A DNA stretch of 64,000 bases, taken from contig MU008184.1 in assembly GCA_010909165.1 (NCBI GenBank), forward strand, positions 558,001 to 622,000, read 5' to 3'. This DNA is from Anthoceros angustus (Eukaryota; Plantae; Anthocerotophyta). The notes under the pieces were generated by a model, which saw nothing but the letters and a program-made list of their open reading frames with translations, made no database searches and was not told the origin of the DNA. The translations under genes were made by a program, and so were the position numbers. Shown here piece by piece: positions 1-64,000 of this stretch (the first letter of the stretch is position 1; each line of letters begins with the position of its first letter).

Positions 1-1563
1 TTCACGTGGAACCGCCCGCGCAGAGCCGAAGCGGCAGGGTCCGCGAGCAGAGCGCGGGCACCAATGGCGGAGCGGGACGCTTCGCTGCGGCTTCAAAGGA
101 CAGGAAACCTTTCTTCCTTGCCGCAGGCGCTGGGCCGCCGCCGTCGCAAGCACCACTAGGCTTGCAATGCGGCCTGCAGCTCGTCGGGAAAACAACTCAA
201 CTCCCGTGGATGGCGAGCGGCATTCCGAGTCCCTGGATCGTGAAGTGGTTTTAAACATAAACAACCTCGTGCGCGCTCAATGAAGGTGGCCGGCAGAACA
301 GCGTGATACATCACTCACGCGATGAAGCAGCCTGCTCACATCTCCCCCTCTCATCACACGCACTTGGAAAGCGGAGCCTGGACAAAGCTTTGCACATGTT
401 GTTGCATGGCCTTCACAAGTCCAGAGACTGAACCTGTTTTGCCTGAATCAAATCAAATTTTGAGTCGAAAGTTGGAGCTGTAATTGCTAGCTTCCATTGA
501 CACAATCAAATTGAATCTTGAAGAGACTGGATCAAAACTTCTGGAACCTTTCCATTCACTCACATGCCCTTTTTGCAAGGCAATGAGGAGGACTAAACAG
601 ATTCAATTCAGACTTCTACCGCTCCATTTTCATTTCTACATTATCAACTGTGTATATCGACACCATACATATTTGCAAACACTCCAGTCGCGCTCAACTT
701 TAACAAGATTCAACGTGTTCTGCGCTATCGTAACCGTATTTGCAAACAGCCCAGTCGCTCTCAATTTGGACAAGATTGAACGGTCGCGTCGTGCGAGACC
801 CATGATGTCTGTTTACATATTTCCTTCTTCCGAGACCGTTGGGTTCATGCATGATTTTGAGGTGATCATCAATACAGTAATTTTTGCTTTACCTGTTAGG
901 TAGTATAGTAGCTGTGAGGAGATTTTTTGATCGCATTGAATGAGGTATGTGAAGATAGTATAATCTGAAAAATTCTGAACGTCTTAGGACAGATTGAGGT
1001 CCTTCCTGACCCTGACAAGACTCAAGGGTAACATTCACCGTGGATAGCCAGGCTTGCCATGTATTCATGTTAAGGCTTGTGCAAGGTGTATATGCAAGCG
1101 GCAGGTAGTTAACGCTATGGGAGATTCTCAGGAAATGCAATCTCAATCTTGAGCATTTCCAAAGGTCAGATGATGTCGCAGGAGGCATAGAAGACGCGGC
1201 GTGTAGACTCTGGACGGAGGATAAGATGAAAGACGCGTGGGGTGGATGGAATTTCCGAATCCAGGCTGAAGCACTTGGAATTCATCACAGTTTTGCTGGA
1301 TGGGATGAAACAGAGCAAGGTTCCTCAAGGCGCGGGATCTGAGTTTTGATTACTCCAATTCAAAGTTGAAAAAAATTTGAAAACTTGTCGTAGAGAAGAG
1401 GGATGCTCTTGTCTGCGGCCAAGCGAAATCTCGACGGGCTGAATGTGGCACGCGCAGGCCCGGCGAGGGCATGAGCATGCTTCCGTGACGCAACCTCCGC
1501 GCGAGCAGGATCCATGATTCCAGGTCGTCCAGCGCAGCGCAAGGGCGAGGTCACGCAACTCGT

Positions 1564-1776
1564 CTAATGGTGTTTGCGGCGGCGACGGCGGCGGCGGCGG
1601 CGACGTCGTCTACCCTTCTTGGGGCCCTTGGCGTGACGGCGTCTGCGCCTCCTTCTCCGCCTCTTGATGTGCCTCCGGCGCCGTCTCTTGTGGTGCTTGG
1701 TCACCGCGACTCCGTGCTTCCTGTGCCGCCTCCTGTGCCTCACAGGATGCGCCGCGTGCGCTGTGGCGACGTCCAT
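1564..1776 (-). CDS. Protamine-like / sperm nuclear basic protein candidate, 70 aa (MDVATAHAAHPVRHRRRHRK...RRRRRRRRRRRRKHH)
   Basis: ATG in good context (GCAGCCATGG) at 1776, TAG at 1564. 31 Arg, 8 Lys, 11 His and 1 acidic residue. Arg runs of 5, 9 and 12 use mixed codons (AGG, CGG, AGA, CGC, CGT, CGA). Intronless. Confidence 0.6.
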   Translation of the reverse strand: MDVATAHAAHPVRHRRRHRKHGVAVTKHHKRRRRRHIKRRRRRRRRRHAKGPKKGRRRRRRRRRRRRKHH

Positions 1777-1838
1777 GGCTGCCGATGTCCCCGTCCCAGG
1801 AAGGGGAAAGTTCGTTCCAGAGGCCAGCCGACGCGTCC

Positions 1839-1898
1839 TTTTAAGCCCGCCCAACCGTCGCGTTGCTCCCATTGGTGCGCGCGGTTACCGCACGGATC
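1839..1898 (-). promoter_or_regulatory. Putative promoter of the Arg-rich ORF: TATA-like CTTAAAA, CCAAT box, octamer-like CACGGATC
   Basis: On the minus strand, CTTAAAA (1839-1845) lies ~63 bp upstream of the ATG and CCAAT at 1871-1875. CACGGATC (1891-1898, + strand) is one base from the plant histone octamer CGCGGATC. Confidence 0.3.
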
Positions 1899-3348
1899 GC
1901 GTCCCGTGCCGTCCCCGTCCCCGTCCCGTGCGGTTTAATTAACCCCTGGTTTCATGTCAATTTGTTGAACCTCAGGTTTAGTTCATGATTCAGGATTTCG
2001 CAAAGCGAGGTTTGCTCAGGACTTCCCTACGCTTTTTCTGTTTCGGAGGACGGCAAATCTTGGGCAGACCTTCCAAGACGCTGCTTCCCCCTGGATCTCG
2101 ACCTCCGGGTGTTTCAGTGGAACATCAAATTGTTGAAATCACAACCCAGAAACATGAAACATGACATGTCACTTGGCCATGTCTAATGTAGCTAGCAGGC
2201 TGTATGTGCAAAAGTTGGTGCGACAACCACGTGCAGAATCTGGAATTCATGTCAGCACCCATGTTCTCACACCTTTGCAGTGGTTGCTACCGACGATGAC
2301 CACTCCAGCCGGCCGCGGATTGAGCAGCCTAATGACAGCCTGTGTGACACTGACGGAGCTCCTGCCATGGCTTCCACACCAGTCCTTTTGCTCGTCTGTC
2401 CTTGCAGGTATGCATGCCATGCCTCATCTAATGCAAGATATCGTTCTTAGATTCAAGAGTGCTGTGAGTTCGTAGTTTTCTCCAGATTCTGCATACCTAT
2501 TAAACAATACCAGTCTTGGTGCATTGTCTCGTAGGTAGGTGGTCGGTGTGTTCGATGTAAGTAGAGTTAGCAGACGGAGCGACCGTGTTGGGAGACGTTT
2601 GTTCCCATGATGATGATGCTGACGCAGGGCCCAGTGCCTCCTGATGTATGCCGAACAGAGCACCAGCTGGCAAGCTTGCAGACGGTGCCGAGGCTTCCAT
2701 TGGGAGCATTATTGGGCGAAAGCACAAAGAACCTGGACAAGCCGTATCATGGGTAGGATTCTCTCAGACAGTCACAAGAGCTGGGAAAGCAAGTGCGGAA
2801 AAAGCGCGGACCAATTGGAAATCCTGTTCTCAGGTGTGCTGCGGTGCTGCTGATGGCATTTATATATCCGATGTACAGCATTGGACGATTCTGCTTGGAG
2901 TTCCCGGCAGAGGCTGCAGGACAGCTTACACGTGGGATGCTCTGAGCGGCTGCCATGGCTGCCATGGTGACCACCGCCGAAAGAGAGCAAGGTGAAGACC
3001 GAACTTGGCAGTCCAACTTGCAGACCCGGTCATGGCAGCGGCAGCGGCATCCTCGGCACCGTGGGAGACTGGTAGCACCCGGTGACCGTCTCGCTGTGCG
3101 CTCTGCACTGGTGCACTGGTGCACTGGGCAGTATCGCCTTCTCCAGGCTGCTTCCGTCTCCTGCAAGCCCTGCTGATGGCCACGGCGCGGAGGATCCTAA
3201 CCACAGCACCTTTAAATCTGGCACGGTGAAAGAGGTGAGGGGGAGCTCGCTCGCAATCTTAGCGGGCTGTTGGGCTGGTCCAGGAAGGCCGCCTATCTGT
3301 ACAGCCGGAGACTGGACAGCTCCAGAGGCCGAGAACTCTCCGGAATCC

Positions 3349-5736
3349 ATGGCAGAATGCAGGTTCCGGAAGTGGGCGGTCCTGGTCCTGGTCCTGGGCC
3401 TGGCCTTGGCCCTGCTGGCTGCGTTTGCAGCCGCCGATGACCCCTCGCAGCTGGTGGCCGGCCTGCCCGGGCAGCCCGCCGTGGGATTCAAGCAGTACGC
3501 AGGCTTCATCGACGCGTTGCCGGGAAGCCACTTGTTTTACTGGTTTGTGACGGCGCAGAACGGAGATCCCACCACCCTGCCTGTCACATTCTGGTTCAAC
3601 GGAGGTCTGTGCAGCAAGCCAGTCTTGCATTGGGGAAAAAGGCTGTAGCTTGGGGAAGTGGATTTCTGATCAGAATCGCTCCCATTGCCACTGGAATGGG
3701 TTTCTTGTCGCAGGGCCGGGATGCTCGTCCCTCGGGAACGGCGGATTGAGCGAGCTCGGACCATTCTACGTGAACAGCACCGGGGACGGGCTGTTCCTCA
3801 ACGAATTCGCCTGGAACCAAGGTGATTGCAGTTCTATGCCAGCTTGCAGAGCAAGATTTCGGCAGAATTGTTTGAATGCCGTGCATGTTGGGATGGGTTC
3901 AGTCCATTGTCGAAGCAGGCTACATCAATTCAGTTGTTTTTGTTGCTGCTGCTGCGGCAGATGCGAACATCGTGTTTGTGGAATCGCCCGTGGGTGTGGG
4001 CTACTCCTACTCTGACAACACCTCGGTCTACGAATTCTCCAATGACAATCAGACAGGTGATTGTGCTCAACCCGGCAGACGTTGCTGAAATTCTCGAGAC
4101 AAGGAGAGAGCGGCAGTGGGTGAAGGCATGCGGTAGTAGCTGTCTAGGTGTGTCCACTGTCCAGATTGAGCTGATGCCATGGCGGTGATGAAACGTGTGC
4201 AGCGGAGGATGCGCATGCGTTCCTAGTAGGATGGTTTAAGAAGTTTCCTGAATATGCCCAGAACGAGGTCTACCTCGCCGGGGAAAGCTACGCCGGTAAG
4301 CGACGACTGTTCTGGGTGCACGACAAAGTGATTATGTGGTTGGTGCGTGTGAGACTGACATGCTCTGAACGCTGCCCAGGACACTACGTTCCACAACTGG
4401 CACTCAAGGTGGTACAGTACAATGAAAACGGAGGTTTCTACATCAATCTCAAGGGCTTCCTGGTACAGTCCCCACCAGCCTCGCAAAGCTCATGTTCAGA
4501 ATTGTTTCCACAACCACGCTTTTCACCCTCCTCCATCCTTATCCTCTGCTGCACAGGTGGGAAATGCGTGGACGGACCCTTACAGCGACAACAAGGGAGC
4601 TGCTCAGTTTTACTATACTCATGCCTTGATCTCGGAAAGCACCTACACCACCTTGCTTCAGAACTGTGATTTTGCCCACGACTTGCCAGTGGACCAGTCA
4701 GAGGTGAACCAGACCTGCACAGATGCTTCTAATCAAGCCTTCAACGTTGACATGGGTGAGATCGACATATACAACATTTACGGTCCTTATTGCACCGGCA
4801 GCGTAGGAGGAGCGATGAGAGCCCCCACCGCACAACAATCGAGTTTCTTGAGGGTAGGAGGCGCTAGCCATGTGCAGGACTTCACATCCCGCTTACAAGT
4901 GCCATGTTTCTGATCGATCCTCACTTGCTGTTGCCGCAGAGAAATCTGTTTCTGCAGGATCCGTATCCTGATCCCTGTGCGGATCCCATTACACCCTACT
5001 TGAATCGAGACGACGTTATCAGTGCATTTCATGCCAGCAATTATACCACTGGCTATTGGACTGGCTGCAGGTACTTGAACTAACCCATGAGCCCTATTAT
5101 GTTTGACGTCGACCTTCTCTTGTCCAGATGCAGAGCTGATGCCTAAATTTGCGTCCGCAGTTCGGTAGTGAACGGGCAATACAGCAGGAATGATATCACA
5201 ACCTCAGTGCTGCCGGTTTATCGGACATTGCTGACCAAGGGACTCAAAATCTGGGTCTTCAGGTAAGGAAACAGACCTATTGCAGGCTGGCAGCATTCTC
5301 ACGACACATTGCTGGTTGGAATGCTTACTGAACAGTTCTGTCCCCATGCAGTGGCGATGTTGATGGAATTGTCCCCGTTCTATCCACGCGCTTCTGGCTG
5401 AGAAGACTCCACCTTCCAATTCAGACACCTTGGTATGCTTGGAATCATACCACGCAGGTAACGCATACCAGACCTCTTCTTGACCGCACGTACTACCCAA
5501 ATCCGTAACTGCCTGCTGCATCAGCACACGGATGGTGGGATGAGTTTGCTGACAAGATGGGGACGGTGTCATTGCAGGTGGGAGGATGGACAGAGCAGTA
5601 CCAAGGACTCACCTTTGCCACAGTGCGCCAGGCTGGCCACATGGTCCCATTAACGCAACCAGAAAGAGCTCTGGATCTCTTCCAACATTTCCTGAAAGGC
5701 GAGCCCCTTTCACCGTTTTCTAACACTCACAGCTAG
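3349..5736 (+). CDS. SCPL: Serine carboxypeptidase-like protein (peptidase S10), secreted, ~10 exons
   Basis: Signal peptide, then QYAGFI, LFYWF, WFNGG|[32 protein letters not shown] (Ser), SGDVDGIVP (Asp), AGHMVP (His). All are joinable by short GT-AG introns; stop TAG at 5734-5736. Confidence 0.93.
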
Positions 5737-5933
5737 AACATTTAAAACCTCTGTACTGTTCTACAAACCAGACAGCGATCATTCTGTCTAGGAAAAGGGC
5801 GCTATTTGCACCCGACTATTGACTATTCCCTAAATCAAAGCACTCTGAAGAGCACAAGCTCTCAGCTTTATTGTGAGTTCGCCTTGGGCTGAAGGAATTT
5901 CTTCGAATCCTGCTTCTGAGAAGGGACCTCAAT

Positions 5934-8063
5934 TCACAGCCACTCACCGCTGCGCAGACCTTGCAGGAGCCTCAGATAGCCTTGCTGATCAGGTGTGATA
6001 TACCTGGTACATGCACAAGAACGGAGCACATCAGACGCGCTTCTGCTGGCATGTTGATGCTCTGCATGTGCAGATTGACACAGTCACGGGCAATGGTAAT
6101 CGCAGAAGACACACCCGTGACGGATAAGGAAGTCAATCAAGACAAGAGCGCAGTTGGGCTTATAGCTCTGGGTGGTGCGGAGGATCTTTGCTACTTCCGT
6201 GACAGGTAACAACATGAAACTCTCTACTTCGCCATCTGCAGTCACCACAAACTTCAGAAGACCAAGCCTATGACATGGGCGTAACCTTGACCACCAAACA
6301 CCTCTTAGCTGAGCTTCACCTTTATTAAAAGGGGTAAAATCCACAGGAAGTTCTAAGTCATAGCAGAAAAGGACATCTCGCTTGTAGATTTGCCCAGAGA
6401 TGGTTTCGTAGCTAACAGCTCCCACAGCCGCAGCCCTGGACACAGCAAACATTAGACAAGTACTTAGCTTCTCGAACGAAAGAAAACTGCAACAGAGACC
6501 AGCAATAGCAGGATAACTCCGGGCACTAACCTGATAGCCAGTGAATCTGGAATTCCTGCCTCCTCTTCACATTCCTTGAGGAGGTTTTCACGACAGCTCA
6601 ATCCCTGGGGCTGCACATCAGCGAGTTTGTGGTTAGACTCTGACATTTTCAGCTCCTTGTGTGGTGATCCCACTGAAAACCGTCCGCAGTCAGATTAGGT
6701 TGGTCTTAACCTGACCACCGGCAACAAGATGATCTAGCATTCCGGGGAACGTTTGTTTAGTGGCACTTCGTCGTGCAACCCATAGATGCTTTTCCCCATT
6801 GCGAATGACATAGCCATTCATGTGTACTCCGTAGGCCTGCACATGCACGAGCAGGAACCTCTGGTAAGCAAAGACAAACTTTCACCTTCACATGTGCCAC
6901 ATGGAAATGTGGAAAAATCACCTTGGTGCCGAAAAATGGAACAGCAGCTCGCTCCAGAGCGAGCAGAGGTGATGCTCCAAAACTTGGCACAACTGACAAG
7001 AGCTGTTGACAAGCCATGGCATGTTACTGGCTTCTGGTTTCAACAATCTAGACGACCTCGACGTGCATCTTCCCTGACATACCTCATTACGCCAGCCAGG
7101 AATCAGACCTTCACTTCTCAGCACCTGCAAAACTTGGGCCACTGCCTGGGTACGTTCTTCTGGATCACGGAGGCCAGGATCCAGGGCAAGCACTGTCTTG
7201 CCCAACATTTGCCCGTCCTCCGAAACAGAAAACACGTCGGGAAAACTCCTCAGATGTTCCGCAAACCTAACGCCAAAATGCCCAGCATTCTTAGGTCCAA
7301 GTCCCGATCATCATGCCCCTGCCCTCCATCAAATAAATGAAGTGACAAGAGGCACCTGGAGGACGAAGAATTGCCCCAGCAGTAAGGGCCCTACCGCGGG
7401 TGAACAAATCCGACGCCATTGCCGTCCACCACAAAAGGGATAAACTCCGCTGCGTGTTCCTGCGTAAACTCATTTCCCCACCCTCCAGTCTGAGCACGTA
7501 ACAAAACAACCCTTCCAGACCAAGATAGGAGACAAGAACAAACTGGGCCAGGGGAGTGCGCCACATACAATGCCACTGTTGCACACAAGCACATGCTCCA
7601 TGTAATCATCCAACCCCTCGCCCTCCTGCCCATCAAATCCTGCGACTTCCATCTCCCGAGTCGTAGCCTTTGGTAATCCAACCGACCTGACGCAACTCGG
7701 AACCACATTCCGCAAACTCGTATCTGCATTACCCCTCGGGAGGGAGTGCTGCATAGCCACCCCCGTGGCTCCCGCAAACCGAAGAACCCCTAATCTAGAA
7801 CCCACCAAATGACTCCCAGGCCCAGTAGAGTTAAACCATCGGACAGCCATGCTCCGATTCGGTGGCACCACACCCGCAGCCATCTGGGTGGTAAACCTTG
7901 CTCGCTCGATTTGTGAGCAAATCCTAGACATCGTACGGACTTGCTTGCCTGCCCTACGGTGCAGTCCGACACAATGTAGATAACAACATTCAATCCTGCA
8001 ACAAGACGAACTGCGGAAGTGCACAGAGCCCACAGAGTCTCTCACGCTTTCCTTGCTGATCAT
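5934..8063 (-). CDS. Plastid-type Nudix hydrolase (NUDX20/24-like, multi-exon)
   Basis: Exons encode [65 protein letters not shown], Nudix box [42 protein letters not shown] and [12 protein letters not shown]-terminus is long and transit-peptide-like. Start codon is uncertain. Confidence 0.88.
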
Positions 8064-8493
8064 GAAGTGGCAACAAAATACCTAGATGCTCTTGCACATC
8101 CGTTTCGGCCTAACCTCTTCTGCTGGCTTCGAAGATGCCAAGTGTGAAGTCACCTACATGGACCCCGGTACAGAGCGTGTCTCGCGAAGCCCGCTGTTAG
8201 AAGCCGGGTGACCGGCTGTGGCCCGGGCGAAGGACGAAAAGCAAGCGGCTCGAACAGAAGAAGCCGGCCTGCGTCGGGAAGCCTCGCCTGCAGCCAGGTC
8301 TGTCGCGCCACTTGGCGTTCAGCTGGCGCGAGGCCGCCAGGACAGAGATCTCGCGCACTTCCTGCATGAGCTCAGCCGCGATGAGCCTCAGCCATCATCT
8401 CAAGTCCGCCATCTCGCAATCGCAACAGCTGCAGAGCAGAGTCGACCGCGAGGCGAGTTTTTCCACGATTTCACAGCTCCAGCAGCGACGGCG

Positions 8494-9139
8494 ATGGCGG
8501 CACCCGCTCGACTGGCCCTTGTGGCTTTCGTGAGCCTGGCAGCGGCGGTGTCCCTGGTGGCCTGCAGCGACCCCGACATCCTGACCGACTTCGTGACGCC
8601 TGAGGGCGTCAACCCGGGCTCTCTCGACGGCAGGTACTTCACGTACCAGCGCCTCCGCTTCGCCGTCAATGCCACGCAGGCCAAATTCGGGGCCGCCAAG
8701 GTGTCGCAGACGCAGTTCGGTGGGCGTGTCGGTGGCGCTGCTGGAGTTTCCCCTGCAGACTCTGAAGGCGCCGCACACTCACCCGCGCGCCACCGAGGTC
8801 CTGTTCGTTCTGGACGGCTCGCTGCAGGTGGGCTTCGTCGACACCAACAACACGCTCTACACGCAGACGCTCTTCGAGAGCGACCTGTTCGTGTTTCCCA
8901 AGGGCCTGCTGCACTTCCAGTACAACGTCGGCACCGTGCCCGCCCTCGCCTACTCCTCCTTCAGCAGCGCCAGCCCCGCCACCGTGAGCGTCCCGTCTTC
9001 CCTCTTCGGAACCGGGATCGATGACGTCGTCCTGGAGAAGGCCTTCAAGGTGTCGGCCGACATTGTGCACCAGCTGGAACTTCCTTTCCAGGACACCACC
9101 CCCTCTCCTGCGGCTGCTCCCGCTCCCAGCCCCGTCTAA
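8494..9139 (+). pseudogene. Germin-like protein copy 1, frameshifted
   Basis: Signal peptide, SDPDILTDF, HTHPRATE and FPKGLLHFQYN are present. A ~14-nt deletion at ~8718 relative to copy 4 (cagttc[ccggccctgacggggc]tggg) shifts the frame. Confidence 0.85.
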
Positions 9140-9789
9140 GATTTCGCGCCCGGTGACCTGGTATTCTTCTGCACATTGGCTTGCAGATCGTCCACACAAA
9201 CTCAGATACTGGTTTCCTTCCACTCTGCTCCGCTCCCCTCTCCACACCCAGCGCAAGCTTCCAGGTGATGGATGCAGGCGAGCTCGTCAAGTTGGAGCCC
9301 GCTGGGGGGCAATAAATTTTTAATTTTCCCCACATTCTTTTTTGTTTAGTCACTTAGTTTCAAATTAATAGAATTTGATGTGGATGACATATTTTTAAAA
9401 TTGATAGTTGAGTGTACACAAATATCAAGACTCTTTTGCATGGGAGAAAAAAAGCCACACTCCTCACTAGTGGTTGTTGTAGAGGTGAAGGATGATGTTC
9501 CTCATATCATCATAAATAATGGTGGGGATGCTCGCAAAGACGAACTACCACTACCTAGTAATACACCTCTAATCACTAGTAAAGATCAAACGCGAAGATC
9601 TTCAAACAAGAAGGAGAAAAAGAAAATGCTGGAACAAATCCCCTAACACAGATAGTCTCTCAGGCATTTTAAGGCATTAAGAAATTATTATTTTGATCAT
9701 GACAATGTTGCTAAGGAAAGAGATGTGGGTGAGAACTCAAAATCAATGAGTGTCAATCAAATACTAACTATTGTCATGGAAAGGACAGA

Positions 9790-11725
9790 ATGGAATACAG
9801 TAGGCCAAAGCAGTTATTTGGCACCTCTTCAAAGAGAAGAAATTTTGCAAATCAAACTTTTGGAAGAATCTCTAGTTCCTATCATTTCAAGGGATGCAAA
9901 TCTTCTCCCAGAACTCAAATCAACTTATCAAGAGGATGTCGACTACCTTTTCATCCTATGGCCACAACTTATAGGAAGCATAGATCCTTGTTTTCAGCAA
10001 CAAAGATTGCAAGGACATCTAGTGTTCTGACTGAAACAGTTTTATTAAAATATTTGGAACAATTTACAAAAGGAAACAAAGAAACAAGCAATTTAAATAC
10101 AATAGGATTGAACAATACACGCTTACAACATGGAATTCGTAATAAAAGCACAGATTTTTCTCTTGAAAAGGTCGCACATATTACGACTGGAAGGATTTTG
10201 ACAAACTTCCGGAGTGGAATTGCAAAGAATGTGCTAAACACCAAAGCTCAATACCCACTAGTTGAAAAGCTTGAAGACATAAAGACACCTCGTTGGTGTC
10301 TAGGGTCAAATAGATACTTCATCTACAATTCAAGAGATTGTAACCATTTTAGACACTCTGGCCCGTTCAAATTTCAAGAACATTTCGGCTTAAAGGCTGG
10401 CTTTAACAATAAAATCTCTCAAGCTGAATTGAACACCTCTAGTAACTTCGAAGCTGTAAACGCTTTCTTGAACGCTGCTCAGTTTGAAGAAAATCTTGAG
10501 TATGTTCAGAGTGCATGGGCAGCCACTCCTAGACATTTAAAACAGCATAACAGAAATGCAACGATGCTAGACATTTTAGAGGTTCAACCTCATATGTCCA
10601 ACATGAAAGCTCTGTGCCTTCAGCAAGAGGTACCAAGTGCACTCATGCTATTGCCTGATCATTTTCATGGCTTCAGTACAAGTACCAGTGCTCAAGTTTC
10701 CAAGCGTACCAGGTACCATTTGAGCACATGGCAGGAGCCACTTCGGAGGTTTAGAGGGGATTTTATGTTAGATACTTGCAATTCACTGTTTCTCAGCTGC
10801 CACCATGGTATATCAAAAAGAAGCTTGTCTGCAAATGGTAAGGTCTCGAAATTCCAATCGAGCCCGAAGTTTTTCCTCTATCCAAAAACTTGGGGAACAC
10901 ATTCAAGCAACCTTTCTGGATCACAGAGTATTGACGGTCGTTCGTTCGAGCCTCCTGTTCTTTCTGGTAGTCAGGTCGATTCCTGTAAAGAAGACGTGAG
11001 AATTTCAGTGTGGTGGGATTTTGAAAATTGTGGAGTTCCTCACGGTATCGACGCTCACAAGATTGCTCTTAACATACTGAACGGACTGCGAGCAAGTGGT
11101 TTTAGAGGGCATGTTTCAATATTCGGCTATGGTGACGTGCTACAATTATCTCGAAACATTCAGCTGGCTCTAAGTTCCACGGGCATTCAACTACATCACA
11201 TACCATCTGGTAAAGCCCACAATTAACACATGAGGTTCTTGCATTGTGCACTGTAGGTGGTGTTTTGTTCCATTTGCTGCTCGAGCGGTACAAGTTTCTG
11301 AACACCTCCATCTCTCCTTGACACCTCATGTCCCTATTGGAACAGGGGGCAAGAAGGAATCAAGTGATAAGGCCATCCTAGTTGATTTAATGTTGTGGAC
11401 GATGGATCACGCACCACCTGCACATGTTTTTCTGATTTCAGGGGATAAAGATTATGCTAGCGCCTTGCATAAGCTCCGCATGAAAAACTATAACATCATG
11501 CTGGCTTGTCCCTTTGGGGTTGCAATATCCCCTGCACTTCTTATGGCTGCAAGCTGTGTTTGGCAGTGGAATAGTCTAGTGAAGGGCCAAGGCTTACAAG
11601 CTGCTACAAGTTTCGACCAGAGAAGGGTTCACGAGCCTCAGGACGGTAATGACTCGTCGGTGCAACCTGCTTGCAAGGAGGAGTTGTTTGAAGACGACAA
11701 GAAAGTGAGAAGCGGGTTTGGGTGA
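9790..11725 (+). CDS. NYN-domain (PIN-like) putative ribonuclease, 2 exons (to 11209; 11346-11725). True start may be ATG 10564 or 10604
   Basis: VRISVWWDFENCGVP...YGD...LSSTGIQLHHIPSG|GKKESSDKAILVDLMLW...VFLISGDKDYASALHKLRMKNYNIMLA. The acidic NYN motifs are intact and the intron is GT-AG. Confidence 0.85.
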
Positions 11726-12382
11726 CATGTCGAGTACGCGACTATTCAAGGTTTGATGACATAGCGGTCGCCCTGCGGAAAGCTGGTTGTCATGAGACGT
11801 CCTGTCCAAGATCTCTGTCTTTGGAGAAAGAAAGACGTTTGCTTCTAGGGCAACCTTAAACCATGGCTACAAGGAGCCTCTGCCTTTGTGGAATTCGCGC
11901 AAGCTTGCTGCTCAAACTTTTTCAAGAAAATCGTATAGCCAACAGAATGCTCCGTTTCTGAGTGCAGAACCACTTCTATTTGTAACGTTCAGTTTAAGGT
12001 CAAGGACAGGGTCGAGAGAGTGAACAGAGACGCAGATGAGGAGCCGATCGGTGTTGTTGAGGTTGCTTTATCGTCTTGTCCGCCGTGGCGCCGATGCCAA
12101 GAAATCAGCGCATCAGGACCACTTCGATGCGTATCGTTCCCCAGGTTGCAGTCCCGAGTTCTGGCCATGTAACAAGGTTGTTTCGAGGAACCGGGCATGG
12201 TGCATCGAACAGGGACACGCAGCTGACGGTGACGGCCATGGACAGCATATCCGCACATTCAGGGCGGTCCTCAGGAACATAAGATGTACAACTTGACGAG
12301 AAGCAGCAGGAAGTGCAGTTCATGCATCGCAGGCTACCAGTACTTGTATCACAGAAGCAAATCTATCTGATCATCACTGCAA

Positions 12383-13009
12383 GTGCAGCAGCAGGTGAGC
12401 AATGGCGGCTTCGGGAATGTACCTGGTACCGCGACGGTGTCCCTGGTACCGTGCAACGACCCGGACATCCTGACGGACTTCGTGGCGCCTCCGGGAGTCG
12501 ACCCGAAGTCGCTCAACGGGAGCTTCTTCGTGTTCAGGGGCCTCCGGCACGCCATGTCGGAGATCCAGTTCCCGGCCCTGACGGGGCTGGGAGTGTCCAC
12601 GGCGCTGCTAGAGTTCCCGCCGCACACACTGAACCCCCTGCACACTCACCCCCGCGCTACCGAGGTCCTGTACGTGCTGGAAGGCAGACTGCGGGTAGGG
12701 TTTGTGGACACCAGCAACAAGCAGTTGCTGGAGAACCAGGGGGCTGGCGACGTCTTCGTGTTCCCTAAGGGCCTGCTGCACTTCCAGTACAACCCCGCTA
12801 CCGTCCGCGCAATCGCGTACGCCGCCTTCAGCAGTGCCAGCCCCGGCACCTAGAGCGCCCCCTCCGCCCTCTTCGGATCCGGCATCGATGACATCGTCCT
12901 GGAGAAGGCCTTCAAGGTGTCGGCCGACATCGTGCACCAGCTGGAACTCCCTTTCCTGGGCATCACCCCCGGCTCTCCCTCGACTGCCCCCGCTGCCAGC
13001 CCCGTCTAA
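12383..13009 (+). pseudogene. Germin-like protein copy 2
   Basis: Metal box HTHPRATE is intact, but the signal peptide is eroded, ~13 codons (INASQPKFGASKV) are deleted, and there is an in-frame TAG at 12851-12853. Confidence 0.85.
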
Positions 13010-13129
13010 TTTCAGATTTTCTTTTCTCGTCAGGTGATATATTATTGCTCTGCACATTGACTTGTCGATCGTGCACAGACATTGGTTTCCAGACTGCTTC
13101 GCTCCACACTTAAAGGAGCAAAAGCACGA

Positions 13130-15200
13130 ATTTTCTGTTGGATAGAGCTTGTCTGTAAATGGCGTGGTATCGAACTTCCAATCGAGCCCGAATCCTTTTC
13201 TCCATTTTCAAAAACTTGGAAATGACGTACACATTCTAGCAACCGTTCTGGATCACATAGTCTTGTTGAGCCTCCAGTTCTGTTTGGTAATCAGGTGGAC
13301 CCCTTTAAAGAAGACATGCGTGAGAACTTCAGTTTGGTGCGACTTTGAAAATTTTGGAGCTCCTCACTGTACCTTTGCTCATAACATTTTAATCTTAATA
13401 TCTTGGATGGACTTCCAACAAGTGGTTTTAGAGGGCATGTGTCAAGATTCGGATATTGCGATGTGCTACAATTATCTCGAAACATTCAGCTGGCTCTCAG
13501 TTCCACGGGCATTCAATTACATCACATACCATCTAGTAAAGCACACAATCAACGGCATGACGTTCTTGCGTGGTGAACTGAAAGGTGGTGCTTTTTGCTC
13601 CTCGAGCGGTATAAGTTTATGAACACCTCCATCTGTCCTTGACAATGGAGTCAATACCCCGCACTTCCTATGGCTGCAAGCTTTGTTGGGCAGTGAAAGA
13701 GTCTAGTGAAGAGCCAAAGGCTTGCAAGCTCTTACAAGTTTTCACCATCGAAGGGAATTCAGGAGCCTGTGGATGGTATTAACTTGGCCGTGCAACCTGC
13801 TCAGCCCAGCTGCAACCAACACACCCCATCCCCTCCGCGCTGAGAGCTCAACCAGTCTAGAGCACTTCATCATCTCCAACCTTTACATCCATAGCCAAAG
13901 CTCGAGGCCCCATGGGCACAGCACATCTGACAGTCTCCATCCATGCCTCCACTCGACTGTACGACATAAGCGACCGCTGCCCTCATGTGCCTGGTGCCTC
14001 CAGAAACTGAAAGCCGCTGGTTGCCGATCTGATATCACATCTACTTGATAATGCTCCACGCAGCTTTAGGGCAAGCCATTCCTCCCACGTCACGCACCGT
14101 CCCCATCCCCTGCTCTTTCCTTCAGTCTCTTCTTCCGCCTATCCTTAACCACCTCCGCCGGAACTTCACCATCCGCCACAACCCTACTCGTCCCTACCTT
14201 GTCCCAGTCCAGTTTTTTCTCCTCCTGACCACCATCCACCAATTCCTTCTCCACACTTTCCCTTCTCTTTCTCTTCTTCTCCTTCTGCTCCTGCCCACAG
14301 CAGCCTGCCCATCCTCCTCAGCCCCGTCCCTTCACAGCCTGCACCTTCGCGGCAGCTTCCTGTTCCTGCCCCATCTCCCGCCCACCATTCCCGCAAGCCA
14401 CCATTCCGTCATTCACCCCATTCACGTGCAGGAAGCTCCTCCGCCACGGGCAGAGTCAGCTCGCCCTTGGCCATCTGCCTTGCATTGCCACTTCATCCCG
14501 CAGAGCTTTGGCAACTGTGGAGATGTAGCTCAGCACGACCCCATCGCCCGGAAGAAAGTCACTTGTGGAAAATGCCTGCATGCAAGATGAAGCCTCCTGG
14601 AGGCTGCAAGGCCTGGTAGACACCATTGTGCACCGAATTCTCGTGGCCATACTAGCCCAGCCTGATCAGATCCTGGTTGTGAGGCCTGCCTATCAGGATT
14701 TCTATGTCCCTCTTAATCAGTCATCCGTCTCCTTCGAAGGTCGCAGAACCCTAATAAATAGAGCTCCGAAGCAGACGAGATCAAAGAGAGTCTGATGAGA
14801 GACAACTTGGAAGCCTATAATATAGACTAGACTAGCCTATACACAGTACACAACTTGGAAGCCTACAATATAGACTAGACTAGCCTATATGCAGTACATA
14901 TGTAGAAGAATTCATCCTGTCTTCCGATTGGCGGAACCCTAATTTAGATCTAGGGAAGATGGTGAGCATGGCGGATTTGAGTGACATGCCGAGGGCGCCA
15001 CTATTCCAGGTTTGCTTCTGTAGCGGCTGCCCTGTGAAAAAATAGTGATGAGACGTCCTATCCAAGATCTAAGTCTTTGGAGCCTGCTTTCGAGAATTCA
15101 CGGAAGCTTGCTGGTGAATTCATACCTTTTCAAGAAAATCACCTTGAACAAAATCGTGTAGCCAACAGGACGCTCCGTTTCTGAAGTGGTGCAGAATTGC
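13130..15200 (+). pseudogene. NYN-gene remnant 2, split by a ~1.17 kb insertion (13801-~14965)
   Basis: Collinear nucleotide similarity to 10820-11960 (VRTSVWCDFENFG; ccatctagtaaagcac intron start; 3' tail gtgacatg...ccaagatct), with stops and deletions. Confidence 0.8.
14090..14650 (-). pseudogene. Frameshifted twin of the 187-aa charged-protein ORF
   Basis: Same sequence as 15795-16358, with small indels that terminate the frame after 64 aa. Confidence 0.6.
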
Positions 15201-15794
15201 TCTCTCAGTTCCACGGGCATTCAATTACATCACATACCATCTAGTAAAGCACACAATCAACGGCATGACGTTCTTGCGTGGTGAACTGAAAGGTGGTGCT
15301 TTTGCTCCTCGAGCGGTATAAGTTTATGAACACCTCCATCTGTCCTTGACAATGGAGTCAATACCCGCACTTCCTATGGCTGCAAGCTTTGTTGGGCAGT
15401 GAAAGAGTCTAGTGAAGAGCCAAAGGCTTGCAAGCTCTTACAAGTTTTCACCATCGAAGGGAATTCAGGAGCCTGTGGATGGTATTAACTTGGCCGTGCA
15501 ACCTGCTCAGCCCAGCTGCAACCAACACACCCCATCCCTCCGCGCTGAGAGCTCAACCAGTCTAGAGCACTTCATCATCTCCAACCTTTACATCCATAGC
15601 CAAAGCTCGAGGCCCCATGGGCACAGCACATCTGACAGTCTCCATCCATGCCTCCACTCGACTGTACGACATAAGCGACCGCTGCCCTCATGTGCCTGGT
15701 GCCTCCAGAAACTGAAAGCCGCTGGTTGCCGATCTGATATCACATCTACTTGATAATGCTCCACGCAGCTTTAGGGCAAGCCATTCCTCCCACG

Positions 15795-16358
15795 TCACGC
15801 ACCGTCCCCATCCCCTGCTCTTTCCTTCAGTCTCTTCTTCCGCCTATCCTTAACCACCTCCGCCGGAACTTCACCATCCGCCACAACCCTACTCGTCCCT
15901 ACCTTGTCCCAGTCCAGTTTTTTCTCCTCCTGACCACCATCCACCAATTCCTTCTCCACACTTTCCCTTCTCTTTCTCTTCTTCTCCTTCTGCTCCCGCT
16001 CCACAGCAGCCTGCCCATCCTCCTCAGCCCGTCCCTTCACAGCCTGCACCTTCGCGGCAGCTTCCTGTTCCTGCCCCATCTCCCGCCCACCATTCCCGCA
16101 AGCCACCATTCCGTCATTCACCCCATTCACACGTGCAGGAAGCTCCTCCGCCACGGGCAGAGTCAGCTCGCCCTTGGCCATCTGCCTTTGCATTGCCACT
16201 TCATCCCGCAGAGCTTTGGCAACTGTGGAGATGTAGCTCAGCACGACCCCATCGCCCGGAAGAAAGTCACTTGTGGAAAATGCCTGCATGCAAGATGAAG
16301 CCTCCTGGAGGCTGCAAGGCCTGGTAGACACCATTGTGCACCGAATTCTCGTGGCCAT
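15795..16358 (-). CDS. Uncharacterised 187-aa protein with small N-terminal domain and Lys/Glu/Arg-rich tail (nucleolar-type), inserted antisense in an NYN remnant
   Basis: Uninterrupted ORF MATRIRCTMVSTRPCSLQEASSCMQAFSTSDFLPGDGVVLSYISTVAKAL...EREQKEKKRKRRESVEKE. Two telobox-like AACCCTAAT motifs lie in its upstream region. Confidence 0.55.
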   Translation of the reverse strand: MATRIRCTMVSTRPCSLQEASSCMQAFSTSDFLPGDGVVLSYISTVAKALRDEVAMQRQMAKGELTLPVAEELPARVNGVNDGMVACGNGGREMGQEQEAAAKVQAVKGRAEEDGQAAVEREQKEKKRKRRESVEKELVDGGQEEKKLDWDKVGTSRVVADGEVPAEVVKDRRKKRLKERAGDGDGA

Positions 16359-17382
16359 ACTAGCCCAGCCTGATCAGATCCTGGTTGTGAGGCCTGCCTA
16401 TCAGGATTTCTATGTCCCTCTTAATCAGTCATCCGTCTCCTTCGAAGGTCGCAGAACCCTAATAAATAGAGCTCCGAAGCAGACGAGATCAAAGAGAGTC
16501 TGATGAGAGACAACTTGGAAGCCTATAATATAGACTAGACTAGCCTATACACAGTACACAACTTGGAAGCCTACAATATAGACTAGACTAGCCTATATGC
16601 AGTACATATGTAGAAGAATTCATCCTGTCTTCCGATTGGCGGAACCCTAATTTAGATCTAGGGGAAGATGGTGAGCATGGCGGATTTGAGTGACATGCCG
16701 AGGGCGCCACTATTCCAGGTTTGCTTCTGTAGCGGCTGCCCTGTGAAAAAATAGTGATGAGACGTCCTATCCAAGATCTAAGTCTTTGGAGCCTGCTTTC
16801 GAGAATTCACGGAAGCTTGCTGGTGAATTCATACCTTTTCAAGAAAATCACCTTGAACAAAATCGTGTAGCCAACAGGACGCTCCGTTTCTGAAGTGGTG
16901 CAGAATTGCTCTCTCCAGTTCTACTGGTAACACTGAGTTGTAGGGTTTCGGACAGGGAATAAATAAACGGAAACGTAGACGAGGAGGAAACGTGGATGAG
17001 GAGCTATCGGCGTTGTTGAGGAGGCTTCATCGTGTTGTCCGCCGAGGGGCAGATGCTAAGAATGAGCTCGTCAGGGGCACTTCGGTGCGCTGGAAGTTGG
17101 CTCCGTCTCATTCCCATGCTGCGCTTGCCATGGACAGCATATATCCACACATGTCAGGGTGGTCCTCAGGAGCATAGCGCCTTGACGACAAGCAGCAGGG
17201 AGCGCATGCAGAGGATTGGCAGCTGCTCCTTCCGCAGCTGCAGCTAGCAGGTGGTCAGTACTTCTGTCATCGAAGCACATACATTTGATCGTCACTGCCA
17301 TTGCCAAGGCCAGGGCCTGGCCCGAGGCCTGGGCCTGCAGCAGCAGCATATGGTGGCGTCAGGAAGGCAGCATGCATATCGG

Positions 17383-17790
17383 ATGGAGCTTGTGGCGCTG
17401 AGCCCGGTCGTGGCGGTGTCCCTGGTGGCGTGCAGCAACCCGGCCATCGTGATCACCGACTGCGTGGTGCCCCCGGGAGTCGACCCTGCGTTGCTGAACG
17501 GGAGCTTCTTCGCAGTCAGGGGCCTCCAGCACGCGTCCTGGAGGCTGGCGACGTCTTCGTCTTCCCCAAAGGCGTGCTGCACTTCCAGTACAACCCTACC
17601 ACCGTCCCCGCCATCGATAGCGCCTTCTTCACCGTCCGCGGCTTCGCGGAAGGCCCCTTCAACTTCTTCTTCAGCAGCGTCAGCCCCGGCACCGTCTTCC
17701 CCCTTTGGATCCGGCGGCTTCAATTTCATCGTCCCCGAGAAGGCCTTCAAGATGTCGGCGGCCGACATGCGGAACCAGTTTGAACTTGAA
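17383..17790 (+). pseudogene. Germin-like protein copy 3, heavily deleted
   Basis: SNPAIVITDCVVPPGVDPALLNGSFF, then a deletion removing the HTHPRATE box, then GDVFVFPKGVLHFQYNP in another frame. Confidence 0.8.
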
Positions 17791-18511
17791 GTCGACCCCC
17801 TCTCTTCGTGCTCCAAATTTACCCATGTGTCCCACATACGAGAGCTCTGCGCACGGACACGGACCTCGGAGTGCCTTAAAGCTATTGCCTGATCAATTTC
17901 ATGGCTCCGATACAAGTACTAGCTCAAGTCTCCCAGCAAACCACATGCCATCTCAGCACATTGCAGGAGGCACTTCGGAAGTTAAGAGGGAATTTTCTGG
18001 TGCATGGACTACTTCCAATTCACTGTCCTTCAGCTGCCACTGTATGTGGAATATCAAAAAGGAGCTTGCCTGCAGATGGATCCGTTTTCCAATCGAGCCT
18101 TAAGCGTTTTCTCTATCCAAAAACCTGCGGACGAACAGTTCTTCAGTCTTTCTGGATCACCTAGTCTTGATGGTTTTAGCGAGTCTCCGGTTCTGTGTGG
18201 TAGGTGGTCAGGTATCCCTCTAAAGAAGACATATATAAGAACTTCAGTGTGGTGTGATTTTGAAATTGTGGAGTTCCCCACAGTATCGATGCTCATACCA
18301 TACTGCACGGACTCCGAACAAGTGGGTTTAGAGAGCATGTCTCAAGATTCGGAAGTGGGTAATTTAGAGAGCATGTGTCAAGATTCGGATATGGTGCTGT
18401 GCTACGATTATCTCGAAACATTCACCTGGCTGTAACTTCCACGGCTATACAACTAGATGGAATCGAAGTGCCAGGATCGAAAGCCGGGGTCTCGACCATT
18501 TTCATTATCAA

Positions 18512-18584
18512 GCTCCCGTGGCCTAATGGATAAGGCATCTGACTTCTAATCAGGGGACTGCGGGTTCGAGTCCCGCCGGGGGTG
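18512..18584 (+). tRNA. trnR-UCU: tRNA-Arg (TCT)
   Basis: 73-nt cloverleaf GCTCCCG..GCCT-AATGGATA-AGGC..TCTGA-CTTCTAA-TCAGG..GCGGG-TTCGAGT-CCCGC..CGGGGGT-G. A and B boxes are intact and there is an upstream CAA. No adjacent poly-T terminator. Confidence 0.9.
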
Positions 18585-18713
18585 TCCAGAGCGAAGGATG
18601 GTCCCGCGCCTGCGTCTCAATCTCCGAAGCAATCAATGCTTCGCGCGTGTGAAGGCTGGCGTAGCATGCCATGCCTTGCCCATCACGATGCTCAAAACTT
18701 TAAACGCAACACC

Positions 18714-19225
18714 ATGTACAGGTCCATACAGGATGTCACTGCCGTATTTTGCCCAGCACGGCACAACCCCAGTATACGCACCCACCACAACTGCCGTATT
18801 TTGCCCAGCACGGCACAACCCCAGTATACGCACCCACCACAACTGCCGTATTTTGCCCAGCACGGCACAACCCCAGTATACGCACCCACCACAACGAGGT
18901 TGTGATGTAAACCAACCATGCTTGATTTTAGAACCGTGCGCGAGAGTATGAACTGAGTGCGCAACCCCAGTATACACACCCACCATGTACAGGTCCATAC
19001 AGGATGTCACTGCCGTATTTTGCCCAGCACGGCACAACCCCAGTATATGCACCCACCACAACGAGGTTGTGATGTAAACCAACCATACTTGATTTTAGAA
19101 CCGTGCGCGAGAGTATGAACTGAGCGCGCAACCCCAGTATACGCACCCACCACAACGAGGTTGTGATGTAAACCAACCATGCTTGATTTTAGAACCGTGC
19201 GCGAGAGTATGAACTGAGCGCGGTG
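18714..19225. repeat. Tandemly amplified subterminal repeats in the left MULE TIR (52-bp unit x3 plus ~90-bp units)
   Basis: tgccgtattttgcccagcacggcacaaccccagtatacgcacccaccacaac is repeated, as is gaggttgtgatgtaaaccaacca...gaactgag. Each occurs once in the right TIR. Confidence 0.85.
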
Positions 19226-20054
19226 TCTCAAAACTAAAGACTAAGGCGGGGGAGCGATCCGGGAGGACGCGAGGACGGGAGGGAGGCGAGGCGGGGAGGG
19301 AGGGGCGCGGGGCGCGAGGACGGGAGGGAGGGCGCGGGGCGCGAGGACGGGAGGGAGGGCGCGGGCGGGCCACGGGAGGAGGGGCGGGGAGGAGGCGCGA
19401 GGCGGGGCGCGGGGCGGGGGAGGCGCAGTGGGGAGGCCACAGGCGGCCTTGGGAGGCCGCAGGGCGGTGGGGATGTGGCGGGTTGGGACGCCGGTTGTCG
19501 ATGGCTCTTCCGCCACTCAAATTCGATGAGTGATGTGTGATCGGCTCCATTCCGGTGGATGGCAAGTTCGGGGTCAAATGCAGTGGGTGATGAGCCGAGT
19601 ATGGCGATAAACATTGCATCGCTAGTATGTGGATGCCCTGAAAGCGGATTTGTGGGAGGAAGTGTTTTGTAGGTTCATCTTTGCAGGGCCCCTAGAAATG
19701 ATGCAGGTAAAGCCGCTTGGAGGCAGGCTCGTATAAGTCACAACTGGAAATGCACTTGGCCAGCCCACTATCTCGGTACTCGTGACCTCGGTAAACCTGC
19801 CGGTTGGAGTCTTGATGTCTGTTCACCAAAGTGAGGGAGGACAACTAGCAAAGGCGGGGACATCGTGGATGGGACGTATTTTTGAATCAGAAGTGTTCAG
19901 GTAGGAAATTGCCATACAGTAGCCTTCTAGCCATACAGTAGCCTTCATTATTGTACTAATTTGTAAAACATCCTAGTAAAGAAGTCCAGGCTATACAAGG
20001 TTAGAAACAGTCTGAACAAATTCCTCATAACAAATTCCTCAGAACAAATTCCTC

Positions 20055-20175
20055 AGCCCTCGATTGCAAAATTTCTTAGCCCTCGATTGCAAAATTTTTC
20101 AGCCCTCGATTGCAAAATTTTTCAGCCCTCGATTGCAAAATTTTTCAGCCCTCGATTGCAAAATTCTTCAGCCCT
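20055..20175. repeat. 23-bp tandem repeat x5 (agccctcgattgcaaaatttttc) at the 3' end of the MULE transposase
   Basis: Units at 20055, 20078, 20101, 20124 and 20147. Confidence 0.9.
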
Positions 20176-22660
20176 TAGCCTAAAGGTGTCACAAAGTAAT
20201 CACTTTTTTCTTCTTTGGTCTTGAGCGTTCTTCAATGCCCTTGAAACGCACTAACCGGTTGGTCCCGTCATTCGGAACAAACTCCTCTAATACCGGTTTA
20301 TTGCTTGAGGCCTCGTCCACCTGAGCTGCAACTTCCCTAATACGATGTTGTGCTTGTTCCATTATTGCGCAGACCTCAAACAAAATAGCAGGCTTGGCTT
20401 CCACAATGCTTGGAATACCCATGCAGATTGCATCCAAGTCTCGACGTCGTTTCAGCTTCAACTCCTCCAAGCTACCTGGGTTGATGGGAAGATGTGCGAC
20501 AACAAGATTGTCAGACAGTTGTATCCGAACATGATTATCATGTGATATCTCATTCTCCGAACAAGATTTAGGTCGTAATGTTCTTCCTTCTTCTTGTGCC
20601 CGAACATAAGATCCATTGGTACACCAAGCAAGGCGCAATAATCGAAGTATGTTCAAATATACCACATACATTGCACCTTCACAACATGTTTGCAAATGAA
20701 TCCTTTCGCCCCATCCCACAAGTACAAAATGCCCATGGAGAATGTGCACCTCAATGACGTAAACCTTGTCACTATCCTCGAGGACATGCAATATGCAACA
20801 AGAGACCCAACAGACGGAATATGACGGCCTCGTCAGGATGGTGCTCATGGACAAAACATGCTCATATACCTTCTCGAGTTTTAAATTCGCTTGTAACCCC
20901 CCTTGGTGAAATCAAGGTACCGAATGCCGTGCTACCTGCTCACAAGTTGATGAAGAAGCCAATCCATACGCCTTCCGCAACGCAGCCTTGGTAAAAGATA
21001 CTCTTTCCTTCAAGAATCGATGAAAGGCCTCCAGGCGACGTGGTATCTTGTCCGGTGGGAAACATCCTGCTTCTTCAACCACATGTCCGCATAAAGAAAT
21101 GCGAAACATTATTACACACAGCCGACACCATGTGAACATCCATTCAAGCAACCCTTACCGCAGAAAGAAACTAGTGCACTTTGGGCAAAGAATAATACCT
21201 ATAGAGTCACCCCACTGCTTCTTGAAATACTCAACAAAGGCTGGTTGACTTCCATGCCACTCCTTGTAGAAGAACTCTAACAATACCTTACCCCATGCGA
21301 CAATACCATCTTGCGTATTATGGCCTCTGACATACATGATCTCCGCAAGAGCTGCCCAAATCTTCTTCCTTGCAATAATGCACTTTACCTTCTTTAAAAG
21401 GTTTCACGCCAGCCTTCCTTACATGCCATAGACACAACACAACATGTATGTTGGCCCCCATACCGCTTAAGGCACCTATCTCGCTAAACAATCATCAACT
21501 AGGAAGCAACTAGGGACCCATGTTGCACATGTTGTAAGAGCGACATGTCGGAGTGGCGTCAACCATGATACCAAAGAAAGTATAGTAGCCTCCTGTTAGT
21601 GCCCAAGCAATCGGAATACCATTAAGGTGTTGATCAAAACCATCACCGTAAATAAGTGGTACCTATACTTGTTCATACCAAATGTGGCGTCCATGGCTAA
21701 AACACTATTGTTACCATGCTTGATGAACATGCCGCATGAAAGGAGTTTGCAACCCTAAAACAAAAGGTTCACCAGTTCGATCTATGGAAGATAAGGTCAA
21801 GATTCACTTTGAGCCACATCTCGTGGACTTTACATCATCGTGGTCTAGTTTCCACTCACCCGCTTCCACTTGTCGTTTCATGTTCAACACATCCTTGCGC
21901 GCATGTAGTCATCTCGAACGTCACCACCACGCTCATGTCCTATGTAGTGACTCATCTTCTCGACACAACCGCAACATGCCGACGCATAATCTCCGACACG
22001 ATACCTTGCAATAAAGACAATGTTTAACCCAATCCTTTTCTCTTCGAGATCCAAGGAGCTCTAGACAATTTAGGGTGTCCCACATACTTGGACCATGACG
22101 GATATCACCCTTTCGATCTCGTCGCCTCTTCATGAAGAAGGATTTGAGCAACTTGTGGAATAAGCGCAATCGCTTCACAACAAAATTGGCCATACATCCG
22201 GTCTTCATGCGCACATTCTTGGGTGTGGTAGCAATGGAAATCCTCCGGTCCATATGAACACCAATACCTACATAGAAACACACGACAAAGAAATACCAAG
22301 ATTTGGCTTCAACTTAAGGCAAAGAAAGCACATGGACAGAGGCCACCAAGCCGAAACCCAAATGGTCGTGGAAATTAGTGTAGAGAACTTGGAAGTTGCG
22401 AAAGTACGATATATGTGATTGCGGTTCTAAGGACGGCACAATTGGTGGTGGTAGTGAATTTTGAGTCTTTGAATCCTTCCGATAGAAACTTGCAGCACAT
22501 TTGAAGCCTTCACCAAATGAAATCTTCTACTCTATTCCATGGAATGTAGGCAATCTTCAAATCCTTCAAAACCGCCAAGTTAGATTCTCGATGAATTGAC
22601 CAAGCCCTGAAATTGCACCTTCAGCGGACACTCCATGGACGGAGCACGCTTGGCGCCGAA

Positions 22661-22759
22661 TGCTTGGTTTAGGTTAATGTGTTTGTCTTTGGGTGCTTGG
22701 TTTAGGTTAATCTGTTTGTCTTTGGGTGCTTGGTTTAGGTTAATCTGTTTGTCTTTGGG
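22661..22759. repeat. 33-bp tandem repeat x3 (tgcttggtttaggttaatctgtttgtctttggg)
   Basis: Three adjacent near-identical units just inside the right TIR. Confidence 0.85.
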
Positions 22760-23060
22760 ATGGTTTGTTTAAGACACCCGCGCTCAGTTCATACTCTCGC
22801 GCACGGTTCTAAAATCAAGCATGGTTGGTTTACATCACAACCTCGTTGTGGTGGGTGCGTATACTGGGGTTGTGCCGTGCTGGGCAAAATACGGCAGTGA
22901 CATCCTGTATGGACCTGTACATGGTGTTGCGTTTAAAGTATACCACGATGAGAGAGCATCGTGATGGGCGAGGCATGGCATGCCACGCCAGCCTTCACAC
23001 GCGCGAAGCATTGATTGCTTCGGAGATTGAGACGCCGGGGGTGTCCAGAGCAATCCTTCT

Positions 23061-23340
23061 CCCTCATGCGAGTAGAAGGTTTGCCCTCATGCGAGTAGAA
23101 GGTTTGCCCTCATGCGAGTAGAAGGTTTGCCCTCATGCGAGTAGAAGGTTTGCCCTCATGCGAGTAGAAGGTTTGCCCTCATGCGAGTAGAAGGTTTGCC
23201 CTCATGCGAGTAGAAGGTTTGCCCTCATGCGAGTAGAAGGTTTGCCCTCATGCGAGTAGAAGGTTTGCCCTCATGCGAGTAGAAGGTTTGCCCTCATGCG
23301 AGTAGAAGGTTTGCCTTCATGCGAGAAGAAGGAAACCTTC
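23061..23340. repeat. 23-bp minisatellite (ccctcatgcgagtagaaggtttg), 11 perfect copies + 1 degenerate
   Basis: Perfect periodicity from 23061 to 23313 with no spacers. Confidence 0.95.
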
Positions 23341-24283
23341 TACAATTTTTGTCTTCATCGCGCAGTCATACGAACGACGTCACATACCATCTCGTAAAGC
23401 ACCCAATCTATGCCATGACGGTCTTGCGTGGTAGACTGTAGGTGGTGCTTTGTTGCAGCTCGAGTAGTGCAAATTTATGAACACCTCCATCTGTCCTTTT
23501 GAGTCTTTGACATTGTCCTTAATCAATATCACTTCGCATGGCTGCAAGCTGTGTTTGGCAGTGGAAGTGTCTACCTAGTGAGGGGTCTCCCTCTTGAAGA
23601 GGATGATAAAGAAAGTGAGAAGCGGACTTGAGTGGCATGTCAAGGCGCCACTATCCTCGCTGGTTCGCTGTAAGCTTGTGGAGAAGGACACTTGTTTCAT
23701 GAACCAGCTACCTGAAGTCACTGCCTGCCTCTCTGGAGTTCGCGGAAGCTTGTGAAACCTTCTCACACAACGCTCCGTCTGTGGGTGCACAATTCGCGAG
23801 GCAAAGTTATACTTTGTGACGTTGGGGTAGTCGAAGAGCCCATCGGTGTTGTTGAGGAGGCTTCCTCGTGTTTTCCGCCATGGGGCTGATTCCAAGAGAT
23901 TAGCGCGTCAGGAGCTGCAATTCGGTGCGTACTGTTGCCCCAGCTTGCCGTCCCGACGGTCCGCTGTGTGGAACAAGCTTAAGGCTTACCTCGTTTCAAG
24001 GAACAGCTGCATGGTGCATCGACCAGGGACAGGCCACTGGTGCTGACGCTGACGATGGACGATGGTTTTCATTCCTACCGGCGGCCGTGCCACCTGGCAG
24101 CCAAGAGGCCGGAAGTGGGCGGTAGCTCAATCCGCTGCTGCGAGCCATGGACAGCATATCCGCACATCTCTGGGCAGTCCAGAGGTAGATAAGATATGCA
24201 GTGCGCCATGAGGAGAAGCAGCAGGGAGCGGCAGGCACCGCAGCAGCAGCTAACTCGAGGCTGGTGATCAGCAGTGCCAGCAG

Positions 24284-24991
24284 ATGGCGGGGTCGGGATC
24301 CATGTACCATGGTCATGCATGTCGGCTGGCGCTGGGGGCGCTGAGCCTGGCCGCAGCGGCGATGTCGCTGGTGGCGGGCAGCGACCCGGACATCCTGACC
24401 GACTTCGTGGCGCCTCCGGGAGTCGAGCCCGCGTCGCTCAACGGGAGCTTCTTCGTGTTCAGGGGCCTCCGTCACGCCATCAACGCGTCGCAGCCCAAAT
24501 TCGGCGCTTCCAAGGTGTCGGAGATCCAGTTCCCGGCCCTGACGGGGCTGGGAGTGTCCACGGCGCTGCTGGAGTACCCGCCGCACACGCTGAACCCGCC
24601 GCACACTCACCCCCGCGCCACCGAGGTGCTGTACGTGATCGAAGGCAGTCTGCGGGTGGGGTTCGTGGACACCAACAACAAGCTGTTCCACGAGAACCTG
24701 GCGGCTGGCGATGTGTTCGCCTTCCCCAAGGGCCTGCTGCACTTCCAATACAACCCCGGCACCGTCCGCGCCATCGCGTACGCCGCCTTCGGCAGCGCCA
24801 ACCCCGGGACCCTCAGCGCGCCCTCCGCCCTCTTCGGATCCGGCATCGCTGACGTCGTCTTGACCAAGGCCTTCAAGGTGTCGGCCGACATCGTGCACCA
24901 GCTGGAAGCTCCGTTCCAGCCCAGCCCTCCGCCGGCGCCTCCCGCTTTCGTTCCCGCTCCTGCTCCGACCCTTTTCATTGCTCCCCTCTAG
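24284..24991 (+). CDS. GLP: Germin-like protein copy 4 (intact cupin, secreted, Pro/Ala-rich tail)
   Basis: 235-aa intronless ORF with signal peptide, SDPDILTDF, NPPHTHPRATE and FPKGLLHFQYN (H-H-E-H metal ligands), ending in tail PSPPPAPPAFVPAPAP. Confidence 0.92.
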   Translation: MAGSGSMYHGHACRLALGALSLAAAAMSLVAGSDPDILTDFVAPPGVEPASLNGSFFVFRGLRHAINASQPKFGASKVSEIQFPALTGLGVSTALLEYPPHTLNPPHTHPRATEVLYVIEGSLRVGFVDTNNKLFHENLAAGDVFAFPKGLLHFQYNPGTVRAIAYAAFGSANPGTLSAPSALFGSGIADVVLTKAFKVSADIVHQLEAPFQPSPPPAPPAFVPAPAPTLFIAPL

Positions 24992-25781
24992 ATCTCCTCT
25001 CCTCCATAATTCTTCCGGTCAGGCCTAGCCTCCCTGCGCCAGGTCCGGGACGAGGGACGAGTCTTTATATTCTTGCATGCGTTCATCGGTACATTTGCTC
25101 AGTTGCTGCCTGGAGAGCTGGTGATGAGTCGTGCAGTTACTGGCTAGACACCTAATACAGCATTGGCAGGCACCACACTGTAACTTATGCTTTGGATATT
25201 TGATGAGGAATAAAGCATGCCAGATACGAATCTGAATTCATTCTAGATATGGAGTTGAGACTTGTGCTGTGATGCGTCGGCCACTTATGTATGCAATCTG
25301 CAAGTCCCTGTCAGAATGACCTGCAGCAAATATCGCACTGCCAGATATTGCTCTCGTGTTTCTTGGTTGGCATTGCATTTCGGACTTGACATCAGCAACA
25401 TCCAACGATCCAATGGCAGCCATGGCTTTTCGACACACAACTACATATCTCTCATCCTCCGTTTCCGTACTTACAGCCTGCACTGTCCTTTCGGATGGGC
25501 TCAGTGCCGAGCCAACGGTGGCCTATCGGATGTTAGCCACGGCCCACAGCACAGGCAGATAGATGCCCCCAAGCTCAAAAGTGCCCTGCACTGCAGCAGC
25601 AGCACACGGGTATTGATCACACAATGTGAAAACAAGTTCCCGTTTCCGTTTGCGACCAAATCGTGATTTGGTTGTCAAGAAAAAATATCCTCGGGCTGAC
25701 GGGCCTCAGATTGTTTGTACAAAAGATACGAGCTGCAAACAAATCAGACAGCAGCAGCTATACCCTATGGCTATGCTACGC

Positions 25782-27059
25782 TTAGGCAGCCTTGGCCTTC
25801 TTGCTACCAGCAGAAGCCTGCGAGTAGAGGAAGGTGCCCAAAATGGCTATTGCAGAGCCGACAGCATTCAGCGGCCTGATGGGATTCCTGAAGGCAATGA
25901 CAGTGGCAATTATAACCACCACCCTCTTCATGGTGTTGCCAACCGAGAAAGTGAGAGGGCTGATCCCACCCAGAGCCTGGTAAGAGGACTGGTTGTAGAG
26001 GTGGTAAAATACTCCCGACAGCCCCACCCAAAGCAGGAAGGTGTTGTCGCTCCCCACAGCCGCCACCGCCTGCTTGTAGCCCGCGCCCCACTGCGCCCCC
26101 TCCAAAATCACAGCCGCAGGAGCCAGGTAGACTATCGACAAAATGCTGATCCACCCGTACAAATTGATGCCGTCGAACTGCTTGAAATTCTTGAGGCTCC
26201 TCTTGGAGTAAATGTTGCGCAGCACGAATCCGAAGTTGGAAATCATGGCCCCCCAGAATCCCCCAAAATTGAAGGAAAGCTCGGTGACCGCGGCCAGCCC
26301 GCACCCGAACATGATGGGCAAGAGAGACAGCCACACCAAGAGCGGGTACGACTCCCCCAACACGGACGAGAACATCACCGAGAACACAGGCTCCGCCGAC
26401 TTGATGATGTGCGTGAAGGAGACAGCCACCTTGGAGAAGGAGACGCAGGCAGCAATATGGCCCACGGTGTGAAAAAACGCCGGCAGCAGCAGCGCCCGGA
26501 TGAATTCCCCGGAGACCGGCGGGCAGGGCTGCAGCCTGAGCCCCCACAGCCCCAGCATCCACACCGCCCCCGCCACCAGCTGGAAGGTGGCCAAGAACCA
26601 GGGGTACGGGAACACGTTCAGCGCCTTCTTGTTGTAGATGTTGAAGATGACATTGTAGAGGTACCACAGCCCAAAGTAGGTCCCCAGCTGCACCGTGGTG
26701 AGCTTGGTGTCATCCCCGCCCCGCCGCCCCGTCCGCGCTCTGCGCGGCCGCCGCCGAGGCCCTCCACTGCCGCCGCCCCTTCCCGGAAAACCTTCCCCCG
26801 CCGCCGGCAACACCACACTCGCTCTCCTCCCAAACATCCCCGAGCCCGAGCCTCCTCCCCCGCCGCTGCCGAAAGCGGAAATCCGAGCTGCCGCTGCCAA
26901 AGGCGCGGGCAGCTGCCCGGCCGACGAGCATGGCAGCAGCCTCCGCCTCCCGGCTCCTCCCAGAAATTCCGACCACGAGGACTGCCTCTGCCTCGGCCTC
27001 AGCCCCGAGCCCGCACTGGCGCTGGCACTGGCAGCCGCACAGCCCGCTGCCGCCGCCAT
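25782..27059 (-). CDS. XPT: Plastid xylulose-5-phosphate/phosphate translocator (pPT family), intronless, 425 aa
   Basis: Transit peptide, then YFGLWYLYNVIFNIYNKKALNVFPYPW, FHTVGHIAACVSFSKVAVSFTHIIKSAEPVFSV and YHLYNQSSYQAL..ISPLTFSVGNTMKRVVVI. The motif variants and lack of introns match XPT. Confidence 0.9.
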   Translation of the reverse strand: MAAAAGCAAASASASAGSGLRPRQRQSSWSEFLGGAGRRRLLPCSSAGQLPAPLAAAARISAFGSGGGGGSGSGMFGRRASVVLPAAGEGFPGRGGGSGGPRRRPRRARTGRRGGDDTKLTTVQLGTYFGLWYLYNVIFNIYNKKALNVFPYPWFLATFQLVAGAVWMLGLWGLRLQPCPPVSGEFIRALLLPAFFHTVGHIAACVSFSKVAVSFTHIIKSAEPVFSVMFSSVLGESYPLLVWLSLLPIMFGCGLAAVTELSFNFGGFWGAMISNFGFVLRNIYSKRSLKNFKQFDGINLYGWISILSIVYLAPAAVILEGAQWGAGYKQAVAAVGSDNTFLLWVGLSGVFYHLYNQSSYQALGGISPLTFSVGNTMKRVVVIIATVIAFRNPIRPLNAVGSAIAILGTFLYSQASAGSKKAKAA

Positions 27060-27651
27060 CGTTGCCGTCGCTGTGAAGTTCGAGCAGGCAAGAAAACGCT
27101 GGATGGAGAAATGGGAACAAGAATTGCCGCTGCAATCAGAGCGGGCCGCGGGAGCGCGGCAGGAGCGAATGACAATGCATGCAGGATGCAGGCGCGGATG
27201 CGATGCAGCTGGAGGGCAGCGGGAGCGGGAGGGGACAAGACAGCACGCACGCACGGACGGACGCACGCTCCGCTCACGCTCGTTTCCTCTCTTCACGACC
27301 GGAATGCCAATGCCGGGCCACGGACAGCCGACGCGTGCGCAGTTGCCAGCGAGTCGGACCGCGACACGTCTCGACCGGGGGGAGTCGAGACTGGCGCCTT
27401 GGGCTCCGCTTCTATTTATCTCCAGATAAGAGAGGGGAGGCGGCACCGGCGACCCTGCTGTCGCGGTAAGGTGAACTTGCAACTGCAGGATAAGGGTTTT
27501 TGTGAGGTCCAGCCCGCTGGGCGTGGCTGGACGCAGGACGGCCTACTGCGAGCTGACAAAGCCTCTTTGCTGCCGCGGAAAATGGGGCTGGTGGTGTATG
27601 TATGGAGCTCAGAGCTTGCCTGATAAGCAGCCATGGGCTGATGATCCAGAC

Positions 27652-30027
27652 ATGAGGGCAGCGGCTCCTGGCATGGCTGGCTTGGCCTGTCCCGGTCTCA
27701 GTCCCATGCCCAGGCCCGGGCCTACTGTGGGCTGTAAGCGTGCCACTGTCCTGCTTCTCCGGCCCGGCAGGAACAGGATCGTGGTTTCCCCGGCCTACAG
27801 GATTAGGATCGTGCAGGCCCAGGCCAGCAGGAACAGTCCGGCTGGGAGGGAAACCTTGAGCAGGGGTCCCGTTTCTGCTCCCCCTTTGCTGGAGCCGGAG
27901 CCGGACCCCGAGCCCGCGGACAGGGGCGTTGATAGGCCTGCTGCTCCCGGGCCAGGAGGGCAGGTGCCCTGGTTTGTGATTTTGGGGAGGAAGGTTTCGA
28001 GGCAGCTGTCTTCGTTCCCGCTGGCTATCGGGGAGCTCTTCGTCGTCGGATTTCTTTCAGCCATTGGTTAGTGGCAGTGAATTGGCATTGGCATTCTTCT
28101 CCTGGCCTGGCTTGTTCTCATGCCTTGGGTTGGATTTGGCAGGGACGCTCATCGAGCAAGGGGAGTCGGCTCAGTACTACCTGCAGGAGTATACGGAGGA
28201 TAACCGGGCGTTCGGTTTCCTGACGGGGGAATGGGTGCTGAATTTGAGCCTGGACCACATCTACTCTGCGCCTTACTTTCTGGCGGTCCTCGCACTCTTG
28301 GCTTCGTCACTGGCTGCCTGTTCCATAACTCGCCAATGGCCCCTGGTCAAAGTCGCTCGCAGGTGACCTAGGTTGTGACCGATTGTAGCTCATGTCACGC
28401 ATTTTCATTTTCCCGCGCCAGTATGTGTTTAGAGGGTCTGGCCCACTTACAGCATGGGCTTGCGCTTCTGTTTGTGCTCAGATGGCGATTCATGACGTCC
28501 GGGGAAGCCATCATGAAGATGGATGTGGCGGATACTCTGCCAAGAGCTCGCCTGTCTAATCTTGCAACTTTGCTCACGGCACAGGGCTACCAGGTGCGCA
28601 GACCAGTGATTGCCGCGTAGCACACTTCCTCTAACTCTTGGAGGCTTCATGCTCATGCTCCTGAGTCCCTTATGTCCTGCAGGTTTTTGTGAGGGGACCT
28701 GCTATGTACGCATTCAAAGGTCTTGCTGGCAGGTTCGCGCCCATCGGAGTGCACATAGCCATGCTGCTCATTATGGCTGGTGCTACGGTCAGTGCCATAG
28801 GAGCCTATCATGGGAGTGTCTTGATCCCTCAGGGCCTGGATCTGTCAATAGGGGAGGCATTGCAACCCAGTGGCATTTTATCCCTGCCTTCATCAGTCAT
28901 GAACCTGCACATACATGTGAACAAGTTTGCTATCGAGTACCGTCCCACAGGGGAGGTACGCTTCGTCTCTCTTGTATCATGTTATGTGCATCAGGCGGCA
29001 TCGTAATCAGTCTGACCCCTTTCTTGCCATGCAGGTGCTGCAGTTCCGGTCTGATCTCTCACTCAGAGATTTTAGAGAAAATGAAAGGTTCCAGAAGGTG
29101 ATTAGCGTGAACAACCCTCTTAGATACCAGGGACTTACAATCTATCAGACAGATTGGGCGATTGCAGCCACCACGGTTCGAGTTGATGGATCAGAGCCTT
29201 TCAACTTAGTCATGGCCCAGTTGCAACGGTCGGGGGACACGAAGCTTTTCGGGACGTTTCTCCCTCTCGGAGATGACGGTCTAGATAAGGCGAAGGGCAT
29301 GTAAGTGCATTCTGTTGGTTTCCCTCTTGACGTAGGATTTTCAGGTTTGTTTTACATCTTCTGCCTGACTGACCTGGACTTCAGTCACTCAACTCCTGCT
29401 TTTTGTAGTAACAGATGTCATTTCGATCATGTCTTTCTGGTGGGTGCAGTTCTCTTCTGGCACGTGATTTACAGTCAATAGTGATTTATGATCAGGAAGG
29501 AACATTCGTAGGTGTCAGGCGTCCTGGGTCGAACAAGCCCATCGTTGTCAATGGTGTCAGCATTACAATAGATGACGTCATTGGCACTACCGGTCTTGAG
29601 CTCAAGGTCTGCCCTGTGCTCTGCCCTTTTGCTGCACACTTTGTCTACCTTGCAACTTGTTGACCTTCATAGTTCAGCCCACAACTATTGCCCCGTGTCG
29701 TGCTTTGCAGATGGATCCTGGTGTTCCTGTTGTCTATGCAGGCTTCGGACTCCTCATGCTTACAACAATAATCAGCTACTTCTCGCACTCCCAAGTAGGT
29801 TTCAATTCTCATGAAGCCTTTCTTGTGGTCTGTCTCCTCGCAACCAACACCCGATAAGCTCTGCTGACCGGCGAGATTGGTGCGTGCTGTTTTTTCAGGT
29901 GTGGGCCTTTCAAGAAGGCAGCGATGTTGTGGTGGGAGGGAAAACTAATCGTGCCAAGTTAGAGTTCCAAAACCAGTTGAACAACGTGTGTGACCAGGTA
30001 CCGGAGCTGATTGCTCGGGGAGATTGA
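27652..30027 (+). CDS. CCS1: Cytochrome c biogenesis protein CCS1 (ResB family), chloroplast, multi-exon
   Basis: [16 protein letters not shown]|[33 protein letters not shown]|[66 protein letters not shown] and GGKTNRAK. Start codon is approximate. Confidence 0.92.
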
Positions 30028-30226
30028 CGGTGGGTTATTTGCCTGCTGAAAATGTCTGCTGCAACACATGTGCATATAATACAAGCTTAAGGTGGTCTTA
30101 CATCAACGGATACCCATTTTCGACCTGGTTGGTCTCCATGACGGAGGCAAGCCCACTTCACTGACTAAAACCTTTAGGATGTCCTAGTTGCGTATCTTTA
30201 CAGCTCTGCAATCGAGATCTGCAGCT

Positions 30227-33043
30227 TTACAAGGACGAGTCCGCATGTAGCATGTGCTTTTCACTCTTGATGTCCAGAAATAGCTGTTGCAACCTGGCGT
30301 ATATACCGTCGCTCTCGGGATGCTTCCTGTCCCCGATGATGAAACCATGCACGAGTCCATCCATGTCTGTCCACCAGCTCTGACCTGGCTGCTTCCACGC
30401 TCCAATTTCGGTTCTCCTTGCTTGCACCTCCTGCGCCTCCTCCCACATCTGGGCACTGAGATATATGTTCGACATGGACACATATGCTGAGGCATCTTTC
30501 TCATCTAGCTTCACCGCCTCATCGAAAGCATAGCGTCCCACTTCTACTTTGCACCACTTCTGACAAGCACCCAGCAAAGCGTGCCATACATCAGGAGGCT
30601 GTACAGGCATGGTCTTCACCACTGCTAGCGCCTCCTGAAGCTGCCCTGCACGACCCAAGAGATCCACCATGCACGTGTAGTGCTCCACAGTAGGAGTGAT
30701 GCCATAGTCTGTGCGCATGGCCTCAAAGTACTCGTGTCCCTTGTCCACAAGACCCGCATGACTGCATACAGTTAGTAAACTCAGGAATGTGACGCCGTCT
30801 GGCAGTATTTCATCTTCCCTCATTCTGTGCACCAAGTCGAAGACACCTTCGGTATCTCCTTGCCGGCTGTATCCTGCAATCAGTGCATTCCAGGCAATCA
30901 CGTCTCTTTGAGGCAATGCATCGAACACTTCCTGCGCATCAGCCATGCTCCCGCACTTTGCATACATGTTGATCAAACTCCTGGCTACAGTCAGATCAGC
31001 TTGGAGCGCTTGATCTCCAATCAGCGCATGAAGCTGCCTTCCCGCATGCAAAGCTGCCACACTTGCACATGCTTGTAGGACGCACACAAAAGTCACAGAA
31101 TTGGGTGTAACGAGTCCCTCTTCTTTCATAGCACTGTACAGATGGAGGGCTTCCTGACCCATCCCCTGCTGGGAATATCCTGCTATCAAAGTGGTCCATG
31201 TCACCACATCTCTGTGAGCTTGTTCGTCAAACACAATGTGGGCATCCTCTAGACTGCCACACTTTGCATACATATTTATCAAATTGTTTCCGACAGTCAC
31301 ATCAATCTGAAGCCCTCGTCCTTTAATCTGCGAATGAATCTGCCTTCCCTTGTCCAAAGCCGAAGAACCCACACTCGCACACGCCTGCAGCAGGCACACA
31401 AATGTCACAGAATCGGGTGCAACAAGGCCTTCTTGTTCCATAGCACTGCATAGATGAAGAGCTTCCCGACCCATGCCCTGCTGGGAGTAACCTGCTATGA
31501 GAGCAGTCCACGACACTACATCCTTTTGACCAAGTTCGTTAAATATGCTCTGGGCATCCTCTAGGCTCCCACACTTTGCATACATGTTGATCAAATTGTT
31601 TCCTACATTCACGTCCACTTGAAGTCCTCGCTCTTGAATCTCTGCATGAAGCTGCTTTCCAGTTTCCAAAGCCAGGGTGCCCACACTTGCACATGCCTGC
31701 AGGAGGCATATGTATGTCACAGAATCTGGTGCGGCGATGCCTTCCTCTTGCATAGCATTGTAAAGACCAAGGGCTTCTAGACCCATGCCCTGCTGAGCAT
31801 ATCCTGCTATCAGAGCGGTCCAAGTCACCACGTTCTTTTCACCGAGTCTGTCAAACACGACCTGAGCATCCTTTAAGCTGCCACACTTTGAGTACATGTT
31901 GACCAGGCTACAACCTACAACCATATCAGCCTGAAGTCCTTGTTGCCGAATCTGCGCATGAAGTTGCTTCCCCTTCTCCAAAGCCAGGGCACCCAGACTT
32001 GCACATGCTTGCAGAAGGCACACAAATGTCACAGAATCAGGTGCAGCCGTCCCTTCTTGTTTCATAGCACTGTAGAGATGAAGGGCTTCCCTACCCATGC
32101 CCTGCTGGGAGTACCCTGCTATCATGGCATTCCATGTCACCACATCTTTTCGAGCAAGACTATCAAACACTCTTTGAGCGACTTCTAAGCAGCCACACTT
32201 TGCATACATATACACCAAGGAGTTACCAACAAACAAGTCAGATTTAGCCCCACTGGCCAGCACATCAGCATGAACCTGCTTCCCAGTTTGCAAATCTGCT
32301 CCCCTGGCACAAGCTTGTAGAGCTGCTACAAAAACATGGCCATCTGGCTTCACGCTCGACCTGCGCATCTGATAATACAATTGTATGGCCTGCTTAGCTT
32401 GTCCGTGTTTGACATGCCCAGAAATTATGGCCGACCACGTGAAGGCATCTGGTTTGGAAACCAAGGTGAACACATCCATCGCTTCTTGCATCCTGGCATG
32501 AGAAACATACATTCGCAAGATATGGTTGCACAAAATCGTGTCCGACTCATACCCCGTTTCTACTGCTAGGCCATGAACACGGCGACCCAGGGCCAGATCC
32601 TTCTTGAGACCACATAGTTTCTGGACAGCATAGAATAGAGATACAGGAATCGGATAACCAGTCTCCACCAGCACCTGCAGAGCCTCAACAGCCTCAGCAA
32701 CCCGCCCCTCCTGACATAGTTTGCCCACGGTTTCAGCGGTGACGCTCCTGTCGCCTCCTAATGGCATCCCAGGGACAGGCGGCTGGCTCCATGTGGATGT
32801 ACGTTTCCCACCACCCATCCGAGTATCCAGACCTTCTGTTGGCCGGGCTGGGTTCCTTGCAAGGCTACTGCATCTTGCGGCTTCGTTGTTTTGCAATGGC
32901 AGAAATTCTAAATCCACGTGCGCGGGAGCTCTCCCTACAGATCCTGTCAATCCACCAATTTGTTGGGTGCAGAGAAAATGGTCCAGTTGGCCTCTGCATG
33001 AATCTAGTGCAACTCCCCACCCAGCCATGTCTCCCAGGAGCAT
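30227..33043 (-). CDS. PLS-class PPR protein (E/E+, no DYW), organellar RNA-editing factor type
   Basis: Intronless 938-aa ORF with P-L-S triplets (5 xxKCG S motifs), E1/E2 (WHALLGAC, ASAYVSMSNIY) and E+ KQPGQSWW...HPESDGIY. It stops before a DYW domain. Start is uncertain. Confidence 0.93.
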   Translation of the reverse strand: MLLGDMAGWGVALDSCRGQLDHFLCTQQIGGLTGSVGRAPAHVDLEFLPLQNNEAARCSSLARNPARPTEGLDTRMGGGKRTSTWSQPPVPGMPLGGDRSVTAETVGKLCQEGRVAEAVEALQVLVETGYPIPVSLFYAVQKLCGLKKDLALGRRVHGLAVETGYESDTILCNHILRMYVSHARMQEAMDVFTLVSKPDAFTWSAIISGHVKHGQAKQAIQLYYQMRRSSVKPDGHVFVAALQACARGADLQTGKQVHADVLASGAKSDLFVGNSLVYMYAKCGCLEVAQRVFDSLARKDVVTWNAMIAGYSQQGMGREALHLYSAMKQEGTAAPDSVTFVCLLQACASLGALALEKGKQLHAQIRQQGLQADMVVGCSLVNMYSKCGSLKDAQVVFDRLGEKNVVTWTALIAGYAQQGMGLEALGLYNAMQEEGIAAPDSVTYICLLQACASVGTLALETGKQLHAEIQERGLQVDVNVGNNLINMYAKCGSLEDAQSIFNELGQKDVVSWTALIAGYSQQGMGREALHLCSAMEQEGLVAPDSVTFVCLLQACASVGSSALDKGRQIHSQIKGRGLQIDVTVGNNLINMYAKCGSLEDAHIVFDEQAHRDVVTWTTLIAGYSQQGMGQEALHLYSAMKEEGLVTPNSVTFVCVLQACASVAALHAGRQLHALIGDQALQADLTVARSLINMYAKCGSMADAQEVFDALPQRDVIAWNALIAGYSRQGDTEGVFDLVHRMREDEILPDGVTFLSLLTVCSHAGLVDKGHEYFEAMRTDYGITPTVEHYTCMVDLLGRAGQLQEALAVVKTMPVQPPDVWHALLGACQKWCKVEVGRYAFDEAVKLDEKDASAYVSMSNIYLSAQMWEEAQEVQARRTEIGAWKQPGQSWWTDMDGLVHGFIIGDRKHPESDGIYARLQQLFLDIKSEKHMLHADSSL

Positions 33044-34254
33044 GCTCTAACCCCTGTCAAGTCAACAGAAGCTTTACTGCCATCCGCCAGCAGGGACAAG
33101 CTCCTCGCATTGTTCGTATCTCCTTATCCACAGTCCACATCGAAATGCGCTAGCAGATGATTCCTGCCTCCGCAATCATGGACTTGGGAATTCCCAGGTG
33201 CAAATCCATAGTGACCGGTGCTCTGCAGGCTTGGAACTCCAGTGTGGCTTTCCCTGGACACCACTTCGTGGCAACCCATTTGAAGGAACTGGAAGCTCCA
33301 GCATTGGTCTGCACACATGTTGCAAAGATAGCATTTCTGAGCGGCCGGTCAGCCCCTCTACTCTCACCTGCTCAATGCTTCCAAAGTTGCTTGACAGTGA
33401 GTACTCGAAGAACCGTGGTCATACAAGGCTCTTCGGCTGAAACTAGGATTTTTGAAGAAGCCATTGAGCTGAAAGTTGCTGATGGGCAAAGTGCATGTTT
33501 CGGCCCCCACAGTCTATTCTTTGTACGAGGAATCGTATGAGACTGCTTCGTGCTGCTGCTGTGCGACCCGGCTCTTTGTACCTTCCATGTGACAGGTGCA
33601 GTATAATGAGTTCTTCAAGTAGCAGAGGAAACAGGGAACAGGACGGGAATTGCACGCAAACTACACTAGCTCGATTGCCAGGGCTATGACAAGCAAACCT
33701 GGGCCAGCTCCTACGTCCACCAAGTCCTCCAGAGGCTGCCAGACTTGCAAACTCCATACACAGAGTGGCACAAGAGGAACCCAAGAAACGTAACGAAATC
33801 GTATTACCCGTTAAAAGGGTAGATCTTCGGCTGTATTGACCAAAGAGTGTTCGGAGTGTAAGCTCTCTGGCTGTCGCTGTCGGCTTAAGAAATTGAGTTA
33901 TCTAACAGCCCTGGACAACCGACACTGTGCCATCAAATTTGAACATTGTCAGGGAACTTGTTTGGGTCATGAAATCTTCTTTCTGCTTGCTGCTGTGCTT
34001 ACCAGACTTGTATACATTTGCAGCCGCAGATGACCAGAGGCTATTTAGTTGTCTGCAGCTGGTTGAGGAGCCCTTCACGAGGGTGACACCAGGTGCGAAC
34101 AAAAAATGAAGAACTGCAGGACACTGGAGGTTTCTTAAATGTTGTTAAAGTCTCGTCATATGATTAGATATCTTGAATGTCCATATGTGGCACAAATTTC
34201 TCCTCGTTTGCTGTTCGGGCATGGCACAATACCTTCACTCTTGGAATGCAGTTT

Positions 34255-37200
34255 CTACCCGACCACAAAGCTATGCACCAGTCCGTCCATGTCTGTCCAC
34301 CAGCTTTGGCCTGGCTGTTTCCATGCCCCGATTCTTCTCCTCCTCGCCTGCACCCCTTTGGCCTCTTCCCACATCTGGGCACCAATGAATATATTCGACA
34401 TCAACACGTATGCTGAGGCATCATTTTCGTCCAGCTTCAGTGCTTCGTCAAAACAAAAGCGTCCCACCTCTACGTTGCTCCACTTTTGACAAGCACCTAA
34501 CAGAGCGTGCCAGGCATCAGGAAGCTGAACCGGCATTGCCCTTACCGCTGCTAGTCCCTCCTCAAGTTGGCCTGCACGGCCCAGGAGATCCACCATGCAT
34601 GTATAGTGCTCTGAAGTGGGCGTGATGCCATAGTCTCTGCTCATAGCCTCAAAGTAATCACGCCCCTTGTTCACTAGACCCGCATGACTGCATGCAGTTA
34701 GTAGACTGAGGAACGTTATCCCATTTGGCAGTATGCCATCCTCGCCCATTTTCTGAACCAAGTCAAAGACTACCGCACTCTGTCCTTGCCGGCTGTATCC
34801 TGCAATGAGAGCATTCCAGGCGACAATATCTCGTCCACACATTGTGTCAAACACCTGCTGTGCATCGGCCATGCTGCCACACTTAGCATACATGTTTACT
34901 AAGCTGTTGCTTACAGTCACATCTGTCCGGAGCCCCTGATCTTCAATCTGTGCATGAAGCTGCCTTCCCACATGCAGGGCTGCCAATCCTGCACATGCTT
35001 GCAGGAGGCAAACAAATGTCACAGAATCGGGTGCAGTGGTGCCTTCTTCTTCCATAGCACCGTAAAGAAGAAGGGCTTCCTGACCCATTCCCTGCTGGGA
35101 GTACCCTGCTATGAGAGCTGTCCATGTCACCACATCCTTCTGACCAAGTCCACTGAACACATTCTGAGCATCCTCTATGCTGCCACACTTTGCATACATG
35201 TTCACCAAATTGTTTCCTACAGTCGCATGAGTTTGAAGTCCCTGTGCTTGAATTTGTGCATGAAGCTGCTTACCTGTCTCCAAAGCTTGAGGACCCAGAT
35301 TTGCACATGCCTGTAGAAGGCACACAAATGTCACCGAATCGGGTGTAACAATCCCATCTTCCTTCATACGATTGAAAAGATGCAGAGCTTCCTTGTCCAT
35401 ACCCTGCTGGGAATATCCTGCTATTAGGGCGGTCCATGTAACCACATCTTTTTCACCAAGACCCTCAAACACACTCTGTGCATCCTCTAGACTGCCACAC
35501 TTTGCATACATGTCTATCAAATTATTTCCTACAGTTAATTCAACTTGAAGTCCTTGTTGTCCAATCTGTGCATGAAGCTGCTTCCCTGTCTCCAAAGCAG
35601 GCGCACCCACACTTGCACATGCTTGCAGGAGGCACACCAGCGTCACAGAGTCGGGTGCAGCAACGCCTTCTTCTTGCATGGCACTGTAAACATGAAGGGC
35701 TTCCTGACCCAAACCCTGCTGGGAATATCCTGCTAATAGGGCAGTCCATGTCACCACATTCTTTTCACCAAGTCTGTCAAATGTGCTCTGAGCATCCGTT
35801 AGGTCGCCACACTTCGCATACATATTTACTAGGCTGCTTCCTACAACCACATCAGCCTCAAGTCCTTGTTGTCGTATCTGTGCATGAAGCTGCTTTCCCT
35901 TCTCCAAAGCTGGGGTACCCAGACTCGCACATGCCTGCAAGAGGCATGCAAATGTCACAGAGTTGCATGCAACGATGCCTTCTTCCTGCATAGCACTGTG
36001 AAGACGAAGGGCTTCCTGACCCATGCCCTCCTGGGAATATCCTGCTATCATGGCATTCCACATCGAGACATCTTTCTGACCAAGCCCGTCAAAAACTCTT
36101 TGAGCATCTCCTAGGCTGCCACACTTTGCAAACATGTTTATCAAACTGGTGGATACTAGCACGTTAGAATGAAGACCCTGTTCTTCAATCCGCGCCTGGA
36201 GCTGCTTCCCTGTTTCGAGAGAAGGTGCACCCAAACCTGCACATGCCTGCAGGAGACATGCAAATGTGATGGGATCGGGTGCAACAATGCCTTCTTGTTG
36301 CATCGCACCGTGCAGACGAAGGGCTTCCTGACCCATGCCCTGCTGGGAATATCCTGCTATCATGGCGTTCCACGTCACTATATCCTTGTACAGGAGCCCG
36401 TCAAACAGTCTTTGAGCGTCTTCCAATCTGCCACACTTTGCATACATGTCTACCAAGGAGTTAAGAACAAACAAATCAGGCTCGGTCTCACTGGCCAACA
36501 CATCAGCATGCACCTGTTTCCCAGCTTTGAAGTCTGCTTCCCTTGCACATGCCTGTAAGGCTGCCACAAACACATGGCCATCTGGCTTCACACTGGACCT
36601 GCGCATCTGACTATACAGTTTTATGCCCTGCATAGCTTGTCCTTGTTTAACATGCGCAGAAATTATGGCAGACCACGTGAAAGCATCCGGTTTAGAAACC
36701 ACGGTGAACACATCCATCGCTTCTTGCAACCTGGCATGAGACACATACATCCGCAAAATGTGATTGCACAAAAACGTGTCCGACTCATAGCCCCCTTTCA
36801 CGGCGAGACCATGAACACGGCGACCCAGAATTATTTCCTTCTTAACCACGCAAATTTTCAGCACAGCATAGAAGAGAGATTTGGGCAGGGGACATGCTCT
36901 CTCCACCAGAACTCCCAGAGCCTCGACAGCTTCGATGATCCGTCCCTGCTGGCATAATTTGCTCACAACTTCAGTCAGCCCACCAATGTCGTCTCCTGCT
37001 GACGTCTGGGGTTGGTCAGCATCATCCGACAAGCTCAATGAGGATGTAAGGGCACGCCAGCCGATCTGCTTACACAGAGCAGACATGGCTTCTGTTTGAC
37101 GGGCTGAAGGCCTTGAAAGGCTGGTGCCCCTGCCGGCCTCCTTGTCTGCCAGCAGATGGCTGGTTAAAGCCAGTCGAGCGGGAGCTCTGCCTGGAATGCC

Positions 37201-37335
37201 TGTTAACCCACCGATGGTGAATTCTTGGGTCCTGAGAAACAAATCCTGTTGGCCTCGGTGTGTAACAAGGGCAATGGTTTTGCCAGCCATGACCCTCAAA
37301 GGATCTGGAACAATCTGTGGAATAGTTGTAGACAC
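34255..37335 (-). CDS. PLS-class PPR protein, paralog with one extra triplet, ending inside E+
   Basis: Intronless 1026-aa ORF with 6 xxKCG S motifs. Ends KQPGQSWWTDMDGLVHSFVVG*. Confidence 0.92.
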   Translation of the reverse strand: MSTTIPQIVPDPLRVMAGKTIALVTHRGQQDLFLRTQEFTIGGLTGIPGRAPARLALTSHLLADKEAGRGTSLSRPSARQTEAMSALCKQIGWRALTSSLSLSDDADQPQTSAGDDIGGLTEVVSKLCQQGRIIEAVEALGVLVERACPLPKSLFYAVLKICVVKKEIILGRRVHGLAVKGGYESDTFLCNHILRMYVSHARLQEAMDVFTVVSKPDAFTWSAIISAHVKQGQAMQGIKLYSQMRRSSVKPDGHVFVAALQACAREADFKAGKQVHADVLASETEPDLFVLNSLVDMYAKCGRLEDAQRLFDGLLYKDIVTWNAMIAGYSQQGMGQEALRLHGAMQQEGIVAPDPITFACLLQACAGLGAPSLETGKQLQARIEEQGLHSNVLVSTSLINMFAKCGSLGDAQRVFDGLGQKDVSMWNAMIAGYSQEGMGQEALRLHSAMQEEGIVACNSVTFACLLQACASLGTPALEKGKQLHAQIRQQGLEADVVVGSSLVNMYAKCGDLTDAQSTFDRLGEKNVVTWTALLAGYSQQGLGQEALHVYSAMQEEGVAAPDSVTLVCLLQACASVGAPALETGKQLHAQIGQQGLQVELTVGNNLIDMYAKCGSLEDAQSVFEGLGEKDVVTWTALIAGYSQQGMDKEALHLFNRMKEDGIVTPDSVTFVCLLQACANLGPQALETGKQLHAQIQAQGLQTHATVGNNLVNMYAKCGSIEDAQNVFSGLGQKDVVTWTALIAGYSQQGMGQEALLLYGAMEEEGTTAPDSVTFVCLLQACAGLAALHVGRQLHAQIEDQGLRTDVTVSNSLVNMYAKCGSMADAQQVFDTMCGRDIVAWNALIAGYSRQGQSAVVFDLVQKMGEDGILPNGITFLSLLTACSHAGLVNKGRDYFEAMSRDYGITPTSEHYTCMVDLLGRAGQLEEGLAAVRAMPVQLPDAWHALLGACQKWSNVEVGRFCFDEALKLDENDASAYVLMSNIFIGAQMWEEAKGVQARRRRIGAWKQPGQSWWTDMDGLVHSFVVG

Positions 37336-37789
37336 AGGCAGCAGACAGTAGGCTCACGTTGCATTGCACAGGGTGCAGGGACAAGCATCCATCATGAACT
37401 CCATCATTACTCCCTTGTGCTATACACCCTGTAAACAAATAAAGCGAAAACAGCCAATCTCGTATGCCGTCGTCACGGCAGCACCGTGCAGATGTGAGCC
37501 GGGTTCGAATCGCCGTCGTAAAAGCTTGCGAATGATGTCCAAAAGCGCTGTCCATCACGAACACTACGAAGATCACCAGCAAGCTTATAAGCATACTGGC
37601 TTACATAAGCGGGACACGGATGTGATGCCAGGTTATCCATCTTGACGGGCCTGCGGGTTCTGCTCCATGACATCGCGGTACACACAGGACTACTATCAAG
37701 CTTGTGCGTACCTTCGAGCACAGAAAGGAATCGCTTTGGCCTGGACCAAAACCAGCTTGTCCAGACCGACATAACTGCTGCAGGCGTGT

Positions 37790-37865
37790 TCAACGCCACA
37801 GCAACGGATGCTTGGAGCATCTTCGAGACTGGTACGAAAAATGTTGTAACATGGACTGCCGTGCC
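37790..37865 (+). pseudogene. Small inverted PPR-motif remnant
   Basis: Translates TDAWSIFETGTKNVVTWTA, resembling the S/P junction DAQSVF..LGEKNVVTWTA of the neighbouring PPRs. Confidence 0.35.
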
Positions 37866-38168
37866 TTCGACAGTTCTCGCAATGCCTAGAATCCTGCCAA
37901 AAAAAAAAATTCGTCGTGACCCTCGGGATTTCTCTTCGTTGTCCTATGCTAGATGAGCTCTCCCCATCAGTTTTGCGCAGCAAACTTCCCTCGTGTATCT
38001 AGCCGTACACATATGCTTTAAATACCATAAAAGTCGTCTTTATAACCGGTGGTTTACACTGGGTAACAGCACAAGTAAAAACGACAAATGTATCAGGCAT
38101 TCCCATTCAAGCATAAGTCACTACGGAAGTCACTACAGCAGGCAACTTGATTATGAAGAGGGCACAGC

Positions 38169-38432
38169 CGTGGTGGTTAGTGTGCCTGCTATACAGGCTC
38201 CACGGTGATGAGCGGATGCTAGTACACACAGGAGTACACACACATGCGCATAGCGTTAGTTAGGCAGACTTATAGTTTTAAGTAACATCACCAACCAATG
38301 CGTGGTGGTTAGTGTGCCTGCTATACAGGCTCCACGGTGATGAGCGGATGCTAGTACACACAGGAGTACACACACATGCACATAGCGTTAGTTAGGCAGA
38401 CTTATAGTTTTAAGTAACATCACCAACCAATG
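38169..38432. repeat. 132-bp direct tandem duplication
   Basis: cgtggtggttagtgtgcctgctatacagg...caccaaccaatg occurs twice. Confidence 0.9.
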
Positions 38433-38884
38433 CACATAGGAGGACAACCGGTAGTTAGCCAAGTAGGGACTTGAACATCCCTCATACTTTCAAGCTTTGT
38501 ATCCCTCCAGTGGCACCAAGACCCTGTAGTGAGCATGCACACATTCAAACAATAACATGGCTGATTAGGCCCATGGCCAGAAGCATGGAGCTAACAACTC
38601 CGTATTGAAATAAGAAAGGGGTCAAGCCCCATACATTGCCCAGTCTCCCTTATAAGTGTTGGAGCCACTATATGTAGTGGCTACGCTGTTATAAAAATAT
38701 CTGCCCTCAACGTCTTGGCGCCCTTCTGTGGCTTAGGATCCTCTGCATCCTGGAATAAAGCTAGCTATGGCCACTCACCCTATATTTGAAAGCAACTAGC
38801 TGGCCTGCTTGTAGCCATTGTCTGTATCAAAACGTCTTATCACACACACATTGGCACACGCGGTTGTAGCCTGGATCCTCTCCC

Positions 38885-39810
38885 TTAGATTGGAAAATCT
38901 ACTTCAACATCTGACTCACTCTCTTCGTAAGCAGATACTTTAGAGTCTCCCTCTGAATTGCTAGCCCCCATGCCGATTTTCTTTGGTTGCCATGCCTTGA
39001 CTTGAATGCAATGTGCTGCTGGGCCAATTTCCAGTATCCCGGTATCCCAGTGGTGGTTTCCTTTTACCAGCTCCAGCCAAGGCTGCCCAAGGATCACTCC
39101 GTACGCGATTGATCCGCTCTGGCAATTCTACCATTGTGAAAGCCATGTATACCTTGATGCCTTGCACAACAACTTCGACATTCTCCTGCGCGCCTATTAC
39201 TGGAAGCTTGGTGTTCGACGCATCTTTGAACATTGTCCTGCAGGTAAGCTTCCTCGCTCCTCCAAGCCCCAGATCATCTAGCCAACTAGCGTTGATCAGA
39301 TTAGTCGAGGACCCACCATCAACAACAGCATGAGATACTTCAAAACCATTAATCCATGCAGACACAGCAGGCGAATCATTCTTCCTAAGCCATCCAGTCA
39401 AATTTCTCGACGATCTAGATTTGCCTATCACCTTAAAGGCAATAGTTGCGGTGACGTCTTTTGCTTTCGCCTTTCCTTTCTTTGATTTGGATTCGCGTGT
39501 GCTCAGGGCGGCAGTCATCTCCCGTCTGGAAGTGGGCAAGATGCTGAACAATTGTATGAACGTCATCTTTACTTCTCGATCAGCGATGTCTTCTACAAGG
39601 GAGTATGTGGGAACTCCTCGAGCTATAGGCGGCACGGCAGCACCCTTCTGCCTTCATCTCCTGGTTTTGGCAGCTGCATCAACGTCCTCCATCTCCACTT
39701 CGGGGCCGGTCACCACCCTCTCCTTCTTCGCTATCTTTCCTCTAGGCTTCGAGACAGCATCTTCATCATCAGATTCCCGTGCAGGCTTACCTTCAACAAG
39801 GTCTCCTTAG
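38885..39810 (-). mobile_element. Ty3/gypsy LTR-retrotransposon remnant (gag end + aspartic protease)
   Basis: AWINGFEVSHAVVDGGSSTNLI (retropepsin), followed after a frameshift by MILGQPWLELVKGNHHWDTG. No RT or IN is seen. Confidence 0.75.
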
Positions 39811-41299
39811 GGCTAGTGACACACTCCACTTTCCGGAGACGGGCCAAATATGTTATCAAAATTTGCACTTAAGAAAACTCGAAACGTTGATTTTGAGGGT
39901 TTGTGGGAAACGCGCTAAAAATACCATGCACAAGACACCCAAACCCATTCCACTTCATCAAAACTTGAAATTTATTGGCAATATTTCCACACCTCGATGT
40001 CTCATGGTTAAACAAAAGAGGCATTCGGGAGAAAAGTAGAGATCCTTATAAATTTATGGCGTGCGAGACTAGAACATTTATTTAGGCTTTATTTCAATCG
40101 TCACTTTTGGGATACATTACGACCAAAGCTACCTTTACAACCGGCATATGGAAAAGTGTAGACCGTCATGTTACACAATTGGATGTAATGCATCACTAGC
40201 GGGCTCACTGTTTGTGGGCCTTAGGGTTATTCATGTAAAATACATGGAATAATATTATTCAAATATACATCCCCAAGGTACAAAGTATATCTGATGAATA
40301 CATTTCGCTAATAAAGTATTGGAAAACCGATATGGTGTAGTTCATATAACCGCCTCTAGTCCATGCCATGTGACATTGGCGTTGGCTCATAGCCACCGGC
40401 TGTCCGTGACGGACAAAACATTCCGAATCGGCATTCCCCAAACTCAAACCCCGTTTCCGCTTCACACTTGGCGGCACCATGGCTTGCACATCGACGCTAA
40501 AACTTGACATACACAAAATCATGTGATTGCGTCCCCAACTCGACCCGTGAAGCCACGAGAAAGCTACGCATCCAACCCCTCTCCCTCCCTTTCCCTTCCC
40601 CTCCCGCCCGCTTCTAGTCTAGATCGCTTGCAAAAAAACCTAGGTAACCCACTTCACGCTCCTATCTCCATAGTGCTCCTCCGGTTTGCCAAGGGTGTCC
40701 CCATCACTGTCTACGCCACAATGAACAGCCCGTTAGTGCATGCGACAACCATGCTCAACTCTCAAGCGAAAAGGTAGAGGTAAGTGCTTACCCGCCTCCT
40801 CCTTCACTTCCACCGGCTCCCGCTCCCGGCGACAGGCCTCCTCTGCAGAACCTTCATTCGTAAGTGTTGCATGGACTCACGGCATGCAAGGTCACGGAAG
40901 CTCTAAACAATTCTTTGGGACCGGACAGTCCTCGTGCTCTTCCTTCACCCTCCTTCCTCTGACTGTCTGGAGTTGCTGCACCCTTTGTTTCGCCTCCAGG
41001 AACCCCTCCTTTGCTATCCTATAGTCCTCTTCCAGCCCCCTTGGCTTTTCCTACCTCTGCCTGCAGCATCTGGAAAATCTACGATGCTACTGCCACCCTC
41101 TGCATGGAAGGAGATGGCCACAGCCATACCGTCTTTCCCTGCCCACGCCTGCACAGCTGGAGACCCAAATGGCCTCCACACAAGTCCTGGATGGGCAACT
41201 TCCATCCTTCTCCGCCTCGGCCGCTTTGCCTCCACATCCTCCCTTGTGATACGAGGTGGTGACTCGTAGCCACCTCTGCGAGTCCTCATCCGGAAGGGC

Positions 41300-44200
41300 T
41301 GCAAGCAAGGTTAGTTCAAGGAAGGTTGGATGGATGGGACGTAAGGAGGAGGGGCGACATCAAAGGCAAAACCCGGACAACCGAGGTCGGAAGGAGGTGG
41401 AGGAGCATGGCGTGAGGACGGCTCTCGCCGAGGAGGGATGAGCGCGTGCACAAACCACAAAGGAGGTGGAAGACAACCTCTGTGGCGGTGGAAGCAGTGG
41501 AGGAAGACGCTGCTTTTGAGCCCGTCTTGGTACTCACCGTTTCACGGTGTGCGTCCGTCTCAACTGCCACCGAGATCGGACCCCGTCCTGCTTCCACCCC
41601 ATAGTCATTAGGCGGTCCCAACTAGAACCGAAAAAACATTGGCGCACTTGCTGCGGCATACATACCTTGCCACGGACATCCTGGTGTGACCATCCTCCGG
41701 GAACACTTCACACCGCAAGGTCGAACATAGATGACGCATGATCACCATTGAAACCTCGCGACTGCTACTCTCAATCGGACAAAACCACCGTAACATTGTT
41801 AGAAAATTAGAGCACCATTCATTGCTGGTTTCGACATAGTCGCCGCTTACATGCTCGGACATTATCACACCGTCAACTTCCTACAACAGAGATGATGCCG
41901 ATGGCAAGTCGTTAAACCTTTCCACGAAAAGACGAAAACAATCCATCGCATTCAAGCCCGAGGGGACATAACATTCTGGTACAAGGCGGAAAGTTGACAA
42001 TATTAGGTTGCCTCGTCGGCTCCTCTCCAGTCCGACCATCCACCGGTCCACCACCACGTCGTGGACTCATCCGTTGATTCCACATTGTCGAGGTCTTCCG
42101 AGTCAATCATGTCTTGGGCATGACATTCGTGTCACCGGCGGAAGTCTCGCCGGTTCATCACCGGCTCGACGCAACTCAAAGACTTTGGTCTTTATCGCCT
42201 TCATTGTCGCCCTCGCAACGCCTTGTTCCTTGTCACAAATCATAGGCCAGCACATTTGTCTCGGAAGTTGAGGCTTTGCAAATGCTTCTCCCGACGCCTC
42301 GCCTCCATTCTTTGATCGCCGCATTTTTTCCCTCGACCGTGGGCGCTTCCGTATCACAAACTCCTCCATGTACCTTCCTCGAATGCATCATTGTTCTCTC
42401 CGCCACCAATGAACTATCATGAAAGGGACCCCGATCATGGTCCACCTCCACCACTTTTGCGAGCCGTAATGGTCTCGCCCTGGATCATCCCGGCTTGGAC
42501 AGCAACCATCATTCCCTCCTCAATCTCCTTCACACAACCTCGACCGAGCCTCGCCTTGCCCTCCCTCCGCACTGATGTGCCCTGTACACCTCCACCATGT
42601 CCAAAAATCCGTCGGCCATTGCAGGATCAACCAAAGTTGAGTCCGGAGGGTCTGGTGTGGTACCTCGCTTTTCTTCATCGCGAGTGTACCAAGACCATTC
42701 ATCTCCAACGGAATGGAATGCCACCGCTAGTCTCTCGGCTATTGCTACTGCTCATCCCGAACGTATCCCACCATGATAGTTGCTCCACATTCATATGTCG
42801 CTGGTGCGTTCTAGGCCCGCTTTTACTTCATGGACTCCGCCACTACACTACCACTACGCCATCGCTTGAGACTATCGTCATTGACACGGACATCGGGGCA
42901 TCCTTCCGCTTTGCATGTCCCTTTCCTTTACCTTGGGCATGTGATGGGACCAACGGCAACAATGGAGCGCCACAATCACCCGTGGTGGCACCTGAACGTA
43001 ATAGCGCACACCACCCTCCGGTGACCGTGATCGAACTTGAAAACTCCTTGCATCTTAGCACGATCCGTCCTCTCCGATAGCGCTTCTCCTTGTTATTTTG
43101 AACCGGTGTTGAAAATCGTGATTATGCAAGTCATACGTTGCGACGATCCCCTTCGGCCATAGATAGGTCTTGAAGTCCGCACCTCCTTCAAGATGTGAAT
43201 CATGGTGATGGGGTGTACGCCCGCTCCAAAGAACCCTATCATTTCGGCAATGTGAAAGCATCCTTCAACCCTAGCACAACCGAGAACCTCGAAAACATTT
43301 GGTCAATCGATCGTGGGTATGGCCAACAAGAAGAAACCCCACCTTGATTTTTGAAGATACCTTTCGCCACAAGCATGGATGATATGCCAATACCTCGATT
43401 CTTGTTTTGAGCAGTGTTGTCCATCCGCAAGTATAGAATAGGGGAGCGGCCCTCCGGTATTGATAACATGTGAATCACGGCCAGCTTCGGATCATTTCTC
43501 ACATTCGAAACTCAAATACACTGTGCGCACCAAGTAGTTGAACACCAGACACCTAGAACGTGAAGCCCGACAAGGGCTCCGGAATCAACCGTCTTTGGCA
43601 ATCTGAATGGGGCAACTCGCTTTTTTGGTCCATACCATCTATGGCAATACCAATGAACTTAGCCGCCCAAGCACTTGTGCGGTGCCGCGCCATTTTCGCG
43701 CTCCTTCGTTGTTGTTCTCTGGAGTCGGCTCCACATTCTTGTCTGCACACGCAACAATAAGGCGTCGACAATGTGCACACGGTTTGTTTCAAGCCCGCCT
43801 TCATTCGCAAGAAAAGGGTATGAGGCCATGGGTTGCGCCAAAGTTCGGCGGACATCCGGTGACCGCTGGAATAAGGACCGCCATCTCACCTTGTACGTGG
43901 TCCGACCGCCTTTTATTTTCCTCTTTAGGTCATCGCATCTGACAGATCGAAAACCGTTGCAGTGGTATTTTAATGACCGGAAATACTTCATCCAAAGCTT
44001 GCAAAAGTAGTCAGAATAAACGTGGGAGCACATCGACCGTTTCGCTGCTGGCATACTCAATGAAGATCTCCTCTTTGTATGAAGTCGGCACCTCCTTGAT
44101 GTGAATCTGCGGTGATGGGGTGTCGCCCGCTCCAGCAACCCTATCATTTCGGGCAATGTGAAAGCATCCTTCAACCCTAGCACAACCGAGAACCTCGAAA

Positions 44201-45950
44201 ACATTTGGTCAATCTGATCGTGGGTATGGCCAACAAGAAGAAACCCCACCTTGATTTTTTTGAAGATACCTTTCGCCACAAGCATGGACAGATATGCCAG
44301 TACCTCCTGATTCTTGTTTTGAGCAGCTGTGTTGTCCATCTGCAAGTATAGAATAGGGGGGAGCGGCCCCTCCCAGGTATTGATAACATGCTGAATCACG
44401 GCTACAGTTCCATTCGGATCATTTCTCACATTCGGGAAACTCAAATACACTCTGGTGCGCACCAAGTAGTTGAACACCAGCACACCTAGAACGTGAAGCC
44501 CGACAAGGGCTCCGGAATCAACCGTCTTTGGCAATCTGCGGTAATGGGGCAACTCTGTTTTTTTTTGGTCCATACCATCTATGGCAATACCAATGAACTT
44601 AGCCGCCCAAGCACTTGTGCGGCGCGCCATTTTCGCGCTCATACATTGTTGTTCTCTGGAGTCGGCTCCACATTCTTGTCTGCACACGCAACAATAAGGC
44701 GTCGACAATGTGCACATGGTTTGTTTCAAGCCCGCCTTCATTCGCAAGAAAAGGGTATGAGGCCATGGGTTGCGCCAAAGTTCGGACATCCGGTGACCGC
44801 TGGAATAAGGACCGCCATCTCACCTTGTCGTGGTCCGACCGCCTTTTATTTTCCTCTTTAGGTCATCGCATCGCACAGATCGAAAACCGTGGTATTTTAA
44901 TGTGAAATACTTCATCCAAAGCTTGCAAAAGTAGTCAGAATAAACGTGGGAGCACATCGATCCGCTCGCATACTCAATGAAGATCTCCTCTTTCGTATGA
45001 GTCGGCAAGTTGAAGACTTCCCGATTCGGCGATCTTTCCCGACCTTTGAAGAAAACGCCCATCCACATGATGTAATCCATATGGCGTTGGCTGCTTTGCG
45101 AGACCGTAGCCTACGGTCCATCTAACATTTTTCACTACCCTGGTTTGCATTCTTGTATCTTAGTGACCCAATGCGTAAAACCCGATGTAAAGCCCTCACA
45201 CACACTGCTTTCTTCCCATGTGGAATCCGGTTTATCCATACTATGGGCAACAACTCCTCTTCGCCTTCGATCGATCCAGATGGTCTTGCAAATGCGCCCT
45301 GCTCTCCTTTTGTCATGCGGAAGAATGCTACGAATCACCTTCAATTTGAATGGCCAACACGCCTAAACATTTTTGTCACAACAATGCCGCTTTAAATCGG
45401 CGCACAACTTGGCCCTGGAACAATGCTTCTCTAAGACCAAATCCATTCTAGCTCTGGCCGGAGGTACTTTACGCTTGGCAACGTCAGTGCAGTTCGTTGC
45501 ACGCAAATCCTCACCTTTTGGCTTCGGATGTGCGCGAGGCATCATCTCAGGCAACTCCAACTGGATGGCATCACAATCACCAAACAAAGATCCGGGACCA
45601 CGGACCACATTAGCTCTTGGACGACTCCCACTGCAACTCCGCCATCACCCGCGTGCGATATTGTTTCCAAGCCAAGCCCAAAATCAACAATGTGGATCTT
45701 CTCACCAAAGTCCGAGACTCGCAACACTCTCCACATCGTAGTCTTGCCCGGTGTTCTGCACGGTGTAGCACATTCTCGATAGTATTCTGGACCCGCCCAC
45801 AAAGATCCGCCGGAGGGCCGACCTTGTCGCCGGCGGGCGTCCGGTGTTATCCGCGGCCGCCCAATGCGCCGAGGTACATCTTCGCGATGCGCCGCCATCG
45901 TGATCCAAGAAGTCCGGATGGATAGTTCAGTGCCGCCTCGTGGTGGCACA
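41300..45950 (-). mobile_element. Degenerate Sola-like DDD transposase gene A (DUF7869-type, by motif recollection)
   Basis: Cys-rich N-terminus, YFCKLWMKYFRSLK, FIGIAIDGMDQKKTELPH, PPILYLQMDNTAAQNKNQEVLAYLSMLV and KVGFLLVGHTHDQIDQMFSRFS, giving three putative catalytic Asp. Many frameshifts; element termini not identified. Confidence 0.7.
43178..45007. repeat. ~915-bp tandem duplication of the transposase catalytic core
   Basis: 43178-44090 and 44091-45007 are collinear, with junction gtcggca|cctcc. Confidence 0.85.
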
Positions 45951-46080
45951 CGGCCGGCCGGCCCCGCGCTCGAGCACCGGACATCCGGTTAAGCGTCGCG
46001 AGTTCTTCTTGTGCGATCCTCTCCGCCCGTGATCGCAGATCAGAAAAAGGTCGCCATCACCGCAACCATATCCTCCGTTC

Positions 46081-49000
46081 TGTTAAAGGATAGTGTTGAG
46101 CATATCCGTGAATTAGGTCAGCATTAATTATATATGCTATTATAAGGGTAGCTGAAATAAATATATTAGAAGTACCCGTTCAATAGGGTTACGACCCTTA
46201 CCAACAGTTATGTCTTTTAAGTTTTAGATAGTGGCTTTTCAGCATAAGCACTTAAGTCTTTTTCTTGATACTCAATGAAATATGTAATTACTAAATGGTA
46301 ATTGATCTACATCAACCTTACATTTGTTATGGTATCAGAGCATTTCTGATGTAGGTTGCATCCTAGGGATGCACATAAAATTGCGCATCTGAAAATGTGC
46401 ATTTTGTATATGTTTTGTTGTTTCTTGATTAGAAATACTAATTAAATCAAGAACACAATATATACATCAAGAAAATGTTTTGTATTTTTTTTCCTGCTGT
46501 TTCTTTCTATAGAAATTAGCAGATCGAGGTAGTAGTTCTAGCGTACTTCTGTCAGATCTTTTCCAGAAAGATTCTGATGGAAATACCCTAGGACAACTGC
46601 CTGATCTGCAGGCAGTTTATAGAAAATTTACTACAAAAATCTAGAATGCATACAAATGCACTCTAACAATACAGAACAAGGCCAAATGAATGGCCAACAA
46701 CTTGGAGGCTCCCAATCGGGGAATTGCGCAGACATCGATGTCCCTAGATGGGTAGCCGAGGAGAACAAATCTACCGCTAATCAGGTGCGTACTAGGGCTT
46801 CAATTGCCGAGCGACTCCATCATGCAACTTGTCAATGGATAGCTCGCAATCAAGATGACCACATGCAATCCATTGAACTAAGGGAATCCTTCAACACAAT
46901 AATAGAGACTCTCTACCGCAACGAGAGGAATCTTCTACTGACTCCGCCTCCCAGGAATCCCAACAATCTTCCCAAAATCCGTGTTCGACGTGCCTTCGAC
47001 GGTAACGGCAACCCCAGAGGTTTTATTACTACACATACAACTCCACACAATGTTGTTAGTGATCTAACTGAGAGGATCGAAGCACACCAAAGGAGCGTGG
47101 ATAGAAGATATAGTAATACTAACCAGAATTTCTTCCGTGGTGTTGACGCCCCGGATTTGAAAGAGCATTTTGCACATTGATTTTAAGTCGCTAACATTGC
47201 TAAAGCCTAAACCATCGACGATCCAGCCCAGAGTAATCGCATGCGCGTAGCAAAACTAGCAAAGGTCTTAAATTGATTGTCCAAACTCATGCCCTTCGTG
47301 TTCTACCTATGCTTACAATAGGTGGGAGAGCGAACAATAGAATCACTGAATCGTGCATGCATGCAATGCTTCATAATGATGCACTGCTAACCCTACTAAT
47401 CCTCTCAGAGGATTCACCGCATGGCGCCTCACCTTTGATGTAACATTAGCATTTTAGGTGTTCCTTTGCAAAGCCTCGCTCGACCGCATGATAGGTCAAA
47501 CAGCATTTTAGCATTAGCTAATGGTCATAATTCCTAACGATTAGGAGGGACTAACGCATCCTAGAAACATACGATCCCACCTCTAACCTCGGTGGAGATG
47601 GTTTCAAAGAAAAGGACAGTTTGGAGGAATGATTATGACATCCGGTCATGCGGATGCGTGAGCACGCAAAATAAAAAGCTATGGAAATTTGCCAGGGGAG
47701 GACAAGTTCACGACACTACCTCGACTCTACACCTTGACTATTGAGAAGAAGAGTCGAAGCGTGGACTACTAAGGCGCAATGTATCCGATCCGAGTGGGCT
47801 TACCTCGACATGATGAGACAGACCTCCGGATGCAAAACATCGCATATATGGACCAAAGCCAGGACTTGTACCGGCACCAATACCACTAGCCAAATGATGC
47901 CTCGCAATGTTCGAATCGCAGAATGAGAGATGGGGATACAATTGAGAAACACATCGGATTCTTTAGAACACTGGTTTCTAAACTTGAAAGTGCTTCATAG
48001 GAAAGTCTTAAGGATGATTTGCTCACAATGTACCTCATGATGTCGCTCCCAGACTCTTGGTCACAATTTGTGACGTCTTACAACGCTTCGCATCACCAAG
48101 GCCAGAAAATTGCTAAGGCTGCAGGTGTTATTCTTCCTCAAACAACTTTTTCAGAACTAGTGGGAGCTCTCCTCCAGGAGGAAGCTACAAGGGGAACAAA
48201 TAAGCGTGCTGGCAAGCAGCATGCACTGTACACTACAAACAGAAACAAAGGGGGAAAGCCCAACTTCAGAGGTAAATAGAATACCTCAAATGCAAGTAGC
48301 TCACAGCGAGCATCTTCACAGAAGAAACCCAAGAAGACTGGAAAATGCCACTGGTGCCAAGTTCCAGGTCATTGGGAAAACGAGTGTCGAAAGAAGCAGG
48401 CCGGAATACCTCGCAAGGAGGGCAATTCCACTTCTGAGACACACGTTGTTGTGAAGAAACAAGCTTCTCCTGCTGCCCTGACTGTCAGGGACCAGGGATT
48501 TTGTACATCCCCTTGCTAACCCCACCTGTTTGTCAACAAACATCCATGGTAAGCCATTTCATGAATGGTACCTAGATACTGGTGCAACAGCGCACATCTG
48601 CTTCGATAGAAATGCCTTCGTCACATACAAACCAGTTAAAGGACAGTTCGTTTACCTGGGTGATGACAGGTCACTTGTGTCTCCCGGAATAGGCACAGTG
48701 AAGATTCCAGTCCCTTCAGGTGTCATACTATCTCTTATAGAAGTATATTACGTCCCTGAAATGACTAGAAATCTTATCTCTGTTAGGAAGCTAAACATGG
48801 ATAACAATAGCCATATCCTCTTTACCCCTACAAAGTGTCGGATTATCGATGCATATGATCATCGAAAAATCCTAGCTACGGATCATCGACCAAGATCTGC
48901 TTGCACACAAATCTTGGTGTAGCCCAAACCCATCTAGCTTCTCACTTGACGCTCGCAAAACAAGTTGAGAAGGCTAAATTATGGCATTCACGCCTAGGTC

Positions 49001-52000
49001 ACCCCCATGCTGCCAAGCTACGGCTAGCCACTAGTGACCTTTACTATGATGGAAAAATTGGGCCATTATCACCATTACCTTTGTGTGAGGCCTGTGTGCT
49101 TTCTAAGCGTCACCAGGCAGCCTTCAAGAACAGAACTCCACATCGAGCTTCAGAGATTCTTGAAATGGTACACACTGACATATGTGGGCCTCTCTCACAG
49201 CCCTCACTTGGAGGTGGTCGTTATTTCACATTCTGCATTTACAAAACCAGATTTGTCATTGCTTACATCCTCAAAGCTAAAAGTGAATGCTTCTCTTATT
49301 TCAAAGACTACTTGAGGTATGCAGAGAGATGGACAGGAAAACAGCTTAAGATACTCCGATCGGACAATGGCGGTGAATACACATCACATGAGTTTCAAGC
49401 CTATTGTACAGCAGAGGGAATTGGCAGGCAACTTACAGTGGTTTACACGCCGCAGCAAAACGGTGTAGCAGAACGTTTGAACCTAACTCTGCAGGAGATG
49501 GCTTCCTCCCTGCTACATGCCAAATCGCTTTTCCCACGGGTCAAGCCCTTATGACATCTCTGCCTACCATCGAATAAAGCGCAACCATCACTGCTGAGGG
49601 AAGACTCAGTCCAAGGCATATAAACTGTATGATGTTTCTCGTGCTCAAGTCATCTATTCACGCAGTGTTACCTTCGATGAAGGACGGTTCTGGCAACCAG
49701 TGGGAGTTACTCCCGCAAATGAGGAGGATCTGCCTGATGATCTTACACTTCCTGATGTCACAGTTTTTGAAGACTTCACTCTTGAGGAGGTTCCTCCTCA
49801 GGGGGGACGAACCGCAACATGATGTAGGATAGAACCGCAAACGCCGACATTGTTGTTTTCGAGCAGCAACCTCCTCAACCTAATCACCGATCCATGATTA
49901 AGACTCACCGATGATGAAAACAATGACTGATGATTCCTTATAGAAAACGGCACATGGGAATTAGCTAAACTCCCACCAGGCAGAAAAATGGTGTCTTGTA
50001 AATGGGTATTTAAGCTAAAGGTTATACTGGTACCTTTGATGTACAAGGCCCGACTTGTTGCAAGAGGATTCTCCCAAGTTCCAGGACTTGATTACTCGAG
50101 ACCTTTGCTCCAGCTTGTCAAGCTTGCAACCCTTCGCACCATTTGTGCCCTCACAAGATACAAGGATTACGATGCAGATGTTCGATGTAAAGACGCTCGA
50201 ATGGGAAATCGGACACCGAAATTTATATGCAAAGAACCTCCTCACGAGGTTAAGGGCAAAGAAGACTATGCCTGTAAGCTAATAAAATGTCTGTATGGAC
50301 TTAAGCAATCAGCATTGAAGTGGAATGTTGAGCTGGATACTGAACTGCTAGCTCTTGGATTCACCAAAAGCAAAGCTGATGGCAGTCTATATATATATAT
50401 AAGTGGAGATGTCACATGTTACTTAGCTGTATACGTGGACGACTTGATACTCTCCAGCAACAGCCAGCCCTATATTGACAAGATAACGGATCTTTTGGCT
50501 ACAAAATTTAAGATGTCAAATTTAGGCCCGCTTCAGAGTTGCCTCGAATCCACATTCAAAGAAACAGGCTTTCTAAGGTTATCACTCTAACACCTAGATA
50601 CTTACTTGACAAAGGCCGAGCGCTTAAAGGATGTTAAGGTAGCCCACCTCTTCCCATCGGATCAAGCTCGAAGAGCATGTCACCTACCATACAAAGTGAG
50701 AAGGATCGATGGCTAACGACTACAAGCGTTGGAAAGCTCATATGCCGCAAACACTACAAGGCCGAAGTAGCTTATGCAACAAGCGTTGTCACAATATCTT
50801 GAAAATCTCGACAGAACATTGGAGTTGTGTTGCGAGTCTTTAGGTATCTTAAGGGAACCGCCAATGAGGTATCAGTACTCACATGAGATGGGAACCCCTT
50901 AGACCTAGAAGTTTATGACTCGGACTCCGGTGATGTAGACACGTAAAACCGCCAGGATACGTGGTGTGTAGTGGTGGTCCTATCTGTTGGTCCAGAAAAG
51001 CACCAACGTTGCTCTATCCAAAGACAGAGGCGTAATATCGGTGCCATCGCAGCAAAAGAGGTTGTATGGTGCAAGCTCTTGCTCGAGCTAGGATCGAACT
51101 CCCTACCGCATCATCCACACCGACAACCAAGGCTCAATAGCACTGCTAAGAATCCGTGTTCCACTCTAGGACAAAACACGCTAGTTGAGTACCACTATAT
51201 TCGAGAGCTTGTTGCGAGAACAATCGGATTGCAATACATACCAACACAAGACAATCCGGCAGATGTTCTTACCAAGGCACTGGGACGTGAGCTACACGAG
51301 AAGCACGTTAAGGGTCTTGGGCTAGGAGAGTCATCAGCTTTCCTAGCTGCGAATTCAATCACTTAAGCTGCAAAAATGAAAACTGCCCACCCACTACAAC
51401 CTAATAGCTGTAGTCCACACTATCTTCAGAAGTTTCTGACACCTCCTTAGGGTTGTCAGAGTCATAGTCTGTGCTGCTCGAGGAAATCGGACCAACACTG
51501 TGCCCGGATGAAGAAGGAGATGACATGTAGTCTTCAAAAGGAACATCGTCCTCCTCAAGCTTGTACACAGAACCTGCACAAGGAAACAAGCTGAATTAGG
51601 AAGGCAGTGGGAGCAAGCAAATCAAAAGGACAGTTACCAAAATGAAGAGCACTCACGGTAAATGCTAACAACATGTCCCGGAAACTCGCTCTCACGCACT
51701 TTGATGCGTTTCATCACCACACAAGACGTGGTGCACTTGTACCACAGCGGCGAATTAGGTTTCAACAGTGTGCCAAGGCCAATTATTTTGGTATCCTTCC
51801 GAATGCTCCCCTTAGGGAACCGAGGAAGAAGATCAGGCATCACAGCACCACTGTCCCACATAGCAACAGGTCCAAGACTGGTGAAAGCTAGAAGTCCGTC
51901 GTTGAGCTGCCTCTCCTTTGGTTTTCTGCTAACTTGAACAGGCTGAGGACGCGGCGCAGCAGGCCTAGGGTGTTGAGGGGCTCCCATAGCCCTCACGCTC

Positions 52001-52684
52001 GCTTGCCGCAAGGGCGGCTCTTGTCCTCCGCGAGTCTCCTCCGTGGTTGAGCTGCCTCGGCACCGACAACTCCCACCTCTTCTAGTTGAGCACGAGGCGC
52101 TTGTCCTAGGGGCTGCTCCCTAGTTCGCCTTACTGCTCTCACATGGCGCCGGCCATCTTCTCCTCAGGAAGACGACATCTTTCTCAGCTTACTCTCCAGG
52201 CACTCTGTGGCTAGCATGCACAGTGTAAACAAGGCGAGGAGAGAGATAGCGCACCTGGTCGCAACTGGCTTTTCAAGAGCACGCCCCATTAAGTACCGAA
52301 TGAGGGACGCTTGGGGCGTAGAGCAGCTGGATGCAAGGCAATCATAGTCCATAGCTGGAGTTGCAAGGTTCACAGTGGAGGACTGAAGGCGCAAGCAATA
52401 CCGGAATTCACTTTCTGATATGATCACCAAGTGGGAGTGTTAAAGGATAGTGTTGAGCATATCCGTGAATTAGGTCATCATTAATTATATATGCTATTAT
52501 AAGGGTAGCTGAAATAAATATATTAGAAGTACCCGTTCAATAGGGTTACGACCCTTACCAACAGTTATGTCTTTTAAGTTTTAGATAGTGTCTTTTCGAT
52601 AAGCACTTAAGTTCTTTCTTGATACTCAATGAAATATGTAATTACTAAATGGTAATTGATCTACATCAACCTTTACATTTGTTA
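46081..52684 (+). mobile_element. Full-length Ty1/copia LTR retrotransposon, internally frameshifted
   Basis: LTRs at 46081-46329 and 52438-52684 (TG...TA, a handful of differences). PBS tggtatcagagc at 46330-46341 (tRNA-iMet), PPT aagtgggag. Gag with CCHC knuckle (CHWCQVPGHWENEC), protease WYLDTGATAHIC, GAG-pre-integrase, IN (HTDICGP, LRSDNGGEY, TPQQNGVAER), RT (YVDDL) and RNase H (DNPADVLTKAL). No clean 5-bp TSD (cgttc vs cgcct). Confidence 0.95.
46656..47180 (+). CDS. Unknown 174-aa ORF between the copia PBS and gag
   Basis: Uninterrupted ORF with no recognisable gag, protease or other motif. Confidence 0.35.
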   Translation: MHSNNTEQGQMNGQQLGGSQSGNCADIDVPRWVAEENKSTANQVRTRASIAERLHHATCQWIARNQDDHMQSIELRESFNTIIETLYRNERNLLLTPPPRNPNNLPKIRVRRAFDGNGNPRGFITTHTTPHNVVSDLTERIEAHQRSVDRRYSNTNQNFFRGVDAPDLKEHFAH

Positions 52685-52949
52685 CGCCTCCATATCGAAC
52701 ACGCACATCGCCATCGCCTCCACCAGAAGTCCGCCACTGTCTCTTCAAGGACTATGCCACGACGCCGCCATAGCCTATGAATCATCCTCAAAACTACGAC
52801 GCGGGTTGTGCAGCATCCGAGATCAACAATTGAGTCGTCGACTCATGGCCACCCGGTTCGAATGACATGCATCGACCCGCCTGTAAATCGAACACGCCGC
52901 CGCCGCCGCTGGCCATTGCTCTCACATGGAGGCGCGTGACGCCCAAATG

Positions 52950-55900
52950 GGAGGAGGAGGAGATGCGCAAGGTGGATGAGAAGGGGATGCGCAAGACTCG
53001 ATACAACGCGGGCTGTCGAAAGAGCCTTCGCACTAAATGTCAATGAAGTCGAGGTGCCCACTTTGCGGTAGGAAACGCGTGTATGCTAGTCGGTGGATGC
53101 TGAATCACTCTAGGTGCCCATCGTTATGCCACGGCTGAACACTATTTTAGCCGTGGCATAACTAGCATATACCTTAGAATATGCTGAATATTACATTTGC
53201 CCCATTAGCCGAGACAATGGCAAAACACGGTCGCCGGCGACAAAGCATTTAAGGAGTTGCTTGATTACAGAGCCTGCCTTGCCCTGTGTCTTCCTTCATG
53301 AAGGCACCGACCCCACCTTCCCCTTCGGATGGTGTAGATTCATTCTCGCTTTGGCGGAAGATGTGTATTTCCATCTAGCTTATGTGTGGGCGGAAAAGCA
53401 AGAGATTGCCGGATGAGAAAACGGGTCGCTCACACTCACCCGCACTTTGTCCATCGGGCCGGCATGCAGACACAGACACTCGACCTCCTCATCGCAGCAG
53501 TGCTGTTGCTCGAGGGTGCAGGCCGGGCTAGTCGTGTGAGCATCAACTTCAACTCCGCTTGCATCGTCCGTTTTGAGAAGTTGCACTCATGTATCGCCTT
53601 TTAACAATCTAAACACTTCGTGTTCTCACTTCTTTCATAGTTGCATGTAATGGCTCAAGGGCTCAAGCGGAAGAATGACTCCAACAAATCGCAGACGCCC
53701 GGTGGAGAAAAAAAGGCGCGACTAAGGGCAGACTCACGTGCCTTGAACGAGGCGACGAGCCTGCACCAGACTCCAAGGACAACTCAAATTGCGCCACCTG
53801 ATGCGGGTCTTTCCACAAGAGCATCCCCGCCGACCAAGGCATCTTTCCAGAGTCCTTACAAGCGGTCCGATATTGACTTGATCCACCAGATGTACAAGAT
53901 GATCTCGCCATTTGACATTACAAAGAGAAGTTGGACAGTGCAACAACGACCCAATCAAGACTTGCTCTTCTTGTATGTGTCGATGGAGGAGGATGCGAAC
54001 CACACCAGCCAAAAGAAATGTGCGGAGCGATTGTTTTCACGCAATACCATGAAGGATGAGCAGTGTACGCTATATTGCCGATCCGCTCAAGCACAAGGAG
54101 CCTCTTCGTCTGGACCCGCAATGGATTAGAGTATACAAGGTGCGGTGAAGAACTTTGACATTGTGGCGTGCCAACCAGAGCGGAAAAGGCAAGAACTTTT
54201 GAGGCATTGCGACCTGATGGACATCGTGTCTTCCACAAGGCTTTGCACCAGCAATGTTTAGAAGGTGTGCGGATGATGCATTGCTTACATCGAAAGGGCA
54301 TCTGCTGCAGAAGGCCCCTAGCATGGCATCTGCGCGAGTGGAAATCAAATGGCAACTCCTAGTGCCCTAATGGGATCAGCAAATCCATCTCGCAGCAGTG
54401 TCGTTGGCAACCGCCACCGATATGCATGATCTGCGCCATGAAACGCAACAAAAGGTGGTGGCACAAAATATAATTCATGGACACGCTTTCAAAGAACTAG
54501 TTTGCGAAATGAAAGCTTCCGGTAAGAGGGGTTGCAGCCACGGACGTCCGGTGCTTCGAGTCCAAGCAACAGTCCGCCCACACTCCAAGCCGCTGGTTTT
54601 TCCTAGCCCATGGTCATGCGATGATGTCACCCTAACCTCTCTAGCCGAAGACGAAGATGAGGATGCGGGTGGGGACCAGGACAATGAGGGGTTTGGCGAT
54701 GGCATTCGGCCGATGGCCCGAGGCCGGTGGATCATATCCAGCCCGACGACGAAGACGTGGAAGATGACGATGGGGCGAGGTGGATGCAACGGACCGGGAT
54801 TTGGGTCCGCCCATGGCACTCGAAGGGTTCAAGCCGTCGCCAGCTTGCGGTAGGAAACGGCGTGGTATGCTAGTCGGTGGATGATGAATCACTAGGTGTG
54901 CCCATCGTTATGCCACCGAACACTATTTTAGCCGTGGCATAACTAGCATATACCTTAGAATATGCTCAATATTGCATTTGCCACATTAGCCGACAATGGC
55001 AAAACACGGCCGCGACAAAGCATTTAAGGAGTTGCTTGATTACAGAGCCGCCTTGCCCCGTGTCTTCCTTCATGAAGGCATGACCCCACCTTCCCCTTTC
55101 TCGGATGGTGTAGATTCATTCTCGCTTATGGAAGATGTGTATTTCCATCTAGCTTATGTGTGGGCGGAAAAGCAAGAGATTGCCGGGATCGAGAAAACGG
55201 GTCGCTCACACTCACCCGCACTTTGTCCATCAGGGGCCGGGCAGCAGATATCAGACACCGCCGACCTCCTCATCGCAGCTGCAATTGTGTTGCTCTCGAG
55301 GGTGCAGCAGTGGGCTAGTCAGTGAGCATCAACTTCAACTCCCGCTTGCACACGCCGTCCTGTTCGAGAAGTTGCACCATGCGTATCGCCTTTTAACAAT
55401 CTAAACACTGTGATCTCACTTCTTTCATAGTTGCATGTAATGGCTCCTCAAGGGCTCAAGCGGAAGAATGACTCCAACAAATCGCAGACGCCCGGTGGAG
55501 AAAAAAAGGCAAAGGGACTGCTGTGCCTTGAACGAGGCGACGAGCCCACTCCAGCCCGACTCCAAGGACAACTCAAATCGCGCCACCGATGCGGGTCTTC
55601 CACAAGAGCATCCTCACGACCAAGGCATCTTTCCGTAGTCCTTACAAGCGGTCCGATATTGACTTGATCCACCGATGTACAAGATGATCTCGCCATTTGA
55701 CATTACAAAGAGAAGTTGGATAAGGCAACAACGACCCAATCAAGACTTGCTCTTCTTGTATGTGTCGATGGAGGATGATGCGAACCACACCACCAAAAGA
55801 AATGTGCGGAGCGATTGTTTTCACGCAATACCATGAAGGATGAGCAGTGTACGCTATATTGCCGATCCGCTCAAGCACAAGGAGCCTCTTCGTCTGGACC

Positions 55901-58400
55901 CGCAATGGATTAGAGTATACAAGCGGTGAAGAACTTTGACATTGTGGCGTACAACCAGAGCGGAAAAGGCAAGAACTTTTGAGGCATTGCGACACGGTGA
56001 TGGACATCGTGTCTTCCACAAGGCTTTGCACCAGCAATGTTTAGAAGGTGTGCGGATGATGCATTGCTTACATCGAAAGGGCATACTGCTGCAGAAGGCC
56101 CCTAGCATGGCATCCGCTACCGAGTGGAAATCAAATGGCAACTCCTAGTGCCCTAATGGGATCAGCAAATCCATCTCGCCCGCAGTGTCGCTGGCAACCG
56201 CCATCGATATGCATGACCGCGCCGTGAAACGCAACAAAAGGTGGTGGCACAAAATATAATTCATGGACACGCTTCAAAGAACTAGTTTGCGAAATGAAAG
56301 CCCGGTAAGAGGGGTTGCACGCCACGGGACGTCCGGTGCTTCGAGTCCAAGCAACAGGTCCGCCCACACTCCGAGCCGCGGGTTTTTCCTAGCCCATGGC
56401 CGCGCGATGATGTCACCCTAACCTCTAGCCGAAGACGAAGATGAGGATGGGTGGGGACCAGGACAATGAGGGGTTTGGCGATGGCATTCTCGGCCGATGG
56501 CCCGAGGCCGGTGGATCATATCCAGCCCGACGACGAAGACGTGGAAGATGACGATGGGGCGAGGTGGATGCAACGGACCGGGATTTGGGTCCGCCCATGG
56601 CACTCAAGGGTTCAAGCCACCCGGTAGACAATCGAGGAAAAAGAGGGAAGGGATTGAGAGTGCTGGCAATCAGCGTGGAGGACGGCGGGGTGGGAAGGTC
56701 AACAAGTGCGCGGCGAAGCAACGGATGGCACATGATGTCCGAGAGGGGCCAGAAGAGCTCCCAAAGTTCATAGAGAAGGCCAAGGACAGTGCTGTGGCCA
56801 CGGATGACGACAGGCTAGCGATGACGAGGGCTGACGCTGGGAGAGATGTTGCGAGAGAGGCAATTGCGGGAAAGAGAGTATGGGAGTCCACGTTAAAGCT
56901 GTCCATCAGCCAGACCTCGTAAGAACTATGTCTTGGCAAGGTACGTAAGCTAGACTCGCTTGGGTGGAGGCTTTGATGCAAAAGATGAAGCATTCCACGT
57001 GGGTGGCTGGTGTGCTGCCCATGATTGTCATTGTAGACCCGCCCAAAGGTCCCAACAAGAACTTCTTTGACATGGATAAGGTGGATCGGGGTGTACAAAT
57101 TTTATGTATTGAGGGAATCATTCCTTCCAGCGATCTAGACTAGCCGACTTGTATCCATTGGTTCAAGAGTACAGTGGATGGATGCATATGTTCTTGCCGG
57201 CCTCACAAATGAGGAGATGAGGTTAGTTGCCACGATCACAACACCATTGCGGATGCCGTGAAGACTTTTACTTTCATCGACCGTGTGAGGTACATCGAAT
57301 CGAGATGAAGGCCAAAAGATATCAAGTGTGACTTAGACCGAAGTTGAGATATATGCCCGGTCAAGGTGGTTCCTAAGTGGGATGCGCCAAGCATGGACCT
57401 AAGGTCGCTATCACCGCCTCGTGGACAACCGGACCTTTGGATTATTGTGTTGCGAAGGTTGATGATGAGGTGTGGAAGCACGTGGATGAAATCTTTGAGA
57501 AGTGGGACGAGCTTGTCGAAAGGTGTGGAAGCTCGGGCTCTCACAAACAACAAGGCCCGCAGGAATTCAAGGAAGACAACCAAGTTAGAGCAAACTTGGT
57601 CATTGACACAAAGGAGCTTAGTATACCGTTGAGGGTATGGAAGTGTTTCTGTGGCATCGAATACCGCACTGGAACAACAACTTGAAGACAAGATGCATGA
57701 AAGTCCCGCTGGAGAATTGACATTGAAACAAATGTTCGTGGGTGGACAAGGCCAAAAACTCAACCTCATCCATGTGACACTGGCCAAGCATTTGCACTGT
57801 GAGACATTTGAAGAGGTTCAGGAACGATATCCCGATTACTGCATGGTGAATCAAATTAGCAACTTCCAGCCTGCCTTCAAAAATCTGGTCAGAACACCAT
57901 AATATTTGAAGCGGCTGAAAATACATGAAGCGGCTTTTCAGTTGAATATACGGCAAACAGGGTTTTCGATGGGTATCGACAGGCCATATTTGAGCATACA
58001 CCGCAAGATGGCATGTATTAAGGTGTCGTGACCGCCTGTATATGCTATGACGGCACACATCTGTACAGGAAGGGTCCGTCTAATCGCACGAGCATTGTTT
58101 TTGCTAGAAACGATGCCCATGTCCTTAGACCATGCGATACGATTAGGATCCGTTAATGACCGTGGGCAACGACCCCTGGGGCCCCTTTGGAGGGAATGCG
58201 TACACATATGTATACTCTCTTGCTATACACCCATATATGCACATGGTGGACGAGGTTTTGAACAACAGTATAGGGTTAAAAGGACGGCCGAACGGAAGAA
58301 CCGCCTGATCTGGGCGCCGGCATGCCGGCGCCCACGTCCGGCCCAGAAGGGACTTGTCCAGGGCAGCGGCGTGTAGGCGCCCAACGTTGAATGACTTTCT
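52950..58400 (+). pseudogene. Large degenerate multi-exon accessory gene (unknown N-terminal part, low-complexity linker, ParB/Srx-like domain)
   Basis: Protein-like fragments in changing frames, with intron-like gtatg...cattag and ...tcatag. 56941-57900 reconstructs a ParB-like domain and a following helical region. Confidence 0.5.
53062..56620. repeat. ~1.78-kb direct tandem duplication (53062-54838 / 54845-56620)
   Basis: Both units start ttgcggtaggaaac and end aagggttcaagcc. They are collinear with scattered indels. Confidence 0.9.
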
Positions 58401-58694
58401 CGATGCCAACTGTAGGACTCACTTCTTCAAACAGTTTAACTGCATCGCACTGGCCTTAGAGGACTAGTCATTTGCCGACGGGCACACGATCATGGACGCG
58501 AACCTACAAAATGAACAAAAGTTGCTTCCTCCGAGTGGCTGTGGACAAGGCACCTTGCAAACCCGTTACGGAACAAGGCACATATTCCGATCATTCCTCG
58601 CCTGACTCGAGTCCCTCCCCGCCATATATGCTCTTGCCTGATTCATCGCCCATTACACCATCCGGGGTTGCGGCTTGAGGTGGGCTCAGAGCAC

Positions 58695-61600
58695 TCATCT
58701 TCTCTTTGATCGCTTTCTTGTCGTACAGATGATGTTTCCTTGCGTCATTTTGAACCCATAATAAACGATAACTGCTTTCCGAACGAATAACTTCAGTATA
58801 TTAGGTGGATTGTGTTGTTTGCCCTCTTCCTTTTCGGGTGACGGCCTCGCTCTCAACTCGAGGATGACTTCCGCCATATACTTCCCTTCAGAGGCCTGTG
58901 GTCTCCTCCACCAATGCACAAGTAAGTAAGGATCAGGTGCGGTGAAATGGACTTCCACAACCTTTGCGAGCCAGAAAGCTCTGTTGTGTATGTCACCCTC
59001 ACAAGGCGTTATAATGAACATGCCTTTCTCTATCTCCATGATATCCCCATTCATCCTTTCACACTCTTGTCCTTGACGATCAGCACCCTGGTGGGGTCCT
59101 AAGTACATGTCCCTTTGGGGAATCTCCCGCAACAATGCTTCATCTAGAACAACAACCCCTGCCACTGGAGGTGGACAGTGAATTGCGTCGGCTGTTGCTC
59201 TGTCGTACCACTTCCATGGTTTTTCCAGCACAAGACCAATATTGTTGTCTACGATACATGCAATCTCCTCCTGATCCTTCCAGAACATTGTCCACCATTG
59301 TTCTTCTTCGTCATTGACATATGTTGGTAGATTTAGCATTCCTTTCCGCAAGTAAGCAACCCCTCGACAGCCATCCCGCAACACCACCTCTTTTGTCCTT
59401 GGCTTGAGCGCCATCAAAGGTGCCGCTAATATCGCTCGAACAAACGCCGAACTCCAAGCCATCTTGACTCCCACGAGGAGAGGTTGAATCGCTTACTCGG
59501 ATAATCATACTTTCCACGATTCTCCTCTCGTGTGATTTTGAACCGATGTTGAAACGATAGATTGTTCAATTGTTTCACCGCACCTTGTATCGATATCCCG
59601 CCGCCTTTGTTATAGGCCGACATACGTCCGAATCCGAACCTCGGTCAACACCGAACCTCCGGGTTGGGCGATACTGGCTTATCAAGGTTTCCATAGTGGT
59701 AGGGTTTTCACCTCCTTGTGCTTGGATGTTTAGAAAAGCAAGAGAACATCCGTCCACTTGGTCGTGTATGCCCACGAGGAGAACCGACCTTCACCTTTTC
59801 AAAGGTGCCCACCTCAACAAGCATATTGAGGTACGCAAAAGCAACTGGTTCTTATTCTCCGGCATGTGTTATCCACCGCAAATATAGAATTTTCGAAGGA
59901 ACCCATTATACGTGTGGATAACGTCCCGAATAATAGCAATAGTCAAGTTTGCATCATTCCTCGATTCGCAAAGTGGAGATACGCCCGGCTTTCAAAGTAT
60001 AATTGTGTACCATGCAGCCCACCACGTGGATCGCTATGCGCCCTCCTTCAGTCCTTCGCCATCTCAAAATATGCGGCAACTCCGTCTTCTCGATCCATCC
60101 GTCAATGCATAGTAATATGTATTTCGAGGACAAGTAGCTTTAGTGCGATGCTTCATCAACTTCTTCCTCTCGCTCATCAACCGTGTTCGATGTTTATTTA
60201 AAGCGCCCGATATACATCGCTAAACACAAGACCGAACCGCTTAGAAAGGGTGGGTTAGTTCCACAATGGGTTAGCCCATTCAAAAATACAAACATTTTAT
60301 TCCCCAACCATGCCGGAAACATGTCATCGAGGCACCGCGTGCCAATGCCATTCCACCAAGATAGGCATGACAGGGCGAGGAAGGCTCGCCCAACCATCCG
60401 GTGTGCAACTATGCCGAGAGACTCTTCGTGGCGCCGATAACCGATGAGGGCGCCGCATGCGCCGCTAGCGACGGGCGCCGGCCGCTGACGCCCATCCGGC
60501 GCCGCATGCCGGCGCCCATCCGGCGCCGCATGCCGGCGCTTATCGACGGCGCCGGCATGCCGGCGCTCCCATCCGGTGCGCTGAATGCCGCCGCCGGATG
60601 GGAGGGCGCCGCATGCCGGCGCTCCCATCCGGCGCCGCATGCCGCCGCAGATGCCGGCGCCCGCCCGGCTCACCGGGGCATTCCGACGCCGATGGGAGGG
60701 CGCGCATGCCGCCGCCCATCCGGCGCCGCATGCCGGCGCCCATCCGGCGCCGCATGCCGGCGCCCATCCGGCGCCGGCATGCCGGCGCCCATCCGGCGCC
60801 GCATGCCGGCGCCCGCCTCCCGGCATGCCGCCGCCTTCATTCCATGGCTCCAACATGGCGCCGGCATGCCGGCGCCCATCCGGCGCCGGCCGCTGACGCC
60901 GGCGTCTCATCGAAGCGCTCCGGCACGGCAGATGCCGCCGCCTTCATTCCATGGCTCCAACATGGCTGTCGCCGTGGAAGCTAGGGCGGCATTCCGGCGC
61001 CTTTGCATCTACGGCGACGGCTACGCTAGAGGGTTAGCTCTCCGGAAAGAGTATGATACCTATTACAAAGATTCTATGCATGAAATGACGGAGAACCGAG
61101 CCGGGCATACCTTGATCAATCCGATGACCAGTACTCCGGATGTTGTACTTCAACCCCGCGCATAACGCACATGTCGAAAACCGGTTGGACTTCGGAATTT
61201 TCACCCTCTTAAAATTTTCTGTCCATAGCCTCAGGAAATATGCATATGACACAAACCGCAGCCCAGCTTGTTCCATGTCGGTATGATACTGATTCCAAAC
61301 CTCAAGTTTTGTGAATGTGTCCGGAAGGTTGTACACTTCAACGTTGGGCAACCTTTCGCCAACAAGAAATGTTGAGTCCATCCACGCGATCGCAAAGAAG
61401 AGCATGTGAGGATTGCACACGAGGATTCGGCTTGGCCCCATCCCAAGGTGCGTCAAGAATACCGCTCTTCAACTCGTCGATCTTGCAGCCTATGCAAGAA
61501 CTCGACGAAATGCTTTCGTGCAACAACAGACGGGGCTCTCCCATAATGTAGGTGACAACCTTGTCTGCATTTGGCATTCACATCCGGTCTAACAAGAGAT

Positions 61601-62650
61601 TGAAGGAATAACTCGCCCGCCGCCTAGCCTCAAGAACCTTGTCCTCTGTTCTCAAGACCATCCCTTGACAAAATAGGAAGACACAACTTGTTGCAAGATG
61701 GCTTCCGAATCGCCATCACGCCGCTGCCGCCCGTAAAGAGACACCTGCGGCTCGCCTCTTTTGAATCGGCAAAACATTCGTCTCCGCCTGCATTGTCTGA
61801 CTCATCGGCTTCGGCTGATAAGAGACACCATTTCGTTTCCTCTGAGGTGTATGCGGCACATCAACAACGGAATGAACCGGTCGCCCACCACAGCTGGTGT
61901 TCGCATCGTCTGCAAACAGCATCCGATCAGTCCCTTGGGAGGCTGGATTTGGACGACGACCGCCTTTCTCCCTCCGACCTGGGCTTCCACCCACAGCCAG
62001 ACACCTATTCAAGTTCCGGGGAGTAGGTGGCAAATACCGCGGTATTCCTACATTCGGTGCGTGTGTTCTCCTAGCCGCAAAGGAAGACCATCGGTTTCAT
62101 CCCATGGAACAAAGCACGCTTAAGCACCATTTCTACGCGTTTGTGACACCTTGCTATTCAAGTCAAACAAGAAATGTGAACCACATAGGATCCACCATTG
62201 TGACATTTGGTCTTCTGCAAAGGCATGGAGTGGGTATCAAAGAAATGACCTTCTAGTAGGGATTGTGCCGGGCTTGAGTTAGGAGCGCCAAGCGATGGTG
62301 CACCGCGGAGTTCCTTCCTGCCGTCCCTTCCAAGACCTTCTTCTTCTCTGCATAAATGAGAAGGGACCTTGTTGCACCCACGGACTCCATGAACAAGCAC
62401 CTCCTGCAACGGAGCGTTAGAACAAACAGGACGTGCAATGACTTTCCACATTCGTAGCGTAAATGATCACCAGGTCGACTTCAGAGAATACCTCATCCTC
62501 GTCCAAGCCATGGATAGAATGCGATCTTGGCGGCGACTTAGACGATCGGCAAAAGCGGCAACGAACATCAAGCTTGGAACATACCGGATGGGTCTTCAAC
62601 CACCGAAACCTCCCTCTTATTGCCGTCCAACACCGATGCGCTATTCAATT
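58695..62650 (-). mobile_element. Degenerate Sola-like DDD transposase gene B (diverged paralog of A)
   Basis: Cys-rich N-terminus, YFLRLWTENFKRVKIPKSNRFSTCALC, ILLCIDG..KTELPH, VDNTCR(E)NKNQ..FAYLNMLVEVGTFEKVKVGFLLVG(H)HDQVD, and C-terminal FWLAKVVEV...VHWW. Frameshifted. Confidence 0.7.
60470..60900. repeat. GC-rich ~24-bp minisatellite (ccatccggcgccgcatgccggcgc) inside transposase B
   Basis: More than 10 variant units built from the palindromes cggcgccg, gcatgc and gccggc. Confidence 0.9.
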
Positions 62651-64000
62651 AAGAGGGCATAAGACATGCCATACAGACCCTACCACGCGCCCGCCATTGC
62701 ATCGATGGTTCGGTGGCGAGGATATCCAGTGAAAATAGATTGCATTTATTGTGATATAACAAAGGTTCGTAATGATCGAGATAGTGTCATATCCGGTATA
62801 AATAAGACAGGTATTGGGGTTTAAATATTGGCGTGGTCTATATTTCACGTCACCACATTAGGGTTTCTTACGGATGTCCGCTTCTAAAAAGGGTATAACT
62901 TCGAGAGGAGCCCCGTCATACCGCGCGTTTCTTGCAGGTGAAGCTCGACGGAGTGCTCACGGAGGCTGGCGCGCGGGCGTAATCCACAGCGGAAGCACAC
63001 CATCGCGGCCAGGCACCTTGGGCGCAACCTGCTCCAATTCGGCGCTAATCCCATCTGCGGCTGGAGCGATTGGCGCGGACGCAGTCCAGAGGGCTAGAGG
63101 CAGTCATCAGCGCGGACGAAATCGAAGGTATTGTGGCAATCGCCAGCTTTTTGCTCCAACTCACACTGTGTGCGTCACGATTACGAGGTGTGGATTATGG
63201 CGAGTGGACGGGCGTAGCAAGAAAGACCGGGCAAACCGACAACCCCGGATTGTGGTGAAGGCGCGAAATCGAAGGCGCCGACAGGAGATGCGTTGCCCGA
63301 ATCTCCATTGCGGTGAGCGTTTTCAGGCATGTTGGTGTCAATGAATCCATCTTTTCCGTGCTTTTTAACTCCTGCAGGTGTTCTAAGGCTGGGTCTCGAA
63401 TTCAGCAAAAGACAGCAGCACCAAAGCGCATGGAGGAACAGAGGAGAAGAGTGGAATGTCTCGAGCAAAAGAAGAGCACCCGAGCCCAATCCATCGCCAT
63501 ACACGTATGAGGAGACAAGCATCAAGGAGACACACAAGCCAGTTGAGGAAAGCTGCATTGGACAAAGAATGGTTTCTAACCTGCAAGTGAGCCACGGAAG
63601 ATGGGGCAATATGGACACCCTTGTTGAAGTTGTGGGTTACAGGCTACCTGGGGCTCGCCTAATCTCAAGAGCCGGATGGGTATTGTGGGCAAGTTTGAGA
63701 TGGACACATTGCATCCGGAGGTGCAAGTGCTCGCACATCAAGACCCTATGGCGTTGATAATTTGCCGCACACCCCGATGATTACAAGGTGTTCCTCTTCG
63801 TGATAGATGGCTTTCAAGAAATGTGAACCAAAGGAGCTGGCAATGCAATTTCGAAAGCCTACGCGAAACCGGTCTGGCCACTTAGGCCTTCAAATTCACT
63901 TGCACCTTTCCTCCCCATCCCGATATCGACATTTCAACACTATGGTTTTGCGGTGAAGACTGTTTCTACGATGCCTGTGGGGTCATCACAGTCCGTGATT

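Follow-up and report, generated by a model that had tools for sequence, protein, structure and literature searches.

The arginine-rich locus

The window, the whole stretch of 64,000 nucleotides of Anthoceros angustus DNA that was analysed, carries on its minus strand a short reading frame of extreme arginine content, overlapped by a longer open reading frame of the opposite strand. Two relatives, referred to as organisms B and D, supply the comparisons. The features of the locus and the evidence for each are listed here; X20 is an RNA run of organism D.

1229..1563, minus strand: conserved 3' flank, probably 3' UTR (9 listed substitutions in 335 nt relative to organism B; X20 contig 12 reaches down to 1483)
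1564..1776, minus strand: putative core coding frame, 70 aa plus stop (translation; basic residues kept in comparison with B and D; triplet repeat only at 1576-1605)
1567-1938, plus strand: shadow ORF of 123 aa, Ala/Pro/Ser/Thr-rich, not coding (codon changes relative to the relatives; no homologue; no Pfam match)
1777..1872, minus strand: N-terminal extension (32 aa, from ATG 1872) or short leader (within the conserved block; covered by X20 RNA contig 13)
1873..2096, minus strand: leader portion, non-coding, of the exon that bears the ORF (all three frames have stops; two tiny uORFs; (CCGTCC)n at 1900-1929)
2023..2171, plus strand: decayed copy, in inverted orientation, of 5' exon and intron sequence from the nearby DUF4743/Nudix gene (blastn; source at 7007-7243, minus strand)
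2097..2272, minus strand: probable 5'-UTR intron of ~175 nt (junction in X20 contig 14; GT/AG; lower GC)
2272..2435, minus strand: upstream exon, non-coding and containing four uATGs, given at its minimum extent (X20 contig 14, 2272-2420 plus 15 letters; ~10% divergence)

Read from 1776 to 1564, the minus-strand frame comprises 70 codons and a stop and specifies 31 arginines (44%), 8 lysines, 11 histidines and a single aspartate; 50 of the 70 residues (71%) are basic. The arginines fall into blocks of 5, 9 and 12, bounded by histidines and separated by the spacers HIK and HAKGPKKG. These are the counts of the initial annotation (70 aa, the R, K and H totals, one acidic residue, the three blocks), and translation bears out every one of them. 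When all stop-to-stop segments of the six frames are scanned, the densest 40-residue arginine stretch of the window is the core frame (26/40; the runner-up has 15/40).

All six arginine codons are used in the 70-aa frame: CGC 11 times, AGG 8, CGG 4, AGA 4, CGT 3 and CGA once. Within the ORF, Tandem Repeats Finder reports a triplet repeat at 1576-1605 only (period 3 or 9), which is of the (CGC)n type and corresponds to the last arginine block; the blocks of 5 and 9 are written in mixed codons and contain no tandem repeat at the DNA level. The confinement of the repeat to 1576-1605 rules out a simple trinucleotide microsatellite as the explanation of the whole feature. An earlier argument to that effect, drawn from codon interleaving, thus holds for the two shorter blocks but fails for the last one. 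That last block does resemble the expanded CGG/CGC microsatellites in its repeat type and in its 3-nt length changes between species. The locus differs from them in that its two other arginine blocks and the His/Lys spacers are non-repetitive as DNA, and in that what is uniform is the identity of the amino acid, not a DNA unit. The uniformity is also confined to the minus frame: the codon-aligned antisense frame reads as a mix of A, P, S and T.

Upstream of ATG 1776, whose context is GCAGCCATGG, the arginine frame remains open to ATG 1872, from which it would specify 102 aa; an in-frame TAA at 1887-1885 sets its limit. The interval 1777..1872 is either a coding extension or a short leader; some of its substitutions are absent from the list of differences on which the comparisons below are based.

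Marks of selection in the minus-strand frame

The initial annotation held that the arginine frame is hidden under an antisense shadow ORF, and that ORF is indeed present, at 1567-1938 on the plus strand. It is in codon register with the arginine frame, and both strands are open across 1567-1872. The comparison with relatives was made with difference tables drawn from their contigs, aligned to 500-4400. These tables omit some substitutions (5 of the 27 for organism B are missing from the listed differences), the repeat at 1570-1615 is masked, and the counts are small. Among the listed substitutions, the shadow ORF has 0 synonymous and 12 non-synonymous codon changes, which rules it out as a real gene; a word search finds no homologue for it and Pfam no match. 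In the arginine frame, the same listed substitutions alter 12 codons, 6 of them synonymously (AGG->CGC, CGG->CGC and AGG->AGA among them) and 6 with a replacement of the amino acid: K->R, R->K, I->G, A->G, G->V and G->E. The marks of selection (no loss of basic residues, switches from one arginine codon to another, gaps of whole codons) accordingly lie in the minus frame, which favours the reading in which the arginine frame, and not its shadow, is the gene.

As far as the listed substitutions of B and D go, all 50 basic positions of the 70-aa frame have stayed basic. Random placement of the same base changes matches this outcome in 0.5% of trials for B (p ~0.005) and in 0.9% for D, two results that are not independent because B and D have most changes in common. 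The dN/dS ratio of the arginine frame is ~0.32, with a marginal one-sided p of ~0.05, and all four of the B-specific changes are synonymous. The listed differences contain one indel within the ORF, the loss of 3 nt at 1735; the other gap letters, which lie in the repeat, sum to net zero in B and to net minus 3 in D. Outside the ORF, indels are of 1, 2, 4 or 18 nt. The alignments thus suggest gaps that fit whole codons, although slippage in a triplet repeat would give the same. Retention of the frame in relatives had been put forward as a check on the gene: by the listed differences, both the frame and its basic charge are kept in B and D. We propose that selection has been on the charge of the encoded product and not on a fold.

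The block to which this frame belongs has sharp limits. Over the 676 nt of 1229-1904, DNA contigs of organism B show 27 mismatches and 6 gap letters (a match of ~96%). On one side, 500-1120 has 54 mismatches and 76 gap letters, and 1120-1229 has been replaced; on the other, 1909-2091 does not align and 2091-2420 is ~10% diverged.

Transcription and gene structure

The RNA run X20 has contigs on 1483-1734, on 1747-1907 (running 74 nt further upstream) and on 2272-2420, with none on 500-1416 or 2465-3250. It is true RNA, since its contig of the neighbouring carboxypeptidase gene lacks four introns (four GT..AG joints); carry-over of DNA is unlikely because the two flanking intervals are blank. 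Depth at the arginine locus is 4.5-8.6, compared with 20 at the neighbouring gene.

One X20 contig (contig 14) indicates a splice. Its match stops at 2272; the letters beyond that point align to 2066-2096, ending exactly at 2096, so that ~175 nt are skipped. The minus strand of the window offers GT at 2272-2271 as a donor and AG at 2098-2097 as an acceptor; the plus strand has no canonical splice sites at this junction. The GC content of the skipped segment is 0.46, as against 0.55-0.58 alongside. The junction in organism D RNA is likely to represent a minus-strand intron in the 5' leader, to judge from these signals; a genomic deletion in organism D could produce the same contig. The locus is most likely transcribed from the minus strand in organism D, a strand assignment that derives from the orientation of the splice sites and that would supply, in a relative, the minus-strand transcript proposed earlier as a check. 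The description of the gene as intronless survives in part: the coding part is unspliced, but the relative's RNA has an upstream non-coding exon and the ~175-nt leader intron.

The spliced leader does not lengthen the protein. Stops in all frames between 2096 and 1872 rule out a longer spliced product, and by the same token leave no place for a longer precursor in the ORF-bearing exon. The frame across the junction was derived exon by exon from ATG 2368, and the resulting junction-spanning ORF of 70 aa is also rejected: it is broken in B and D, where C>A at 2362 makes its third codon TGA and 2 nt are deleted at 2341. The leader stops and the broken uORF together indicate that the upstream exon and the leader are non-coding and that the arginine frame is self-contained in the last exon. 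Should the long leader be in use in the window's own species, its six upstream ATGs would argue against efficient translation from the long-leader transcript.

Three further runs of B and D that were guessed to be RNA (two studies in all) contain 9-12% of the sampled words. Run X10 of organism B, also guessed to be RNA, retains the carboxypeptidase introns and yields the same 1229-1904 piece as the DNA run, and is therefore treated as DNA and not as expression evidence. In the single same-species RNA run, X24, there is no contig on 500-3154, even though the neighbouring gene is at a depth of ~60; the silence of the locus at that depth implies that its expression is conditional or has been lost in this species.

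A conserved 3' flank and a patched leader

The best conserved part of the locus lies outside the frame. The 335 nt on the 3' side of the stop (1229-1563) have diverged by ~2.7% from organism B, the ORF by 4.5%. This flank presents a coding pattern in no frame, Rfam has no match to it, its fold is no better than that of shuffles (z-score -0.58), and a word search with its 77-aa ORF is blank. It is probably a constrained 3' UTR, and its conservation may reflect a control element of that UTR.

In the leader, alignability to B and D ends, for the span from 1905 to ~2065, at the (CCGTCC)n/(CGTCC)n repeat of 1900-1929; judged from the alignments, this span is a species-specific replacement in the leader. 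Embedded in the leader and the intron is the fragment of the Nudix gene, which blastn aligns at 76% identity over 86 nt and at 79% over 43 nt; B and D carry at least its left end. The source gene is NUDT20/24-like and has its DUF4743 domain at 6918-7235 on the minus strand. The arginine locus is single-copy within the window, where this short fragment is the only other similarity; a transposon or repeat copy is ruled out on that ground.

Searches for homologues and families

A word search with the 102-aa ORF found no homologue, and an exhaustive phmmer scan of 1.84 billion representative proteins returned one spurious match at 29% identity. With hmmscan against Pfam-A at E<=10, the 102-aa product matches no family, and neither an H1 nor an HMG domain. 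A PDB sequence search gave three non-significant matches only (E 2.2-3.1), the ESM Atlas no usable match, and a degenerate pattern for the peptide HRKHGVAVTKHH no match in metagenome contigs. Exact look-ups, which did not cover the shadow ORF, were blank, and Rfam has no match at the locus.

In the searches run, there is accordingly no detectable homologue outside close relatives. The locus is transcribed (the organism D RNA contigs) and its frame is maintained (the listed differences of B and D). These are the marks of an orphan gene. In its small size, and in clustered arginines amounting to about half of its residues, the product has the character of the protamines P1 and P2, but their profiles (Pfam PF00260 and PF00841) do not match it at E<=10. 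Nor does Pfam match the linker-histone H1/H5 winged helix (PF00538) that a precursor of that family would have. The earlier statement that the ORF has no H1 globular domain stands at the E<=10 threshold, and the suggestion that it may have evolved independently is compatible with that result and with the failure to find a relative.

What the locus may encode

We give roughly equal weight for and against the proposition that the arginine ORF is a real, lineage-restricted gene translated into a hyper-basic polypeptide. It would be a small minus-strand gene of very recent, genus-level origin. Its mRNA, with a structure taken from the relative's RNA, would consist of a non-coding upstream exon, separated by the ~175-nt leader intron from one long exon that holds the unspliced coding sequence (70 aa if begun at ATG 1776, 102 aa if at ATG 1872) and, after it, ~330 nt of conserved 3' UTR. 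The product would be disordered and hyper-basic, with its charge under selection, and would presumably act by electrostatic neutralisation and condensation of nucleic acid; its histidines possibly confer sensitivity to pH or to metals. Translation of the frame and binding of its product to nucleic acid are what we infer from these properties. Arginine blocks of mixed codons, combined with retention of charge without a single loss, are hard to account for without translation. The lack of a homologue, the genus-level distribution and the Nudix-gene fragment point to a gene that is young and locally assembled.

Such a gene would have much in common with the orphan or de novo small ORF genes that arise in GC-rich or repeat-bearing intergenic DNA: the absence of a distant homologue, a low-complexity product, a long leader rich in uATGs, and a locus patched with a duplicated fragment of a neighbouring gene. 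It differs from them in that the arginine ORF already shows selection on its composition, and in that this composition, extreme as it is, corresponds to a functional type already known. Several considerations count against a translated gene, among them the silence of X24, the uATGs of the long leader, the small number of substitutions and the failure of the searches to find a homologue. In addition, conservation of the 3' flank equals or exceeds that of the ORF, so that the constraint could be on RNA or DNA; slippage or conversion in CGN-rich DNA could mimic the arginine-to-arginine changes; and a run of 12 arginines is hard to translate.

The chief alternative is that the locus gives rise to a spliced long non-coding RNA, a regulatory transcript or an mRNA whose ORF is untranslated, the arginine frame being a by-product of GC-rich, part-repeat DNA that happens to have stops on neither strand. 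We allow this a real, if distinctly minority, chance. It would accommodate the uATGs of the leader, a 3' flank that is better conserved than the ORF and has no coding frame, the openness of both strands across the frame, the want of a homologue or domain, the (CGC)n nature of the last arginine block and the marginal significance of dN/dS. It does not lead one to expect runs of 9 and 5 arginine codons of mixed kind, which would be surprising in the absence of selection on the amino acid; nor does it account for the loss-free set of basic residues, for B-specific changes that are synonymous throughout, or for gaps that fit whole codons, and there is neither a stable nor a known RNA structure. 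If the frame is indeed untranslated, the locus is an ordinary GC-rich leader or non-coding locus.

If the frame is translated, the question becomes one of function. The reading offered by the initial annotation, that the product is a basic protein of the sperm nucleus which arose independently as a true short protamine and takes the place of histones in spermatids, is in our estimate rather doubtful. To our knowledge, few roles other than that of a protamine-type DNA condenser go with such a composition. The arginine content, the poly-Arg blocks, the His-rich borders and the short length all match the protamine type, and expression appears to depend on conditions, being present in X20 and absent from X24. 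We also reason that cells are unlikely to tolerate a free poly-Arg peptide unless they are terminally differentiating. In non-seed plants with motile sperm, bryophytes included, sperm chromatin is reportedly condensed by protamines or protamine-like proteins (PMC9668745), and the characterised protamines of Marchantia derive from male-specific H1 histones by cleavage (D'Ippolito 2019, as cited in PMC13251019). None of the Pfam protamine, H1 or HMG families recognises the product, however, and the promoter evidence discussed below does not help. A sperm protamine role for the arginine ORF is therefore to be called plausible but unsupported.

The likeness to the vertebrate protamines P1 and P2 is one of type: both are short, about half arginine and built of poly-Arg blocks, and electrostatic condensation of DNA is presumed for both. 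The His-rich borders of the arginine frame recall protamine P2. The arginine ORF, unlike its vertebrate counterparts, is without cysteines, belongs to a plant lineage and has no sequence match to them at E<=10, and its transcript has a long leader interrupted by an intron. With the H1-derived protamines of Marchantia, among them MpPRM (PMC6290024), the arginine ORF shares a bryophyte setting, richness in arginine, a proposed role in sperm chromatin and a possible DUO1-type site. The Marchantia proteins are cleaved from an H1 with a globular domain, whereas the arginine ORF has neither a linker-histone domain nor relatives. A literature search turned up no paper on hornwort protamines, and for bryophytes named only the H1-derived ones of Marchantia. 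We know of no hornwort sperm chromatin protein that has been identified molecularly.

The initial annotation also noted a good ATG context and, upstream, CCAAT, TATA-like and histone-octamer-like motifs. These motifs are all present: CCAAT at 1875-1871 (overlapping ATG 1872), the TATA-like TTAAAAG at 1844-1838, and GATCCGTG at 1897-1890, one mismatch away from the reversed plant histone octamer. The interval 1777..1872 contains in addition the DUO1-like GACGGTT (1859-1853), the one site there that conforms to the DUO1 consensus RRCSGTT (PMC6290024); TTAAAAG follows it at a distance of 9 nt and ATG 1776 at 77 nt. These CCAAT, TATA-like and DUO1-type motifs could constitute a proximal promoter, which would make ATG 1776 the first AUG of its transcript. 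The DUO1-like site is a single 7-mer without statistical weight: the motif occurs 22 times in the window against 48 expected from shuffles, that is, with no enrichment. Moreover, the RNA of the relative reads through the CCAAT/TATA/octamer region, so that the motifs lie inside a transcript and the promoter reading becomes doubtful.

A fuller version of the protamine proposal can nevertheless be constructed. Hornworts would have a true short protamine of their own, born de novo from intergenic DNA patched with the Nudix-gene fragment and unconnected in origin with the H1-derived proteins of liverworts; a sperm-specific proximal promoter (CCAAT, DUO1-type MYB site and TATA-like element, 1875-1838) would direct a short mRNA with its first AUG at 1776; and the 3' UTR would delay translation. 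The translation of animal protamine mRNAs is delayed. Taken as a whole, this construction is unlikely. Were it, or the simpler protamine reading, true, a homologue-free protein of arginine blocks would represent a second, independent route to protamine-type compaction in land plants.

That there is no gene at all, 1229-1904 being a conserved non-coding element (an enhancer or insulator) and the RNA read-through or background, would suit the block-like conservation with its sharp edges at 1229 and 1904, the low X20 depth and the silence of X24, but it is highly improbable in the face of a frame-specific pattern of substitution, a splice-like junction that joins the exon to an upstream exon, and RNA restricted to the putative exons.

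The translated, lineage-restricted gene, if that is what the locus holds, would be a clean example of a young gene in which charge is the sole selected property. The analysis also makes a more general point: in small low-complexity ORFs lying under a longer antisense ORF, selection can be detected, and routine annotation probably overlooks such ORFs.

Neighbouring genes

The nearest neighbour of the arginine locus, ~1.3 kb away, is a serine carboxypeptidase-like gene on the plus strand (Peptidase_S10 matches) that occupies 3155-4400 and beyond. Its introns at 3603-3711, 3820-3958, 4054-4199 and 4295-4378 are of the GT..AG type and are confirmed by RNA contigs of two species; a (GGTCCT)n repeat at 3378-3414, just 3' of its coding start, draws unrelated contigs. 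The DUF4743/Nudix gene lies beyond it, on the minus strand. Farther along the window are an ORF with an NYN domain (9790-11226, plus strand), a tRNA (18512-18584), two intronless PPR genes with E motifs (30227-33043 and 34255-37335, both minus strand) and a DUF7869 ORF of a transposon-associated type (43659-44789, minus strand).
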